Made by a program: the position numbers and the translations under genes. From assembly GCA_964644725.1 (NCBI GenBank), contig CAZXXV010000002.1, positions 1-27,954 of the forward strand: a stretch of 27,954 nt of DNA, read 5' to 3'. Positions 1 through 27,954 of this stretch are shown one piece after another. Each line of letters begins with the position of its first letter. The first letter of the stretch is position 1. The notes below the pieces were generated by a model. That model saw nothing but the letters and a program-made list of their open reading frames with translations, made no database searches and was not told the DNA's origin. The stretch is from an uncultured bacterium. Its GTDB lineage: Bacteria; Methylomirabilota; Methylomirabilia; Methylomirabilales; 2-02-FULL-66-22.

Positions 1-500
<500 letters not shown>

Positions 501-535
501 ATGCTCCTCGATAAGTGAGCCGAGGGCCTAGTGAG

Positions 536-604
536 GCGAGCCGAGTCCCCGCCGCAGGCGTTCATTCCCGGCTCTCGGCTCGCGACTCTCGGCGCTCGAC
601 TCTT
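536..604. repeat. Heptamer tandem repeat (GGCTCTC GGCTCGC GACTCTC GGCGCTC GACTCTT, 570-604) plus a 10-bp inverted repeat (536-545 with 574-583)
   Basis: Read directly from the gap between the TPR gene and moxR. Confidence 0.8.
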
Positions 605-611
605 AGTTGAT

Positions 612-2009
612 CTACTCTCCCCTGCGCAGTTTGTTCAGATGCTTCTTGGCGATGTCTACCCATTCCTTCTCTGAGGGCAGCGTGGATGCCAGCTCGATGT
701 ATCGCTCCCACTGATCGATGGCTTTCTTCGCGTCCACCTTCTCATAGACCAGGGCCAGGCCATAGGTGGCACCCGGATGGCGCGGATCGATGGAGAGGAC
801 CTGGCCGTAGCGCGCGATGGCCTCCTGATACAGGCCCTTCTCCTCGTAGAGCTCCGCCAAGTTCAGATGGGCTTCCATGAGCTTGGGGTCGAGCCGGATG
901 GCGCGTTCATATTCGGCCACGGCCTCGTGGTACAGTTGCTTCTCGTTGTAGTAGATCTTGCCCAGGCCGTAATGTACCCGGGCGTTCTCGGGCTCGAGTT
1001 GCAGCGCCTTCCGGTACTCGGCAATGGCCTCGTCGGACTGGCCCTTGGCCTGGCGGGCATCCCCCAGACCGACATACGCCTCCGCATAGTCCGGCGAGAG
1101 CTCCACGGCCTTCAGGTACGCCTGGATGGCCTGATCGTACAGGCGGCGCGGGCTGCTGACTAAGAGGTCACCCAGCCACCTGTAGGCATCCGGGAAGTTC
1201 GGATCGAGCTGGATGGCCTTGCGGATCTCCCCCGACCCCTTCCACCGGTTGTTGGTCGCGTAGAGGGAGATCCCCAGGCCATAGTGGGCCAGGGCGAAGT
1301 TCTGGTCCGCCTCCAGCGCCTTGCCAAACAGCGCGACGGCCTGCTCGTGGCCCTCCCGGGTCCGCAGGCCCTGCCGCCACATCGCCCGAGCGTACAGGGT
1401 GTAGGCTTCCAGAGAACTCGTGTGCTTGGCGAAGGCCGCCTGCAGGCGGCGCTCGTCGTGAGACGACAGCTTCACCTGGAATTGCTGGAGAAGCTGCCGC
1501 GCGATCCGCTCCTGGCCTGCCAGGAGCTCGCCCACGGGCCCGGCGATCTCCTCGATCTGATGGACCTGGCCCCCGTCGCGCGTGTCTGCAACCTTCGCCT
1601 GGACCTTCAGCGTGTCCCCGTCCAGGCTGTAGGTGCCGCTCACCAGCCCTCGCGCCTGGAGGTCGCGCGCCAGCTTGAGTGCGGCCTCATCCGTGAGGAC
1701 GTCAGCCAGAGACACGCTCAGACGCTGCCCCGCCCCCAGGATGGAGTCGGAGTCCACCACACGCACGGCGCGAACCTGGCGCAGCCCGTGCCGGATCGCC
1801 TCACCGAGGGCCTCCCCGAACGCCTCGGGCACGCCAGCGGCCGGCCCGACGAACGGGACAACCGCCAGCGGGATCTTCGGGGGAGCGGCCGGTGCCGGCG
1901 CCGCAGGCGCGGCCGCCAGACCCGGGGACGCTGCCATCCACAAAGCGACCATCAGCAGCAGGGCCACGACGGTGCGGCCCTGCGCGCTTCTAGTTGTTGC
2001 TCGCGTCAC
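612..2009 (-). CDS. Exported TPR-repeat protein with an N-terminal CsgG/FlgO/TolB-N-like alpha/beta domain
   Basis: ORF 612..2141; in-frame GTG at 2009 preferred because it avoids overlap with the upstream gene (start uncertain). Hydrophobic signal-like segment VVALLLMVALWMAASPGLA; IPLAVVPF...ISGTY-type domain (GLVSGTYSLDG); several TPR units (e.g. AIQAYLKAVELSPDYAEAYVGLG, AIAEYRKALQLEPENARVHYGLG). Confidence 0.85.
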   Translation of the reverse strand: MTRATTRSAQGRTVVALLLMVALWMAASPGLAAAPAAPAPAAPPKIPLAVVPFVGPAAGVPEAFGEALGEAIRHGLRQVRAVRVVDSDSILGAGQRLSVSLADVLTDEAALKLARDLQARGLVSGTYSLDGDTLKVQAKVADTRDGGQVHQIEEIAGPVGELLAGQERIARQLLQQFQVKLSSHDERRLQAAFAKHTSSLEAYTLYARAMWRQGLRTREGHEQAVALFGKALEADQNFALAHYGLGISLYATNNRWKGSGEIRKAIQLDPNFPDAYRWLGDLLVSSPRRLYDQAIQAYLKAVELSPDYAEAYVGLGDARQAKGQSDEAIAEYRKALQLEPENARVHYGLGKIYYNEKQLYHEAVAEYERAIRLDPKLMEAHLNLAELYEEKGLYQEAIARYGQVLSIDPRHPGATYGLALVYEKVDAKKAIDQWERYIELASTLPSEKEWVDIAKKHLNKLRRGE

Positions 2010-2118
2010 CCCATGTATTTCCCCTCCTCTGCCCTTCGACAGCGTTGCATGTGGAATGCCCTGGGTCGTTACGTGTTTCAGTCCCGGTGCCTTTCGGGCC
2101 AGGCTACCATAGACGCGC

Positions 2119-5100
2119 TCATGCCCGCCGCCCGCGGCCACCGAACCGCGCGGCGGCCGGGACGGCTGAACCTGCGGCCGTCGAAGACCCGCCGGCCCGC
2201 CGGCCCGTCAAGCCTCGCCCAACGGCCCCCCGAAATCGCAATCTCCGGATGGCCACATCCGGCAGGAACAGCAAGAGCGCCAGGGCCAGGAAGTACGGCC
2301 ATGCCTCGATCCAGATCCGGACCTTCTGCCGGTTCTGGGTGAAATTCTCCGCCGGCCGCGCGGGGGAAGCCCCGCCCGAGAGCATCGCCACGTCGCGGAG
2401 CATCCCCTCGTTGACCGCCAGGGCCCGGTGCTCCGGCGAGTACGGGACCACCAGCGATGCCACCTCGGACCCGATCGTCTTCTGGTCCTTCCGTTCCGCC
2501 ACACCCACGAGGTAGGCTCCCTGCTCCGCGGCCGGGAAGGCGCCGCGGTATCGCCCGGGGCCCACCTGCACGAGCGGCAGGACTCCCTGGGTCTTATCCG
2601 GGTAGACCACGCCGGCGTTGGCCTCCAGGAAGTTCACGAACTCTCCCTTCGCGTCCACGGCCTCAAGCTGGATCTCGCCGCGCCCGCCGCGCTGGATGAC
2701 CGAGGTCACGACTTCGCTCCGCTGCGCCGTCCTGAGCGTCCAGCGGACCAGTTGGCCGAAGAGCTTGCCGAACTCGTCCCACTTCAGCCACAGGATCCCC
2801 CACTTTCCCTTGGCATCGGAGGTGAAGGCCACGGTGCGACCCAGGCCGTAGCGCCAGGCCGATAGGATGGGGTCCCGCTGGTTCGAGATCAGGATCGTAT
2901 CCGCCGTCGGCTTGGGCGTCGCGGACACGTAGCCGCCCAGGGGCGGGACGCGGTCCCACTGGATGTCCTGGGCGATCTCGTGGCCCGGATGGACCAGCGC
3001 CGGCCGGAACGGCTGCTCGATGATGGAAGCCTTGCTGGCCAGTTGCGTCTCCAGTGTCAGGATCCGGGGAATGCTGTAGAGGTCGTCGGTATAGTAGAAG
3101 CGCCCCCGACCCCAGCGGGAGAGATCCGTCATGAACTTGACGTCCGCATCCTTGCCGATGGCCACGGAGGAGACGGTGATCTTGTCCTGCTGCATCCGGC
3201 GCACCAGGCCCGCGAAGTCCGCGGCCTGCACCTCGCCGTCGGAGAGCACCAGGACATGGCGCAGGAGCGCCTTCCGGTCGTAGATGGCTGCATACGCCTC
3301 CTTCAGCGGGGCAAACAGTTCGGTGCCGCCGCCCGCCTTGATGGTGGCGATCTCCTTGAGGATCCGATCCTTGTCCTTGGCCGAGCCCATGGGGACCACC
3401 CAGCTCCAGGCGGTGTCGAAGGCAATGACCCCGATCTCGTTCCGCTCGTCCAGAAGCTCCACCACGAGCTGGGCCGCCTCCTTGGCCAGGTCTACCTTGG
3501 AGAAGCGGGAGTCTATGCTGGTCTCCATGCTGCCGGACCGGTCGATGACCAGTATCACCGCCAGAGAGGGGATCTCGACTTTCTGCCGTGCCTCCATGGT
3601 CACCGGCAGGGCCTCCTCGACGGGCGTGTGGTAGTAGCCGCCCACGCCGAAGCTTTCCTCGCCGCCCAGCATGATCAGGCCACCCCCCTGGTCCCGGACG
3701 TAGTTGCGGAGGAGTTCCATCTGCGGCTTCGTCACGCGGAGGGCGGAGATGTTGCTCAGGATGATGGAATCGTACTGCGTGAGGCCCTCCATGGTGGTGG
3801 GCAGCGCCTCGGAACCGACCATCTCCACCTGGAGATTCTGCGCCCGCAGGGCGTTCAGCAGGTGCGCCCCTTGGTCGCGGTCCTTTTCGACATAGAGCAC
3901 CCTCGGCCGCCCGCGGACCGCCACCAGCCCCACGCCCCGGTTGTTCTCCTCGACCACGTCGTCGGGCGCCTCCAGGCGCGCCTGGAAGATGTGAAATCCG
4001 CCCTCATCGATGGACTGCTGGTAGGCGAAGACGTTCTTCCCGGCCGTGAGGTTGACGGGCTGGGCGCCCACGAACTCCCCATCCCGGTACACGGAGATGC
4101 GGCCCGCGGTCTCCTTCGCGCTCCAGGCCACGACGCGGACCAGGAAGGATTCGCCAAATTTCACCTCTTGCGGGACCACCAGGCGCTCCACCAGGACCTC
4201 GCCCGCATAGTCGTTCCTCAGGGGCACCACGTAGATGTCCGCCCCTTCGGCGCGGGCCCGCTGGGCGGCCTCGCGGGCGCTTCCCTGGTTCTCGTTGCCG
4301 TCGGTGAGGAGCACGATCCGCTTCGCGCCCTCGCGCGGGAAGGCGGCCAGGGCCAGCTTGATGGCCGCCCCGATGTCCGTCGCCCGGCTGGCAGCAGTGG
4401 CCGGCGCCTTCGCCGGCAGCGGATCGGTCCCCAGCGGGGTCTCCAGCACCGGGCTCCCGCCGAAGACGATCACGCCGTATCGGTCTCGCTTGTCGGCCGC
4501 CTTGACCGCATCCTGGATGTACTGCCAGGCCTTCGCCTTGTTCTCCAGCGAGACGCTGTCCGAGGTATCCAGCAGGAACAGGACGTTCAGTTGTTCCGTG
4601 GTGCGGTACAGGCCCGCGCCGCCCAGCCCGGCGATCACAAGCCCGATCACGATGACTCGGATAGCGGCGGCGGTGATCGGCCACTGGCCCTTCGCCTGGC
4701 GGTAGTACAGGGCCCCTTCCAGGAGGAGCAGGACGAGGCCCAGAATGGCAAACAGCTTCCAAGGCTCCTGGCGCGACGGGAAGGCGGCGGGCCCTTCTTC
4801 GGACGTCCCCTGGCCGCCTCGCTCCGGCAGCGCTTGCGCTCGGGGGACCACGTTGGACTCCCCATCCGACAGGAGGTTCACGGCGAAGCGCTGTTCCCAC
4901 GCGCCCGCCTTCAGGGTGTAGACGCCGGCGTGGGTCGTCTCGACGACACTCACTCGGCCATCCGCGTCCGCCCGGAGGGCGTGGGTCTTGCCGGTGGGAT
5001 CGGTGAGGGTGGCCTCCCGCACGCCCGCCGGCAGGCCGGTCGTCAGGGGCTGGCCGGTGCGGAGTTGCAGGCCCGCATCTTCGATCTGGCTTGGGTACAG

Positions 5101-6537
5101 CCACCGCAGGGCGTTGCTGATGAACAGGGGGAACGCCACTCGGAGGGGAAAGTCGGTCCGATAGAGGTCGAACCCGACGAAGATGGCCTTCACGCCCCCC
5201 TCGTCCACGGCATAGATGAGGGGCGTGAGATTGGATTCCGCCAGGGCGCGCCCGCCACCAACGGATCGCACGCGCATGGCGTTCTGGATCGCGACCTTGG
5301 AGAGGTCCAGGTAGCGCATTGCCGGGTGGTTCCGATCCCAGTCGATGATGGGCGGCTCCTCAACGCGCCCCAGGACTTCCAGTGGGATCCCCTCGGGAGC
5401 GGTGTTGAACAGGAGGTACCGCCCCGCCGGCACCTTCTTCGCGGGGACGTTATCCAGGATCACCACATCGTACTGGGCCGCCTTCTCCAAGAGGTCCGGT
5501 GTCCCTGGTTCCACCTGGAGCTGCGGGTCCGCCGCCAGAGCCTTCTCCAGGAAGGCGTTGCCCGAACTGATGAGGAGGACTCGCAGGGGCCGTGGAGGCG
5601 GAATCACGGCCAGGGCCTGGTTATCCACGGCCAGCTCGTCCTCGGCGTTGATCTCCGCCCGGAGAATCCCGCCCGCGGTGTGGGTGAACGGGATGACGAA
5701 GGAGCGCTTGACCTCGGGGCCCAGGGTCACGTGCTCCACTTTGAGGGGCTTCCCGTCCAGCGTCAGGCCGAGATCGAACGTCGCCGTTTCGCCGCTGTAG
5801 TTCGCCACCGACAGGAAGGCCTGGTAATCGAAGGCCCCGAAGTACGTCTTGCGCGTCTCGAACGCGGTGATGCCGATGTTCTTGCCGCGCTGGGCGAACC
5901 GGTGCCAGCGGATGGCCGCTCCGCCCAGGTCGGGCACGGTCGGGGGATCGAACGCCCCGTCGGTGAAGACGTGAACGACGGCCGTGCGGCCCCTCTGCTG
6001 GAGATTGGCCTGGGCCAGGCGGAAGGCCTCCTCCAGCCGCCCCTCCACATCCAGGGCCTCGAGCCCCTCGACGGCTCGCTGGAGCACCCGCTGCTCCCCG
6101 GTGAATGGGACCAGGACCCGCGCCTCGTGCCCCGAGGCAATGACCATGGCCTGCTGGCCCGGGCGGAGCCGCTCGATCTCCGCCAGGGCCGCGTGCTTGG
6201 CTGCGGTGACGCGCGAGCCCGCCAGGTCGCGGGTCTGCATGCTGGCCGAGACGTCCAGGATGAAGACGTTCCGCTCGTACCCTGTGGCCAACACCGTTCG
6301 CACCGGCTTGGCCAGGGCCAGGGCCAGGAGCAGAATGGCCAGGAGCTGGAGCAGCAGGAGCAGATTCGGCTTCAGCCGACGGAATGGCGCGGTCGCCTGC
6401 TGGTCCCGCAGGCTGTCCGCCCAGAAGAGGGTGCTGCTCACGACGGCCTGCTGGCGGCGGATCTTCAGCAGGTGGAACAGGATCACCACCGGGATCGTGA
6501 GCAGCAGCAGGAACGCGGCCGGGTTGAGAAAGGTCAT
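2119..6537 (-). CDS. Large membrane-anchored BatA-domain / triple-VWA protein (1472 aa), with a GATase1-like segment
   Basis: BatA-type N-terminus MTFLNPAAFLLLLTIPVVILFHLL...SSTLFW; three MIDAS DxSxS motifs (FILDVSASM, LLDTSDSVS, VIDRSGSME); YDSIILSNI...GGGLIMLGG GATase1-like segment; WRYGLGRTVAFTSD; C-terminal TM. Confidence 0.9.
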   Translation of the reverse strand: MTFLNPAAFLLLLTIPVVILFHLLKIRRQQAVVSSTLFWADSLRDQQATAPFRRLKPNLLLLLQLLAILLLALALAKPVRTVLATGYERNVFILDVSASMQTRDLAGSRVTAAKHAALAEIERLRPGQQAMVIASGHEARVLVPFTGEQRVLQRAVEGLEALDVEGRLEEAFRLAQANLQQRGRTAVVHVFTDGAFDPPTVPDLGGAAIRWHRFAQRGKNIGITAFETRKTYFGAFDYQAFLSVANYSGETATFDLGLTLDGKPLKVEHVTLGPEVKRSFVIPFTHTAGGILRAEINAEDELAVDNQALAVIPPPRPLRVLLISSGNAFLEKALAADPQLQVEPGTPDLLEKAAQYDVVILDNVPAKKVPAGRYLLFNTAPEGIPLEVLGRVEEPPIIDWDRNHPAMRYLDLSKVAIQNAMRVRSVGGGRALAESNLTPLIYAVDEGGVKAIFVGFDLYRTDFPLRVAFPLFISNALRWLYPSQIEDAGLQLRTGQPLTTGLPAGVREATLTDPTGKTHALRADADGRVSVVETTHAGVYTLKAGAWEQRFAVNLLSDGESNVVPRAQALPERGGQGTSEEGPAAFPSRQEPWKLFAILGLVLLLLEGALYYRQAKGQWPITAAAIRVIVIGLVIAGLGGAGLYRTTEQLNVLFLLDTSDSVSLENKAKAWQYIQDAVKAADKRDRYGVIVFGGSPVLETPLGTDPLPAKAPATAASRATDIGAAIKLALAAFPREGAKRIVLLTDGNENQGSAREAAQRARAEGADIYVVPLRNDYAGEVLVERLVVPQEVKFGESFLVRVVAWSAKETAGRISVYRDGEFVGAQPVNLTAGKNVFAYQQSIDEGGFHIFQARLEAPDDVVEENNRGVGLVAVRGRPRVLYVEKDRDQGAHLLNALRAQNLQVEMVGSEALPTTMEGLTQYDSIILSNISALRVTKPQMELLRNYVRDQGGGLIMLGGEESFGVGGYYHTPVEEALPVTMEARQKVEIPSLAVILVIDRSGSMETSIDSRFSKVDLAKEAAQLVVELLDERNEIGVIAFDTAWSWVVPMGSAKDKDRILKEIATIKAGGGTELFAPLKEAYAAIYDRKALLRHVLVLSDGEVQAADFAGLVRRMQQDKITVSSVAIGKDADVKFMTDLSRWGRGRFYYTDDLYSIPRILTLETQLASKASIIEQPFRPALVHPGHEIAQDIQWDRVPPLGGYVSATPKPTADTILISNQRDPILSAWRYGLGRTVAFTSDAKGKWGILWLKWDEFGKLFGQLVRWTLRTAQRSEVVTSVIQRGGRGEIQLEAVDAKGEFVNFLEANAGVVYPDKTQGVLPLVQVGPGRYRGAFPAAEQGAYLVGVAERKDQKTIGSEVASLVVPYSPEHRALAVNEGMLRDVAMLSGGASPARPAENFTQNRQKVRIWIEAWPYFLALALLLFLPDVAIRRLRFRGAVGRGLTGRRAGGSSTAAGSAVPAAARFGGRGRRA

Positions 6538-7415
6538 CGCAGAAATCCGCCTCGCCGCAAGTGCCGGAGGATCAAGTCCTGAAACGGCACCGTGGTGCTG
6601 GTGCGCAGATAATCAATCCGGTGGCTGGCGCAGAACCGTTCCACTTCCGCGAAGTGGCCCTGGAGGCGTTCCTGGTAGCGCTCCAGCGCCGCGCGATCCA
6701 GGCTGACCTCGCGGCTCGTGCCCCCCTCCGCATCCAGGAGCGTGAGGTCCCCCCGCAAGAGCGGCTGGAGTTCGTCCTCGCTCACCACGTGCAGCAGAAA
6801 CACCTCGAAGCGGCGGCGCAGGAGGGCCTTCAGGCCGTCGGCGTAGCCGCCGGGATCGAGAAGGTCGGTGAGGACCACCGCGATCCCCGGTACGCGGCTG
6901 CGCAAGGCGTAGTTCGCCAGGCAGCCGTTGAGATCCGTGGGTCCCTTGGCCTCCACGTTGGACAGGAACTCCAGCAGGGGAAAGATTTGCCCTCGGCCGC
7001 GGCGCGGCCGCAGCATGTGGGTGAGTTCTCCCGAAAAATATCCGAGGGCCACGCGTTCAAAATTGGCGAGGCCGATGTACCCGAGGGCGGCTGCCACCTG
7101 CAGGGCGTAGTCCAGCTTCGGCGGCTGTCCGAACCCCATGGAGGCACTGCCATCCACCAGGAGGTGGACGCACAGGTCCTCCTCCTCCACGTACAGCTTG
7201 AGGAGCAGCCTGTCCAGTCGGCTGTAGATGTTCCAGTCCACGTAGCGGAGGTCGTCCCCCATCACATACGGTCGGTAATCCTGGAACTCGACGCCGGCCC
7301 CCTTGCGAAAGCTGCGCCGCTCGCCCTTGGCCCGACCCGTCACCACCTTTCGGGAGACGATGGAGAGAGCGTCCAGTCGTTTCAGGAACGTTTCATCAAA
7401 GGCGCGTTGTGCCAT
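6534..7415 (-). CDS. DUF58 domain protein (MoxR-associated, VWA-like)
   Basis: GERRSFRKGAGVEFQDYRPYVMGDDLRYVDWN...KLYVEEED...LVDGSASM motifs; stop overlaps the next start (ATGA). Confidence 0.92.
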   Translation of the reverse strand: MAQRAFDETFLKRLDALSIVSRKVVTGRAKGERRSFRKGAGVEFQDYRPYVMGDDLRYVDWNIYSRLDRLLLKLYVEEEDLCVHLLVDGSASMGFGQPPKLDYALQVAAALGYIGLANFERVALGYFSGELTHMLRPRRGRGQIFPLLEFLSNVEAKGPTDLNGCLANYALRSRVPGIAVVLTDLLDPGGYADGLKALLRRRFEVFLLHVVSEDELQPLLRGDLTLLDAEGGTSREVSLDRAALERYQERLQGHFAEVERFCASHRIDYLRTSTTVPFQDLILRHLRRGGFLR

Positions 7416-7431
7416 GAACCACCCGATCGAG

Positions 7432-7459
7432 TCGTGAAGCGTAAGGCGTGAAACGTGAA
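7432..7459. repeat. Heptamer tandem repeat (TCGTGAA GCGTAAG GCGTGAA ACGTGAA)
   Basis: Four degenerate 7-bp units in the 80-bp gap upstream of DUF58. Confidence 0.75.
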
Positions 7460-7495
7460 TGGAGCGCGGGCCCGCAGGATCGATCCCTGCGGGCC

Positions 7496-8959
7496 TCAGC
7501 GGTTCTCCAGGGACTTGAAGTATTCCTTCACCTGCTCCCGGTAGTTGAACGGAATCGGCTCTTTGGTCAGGGTCTCCTCCATCATCTTCTGGTATTGCGA
7601 GAAGACGTCCATGTACTGCAGGCGCGAGGGATTCTGGGTCCCCGGTCCAGAGAGGTTGGTTTCGTAGGCCTCCATCTGGCCCTCGCGTAGCTCGCCTTCC
7701 AGCATGGAATCCTGCTTCTCCCCCCCGATCCGCGGGGTGGGATCGCCCTTGGTCTCCAGCGACTTCCCCGTGCCCGGGAGCGAGCCGCCCGTGGAACCGT
7801 CCTCGCTCTGGCCTTGCTCGCCCTCGCCCCGTTCCTTCCCCGAGCCGCCCTGCTGGCCTGGTGCCTCGCGCAGGTTGCGTCCCTTGCCGCGGCCGGCCTG
7901 GTCGCGATCGCGAAGCCGATTCAGGGCGCGCGACAAGGCGTCCATCATCTTGTCGGTAGAGCCTCCGCCCTCACGCTGCAGCTCGCTCATGAGGTCGTCG
8001 GGCAACCCGCCGCTTCCGAACCGCTGCGCACTCTGTCCCATTTCGGAGAGGAGGCGCTCGATCTGCTCCCACGTGAGGCCCTGCATCCGCCCCGACCGCA
8101 CCTGTTCCTGCATGCGCCGGATCATCACCTGGTACGGGCTCTGGGTGAAGTCCCGCTTCAGGTCCGGGATGCTCTCCGGCCGCGCCAGCAGCTTCAACCG
8201 CTCGTCCCCCTGCTTGATGAAGCTCCCGAAATCCGGCCGTTGCTGGCTCATCTTGGTGTCCTGGAAGATAGCGGCCAAGTCCCCGGTTTGCTCCCGCGCC
8301 GAGAGTGGCCCGCGCGGTGCCTCGCGCTCTTTTGTCTTCGGGAAGAGCTGGTCGGGCACGGCGGGGGTCGCCAGCTTCTGCTCCAGGGGCTTTTCCCGCT
8401 TTGCTTCCTCCTCGGTCGTGGCCTCGCGGCTGCTGGAGTCGCCCCCGGTAGCCGGCAGGCGCAACGGGAGAGGAGGCAACAGGGCGAGGGCCAGCGCCAG
8501 GGCGGCCACGGGCGCCGCCCACCGGGCTTCCGGCGGGAGGTGCACGGGAAACGCGCCTTCCGCACGGATCTCCCCCAGGCGGGCGGCCGTCTCGGCGAGC
8601 TGGGCGCGGACCATGTCGATGGGGTCGGCTGTCCCCTCCGGCGCGGCGGACAGATGCTCCTGCGCGCTGGTCAGGCGCTCCTTGAGATTGAGGCGCAAGT
8701 CTGCCAGGCGCGCAGCGTGGGCCGCGGGGAGTGGTGCCATGAGGCCATACAGGAATCCCAACAGCGCCAGGCCCACCACGAGGCCCCAGGCGACGAGAGG
8801 GCCGGCGGCAGGAAAGAGCCCTTTCACCAGCAGTGGCGCGAGGGCGAGCGCCAGGCCCACCACGAGGAAACGGATGCTGGCAGTCAGGGCCCGAACCAGG
8901 CGGAGGCGGCGCGAGAGGGAGCGAAGCGTCGTGCGGATTAACTCGCGATCATCCACCAT
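7496..8959 (-). CDS. MoxR-locus membrane protein with helical and Gly/Gln-rich C-terminal region (DUF4175-like)
   Basis: N-terminal TMs, AARLADLRLNLKERLTSA motif, a third TM, low-complexity GQQGGSG region, terminal IPFNYREQVKEYF motif typical of proteins in MoxR/DUF58/VWA loci; GGAG RBS. Confidence 0.8.
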   Translation of the reverse strand: MVDDRELIRTTLRSLSRRLRLVRALTASIRFLVVGLALALAPLLVKGLFPAAGPLVAWGLVVGLALLGFLYGLMAPLPAAHAARLADLRLNLKERLTSAQEHLSAAPEGTADPIDMVRAQLAETAARLGEIRAEGAFPVHLPPEARWAAPVAALALALALLPPLPLRLPATGGDSSSREATTEEEAKREKPLEQKLATPAVPDQLFPKTKEREAPRGPLSAREQTGDLAAIFQDTKMSQQRPDFGSFIKQGDERLKLLARPESIPDLKRDFTQSPYQVMIRRMQEQVRSGRMQGLTWEQIERLLSEMGQSAQRFGSGGLPDDLMSELQREGGGSTDKMMDALSRALNRLRDRDQAGRGKGRNLREAPGQQGGSGKERGEGEQGQSEDGSTGGSLPGTGKSLETKGDPTPRIGGEKQDSMLEGELREGQMEAYETNLSGPGTQNPSRLQYMDVFSQYQKMMEETLTKEPIPFNYREQVKEYFKSLENR

Positions 8960-8962
8960 GGA

Positions 8963-10156
8963 TCAGATCTCCCTGCGGTCCGGACCGTTCGCCTTCCCCG
9001 CTCTATATTCCGCATTCATCATTCCGCATTCCGCATTCGACAGGCATTGACGCCGCCGAATGGCCCCGCCGCCCACCACCAAGTCGGGGTCGTTCGCGTC
9101 GTAGAAGACCGCGGCCTGTCCGGGGGCCACAGCCCGCTGGGGCTCGTCGAAACAGAGGCGCACGCGATCCGCGTCGCGGGGAATCACCGTCGCAGCCGCC
9201 GCCGGCTGGGCGTACCGAATCTTCGCCAGGACCCGCTGCGGCCCGGCCAGGCGCGCAACCGCGATGAGATTTACCCGGCCCACCTCGACATCTCGCGTCC
9301 AGAGATCCTTGTCTTCCCCGACGATGACCTCGTTCTTCCCGGGATCCAGATGGATCACGTAGAGGGGCTGGTGGTTCGCGATGCCGAGGCCGCGCCGCTG
9401 CCCGACCGTGTAGAGCGCCACTCCCTGGTGCTCCCCGCGCACCGCGCCGGCCGCATCCCGGATGATCCCCGGGATGATGGCATCTCCCACGCGCGCCCGG
9501 AGGTAGGTACGGTAGTCCCTGGAGACGAAGCAGATCTCCTGGCTATCGGGCTTTGTCGCCACCGCCAATCCCAACTCTGCGGCGAGGCGTCGGGTTTCTT
9601 CCTTCCGCAGGTGGCCCACCGGGAAAAGCGCTGCTGCCAGTTGATCCTGAGTCAGGTCGTAGAGAAAGTAGCTTTGGTCCTTCCGGGGATCCACGGCGCG
9701 TCGCAGCCGGTATCGTCCCGTGGCCGGGTCATACTCCACGCGAGCGTAGTGCCCGGTGGCCATACGCGTCGCACCCCACCCCTTCGCCCGAGCAAATAGC
9801 GAGCCGAACTTCAGTCGCGAGTTGCAGGGCACGCAGGGATTCGGGGTCTCGCCGTTGAGATAGGCCTCGGCGAAGTACTGGATGACCTCGCGATCAAACT
9901 CGGCCTCGTAGTTCAGCACATAGTGGGGAATCCCGAGCGTCTCCGCCACGGTCCGTGCGTCCTCCACCGCTTCCGGCGAGCAGCAACTGTCGAAGCGCTG
10001 GCTGGGGTCGGCCGGGCGCTGGCTGGGCCAGATCCGGAGGGTGATCCCGACGACCGGCACGCCCTGGCGAGCGAGGAGCGCCGCGGCCACGGATGAGTCC
10101 ACCCCGCCGCTCATGGCCACGACGGCCGTCCCCTTCGCCTGATGTGGAAATGTCAC
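8963..10156 (-). CDS. mnmA: tRNA 2-thiouridine(34) synthase MnmA
   Basis: AMSGGVDS, CCS, PNPCVPCN, ATGHYA, KDQSYFL, KPDSQEICF, GQRRGLG, PGQAAVFY. True start GTG at 10156 overlaps the iscS TGA; the ORF-track extension to 10843 overlaps iscS in another frame. Confidence 0.96.
   Translation of the reverse strand: MTFPHQAKGTAVVAMSGGVDSSVAAALLARQGVPVVGITLRIWPSQRPADPSQRFDSCCSPEAVEDARTVAETLGIPHYVLNYEAEFDREVIQYFAEAYLNGETPNPCVPCNSRLKFGSLFARAKGWGATRMATGHYARVEYDPATGRYRLRRAVDPRKDQSYFLYDLTQDQLAAALFPVGHLRKEETRRLAAELGLAVATKPDSQEICFVSRDYRTYLRARVGDAIIPGIIRDAAGAVRGEHQGVALYTVGQRRGLGIANHQPLYVIHLDPGKNEVIVGEDKDLWTRDVEVGRVNLIAVARLAGPQRVLAKIRYAQPAAAATVIPRDADRVRLCFDEPQRAVAPGQAAVFYDANDPDLVVGGGAIRRRQCLSNAECGMMNAEYRAGKANGPDRREI
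9007..9041. repeat. Heptamer tandem repeat (ATTCCGC ATTCATC ATTCCGC ATTCCGC ATTCGAC) inside the mnmA 3' end
   Basis: Five 7-bp units read directly. Confidence 0.85.
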
Positions 10157-11331
10157 GCTCGCGCTCCGACGGATGCGGGAAGGCCGGCGTTCACTCGGCG
10201 CATCCGCTCCACGATCGGGGGGAGGATTTCCAGCACGCGATTGATCTCCTCCTCCGTGGTCGTTCGGCCCAGCGAGAACCGGACTGAGCTGGCTACTCGT
10301 TCCCGCGGGAGCCCCATTGCCATCAAGACGTGCGACGGCTCCAGGGAGCCGGATGAGCACGCAGCCCCCGACGAGACACCGATGCCGTGCAGGTCCAGCG
10401 CCAGGATCAACGACTCGGCTTCCACGCCGGCAAATGCCAGGTTCGTCGTGTGGGGCAGCCGTTCGGTCGCATGGCCATTTCGCAGGATACCGGGCAGGGC
10501 CGCCATGATGCCACGCTCCAGCCGATCGCGGAGGTCGCCCAGCCGCTTGGCAACAGCCTCCCGATCCCGGAGCGACAGTTCGGCCGCGCGGGCCAGCCCG
10601 ACGGCGGCCGGCACGTTCTCCGTCCCGGCGCGGCGCGAACGCTCCTGCGTTCCTCCGTGCAAGAGCGGCTGCATTCTCGTCCCGCGCCGGATAAAGAGGG
10701 CGCCGACGCCCTTCGGCCCGTGGATCTTGTGACCGGACAGGGAAAGGAGATCCGCGTGCAGCGCGCCCACGTCCAGGGGGAGCTTGCCGAAGCTCTGCAC
10801 CGCGTCGGTATGAAACGTCACGCCCCGCTCGCGGCAGATCCACCCCACGGAGGCGATGGGAAAGAGCACGCCGGTCTCGTTGTTGCCGTGTATGAGGCTG
10901 ACCAGAATGGTGTCCGGTCGGATGGCCCGACGCATATCGTCCGGGTCCAAGAGCCCCTGCGAGTCCACGGGGAGGTGGGTCACCTCGAAGCCCTGGCGGC
11001 TGAGGTGGGCGGCGGCGTTCAGGGTGGCGTGATGCTCCACGCTGGAGACGATCACGTGACGGCCGCGCTTCTCGTGGGCCGCGGCCACGCCCGTGAGGGC
11101 GAGGTTGTCGGCCTCGGTCCCACCCGAGGTAAAGACGATGGTGTCCTTGTCAGCCGTCCCCAGGGCCCGCGCGATGGTCGTCCTCGCCTGCTCCAGGGCC
11201 TGCCGCGCCTCCCGCCCCCAGGCGTGGAGCGAGCTGGGGTTTCCGAACTTTTCTGTGAGATAGGGCACCATTGCCGCCAGGACCTCGGGGTCGAGCGGCG
11301 TGGTGGCGTTGTGATCCAGATACACTCTCAT
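10153..11331 (-). CDS. iscS: Group I cysteine desulfurase (IscS/NifS family)
   Basis: MRVYLDHNATT, FGNPSS, FTSGGTEADN, HTDAVQ, SGHKIHGPKG (PLP Lys), SSGAACSSG (catalytic Cys); start set at ATG 11331. Confidence 0.95.
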   Translation of the reverse strand: MRVYLDHNATTPLDPEVLAAMVPYLTEKFGNPSSLHAWGREARQALEQARTTIARALGTADKDTIVFTSGGTEADNLALTGVAAAHEKRGRHVIVSSVEHHATLNAAAHLSRQGFEVTHLPVDSQGLLDPDDMRRAIRPDTILVSLIHGNNETGVLFPIASVGWICRERGVTFHTDAVQSFGKLPLDVGALHADLLSLSGHKIHGPKGVGALFIRRGTRMQPLLHGGTQERSRRAGTENVPAAVGLARAAELSLRDREAVAKRLGDLRDRLERGIMAALPGILRNGHATERLPHTTNLAFAGVEAESLILALDLHGIGVSSGAACSSGSLEPSHVLMAMGLPRERVASSVRFSLGRTTTEEEINRVLEILPPIVERMRRVNAGLPASVGARA

Positions 11332-11506
11332 CGCGTGGACCCGAACCCGGACGGTCCGACGATGGCCGACATTCTCGGGCACACCAGAAGTGTGAGACCA
11401 GGGAGGACCAGACGGCGGGCGAAACGCACCAGGGAGGTCCGAACGCAACGACGCTGAAGACCGCGGGGCGCAGAGCGCTCCCGCGCCTGATATCAGGGGG
11501 CCGGGG

Positions 11507-11929
11507 TCACGCCCGCTCGGCCGCCTGCAGGCCCTCCTCTTTCGGCTGGAGGCGCACGACCTTGCCCTCGTCCGGGCTGGTCATCTCACAGTTCCCGTTG
11601 AACACGGCGCCTTCAGCCACCACCAAACAGGGGGTCCGGATCGTGCCGCTCACCCGGCTCGGTCGCAGGAGTTCCACGCGCTGCTTTGCGGTGATGTTCC
11701 CCTGCACCTGGCCGCTCACCACCAGCGTCCCGACCTCGATCTCGGCGCTGACCTGCCCGGGCTCGCCGATGATGAGCACTTCCTCACCGACGATCTCCCC
11801 CTCCAGGTGACCGTCGATGCGAACGGCGCCGGCGAAGCTCAGCACCCCCTTGAAATGGGTTCCCTCCCCGAGGAAGGCGCGGATCTCGCCGAAGTCGGTG
11901 CCGACCCGCTCCTTTTCCCGCTTGAGCAC
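11507..11929 (-). CDS. Bactofilin (polymer-forming cytoskeletal protein, DUF583)
   Basis: FLGEGTHFKGVLSFAGAVRIDGHLEGEI...IGEPGQVSAEI...VSGQVQGNITA...VAEGAVFNGNCEM beta-helix; GGAGG RBS before GTG at 11929. Confidence 0.93.
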   Translation of the reverse strand: MLKREKERVGTDFGEIRAFLGEGTHFKGVLSFAGAVRIDGHLEGEIVGEEVLIIGEPGQVSAEIEVGTLVVSGQVQGNITAKQRVELLRPSRVSGTIRTPCLVVAEGAVFNGNCEMTSPDEGKVVRLQPKEEGLQAAERA

Positions 11930-12021
11930 GGTAACCTCCGAGGGCGATGAGGACGTGTCAGTACCTGGCGTAAGATTGGTGGGGGACGCGATCGATGACA
12001 CCATGAATGACGAATGGCGCC

Positions 12022-12050
12022 AAGGTAACAGAGGAAGTTGGGGCTGTCAA
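12022..12050 (-). promoter_or_regulatory. Putative sigma70 promoter for bactofilin
   Basis: Minus strand TTGACA (12050-12045), 17 bp, TACCTT with an upstream TGn extended -10. Confidence 0.6.
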
Positions 12051-12120
12051 TTCGAAACTCGGCGAATACTGCCTGTCGCGGTGCGCTTTCCGCGTCCGTC
12101 TTCCGCCAGGGCGCGTCGAG

Positions 12121-12963
12121 CTACGTCCCCGCCACGGATCCCGTCACCAGGCCACTCACCAGATGGCGGCGGAAGCAATAGTAGAAGATCACGGGCGGAA
12201 TGGAGTAGAGCACCGCCACGGTCATGAGAATATTCCAGGGGGCGTCGTCGGTGGCCAGGAAGTTGCCCATCATCACGGGGATCGTGATGTGCTTCTCCCC
12301 CGAGAGGAACAGCACCGCGTACAGGTACTCATTCCACGAGTAGAGGAAAGCGTAGGTCGCGATGGCCACCATGGGTGGCGCGATGAGCGGCAGGTAAATC
12401 CGGAAGAAGACCGCCAGCGGCCCCGCGCCGTCAATGGCGGCTGCCTCGTCGATGTCGGGCGGGATGGTCCTGCCGTAGTCCCAAAGGATCCAGACGGCAT
12501 ACGGCGAGGCGAAGGTGATCATGACCAGGACCACCGACAGCTTGGTCCCGATCAGGTCGTAATCCGCCATCAGCCTGAAGAACGGGATCGACAGGAATGA
12601 GGACGGGATGATGTAGGTGAACAGCGTCATGCTGGAGATGGCGCGACTCCCCCGGAAATGGATCCGGGCCAGCGCGTAGCTCCCCAGGGTCCCGATCACC
12701 AGCACCGCCGCGGTGGTCATCAAGGCAATGCTCACGCTGTTCCAGAGCTGGGTCCAGAACATGCTGACGAAGTAGTTGCTCTGCGTGAAGGTCTGGAGAT
12801 AGTTCTCGATGGTCGGGTTCGCCACGTAGAGTCTGGGCTTGAACAGATCCTCCCATGGCACCAGGGAGAGCATGACCATGTAGTAGACGGGGAAGACCGT
12901 CCACACCAGCAGCACGGTGCACACGACGTAGAACGCCACTTTTCGCCAGCCGCGGAGGCGCAT
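12121..12963 (-). CDS. Carbohydrate (CUT1) ABC transporter permease
   Basis: Multiple TMs, NSVSIA motif, EAA loop IPPDIDEAAAIDGA; AGGAG RBS 8 nt before ATG at 12963. Confidence 0.93.
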   Translation of the reverse strand: MRLRGWRKVAFYVVCTVLLVWTVFPVYYMVMLSLVPWEDLFKPRLYVANPTIENYLQTFTQSNYFVSMFWTQLWNSVSIALMTTAAVLVIGTLGSYALARIHFRGSRAISSMTLFTYIIPSSFLSIPFFRLMADYDLIGTKLSVVLVMITFASPYAVWILWDYGRTIPPDIDEAAAIDGAGPLAVFFRIYLPLIAPPMVAIATYAFLYSWNEYLYAVLFLSGEKHITIPVMMGNFLATDDAPWNILMTVAVLYSIPPVIFYYCFRRHLVSGLVTGSVAGT

Positions 12964-12974
12964 GGGCAACGCTC

Positions 12975-13844
12975 CTACTTGACCCAGCGGATCAGGATGA
13001 AAATGAACAGCAGCGTGATGGGCAGGGCGGTGATGAACGTGCCCACCCCCCAGTCAATCTTCCCCATCTGGAACGTGTAGCGGTACGCCAGCGTGGCCAG
13101 AACGTGGGTGGAGTCGCCCGGCGCCCCGCCCGTCATGATCTTGATGATCACGAAGTCGCCCAGGGTGAAGACCATGGAGAGCAGGCTGCAGATCATGAAC
13201 AGGTTTCGCAGCATGGGGAAGGTGATGAACCGGAACCTCTGCAGGGGGGCGGTCCCGTCGATCTCGCCGGCCTCGTAGAGTTCCTTGGGGATGCTCCGTC
13301 GCCCGGCCACGAAGATCAGCGTCCAGAAGGGGAGGTACTTCCAGATGTGATACACGATCGCCGCCCCGATGGCCGTGTTGCGGCGCACCAGCCACGGATA
13401 GCCCGCGAAACCCAGATCGTTCAGGATCTTGTTCACGATCCCCCACTGGCCGTTCAGCATCCAGCGGAACGCCAGGATGCCGGGAAGAGACGGGATGGCC
13501 CAGGGGAGCAGGAACAGCCCGCTGAGGATCCGGGAGAACCGGTGGTCCACGCTAAAGAGCGCGGACAGGACCAGGGCCAGGAACATCTTCAGGTTGACCG
13601 CGACCCCCACGAAGATCACGGTGTTCCAGAGCGTCTGGATGAAGATCGGATCGGAGAAGATGTCCGAATAGATGTCCCGGTCCAGGCCCATGTAGATCAT
13701 GAAGACGATCGGGAACAGGACCAGGAACAGGAAGAGGCAGATCAGCGGTCCGCAGAACGTGAGACCAAGGACAGTCTTTCCCAGCCAGCGCTCGCGGCGC
13801 GGGGCGACAACTGGGGCGACAACGGCCGCGACAGTTTCGTTCAT
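12975..13844 (-). CDS. Carbohydrate (CUT1) ABC transporter permease
   Basis: TMs, LLPWAIP, EAA loop SIPKELYEAGEIDG, GGAPGDSTHVLA. Confidence 0.93.
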   Translation of the reverse strand: MNETVAAVVAPVVAPRRERWLGKTVLGLTFCGPLICLFLFLVLFPIVFMIYMGLDRDIYSDIFSDPIFIQTLWNTVIFVGVAVNLKMFLALVLSALFSVDHRFSRILSGLFLLPWAIPSLPGILAFRWMLNGQWGIVNKILNDLGFAGYPWLVRRNTAIGAAIVYHIWKYLPFWTLIFVAGRRSIPKELYEAGEIDGTAPLQRFRFITFPMLRNLFMICSLLSMVFTLGDFVIIKIMTGGAPGDSTHVLATLAYRYTFQMGKIDWGVGTFITALPITLLFIFILIRWVK

Positions 13845-13862
13845 GCGCCTTCCCCAGACGGG

Positions 13863-13888
13863 GGCGGGAGGCCGTCCGGCCTCCCGCC
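13863..13888. terminator. 11-bp perfect stem-loop between binding-protein and permease genes (mRNA-stabilising or attenuating hairpin)
   Basis: GGCGGGAGGCC-GTCC-GGCCTCCCGCC; no clear U-tract, so stabilisation is as likely as termination. Confidence 0.6.
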
Positions 13889-13916
13889 GCGTTTGGACTT
13901 CCGAAGGGTGGGGTGG

Positions 13917-15320
13917 CTACTTCCAGCTCTTGAAGATCTGCTCGATCCGGCTCACCGCCTCGTCCACCGCCTGCTCGTTGCTCCACTTCTCCGCCACCAC
14001 CCGGGAGATGGCCTTGCCCCAGACGTTCTCGGTGTACACCTGCACGTAGGCGGGGTGGTAGCTGAAGTAGAACGGGCGCGTCTCGTGCTTCATGAACTGG
14101 GCCGTGACGACGGGGATGTGGGGGTCCTTGGGGTCGTTGAAGAAGGGGTCCGCCGCCACGTCCTTGAAGGACGGGAACCAGCGCCCGTTACTGGCCTTCA
14201 CGTACTCGGTGAAGCGCTTGGCGTCGAGGACGTACTTCACGAACCGCTTGCCCAGCGCCTGCTCCTTCGCGTCCTTCGGGATGATGATCTGCTTCACCGC
14301 CACCAGGTAGGGGTACCCCTTGCCGTCTACCGGGGAGGTCGGCTGCAGGATGGTGCCGATCTTGTTGTAGTAGGCGTCCTTGTTGGTGAAGAAGAGGGCG
14401 CCGGGGATGGAGATGGACGGGTTCGGGGTCATGACCACGGTCTTGTTGTGGAAGTTGGCGTTGTTGTCCCCATCCGTCCAGGTGAGGGCGTCGGTGGGCA
14501 CGTAGCCTTCCTTGTAGATGCTGGTGAAGAAGGCGAGGGTCTTGACGATGGCCTCGCGATTCTTGGCCTCTCCGGCGATCACCTTCCCCTCGGGCGAGAG
14601 CACCTCGCCCCGATGCGCCAGGAGGTACTGCTCGAAGTTGTAGACCGTGTCGGTGGCCCGGCTGGACTCGGTCATGCCGATCCCGTAGAGCTTCCCGTAC
14701 TTGGCCGGGTCCTTCTTGCGCAGGGTGTCCTGGACCTTCTCCCAGAAGGCCCAGTGCTCCTTCCAGGTCATGGGGATCTTCTTGGGGTCGGGATCGAGGC
14801 CGGCCTCTTGCACCAGGTCCTTCCAGTAGTGAGTGCCGAGCGCCTGGGCCTCGATGGGGATGGCGTAGTAGCTCCACTTGTTCTCGGTCTTGTTGAAGAG
14901 GCGCCCGGTAGTCATGTGGGACTCGATGTAGCGGGGCTTCAGTTCGTTGATCAGGTCGGAGACGTCGGCGAGCTTCCCGTCCCAGGCGAATCGTGGCGAG
15001 ATGTGAAAATCGTTGAAGAAGCAGAAGGCCACGTCCGGCACCCGGCGGGCGATCAGGGCGCTGGTGATCTTCGGGCCCAGGTCGTCCTGGATGGTGAAGG
15101 TGATCTCCACCTCCACGTTGTTCTCGCGGGCGAACGCCTCGGCGATCTTCTGCATGCCCTCATCTTCTTCCTTGTAGTACCCCTTGTTCCACCAGACGAC
15201 GAGCTTGGGTTTCTCCCCCGCGCCCGCCACCCCGGCCAGGCCCGGCCCGATGAGGGCCAGCCCCAGGCACAGGGCGACGATCCAGGGGGCACGCCACACC
15301 AGCAGATTTCTGTTAGCCAT
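13917..15320 (-). CDS. ABC transporter extracellular solute-binding protein (family 1, sugar-type)
   Basis: GAGGAG RBS before ATG at 15320; Sec signal peptide; LVVWW...GKLADVSDLI...YYAIP...WTDGDNNANF; upstream of two CUT1 permeases. Confidence 0.92.
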   Translation of the reverse strand: MANRNLLVWRAPWIVALCLGLALIGPGLAGVAGAGEKPKLVVWWNKGYYKEEDEGMQKIAEAFARENNVEVEITFTIQDDLGPKITSALIARRVPDVAFCFFNDFHISPRFAWDGKLADVSDLINELKPRYIESHMTTGRLFNKTENKWSYYAIPIEAQALGTHYWKDLVQEAGLDPDPKKIPMTWKEHWAFWEKVQDTLRKKDPAKYGKLYGIGMTESSRATDTVYNFEQYLLAHRGEVLSPEGKVIAGEAKNREAIVKTLAFFTSIYKEGYVPTDALTWTDGDNNANFHNKTVVMTPNPSISIPGALFFTNKDAYYNKIGTILQPTSPVDGKGYPYLVAVKQIIIPKDAKEQALGKRFVKYVLDAKRFTEYVKASNGRWFPSFKDVAADPFFNDPKDPHIPVVTAQFMKHETRPFYFSYHPAYVQVYTENVWGKAISRVVAEKWSNEQAVDEAVSRIEQIFKSWK

Positions 15321-15450
15321 GCTTTCTCCTCCTCTCACGATGGGGATGATCCGGCGGATGCGGAGTCCGCGCGCCCCTTGAGACCTCATGAAGTAGCCAG
15401 GGGCGGAGTCGTTGCCACCGGCGGCGGCGACTTGAAGCACAAATCGTAAC

Positions 15451-15527
15451 TAATACCAGGCACCCGTGCCTTGTCAAGGACAAAAGAAGGAATGGTCGGA
15501 CGATGGACACCCTTGACCTCTCAAGGG
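15451..15527 (-). promoter_or_regulatory. Putative sigma70 promoter of the ABC operon overlapped by palindromes
   Basis: Minus strand TTGACA (15477-15472), 16 bp, TATTAG (15455-15450 region, TGn preceded); inverted repeats AGGCAC-CC-GTGCCT (15458-15471), CCTTG-T-CAAGG (15469-15479), CCCTTGA-N4-TCAAGGG (15510-15527). Confidence 0.5.
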
Positions 15528-15596
15528 CGATCGTACCGCGGCGCGCCTCCACCTTATTATGGGTGCGCCCGCGGTGCGAACAGGGCGGTCGAGCAG

Positions 15597-15797
15597 TCAC
15601 TCGCCCGGGCAGGCCATGTACCATTCCTCTCCGGGCAAACTGCCAGGGTGACCGGCACGGAACGGGAGATCGGAGCCCAGGACGACCTTCGGAGTCGCCC
15701 TCCTGAGATCCCGTCCGAGAGCCCGGGGCCACGCGTCACCCGGCTGGACGAAGGCGCGCGCGTCACGGCAGCGCGTGAACAGGCCTCGCTCTACCAC
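15597..15797 (-). CDS. Possible small protein or gene remnant (66 aa)
   Basis: By my count 51 of 66 codons end in G/C (coding-like bias); no clear RBS; no family recognised. Confidence 0.3.
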   Translation of the reverse strand: MVERGLFTRCRDARAFVQPGDAWPRALGRDLRRATPKVVLGSDLPFRAGHPGSLPGEEWYMACPGE

Positions 15798-16106
15798 ACA
15801 GGAACTTCAACTCGTTTTCTGGGCTGTTAAGAGTGACCGGAGGCATTGGATCCCGCGGAGATCGATCGGCTCTTCTCCGGCCTATCGGACCGATGGGAAC
15901 TGTTCGCTGAGCGTGAGGCCACGTGAAGGGGCCGAAATGTTCTTATCCTGACGCACCGCGTTAATGGCTCCTGCCAGCCGGGCCGTCCCGGTTTGCAGCG
16001 CCCCAGTCCAGGCACTCCTTGACCTTGACTGCGAAATCGGCATCCGCATCCCAGGAAACGTCGCGGCAAACCCGGCCAGCGCACGGGTGAGCCCGCCGGT
16101 CATCTA

Positions 16107-17747
16107 TTATCCTCCCGCCCTCCCCCGGAGGATCTCCAGCATCCGGCGGTATCCGGTGGGCCGGACCCGGACGGCAATTACGGCGGGCTGGGTGGTGGCG
16201 ACGGCATCCTTGAGGGCCGACCTCAGGCCCTCCTCGTCCTCGACCTCGGTGCTGAGGGCCCCCAGGCTCTCGGCCAGCCTCGGGATGTCAATGGCCCCCA
16301 GGGAGACGCCTGCCGGCGCATACCGCTTCTGCTCCTGCTGAATCCGACTGAGGCCCAGGGAGCCATCCACGAACACGATGGCCACCAGGGGAAGACGCTG
16401 CCGCGCAGCGGTGGCCAACTCCGCGACACTCCGGAGGAACCCGCCATCTCCCAGGAACGCCAGGACTGGCCGGTCGGGGGCGACGAGCTTGGCCGCGATA
16501 GCGGCGGGAAGGGCATACCCCACGGTCCCGAGGCTGCTGGAGCACAGGTATCCTTTTGGCTCGTAGGCGTCCCAGAATGCGGCCACCGCGAATGCGTGGG
16601 CGCCGGAGCCCACGGTCACGACGGTCTGCCGGGGGAAGATCTCCCGTGCGACCTCGACCACCCGGTGCGGGGGAACCCCGACTTTCCCCCGCCCCGTGCT
16701 GGCCTCGGCCAGGAACGACCGAGAGCGGGCCCTGAACTCGCTGCCCTTCGCCGCCCATTCCGCCAGGCGCCAGCCCCCACCGGGTGGCAAGGCTTCTCGC
16801 AGGGCACCCAGGGCCGTGGGCAGGTCCGCGATCACCTCGCAGACCGCCTCAAATGGCCGGGGTCCGGTCCGGTACTCTGCCAGCGCCACGACGGGCAGGC
16901 TGGCTCGCCAGGGCCGCGGCAGAAGTTCCACCGGATCCAGCCCCACTGCGAGGATTCCGTCCGCCTTCGAGAGCAGCTCGTCCTCCAGGCGGCCGCCGGC
17001 AAAGACGCCCGCCACCAGAGGGTGATCCTCCGGAACCACCCCCTTGGCCCGATGCGTTGTGAGAAGCGGTGCTCCGAGGTGCTCCACCAGCTCCTGGAGT
17101 GCACGAGCCAAACCCGGCCGCCGACAACCCAGGCCTGCGATCACGACCGCCCGCCCCCGCCGGGTGAGCAATCCTGCCGCGGCCCGGATCCCGCTGGGCG
17201 AGGGGGCGTGCAGGCGCTTCCCCTCGGGGTGGTGGGCATGCCGCCGGGCCGGCTTGAGCGCCTCATCCACAGGCAGGTCCAGGTGGACCGGCCCACGCGG
17301 CAACTCCATGGCCTTGCCCCAGGCCCAGGAAAGCAGGCGCTCGGCCCGTGGGGCGGTGACTGTCGCGCTACACTTGACCACCGTCTCTAGGAGGCGGGGA
17401 TGGTCCAGGCCCTGCCGGGTGGCCAGGCGCAGACTCGCCCGAGAAGACCGGCCGGTGAGCAGGAGGAGGGGGTCACGGTGGAGGTAAGCGTCTGCCACCC
17501 CGGGAACGGCGCTCCCAACCCCGGATCCCAGGGCGGCGAGGCAAACTCCTGGCCGTTGCAGGAGGTCGCCCTCCGTGGCAGCCATCAGGGCCGCGCTGGC
17601 CTCGCTGTGGGTCAGGAGGAATTCGATCTGCCGCTGCCGACAGGCCTCGATGATGTCCAGCGTGCTGTCCGCGCCCGGCACGCCGTATATCCGCCGGACG
17701 CCGAGGCCAGCCAGGAACCCCGCAATCGCCTCTGCGGTTGTCGCCAT
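16107..17747 (-). CDS. Thiamine-diphosphate-dependent enzyme, acetolactate synthase-like family
   Basis: GVRRIYGVPG, HSEASAALMA (catalytic Glu), SLGTVGYALPAAIAAKL, GDGGF...IVFVDG ThDP/Mg motif. Confidence 0.92.
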   Translation of the reverse strand: MATTAEAIAGFLAGLGVRRIYGVPGADSTLDIIEACRQRQIEFLLTHSEASAALMAATEGDLLQRPGVCLAALGSGVGSAVPGVADAYLHRDPLLLLTGRSSRASLRLATRQGLDHPRLLETVVKCSATVTAPRAERLLSWAWGKAMELPRGPVHLDLPVDEALKPARRHAHHPEGKRLHAPSPSGIRAAAGLLTRRGRAVVIAGLGCRRPGLARALQELVEHLGAPLLTTHRAKGVVPEDHPLVAGVFAGGRLEDELLSKADGILAVGLDPVELLPRPWRASLPVVALAEYRTGPRPFEAVCEVIADLPTALGALREALPPGGGWRLAEWAAKGSEFRARSRSFLAEASTGRGKVGVPPHRVVEVAREIFPRQTVVTVGSGAHAFAVAAFWDAYEPKGYLCSSSLGTVGYALPAAIAAKLVAPDRPVLAFLGDGGFLRSVAELATAARQRLPLVAIVFVDGSLGLSRIQQEQKRYAPAGVSLGAIDIPRLAESLGALSTEVEDEEGLRSALKDAVATTQPAVIAVRVRPTGYRRMLEILRGRAGG

Positions 17748-17791
17748 GAACCCTCCAGGAGGCCCTCAGGCGTTCAGGCGAGGCGACCGGC

Positions 17792-18487
17792 TCAGGCCGC
17801 CTTGGCACAAATCTCGCCGAAGAGCCGGGCCTGCACCAGCATCAGATAGAACCAGAGGAACGGCCACACCAGCGGGCCGAGGTACGGTATCGCGGCGATC
17901 AGGCCGGCCAGGATGTAGGACCCGACGCTCAGCAGGTAGGTCGCCACGTACTCCGCCAGGACCGCGTTAATCCCATCCCACAGGATTCCGGGGTGAAAGG
18001 CTACCTCGATCCTGCGCTGCACGAGGTAGCGGGCAAGGGCCATGGGGAGGAAAAACAGCATGAACACCCCGGCCAGGACACCGAGGACCATGAGGACCAT
18101 CCCCAGGAAGAGCAGGATCCCGCCCTTCACCAGCAGGCCCAGCCCCAGAAGGAGCAGGAGCAGCGGCACCACCCCGTATGCCAGGCCCACGGCAAACGTG
18201 GCCAGCCCGCCGCGCAGGAGCGCCGGCCAGTTCTCCCACTCGGGCAATGCCCCCACCTCCCAGAGGAGCGTCCCCCGGTACACTTCAAGGATGTACCCGA
18301 GCGCGGGAAAGTTCACGGCCACCACGAGCGGCGCGATGCCGAAAGCTGCCTCCTCGGAGGCCAGGTAGGCCAGGCCCACGAAGATGAGCTCGAGAAGGAC
18401 GCCGGTGGCGCCCCCCAGCAAGAGCTTTCGCTGCCAGTCCACCCCTTCGAGGGGGAAGCGGGCCGAGGTCCTGATCCGAAGCTGCAT
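17792..18487 (-). CDS. DUF4013-like integral membrane protein
   Basis: ARFPLEGVDWQRKLLLGG, LGYILEVYR...LPEWENWPALLRGGL, FLPMALARY pattern with several TMs. Confidence 0.8.
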   Translation of the reverse strand: MQLRIRTSARFPLEGVDWQRKLLLGGATGVLLELIFVGLAYLASEEAAFGIAPLVVAVNFPALGYILEVYRGTLLWEVGALPEWENWPALLRGGLATFAVGLAYGVVPLLLLLLGLGLLVKGGILLFLGMVLMVLGVLAGVFMLFFLPMALARYLVQRRIEVAFHPGILWDGINAVLAEYVATYLLSVGSYILAGLIAAIPYLGPLVWPFLWFYLMLVQARLFGEICAKAA

Positions 18488-18490
18488 GCG

Positions 18491-19339
18491 CTAGCGTGGC
18501 CCCGCGATGAGCTCCACGAGGCGCGTGAGGTCCTCGTCGGAGAAAAAGCTGATCTCCAAGGTGCCCCCCTTGCCGTTCCGCACGATCCGGACCTTCGTTC
18601 CCAGGGCCACCCGAAGCTGATCCTCGAGGGCCTGCAGGTTGGGATCGCCGCTCCTGGGGCGACCGCCCGGGCCGCGTGCCCCGCGGCGCAGGCGACGGAC
18701 CAGCGCCTCAGTGGCCCGGACGGTGAGCCCGCGCTTGAGGATGAGGTCCCTGGCCTTGAGCTGATCCGCCGCCTTCTCGAGGCCCAGCAGGGCGCGGGCG
18801 TGCCCCTCCGACAGCGTCCCGGCCGCCAGATCCTCGCGCAGTCGCCGGGGAAGGCGCAGGAGGCGGAGGGCATTGGCCACCGAGGATCGGTCCCGGCCCA
18901 GCCGCTCCGCGACCTCCTCCTGGGTCAGGCCGAACTCCTCGATGAGGCGCCGGTAGGCCTCGGCCGCCTCCACCGGGTTCAGGTCCTCCCGCTGGAGGTT
19001 CTCCACCAGGGCCATTTCCAGCGCCTGGGCGTTGCTTGCCTCCTTGATGATCGCGGGGATGCGCGTGAGCCCGGCCAGCCGCGCCGCGCGGACCCTTCGC
19101 TCCCCGGCCACAACCTGATACCCGTGGGGGGCGCGGCGGACCACCACCGGGGTCAGCACGCCGTGGGTCCGGATGGTGGCCGCCAGTTCCTCCATGGCTC
19201 CCGGCTCGAAGTGTCGCCGGGGCTGCAGCGGGTTGCTCTCCAGTTCTGCCAGCGGAATCTCTAGGCTGGCCGCCCCGGTCCCTTCGGCGCCGGGGATCAG
19301 GGCCGAGAGCCCCCTACCGAGCCCGCGCTTTTGAACCAT
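18491..19339 (-). CDS. parB: Chromosome partitioning CTPase ParB/Spo0J
   Basis: KRGLGRGLSALI, NPLQPRRHF, VAGERRVRAA, LVENLQREDLNPVE, HTH RSSVANALRLL. Confidence 0.97.
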   Translation of the reverse strand: MVQKRGLGRGLSALIPGAEGTGAASLEIPLAELESNPLQPRRHFEPGAMEELAATIRTHGVLTPVVVRRAPHGYQVVAGERRVRAARLAGLTRIPAIIKEASNAQALEMALVENLQREDLNPVEAAEAYRRLIEEFGLTQEEVAERLGRDRSSVANALRLLRLPRRLREDLAAGTLSEGHARALLGLEKAADQLKARDLILKRGLTVRATEALVRRLRRGARGPGGRPRSGDPNLQALEDQLRVALGTKVRIVRNGKGGTLEISFFSDEDLTRLVELIAGPR

Positions 19340-20090
19340 CGATCACCTCCCGCGCCAACTGCAGATACCCTTCGGCGCCGGGGCAGCGGATGTCGTACAG
19401 GATCACCGGCAGGCCGTAGCTGGGCGCCTCGCTCAACCGGACGTTCCGGGGGATGACGGTACGAAAGACCCGATCCGGGAAGTGTTGTCGAACCTCGTGG
19501 GCCACCTGCCCGGACAGGTTCACCCGGCCGTCATACATGGTGAGTAGAATCCCCTCCACTTCCAGGCGGGGGTTCAGGTTCTGGCGGCACAGCCGGATCG
19601 TGTCCAGGATCTGGCCCAGCCCTTCGAGCGCGTAGTACTCGCACTGCAGGGGAATCACCACCGAGTCGGCGGCCACCAGGGCGTTCAGCGTCAGAAAGCC
19701 GAGCGAGGGGGGACAATCGATCAGGATGTAGTCGTAGCGGGGGGCAATGGGCTCGAGCGCCCGCTTCAGCCGGTGCTCCCGATCCGGAAGGTCCACCAGT
19801 TCCACCTCGGCGCCGATCAGGTCCCGCCGGGCCGGGATCACCTGCAGGGCGGGCAGGGCTGTGGGCAAGGTCGCTTCGGCCGCCCGGGCCGTGCCCAGGA
19901 GCAGGTGATACGTGTGGATCTTGACGGCCGCCGTCTCCACCCCCACGCCGGTGGTGGCGTTGCCTTGCGGGTCCGCATCCACCAGGAGCGTGGGGCGCTC
20001 GGCGGCGGCCAGGCAGGCGGCCAGATTCACGGCCGTGGTGGTCTTGCCCACGCCGCCCTTCTGGTTGGCGACCGCCATGATCTTGGCCAC
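19314..20090 (-). CDS. parA: Chromosome partitioning ATPase ParA/Soj
   Basis: AGGAGG then GTG at 20090; ANQKGGVGKTT, DADPQGNAT, IDCPPSLG, PLQCEYYALEG, IPRNVRLSEAPS. Confidence 0.97.
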   Translation of the reverse strand: MAKIMAVANQKGGVGKTTTAVNLAACLAAAERPTLLVDADPQGNATTGVGVETAAVKIHTYHLLLGTARAAEATLPTALPALQVIPARRDLIGAEVELVDLPDREHRLKRALEPIAPRYDYILIDCPPSLGFLTLNALVAADSVVIPLQCEYYALEGLGQILDTIRLCRQNLNPRLEVEGILLTMYDGRVNLSGQVAHEVRQHFPDRVFRTVIPRNVRLSEAPSYGLPVILYDIRCPGAEGYLQLAREVIDGSKARAR

Positions 20091-20163
20091 GTCCGACCTC
20101 CTGCTGGGACGCTCGTCAGCGCACCATAGCATACCGGGGCCGCACCGGCCAAGGGGGATCCCG

Positions 20164-20179
20164 TGTTTCACGTGAAACA
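20164..20179. promoter_or_regulatory. parS centromere-like site
   Basis: Perfect palindrome TGTTTCACGTGAAACA matching the parS consensus, directly upstream of parA. Confidence 0.95.
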
Positions 20180-20194
20180 TGGCCGGGCTCGCCA

Positions 20195-20872
20195 TCACCC
20201 GGCTCGCCGCAACGCCAGCACCTGGCGCCCAGGACGCCCGAGGGAGGGGGGGAGGGCCAGTTCCCGGACCATCTCGAAGCCCAAGCCCAACAGTCGCTCC
20301 AGGGCCCCTGCGTCCACCGCCCCTGCCCCGACCTGGACCAGGAAAAGGCCGCCGGGGCGCAGGAACGGCCGCACCAGGCGTCCCTGCTCGGGCGGCGGAG
20401 CCACGGCTCGCGCCAGGGCCAGGTCGTAGGCGCCCACCTCCTCTGGATCGCCGGCCAGTTCCTCGGCGCGGCGCCGGATGACCCGAATCGTCGCCAGCCC
20501 GAGCTGCCGCACGATGTGCTGGAGGAACGTTGCCTTCTTGCGGGAGGCTTCCACCAGGGTAAACGAGAGGTCGGGCCGCACGAGCTTCAGGGGCAACCCG
20601 GGAAAACCCGCTCCAGACCCGATATCCAGGGCGCGCCTGGCGTCGGGGGGAATGAGGGGCAGGCAGGCCAGCGAGTCGAGGAATCCCGCTCGAACGATAT
20701 CCTCCGGCTCGCGGAGCGCAGTCAGGTTCACCCGCGCCGACCAGCGGGTGATCTCCTGGAGATAGGTGCGGAAGGCCGCCACCTGGCTCGGCGTAAGGTG
20801 GAGGCCCAGAGCGAGGGCGCCAGTGACCAGCAGGTCATCAGGCCCGGGCCGGGGGCCATGGGGCAGCTTCAT
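20195..20872 (-). CDS. rsmG: 16S rRNA m7G527 methyltransferase RsmG (GidB)
   Basis: WSARVNLTA, FLDSL, LDIGSGAGFPG, LVEASRKKATFL, ARAVA; canonical position upstream of parA. Confidence 0.92.
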   Translation of the reverse strand: MKLPHGPRPGPDDLLVTGALALGLHLTPSQVAAFRTYLQEITRWSARVNLTALREPEDIVRAGFLDSLACLPLIPPDARRALDIGSGAGFPGLPLKLVRPDLSFTLVEASRKKATFLQHIVRQLGLATIRVIRRRAEELAGDPEEVGAYDLALARAVAPPPEQGRLVRPFLRPGGLFLVQVGAGAVDAGALERLLGLGFEMVRELALPPSLGRPGRQVLALRRAG

Positions 20873-20902
20873 GCCGCGGGCTTAGCCGGTTCGGCACCCC
20901 GC

Positions 20903-22579
20903 TTATGCCGCCTGCCCTTCGGCGGGGGCCGGGCGCGCCGGCGACCGGGTGATCAGCCATTGCTGGCCGATCTGCAGGATGTTGTTGACCAGCCAGTACA
21001 GGACGAGGCCTGAGGGGAACCCCCAGAACATGAACGTGAAGATGATCGGCATCATCCAGAGCATCATCTGGGCCTGGCGAGGGTCCCCGGCGGGCGGCGA
21101 CATCTTCTGCTGGACCCACATGCTCACGCCCATGAAGAGGGCGAGGATGTTGCCAACATTTCGGGTGGCACCATAAAGGTCCAGTGTGAATAGCGAGTCG
21201 GGTTGGGTCAGGTCACGGATCCACAGGAAGGGGGCCTGCCACATCTCGACGGAGTTGGCCAGGGCGTTGTACAGAGCAATGAAGATGGGGATCTGCACAA
21301 CCATGGGCAAACACCCGCCCATGGGATTCACCCCGTGCTTCTTGTAGAGGGCCATCGTCTCCTCTTGCTTTTTCTTGGGGTTGTTCTTGTACCGCTCCTG
21401 GATCGCCTGCACCTTGGGCTGGATGGTCTGCATGGCCTGCATGGACTTTAGGCTCTTCACGGTGAGGGGATAGAAGGCGATCTTCTGCAGCACGGTCACC
21501 AGGATGATGGCGATCCCGTAATTGCCCGTGAAGCCATAGAGGAACTTCAGGAGCCACAGGGCGGGCCGGGCCAGGAAGTCGAACCATCCCAGGTCCACGA
21601 GGTTGTCGAGGTCGTGGCCCACCTCTCGGAGCACGTCGAGGTCCTTGGGTCCGGCAAACACCAGGGCGCTGGCGCTCGTCTGGCCGCCCGGAGGCAGGGT
21701 TTGCTTGGCCGCCGCCAGGCCCAGAAGCGGCTGGTCCTCGGCGGCTTTCTTCACAAAGGCCTGGAGGCCCTTGTCCTTGGGGATGAGGGCTGCCGCGAAG
21801 TACGTATCCTGCAGGGCCGCCCAAGAGAGGCTCCCCGCTTGAACCTTCTCCCCGTTCACCTTGGTGAGGTCTTCGTGCACCCGCTTCCCGTCCAGCCAGA
21901 GGGTGGGCGCCTGCAGCGTGGTGTTCTTCTTGTCCAGGCTGTTCCGCAGGCCCGGCCCCCAGGCGAGCCGCGGCTCCGCCGGCACGTCTGCACCCGAAAG
22001 GTTCCGGACGGTCAGATCCACCTCAACCTGGTACCGGTCCGCGTGGAAGGTCAGCTTCTTCTGGATCTCGATCCCCGAGACGGACACCTGCGTGAACGTC
22101 ACGGTTCCGGTCTCATCGCGACCGGCCAGATCGAGCCGCTGGCGGTCCACCTGGTAGACGGCCTGCGCCTGCTCCCCATCCGCCCAGGCAGCCAGTGATC
22201 CAGGCGATGCCCCGGGATCCTTCATCGCGACCAGATCCACCGGGCCACCGCTGCCCATACGATACTTCTTCAACTGCCAACTCGTGGCGCGTGCGCCCGC
22301 GGTCGAGAGCGTCACCCGCATGAGAGGCGTTTCGACGACGACCTCGCGTATCGGGAGCTCAAGCTGGACCGTGGGTGTGTAGCCTTTCGGCCGCGGCGAG
22401 CTCTTCGGGCGGGCGGGAACCGGCGCGCTCGCAGCCGGTGGCGCGACCGGTGCCGTGGGTGTGGTCGCAGTGGGGCGGGCGGGTTCCTGCGGCGGGGAAT
22501 CGACCCGCGAGAGGTACCACTGGTACCCCAGCAGGATCAGGATGACCAACACCGTCGCGAGGATTGCGTTTCTTTCCAT
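20903..22579 (-). CDS. yidC: Membrane protein insertase YidC
   Basis: N-terminal TM, periplasmic domain, GNYGIAIILVT, NPMGGCLPMVVQIPIF, PSGLVLYWLVNN. Confidence 0.97.
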   Translation of the reverse strand: MERNAILATVLVILILLGYQWYLSRVDSPPQEPARPTATTPTAPVAPPAASAPVPARPKSSPRPKGYTPTVQLELPIREVVVETPLMRVTLSTAGARATSWQLKKYRMGSGGPVDLVAMKDPGASPGSLAAWADGEQAQAVYQVDRQRLDLAGRDETGTVTFTQVSVSGIEIQKKLTFHADRYQVEVDLTVRNLSGADVPAEPRLAWGPGLRNSLDKKNTTLQAPTLWLDGKRVHEDLTKVNGEKVQAGSLSWAALQDTYFAAALIPKDKGLQAFVKKAAEDQPLLGLAAAKQTLPPGGQTSASALVFAGPKDLDVLREVGHDLDNLVDLGWFDFLARPALWLLKFLYGFTGNYGIAIILVTVLQKIAFYPLTVKSLKSMQAMQTIQPKVQAIQERYKNNPKKKQEETMALYKKHGVNPMGGCLPMVVQIPIFIALYNALANSVEMWQAPFLWIRDLTQPDSLFTLDLYGATRNVGNILALFMGVSMWVQQKMSPPAGDPRQAQMMLWMMPIIFTFMFWGFPSGLVLYWLVNNILQIGQQWLITRSPARPAPAEGQAA

Positions 22580-22606
22580 GCATACTCCAGAAGGTGACTT
22601 GAGCGC

Positions 22607-22825
22607 CTAGGGGACCGGGTCGAGGCCGCCCGGATGATACGGGTGGCAGCGCAGCAGGCGCCAGATCGTCAGCCCCAAGCCCCGGACGAGGCCGTGGCGC
22701 GCTAGGGCGCCCATGGCGTATTCCGAGCAGGTCGGGAAAAAGCGGCAGGCCGTTGGAAGGGCCGGTCCCACCCACCGCTGATATCCGCGGATGAGGATTG
22801 TAATGGCGTTTGAGATTCTATCCAT
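22607..22825 (-). CDS. yidD: Membrane protein insertion efficiency factor YidD
   Basis: IRGYQRW...[11 protein letters not shown]...HG...[17 protein letters not shown]; start set at ATG 22825. Confidence 0.95.
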
Positions 22826-23177
22826 GGGCCGTTGTATCCGCCTGACGGCGCGCCAGGGCATTCGCGAGACGAGTCAGCAGTTCTGCCAGGCTGGCGCGTA
22901 TCTGCCGGCGCGGATGGCCGCTCACGTCGCTCCTCGCGAGGAGCAACAGGTCCATCCCTGGGGAGCAACCGAACTTGTCCGCGAACACGTCTCGCGCGAT
23001 GCGGCGGATGCGGCTGCGCGCCGTGGCGCTGCCTGCGATCCGCCCCAGCGCCACGATCAGTCGCCCGCCTCCGCCCGGTGCGTTATCCCCGCACGCGGTC
23101 CACGGACCCGCGCTCACCCGGACGCCGCGCCGCCGCAGACGGCTGGCTGGCGTCTCCGCGCCCCGCCTGGCTGTCAT
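22818..23177 (-). CDS. rnpA: Ribonuclease P protein component, highly diverged
   Basis: Position between rpmH and yidD; degenerate RNR helix [15 protein letters not shown]; DLLLLAR strand. Confidence 0.75.
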
Positions 23178-23186
23178 GCCGTCTGC

Positions 23187-23321
23187 CTAAACCGTGAGCC
23201 GGTATCGCCCCTTCGCGCGGCGCCGCTTCAAAACCTTGCGGCCATCCGCTGTACTCATCCGCTTGAGGAACCCGTGGCTGCCCTTGCGCTTACTCCGGTT
23301 CGGCTGATATGTCCGCTTCAT
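23187..23321 (-). CDS. rpmH: 50S ribosomal protein L34 (44 aa; below the ORF-track cutoff)
   Basis: Manual translation [44 protein letters not shown]; GGAGG RBS. Confidence 0.97.
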
Positions 23322-23355
23322 GAATCCTCCATGTATGAATTCCAAGAGGGGGTTG

Positions 23356-23385
23356 ATAATATGGCGCCTGGCTTTGGTCTGTCAA
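23356..23385 (-). promoter_or_regulatory. Putative sigma70 promoter of the rpmH operon
   Basis: Minus strand TTGACA (23385-23380), 18 bp, TATTAT (23361-23356). Confidence 0.7.
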
Positions 23386-23389
23386 GCCT

Positions 23390-24000
23390 TGCAAGCTATT
23401 TAAATTCTGGCTCATTGCTTCGTCTCTGATACGCATGGATCATAACCTCGTCTGATCTTCTGCCTTGATGCGAACCTACTCGATATACCGCGCTTCAAAT
23501 TCACCGCAAGATCTTGTTTCCGACTCCGGAGGCGTCTTCCGGCCATAATGGTGAACAAGACATTTCATAACATATTGAATTTAAAGGATAAATTCACTTA
23601 TCCACATCTGTGGAAAAGCCTGTGTGTAACTCCCATTTTCCTGGTGGGCCCACGAAGCAATTTCACGCGGTTAATTGGCAACTTGGAATGTCTTGGGTAT
23701 CGTAAAATCTTAACCTTTCGTTGACAATTTTGACCGCGGTTTGGTAAAATGTGTGGGTAATCGGGATGGTTTGCTCGTCTTTTCCACAGGAGGGAGGCTT
23801 TAGGAACGCGGCGATTTCTCCGCTGAGAGATCGGGCCGTTTTCTCCACACAGATCTGGTCATCCGGAGTCCAGACAATCCGTGTCTTTAGTGGATTGTCC
23901 ACGTATCCGGCGGACTACGGTTACTCCTACGGTTTCTTTGTATTTTGATTTTATCTACTAGTGCTTGTGTGTTGAGTAATCAAATATTCCTGCGTCGCGC
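23390..24000. other. Putative chromosomal origin of replication (oriC)
   Basis: AT-rich gap with DnaA boxes TTATCCACA (23598-23606), TGTGGAAAA (23609-23617), TGTGTGTAA (23621-23629), TGTGGGTAA (23752-23760), TTTTCCACA (23780-23788), TTCTCCACA (23841-23849), TTGTCCACG (23895-23903); T-rich unwinding-like tract at about 23932-23960; lies between rpmH and dnaN, near parS. Confidence 0.8.
23721..23750 (+). promoter_or_regulatory. Putative sigma70 promoter upstream of dnaN with an adjacent DnaA box
   Basis: TTGACA (23721-23726), 18 bp, TAAAAT (23745-23750) with TGn; DnaA box at 23752-23760. Confidence 0.7.
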
Positions 24001-24056
24001 TTTCAGCATTCCCGACAACTACGGGACGTGTGACCGAACAAGAGAAAGGAAGGCAC

Positions 24057-25160
24057 ATGCATATTCGTGTTGACCGGGATGCCTTCGTAGACGCCCTGGG
24101 ACCGGTGCAGGGAGTGGTTGAGGCCAAGAAGACGCTCCCCATTCTCTCACACCTCTTACTGGAAGCAAACCCGGACGGCGTCTGGCTGTTCGGAACAGAC
24201 CTCGACGTAGGAATTCGGAGAGGACTCGCGGCCGAGGTGGTGAAGCCCGGCGCGGTTGCGCTGTCTGCGAAGAAGCTCTACGACATCGCACGCGAATTGC
24301 CTCAGGCCCCGGTGGAATTGCAGGCGGATGCGGACCTGCAGGTGGCCATCCGCTGTCAGCGATCCAGTTTCCGTATGAAGGGACTCCCGCGGGATGAGTT
24401 TCCGTCCTTACCGGATCTCAAGGGAGATAACGAGATTACACTGGAGACGCAGCTCTTCCGGGATATGTTGCGCAAGACACTGTTCGCCGTCTCCTCCGAT
24501 CAGACGCGTTACGCGTTGACGGGGGTGCTCGTGCAAGTGTTGGCTGGCGAGATTCGAATGGTCGCGACGGACGGGCACCGATTGGCCCTGGTGCACGCCC
24601 CGCGACCACCCGAAAAGGGTGGCGCAACGCTGGAGGCGCTCGTTCCGAAGAAAGCCATGGTGGAGGCGGCGAAGATCACCCGGGAGGACGGAAGCGATGT
24701 CCGGATGTGGCTCGCCGAGAATCAACTGATCCTCGAACAGGAGGCCAGCACGCTTGTGGCCCGACTCATTGACGGCCAGTTTCCGAACTATGATCAGGTG
24801 ATCCCGGCGCCCGGCGCGAGCAGGATCCTCATCGGGAGGGAGGCCCTCCAGGGGGCGCTGCGGCGGACCTCGGCCATCATGGGGGAACGGACCACGGCCA
24901 CGGAGTTCGAGTTTCGTCCGGGTAAGGTCGTCGTGTCGTGCGTTAATATGGATCTCGGTGAGGCCCACGAGGAGCTTGAGGCCTCATACGAGGGCGATGG
25001 ATTCAAAGTCGGGTTCAACGCCCGGTATATCTTAGAGTTTCTTGCGGCCATTGATGGCGCGGAAATCTCCCTGAGCATCGCCGATCCCCTTAGCCCTGCA
25101 CTGTTCCGGCCCGCCGGAGACGACGCCTACGGGTGCGTGATCATGCCCATGCGGATCTAG
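24057..25160 (+). CDS. dnaN: DNA polymerase III beta sliding clamp
   Basis: AAGGAAGG RBS, ATG at 24057; KKTLPILS, GTDLDV, VATDGHRLA, RLIDGQFPNY, GFNARYILEFL, VIMPMRI. Confidence 0.97.
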   Translation: MHIRVDRDAFVDALGPVQGVVEAKKTLPILSHLLLEANPDGVWLFGTDLDVGIRRGLAAEVVKPGAVALSAKKLYDIARELPQAPVELQADADLQVAIRCQRSSFRMKGLPRDEFPSLPDLKGDNEITLETQLFRDMLRKTLFAVSSDQTRYALTGVLVQVLAGEIRMVATDGHRLALVHAPRPPEKGGATLEALVPKKAMVEAAKITREDGSDVRMWLAENQLILEQEASTLVARLIDGQFPNYDQVIPAPGASRILIGREALQGALRRTSAIMGERTTATEFEFRPGKVVVSCVNMDLGEAHEELEASYEGDGFKVGFNARYILEFLAAIDGAEISLSIADPLSPALFRPAGDDAYGCVIMPMRI

Positions 25161-25398
25161 CGGGACGGGGAACCCGCGCAGGGCGGCATGAGAAGCAGGA
25201 CCTCGAGAGCGATCGCAGGATCACCAGCGCCGCCACGGGGAACGTCGGGGGATCAGCCGAACGGAACCGGCACGAAATACGGAGCCGACGGGGGCGAGGC
25301 CCCTCGAGACCCTCCACTCCTTGTGCCCGGGCCTGATTAGCGCCCCTGCCTGGGTAGGAGGCGGAGGGTTTCTTGTGTCGCGGAGGACACTGCGGTAA

Positions 25399-27902
<2,504 letters not shown>

Positions 27903-27903
<1 letters not shown>

Positions 27904-27954
27904 GTTCGAGGTGCGGCGGTTCGAGGTTCGCGGTTGGGAACCTCAACCCGCGAA
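27903..27954. repeat. Heptamer tandem repeat (GGTTCGA/GGTTCGC-type) followed by an inverted arm
   Basis: GGTTCGA GGTGCGGC GGTTCGA GGTTCGC GGTTGGG, then AACCTCAACCCGCGAA complementary to TTCGCGGTTG; truncated by the window edge. Confidence 0.75.

What the first reader, a model, noticed from the sequence alone, without database searches (positions are those of the whole stretch)
23322..24056. oriC-like locus with DnaA boxes but no dnaA gene between rpmH and dnaN
Seen: the rpmH-dnaN gap is only about 735 bp, AT-rich, with two DnaA-box clusters (23598-23629 and 23752-23903). I found no ORF resembling DnaA in it, and a roughly 450-aa gene cannot fit. A good sigma70 promoter with a DnaA box at its start site points into dnaN. 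Known: rpmH<-dnaA->dnaN-recF-gyrB is the ancestral order, with boxes often flanking dnaA and dnaA autorepressed through a promoter box. Inference: dnaA was cleanly removed, leaving the two origin halves joined and the former dnaA promoter driving dnaN. Either the initiator acts in trans from a relocated gene, or the lineage lost dnaA and this is a relic or alternatively initiated origin.
Basis: partly seen in the sequence, partly recalled or inferred. Interest (0 to 1): 0.8.

Follow-up and report, generated by a model that had tools for sequence, protein, structure and literature searches.

The report
Replication origin whose dnaA gene moved away
The gap between rpmH and dnaN looks like a working, DnaA-type chromosome replication origin formed when dnaA dropped out from between its two halves; this is the norm for the whole Methylomirabilales/NC10 lineage and a kind of origin already known from cyanobacteria and Sorangium, so it is tidy but not surprising.

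Summary
rpmH (23187-23321, -) and dnaN (24057-25160, +) are separated by 735 bp of 46% GC DNA in a 66% GC window. All perfect DnaA boxes in the window lie in this gap. No dnaA gene or remnant is present.

The gap has two modules:
- A three-box block at 23598-23630.
- A box, 11-nt spacer, CTA/TTA trios and an AT-rich tract at 23895-23990, built like the B. subtilis unwinding module upstream of dnaN.

Both modules are conserved in at least 25 independent assemblies, with DnaN identity falling to 49% (a looser three-box block persists at 54% in L059). One assembly is a closed 5.65 Mb genome. Misassembly is therefore excluded.

In the sister clade (Rokubacteria-type) the order is rpmH, three-box block, dnaA, unwinding module, dnaN, recF, gyrB.

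The "former dnaA promoter" idea is not supported. The strong TTGACA-18-TAAAAT promoter is absent from 67 sister-clade loci.

I could not locate dnaA in this lineage. Conservation of the boxes argues that DnaA acts in trans. An origin linked to dnaN with dnaA elsewhere is already documented in cyanobacteria and Sorangium, so this is a new member of a known kind.

The parts
20164..20179 (.). Perfect parS site TGTTTCACGTGAAACA between rsmG and parA, 3.9 kb from the gap. It marks an origin-proximal region.
   Evidence: 1 match with 0 mismatches; 0 expected in 100 shuffles.
23187..23321 (-). rpmH (ribosomal protein L34). It heads the leftward rpmH-rnpA-yidD-yidC-rsmG-parA-parB string.
23356..23385 (-). 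Promoter-like site for rpmH: TTGACA, 18 nt, TATTAT.
   Evidence: 11 of 12 positions match.
23561..23597 (.). AT-rich tract directly left of the three-box block. It is the least stable duplex in the whole window (50-bp GC minimum 0.22). It could be a second unwinding or bending region.
   Evidence: Partly conserved as CATAAC...TTGAAT.
23598..23630 (.). Block1: TTATCCACA-tc-TGTGGAAAA-gcc-TGTGTGTAA-C. It holds three DnaA boxes (+,-,-) spaced 11 and 12 bp start to start. It is homologous to the block just upstream of dnaA in the sister clade.
   Evidence: In one search it is the only segment that aligns between the two arrangements (E 1e-8).
23721..23750 (+). Strong sigma-70-type promoter pointing towards dnaN: TTGACA, 18 nt, TG-n-TAAAAT. 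It is conserved in the dnaA-less lineage and absent from the sister clade.
23752..23760 (-). DnaA box (TGTGGGTAA on the + strand) over the predicted transcription start. It is a likely operator.
   Evidence: most positions 0.8-0.9 conserved.
23780..23788 (+). DnaA box TTTTCCACA, pointing towards the trios.
23841..23849 (+). DnaA box TTCTCCACA. A weaker copy, TTCTCCGCT, lies at 23816-23824 inside a 25-nt direct repeat.
23895..23903 (+). Trio-proximal DnaA box TTGTCCACG (2 mismatches). Relatives have TTGTCCACA or CTATCCACA here.
23904..23914 (.). 11-nt GC-rich spacer between the box and the first trio.
   Evidence: Read from the printed sequences, the spacer is 11-13 nt in the dnaA-less relatives and about 8-12 nt in the sister clade. 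The BUS norm is 10-13 bp.
23915..23938 (+). DnaA-trio-like repeats CTA CGG TTA CTC CTA CGG TTT CTT, formed by a 12-nt tandem duplication.
   Evidence: repeat D3; the first CTAC is 0.9 conserved.
23939..23990 (.). AT-rich tract downstream of the trios (GC minimum 0.26). It is the most likely DNA-unwinding element by position.
   Evidence: The position matches the sister-clade dnaA-dnaN spacer.
24057..25160 (+). dnaN (beta clamp). It is preceded by the RBS GAAAGGAAGG at 24044-24053.
25459..27903 (+). gyrB, directly after dnaN. recF is also missing from the ancestral cluster.

Best explanation
The rpmH-dnaN gap is the chromosomal replication origin of a Methylomirabilales/NC10-type bacterium.

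Origin of the arrangement. It derives from an ancestral bipartite origin with the order rpmH, box block, dnaA, boxes plus unwinding module, dnaN. The dnaA gene has left this position, and recF has left the dnaN-gyrB spacer.

Proposed mechanism. Every step below is inferred from sequence.
1. DnaA, made from a gene elsewhere in the genome, binds the three-box block (23598-23630) and the array of same-sense boxes at 23780-23903.
2. Starting from the trio-proximal box (23895-23903), a DnaA oligomer extends over the 11-nt spacer onto the CTA/TTA trios (23915-23938).
3. It opens the AT-rich tract at 23939-23990.
4. A strong promoter specific to this lineage (23721-23750) has a DnaA box over its start site. 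It transcribes through the boxes and the unwinding module into dnaN-gyrB. DnaA occupancy would therefore couple clamp and gyrase expression, and possibly origin opening, to initiator level.

Shown: the anatomy, its conservation, the lineage-wide gene order, and homology of both modules to those that flank dnaA in the sister clade.

Inferred: DnaA binding, unwinding at this site, promoter activity and repression, and the existence of dnaA elsewhere.
For: Box enrichment.
- All three perfect boxes in the window lie in the gap.
- Relatives show the same pattern: 2-5 boxes in the gap against 0-3 in the other 3.5-20 kb of each locus.

Phylogenetic footprint.
- Twenty-five non-identical dnaA-less sequences were aligned, with DnaN identity to the window of 49-97%.
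- Mean identity to the window across the region is 0.49.
- The three-box block, the -35, the -10, the start-site box, the boxes at 23780, 23841 and 23895, and the first trio all score 0.8-0.9.
- Ascertainment bias applies only to the three-box block, which was the search pattern for 15 of the 25.

Unwinding-module criteria.
- The criteria of PMC8287927 are at least 3 trios within 16 bp of a DnaA box, with a spacer peak at 10-13 bp.
- They are met here with an 11-nt spacer.
- Every relative examined meets them.
- Orientation and order match what I recall of the B. subtilis dnaA-dnaN spacer (own knowledge).

The module travels with dnaN.
- In L009 the upstream gene is a LysR regulator, not rpmH.
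- Both modules still sit upstream of dnaN there.

Sister clade.
- L062, L078, L125 and 67 metagenome contigs have the same block 57-87 bp before dnaA.
- In L062, L078 and L125, where the dnaA-dnaN spacer was read, it holds the box/trio module.

Origin-proximal context.
- A perfect parS lies 3.9 kb away.
- parAB, rsmG and yidC are adjacent.
- Every gene to the left is on the minus strand and every gene to the right on the plus strand.
- GC skew changes sign at the gap in 7 of 8 loci.

Not an assembly artefact.
- The same order appears in a closed 5.65 Mb long contig, in NCBI MAGs, and in JGI, ENA and Logan contigs.
Against: - No DnaA protein from this lineage was found.
  - Three protein searches, one exhaustive representative search, two genome-collection scans and two metagenome scans returned only sister-clade or unrelated DnaA.
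  - The step 'DnaA acts in trans' therefore rests on box conservation alone.
- The chromosome-wide GC-skew minimum could not be computed.
  - Within the window the cumulative minimum is near 12 kb, not at the gap.
  - The local sign change is confounded by the switch in gene orientation.
- The least stable duplex is the AT tract to the left of the three-box block (23554-23606), not the tract after the trios. The unwinding site is therefore ambiguous.
- For M. oxyfera, the table in PMC8287927 built on DoriC origins places the predicted module at the very end of the record. Its sequence differs from the dnaN-upstream module of a Methylomirabilis sp. MAG. A database origin call for the phylum's best-known member may thus lie at another locus.
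Confidence: 0.8

Rival explanations
1. The gap is not the origin. It is a DnaA-controlled regulatory region, and possibly a DnaA-titrating site, for the dnaN-gyrB operon. It would have been left behind when the origin function moved with dnaA to another locus.
For: - A consensus promoter with a box over its start site is the best-conserved lineage-specific element.
- The origin listed for M. oxyfera lies at the end of the record, and its module sequence differs.
- The skew evidence at window scale is not decisive.
Against: - The box, spacer, trio and AT-rich module has no known role in transcription control, yet it is kept in position and orientation in every relative.
- It is homologous in position to the dnaA-dnaN spacer module of the sister clade.
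- parS and the strand switch are here.
- In L009 the module stays with dnaN even though the upstream neighbour has changed.
Confidence: 0.12
2. The lineage has lost canonical dnaA. The boxes are bound by a different or highly divergent initiator, or the origin fires by a DnaA-independent route, as in some cyanobacteria and insect endosymbionts.
For: No DnaA attributable to the lineage turned up in any search. Both dnaA and recF are gone from the ancestral cluster.
Against: - The searches were blind to this lineage by design. Each listed only the top 120 or 150 hits, and these were filled by sister-clade or other phyla. The negative result is therefore weak.
- Consensus TTATCCACA-type boxes, their phasing and the trios stay fixed across lineages whose DnaN is only 57-60% identical. 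That is not expected once the cognate protein is gone.
- These are free-living organisms with genomes of about 5.6 Mb, not reduced symbionts.
Confidence: 0.04
3. This is an assembly artefact: a collapsed or chimeric junction hides dnaA.
For: None beyond the general possibility for a metagenome-derived contig.
Against: The identical order appears in 25 non-identical sequences from independent projects and assemblers. They include a 5,645,311-bp contig and its independent Logan short-read contig.
Confidence: 0.01

Closest known systems
dnaN-linked oriC of cyanobacteria (Synechococcus elongatus PCC 7942 and Anabaena PCC 7120 confirmed experimentally) and of Sorangium cellulosum
   Same: - A DnaA-box cluster lies directly upstream of dnaN, and dnaA is not adjacent.
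- TTTTCCACA-type boxes are among those used.
- The proposed history is the same: an ancestral dnaA-dnaN origin from which dnaA was translocated (PMC2650636, PMC4009838).
   Different: - Here rpmH is still the other neighbour, so only dnaA (and recF) dropped out.
- Both box clusters of the ancestral bipartite origin are retained side by side.
- A sister clade that still has dnaA in place makes the event directly visible.
- The presence of dnaA elsewhere is not shown here.
Bacillus subtilis bipartite oriC (box clusters upstream and downstream of dnaA) and its basal unwinding system (BUS)
   Same: - The downstream half has the same order and orientation: same-sense DnaA boxes, a short GC-rich spacer, CTA/TTA trios, an AT-rich tract, then dnaN.
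- The spacer length lies in the 10-13 bp peak (PMC8287927).
- Transcription from upstream reads through the module into dnaN (own knowledge for B. subtilis).
   Different: - No dnaA lies between the halves.
- The trios are less regular: CGG interrupts them.
- The promoter is not the dnaA promoter.
- Nothing has been tested biochemically.
Rokubacteria-type (sister clade) rpmH-dnaA-dnaN-recF-gyrB origin region
   Same: - The three-box block is homologous, with 86-91% identity over 33-36 nt.
- The same box/trio module sits upstream of dnaN.
- The flanking genes are the same: yidC, rnpA, rpmH on one side and dnaN, gyrB on the other.
   Different: - dnaA, and usually recF, are present there.
- The block is 57-87 bp from the dnaA start.
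- There is no TTGACA-18-TAAAAT promoter.
- The non-coding DNA totals about 240 bp, against 448-655 bp from block to dnaN in the window's lineage.

Membership tests
DnaA-dependent bacterial chromosomal origin (oriC) | Cluster of DnaA boxes in an intergenic region, above chance | tested here: met
   3 matches against 0.17 expected, all in the gap; 5 of 7 one-mismatch boxes are in the gap. Relatives show the same.
DnaA-dependent bacterial chromosomal origin (oriC) | AT-rich DNA-unwinding element next to the boxes | tested here: met
   Two AT-rich tracts, with GC minima of 0.22 and 0.26 in a 66% GC window. Sequence cannot say which one opens.
DnaA-dependent bacterial chromosomal origin (oriC) | Located at the chromosome-wide GC-skew switch | tested here: inconclusive
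   The local sign change falls at the gap in 7 of 8 loci, but it is confounded by gene orientation. The cumulative minimum within the window is near 12 kb.
DnaA-dependent bacterial chromosomal origin (oriC) | A cognate DnaA protein encoded in the genome | tested here: inconclusive
   DnaA is absent from the window and from about ±10 kb of sequence in each of 10 related loci. Database searches could not reach this lineage.
DnaA-dependent bacterial chromosomal origin (oriC) | Replication actually initiates here | not testable with these tools
   Needs coverage profiles, marker-frequency analysis or biochemistry.
Basal unwinding system (BUS; PMC8287927) | At least three trio motifs within 16 bp of a DnaA box, with a spacer near 10-13 bp | tested here: met
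   Box 23895-23903, 11-nt spacer, trios from 23915. The same layout appears in all relatives and in the sister clade. The published criterion is loose, so conservation carries most of the weight.
Bipartite oriC split by dnaA (B. subtilis / H. pylori type) | dnaA lies between the two box clusters | tested here: not met
   No dnaA or remnant in the gap. The feature is met in the sister clade. The window is therefore a derived, fused form and not a member.
dnaN-linked oriC with dnaA elsewhere (cyanobacteria / Sorangium type) | Box cluster directly upstream of dnaN, with dnaA not adjacent | tested here: met
   This is the lineage norm.
dnaN-linked oriC with dnaA elsewhere (cyanobacteria / Sorangium type) | dnaA present at another chromosomal locus | tested here: inconclusive
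   Not found. See the DnaA row under oriC above.
DnaA-repressed promoter | DnaA box overlapping the core promoter or the start site | tested here: met
   The box at 23752-23760 starts 2 nt after the -10. Box and promoter are conserved together. Repression itself cannot be tested here.

The most novel reading that the evidence does not exclude
A widespread, free-living soil lineage with genomes of about 5.6 Mb has no canonical dnaA at all. It nevertheless keeps a complete, selectively maintained box/trio origin that is served by a divergent or non-homologous initiator.
Probability: 0.04. Interest if true: 0.85.

Novelty: new member of a known kind. Interest (0 to 1): 0.3.

Why it matters
- It gives a clean natural example of how a bipartite origin split by dnaA turns into a single origin linked to dnaN. 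The before state (Rokubacteria-type) and the after state (Methylomirabilales/NC10-type) both survive in sister clades, and the homologous modules can be recognised on each side.
- Origin-calling pipelines that anchor on dnaA would misplace the origin in this lineage, and genome-rotation conventions that start records at dnaA would not start them at it. The conserved 33-nt three-box block is a practical marker for the origin in these uncultured soil bacteria.
- The lineage-specific promoter reads through the unwinding module and has a DnaA box at its start site. That is a testable case of coupling between initiator level, clamp and gyrase expression, and origin opening.
- None of this changes current understanding of bacterial replication initiation.

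Tried and rejected
1. Looking for dnaA in the window. I ran Pfam on all large ORFs, including the 448-487-aa ORFs at 7496-9050, and tblastn with E. coli DnaA. Nothing was found.
2. Looking for a decayed dnaA in the gap. I ran relaxed tblastn and blastn against the sister clade. Only the three-box block aligns.
3. Literature on dnaA in Rokubacteria or Methylomirabilis. Nothing relevant.
4. Fetching the M. oxyfera locus listed in the supplement of PMC8287927 by its 32-nt string. There was no exact match in the genome or metagenome collections.
5. Finding the lineage's DnaA.
   - High-GC Walker-A DNA patterns on viral contigs gave only phage or unrelated DnaA.
   - Sister-clade DnaA (L062) as a query returned 120 sister-clade clusters at 72% identity or more.
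   - I ran an exhaustive search of 50%-identity representatives.
   - I followed P0265, which is an orphan Rokubacteria-like DnaA lacking domain I.
   - I followed four more candidates, and none belongs to the lineage:
     - P0267: MAG at 50% GC; tetranucleotide signature does not match the lineage reference.
     - P0284: dnaA sits next to dnaN.
     - P0380: contig at 72% GC; tetranucleotide signature does not match.
     - P0342: dnaA sits next to dnaN.
   - P0134, labelled NC10, has the sister-clade arrangement.
   - Cluster look-ups gave almost no organism names.
6. Testing whether a relocated dnaA kept the three-box block. Among 120 metagenome contigs that carry the block, none pairs it with dnaA in a contig of the window's lineage.
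7. The 'SDC' motif as a phylum signature for DnaA. Rejected, because it also occurs in Chloroflexota and Acidobacteria-like sequences.
8. A DciA domain in the TPR protein at 612-2141, prompted by a preprint on DciA-TPR fusions in Rokubacteria. Not found.
9. Rfam. No RNA family hit anywhere in the window.
Full report
**What is in the window**

The window is 66% GC. From about 16 kb to 23.3 kb every gene is on the minus strand. The string includes parB (18491-19339), parA, rsmG (20195-20872), yidC (20903-22579), yidD, rnpA (22818-23177) and rpmH (23187-23321). To the right, dnaN (24057-25160) and gyrB (25459-27903) are on the plus strand.

The gap between rpmH and dnaN is 735 bp at 46% GC. No large ORF scanned in the window hits a DnaA family. 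tblastn with E. coli DnaA, taken from NC_000913, finds nothing in the window or in related loci. recF is also missing between dnaN and gyrB.

**Check of the observation**

- The relaxed box TTWTNCACA occurs three times in 27,954 bp, and all three are in the gap. The expectation is 0.17, and 0 of 100 shuffles reach three.
- Five of the seven matches within one mismatch of TTATCCACA are in the gap.
- Exact coordinates were verified.
- The promoter scan finds TTGACA-18-TAAAAT at 23721-23750 on the plus strand. It matches 11 of 12 positions and has an extended -10. A divergent rpmH promoter lies at 23385-23356.
- The box at 23752-23760 begins 2 nt after the -10.

**Anatomy of the gap**

There are two modules.

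- *Block1 (23598-23630).* Its sequence is TTATCCACA-tc-TGTGGAAAA-gcc-TGTGTGTAA-C. It holds three boxes, in + - - orientation, spaced 11 and 12 bp start to start.
- *The downstream module.* It is an array of same-sense boxes at 23780, 23841 and 23895, with a weak copy at 23816. The last box (TTGTCCACG, 23895-23903) is followed by:
  - an 11-nt GC-rich spacer;
  - eight triplets, CTA CGG TTA CTC CTA CGG TTT CTT (23915-23938), formed by a 12-nt tandem duplication;
  - an AT-rich tract (23939-23990, GC minimum 0.26);
  - the ribosome-binding site and dnaN.

This is the layout of the basal unwinding system described for B. subtilis and other bacteria. The published search rule asks for at least three trios within 16 bp of a DnaA box, with spacers peaking at 10-13 bp (PMC8287927). 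From memory, the B. subtilis dnaA-dnaN spacer has the same order and orientation.

A second AT-rich tract lies just left of Block1 (23561-23597). It is the least stable duplex in the window. Sequence alone cannot say which tract opens.

**Lineage and synteny**

The closest DnaN relatives run from 99% down to 55% identity. One, at 69%, is named 'candidate division NC10 bacterium RBG_16_65_8'. In the genome collection three hits carry relevant names:

- the 92% hit is 'Candidatus Methylomirabilales bacterium';
- the 54% hit is 'Candidatus Methylomirabilis sp.';
- the 68% hit is labelled 'Candidatus Baltobacteraceae', which I take to be a mislabel or a mis-binned contig.

Every relative I looked at has rpmH or rnpA, then a gap, then dnaN and gyrB, with no dnaA:

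- a closed 5,645,311-bp contig (DnaN 74%, gap 1171 bp) and its independent Logan contig;
- L003-L005 (85%; rpmH-gap-dnaN is seen in L003 and L004, L005 lacks the upstream part);
- L007 (67%);
- L012 (60%);
- L006 (58%);
- L057-L060 (92-49%).

In L009 (57%) the upstream gene is a LysR regulator instead of rpmH, and dnaA is still absent.

Misassembly is therefore excluded, and the order is a lineage norm.

**Conservation of the elements**

Alignment of five gaps, inspection of L009 and L012, and inspection of L057-L060 show both modules at the same relative positions. In L009 both modules remain upstream of dnaN, so the origin elements travel with dnaN and not with rpmH.

A 25-sequence alignment of non-identical dnaA-less gaps has a mean identity to the window of 0.49. 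Islands at 0.8-0.9 fall on:

- Block1;
- GTTGACA (-35);
- TTTGGTAAAAT (-10);
- TGTGGGTAA (start-site box);
- TTTTCCACA (23780);
- TCCACA (23844);
- TTGTCCAC (23895);
- the first trio, CTAC (23915).

The coordinates printed are one lower than the true ones. Fifteen of the 25 sequences were retrieved with the Block1 pattern, so Block1 conservation is partly circular. The other islands were not selected for.

**The sister clade shows the ancestral state**

Three genome loci have rpmH, dnaA, dnaN in the classical order. They are named 'Candidatus Methylomirabilia' (L062, L078) and 'Candidatus Rokuibacteriota' (L125), and their DnaN is 40-43% identical to the window's. Their DnaA clusters with proteins named 'Candidatus Rokubacteria bacterium'.

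- The rpmH-dnaA spacer contains the same Block1 shortly before the dnaA start (the printed spacers put its last base some 10-20 nt upstream). In L125, for example, it reads CTATCCACATCTGTGGATAACTGTGTGTGTAAC.
- The 165-170-bp dnaA-dnaN spacer contains a same-sense box, a short spacer (about 8-11 nt in L078 and L125; the layout is less regular in L062), CTA/CTC/CGA triplets and a T-rich tract.

They sort as follows:

| Group | Arrangement | Contigs |
|---|---|---|
| Sister-clade type | Block1, then dnaA at +57 to +87; dnaN follows at about +1530 wherever the contig reaches that far | 67, plus 5 too short to tell |
| Window type | Block1, then dnaN at +448 to +655, no dnaA | 15, plus 11 partial contigs with rpmH 84-95% identical to the window's |
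| Third lineage, GC 49-57% | Block1, dnaA, dnaN, without rpmH | 14 |
| GC 37-49% | none of these genes | 8 |

Most sister-clade loci also keep recF between dnaN and gyrB. The window's lineage does not.

Only Block1 aligns at the DNA level between the two arrangements, with E as low as 1e-8. No DnaA-like coding remnant is detectable in the gap.

The idea that the two origin halves were joined after dnaA was removed is well supported.

The idea that the former dnaA promoter now drives dnaN is not:

- In the sister clade Block1 lies within 57-87 bp of the dnaA start.
- No TTGACA-N16-19-TAnAAT occurs anywhere between 450 bp upstream of Block1 and dnaN in 67 loci.
- The simple scan finds no strong plus-strand promoter there.
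- In the window's lineage the promoter lies about 90 bp downstream of Block1. It sits in roughly 200-400 bp of extra non-coding DNA that has no counterpart in the sister clade.

The promoter therefore arose with or after the loss of dnaA. It is strongly conserved together with its start-site box.

**Origin-proximal context**

- A perfect parS (TGTTTCACGTGAAACA) lies at 20164-20179, with zero expected by chance.
- GC skew is negative to the left and positive to the right of the gap in 7 of 8 loci. This coincides with the switch in gene orientation and is not independent evidence.
- Within the window the cumulative skew minimum is near 12 kb.
- The chromosome-wide minimum could not be computed.

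**Where is dnaA?**

This is unresolved.

- It is not within 23 kb to the left of the gap; to the right the window shows only dnaN-gyrB (about 4 kb), and L001 of the closed genome shows none within 11 kb. It is not within about ±10 kb in nine other loci.
- Searches seeded with sister-clade DnaA returned only sister-clade proteins at 72% identity or more.
- The exhaustive representative search gave 150 clusters.
- I followed five of those clusters. Four were other lineages or sat next to dnaN. The fifth (P0265) was an orphan domain-I-less variant whose closest relatives are sister-clade DnaA.
- None of the listed hits came from the 5,645,311-bp contig.

These negatives are weak. The listings are capped, and a DnaA that is 50-65% identical to the sister clade's would be hidden in either search.

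The positive argument for a trans-acting DnaA is evolutionary. Consensus boxes, their phasing and the trios are held fixed across lineages whose DnaN has diverged to 57-60% identity.

**Comparison with what is known**

- An oriC next to dnaN rather than dnaA is described as the rule in cyanobacteria, with experimentally confirmed origins in S. elongatus PCC 7942 and Anabaena PCC 7120. It is also predicted in Sorangium cellulosum. Translocation of dnaA away from an ancestral dnaA-dnaN origin has been proposed as the cause (PMC2650636, PMC4009838).
- In my genome scan, several MAGs labelled Myxococcota, Deltaproteobacteria, Proteobacteria or unclassified also show rpmH next to dnaN without dnaA.
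- For M. oxyfera, the supplement of PMC8287927 lists a predicted module at 2,752,462-2,752,494, the end of the record. Its sequence differs from the dnaN-upstream module of a Methylomirabilis sp. MAG. I could not retrieve that locus. The database origin call for that genome may therefore lie at a different locus.

**Verdict**

The feature is most likely a functional DnaA-dependent origin, fused from the two halves of a bipartite origin after dnaA and recF left. A lineage-specific, box-controlled promoter reads through it into dnaN-gyrB. It is a new member of a known kind. It would interest specialists in origin evolution but would not surprise them.

The one reading that would be surprising is true absence of DnaA. 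It is not excluded, but it is improbable, at about 4%.

Noticed in passing
window 25161-25458: recF is missing between dnaN and gyrB, where a 298-bp spacer stands. Most sister-clade loci have dnaN-recF-gyrB, so two genes left the ancestral cluster in this lineage, not one.
   Followed up: partly
window 20164-20179: A perfect 16-bp parS palindrome lies at the rsmG/parA junction.
   Followed up: partly
window 7496-8959 (-): A 487-aa ORF between the DUF58 gene and mnmA has no Pfam family, even at E=10. Shadow ORFs on the other strand also have none.
   Followed up: partly
window 2125-2217 (-): ARAGORN calls a 93-nt tRNA-Arg(TCG) that overlaps the junction of the 1472-aa BatA/VWA ORF and the TPR ORF. 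Its length and position suggest a false positive, or mis-set ORF starts.
   Followed up: no
window 612-2141 (-): This TPR protein gives a weak ANAPC3 hit. A preprint reports DciA-TPR-ANAPC3 fusions in Rokubacteria, but no DciA domain is detectable in this protein.
   Followed up: yes
L159 (JGI Ga0187773_10013898), downstream of the three-box block: In one metagenome contig of the window's lineage the block is followed by more than 1.5 kb of foreign-looking sequence instead of dnaN. A long reverse-strand ORF there suggests a mobile-element insertion into the origin region.
   Followed up: no
L144, L151, L167, L184, L185, L194, L195, L197, L215, L218, L229, L243, L246: A third lineage (GC 49-57%) carries the same three-box block 85-87 bp upstream of dnaA-dnaN, with no rpmH nearby. 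Its DnaA is about 50% identical to the sister clade's. The block is therefore older or wider than the two clades compared here.
   Followed up: no
L158, L165, L177, L179, L192, L201, L205 (GC 37-40%): The exact 25-specified-base block pattern also occurs in low-GC contigs that have no dnaA, dnaN or rpmH within the fetched stretch. The context is unknown.
   Followed up: no
P0265 (JGI contigs up to 4.3 kb): A 363-aa DnaA lacks domain I and carries changes in normally invariant motifs (EEFFHTFN becomes GELAHTFN; RFEWGL becomes RLEGGL). Its closest relatives are sister-clade DnaA at 63-73% identity. It may be a degenerating or specialised paralogue.
   Followed up: partly
P0259 (1990 aa), P0263 (1876 aa), P0264, P0271: These are large proteins with two Bac_DnaA ATPase domains and no DNA-binding domain IV. 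The two largest also have an MshEN domain. They score among the best matches to sister-clade DnaA.
   Followed up: partly
L065, L067, L087, L088, L091, L094, L096, L097, L129: MAGs labelled Myxococcota, Deltaproteobacteria, Proteobacteria or unclassified bacterium also have rpmH next to dnaN with no dnaA between them. Myxococcaceae loci (L100, L115, L118, L124) have dnaN with neither gene nearby.
   Followed up: no
L137 1-888: In a MAG at 50% GC, the region upstream of a dnaA that is not followed by dnaN holds about three tandem copies of a repeat of roughly 180 nt. A dense array of perfect TTATCCACA/TGTGGATAA boxes follows.
   Followed up: no
L058 (DATJQT010000081.1): This contig is titled 'Candidatus Baltobacteraceae', but its DnaN is 68% identical to the window's and it has the same origin modules. 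It is probably mis-binned or mislabelled.
   Followed up: no
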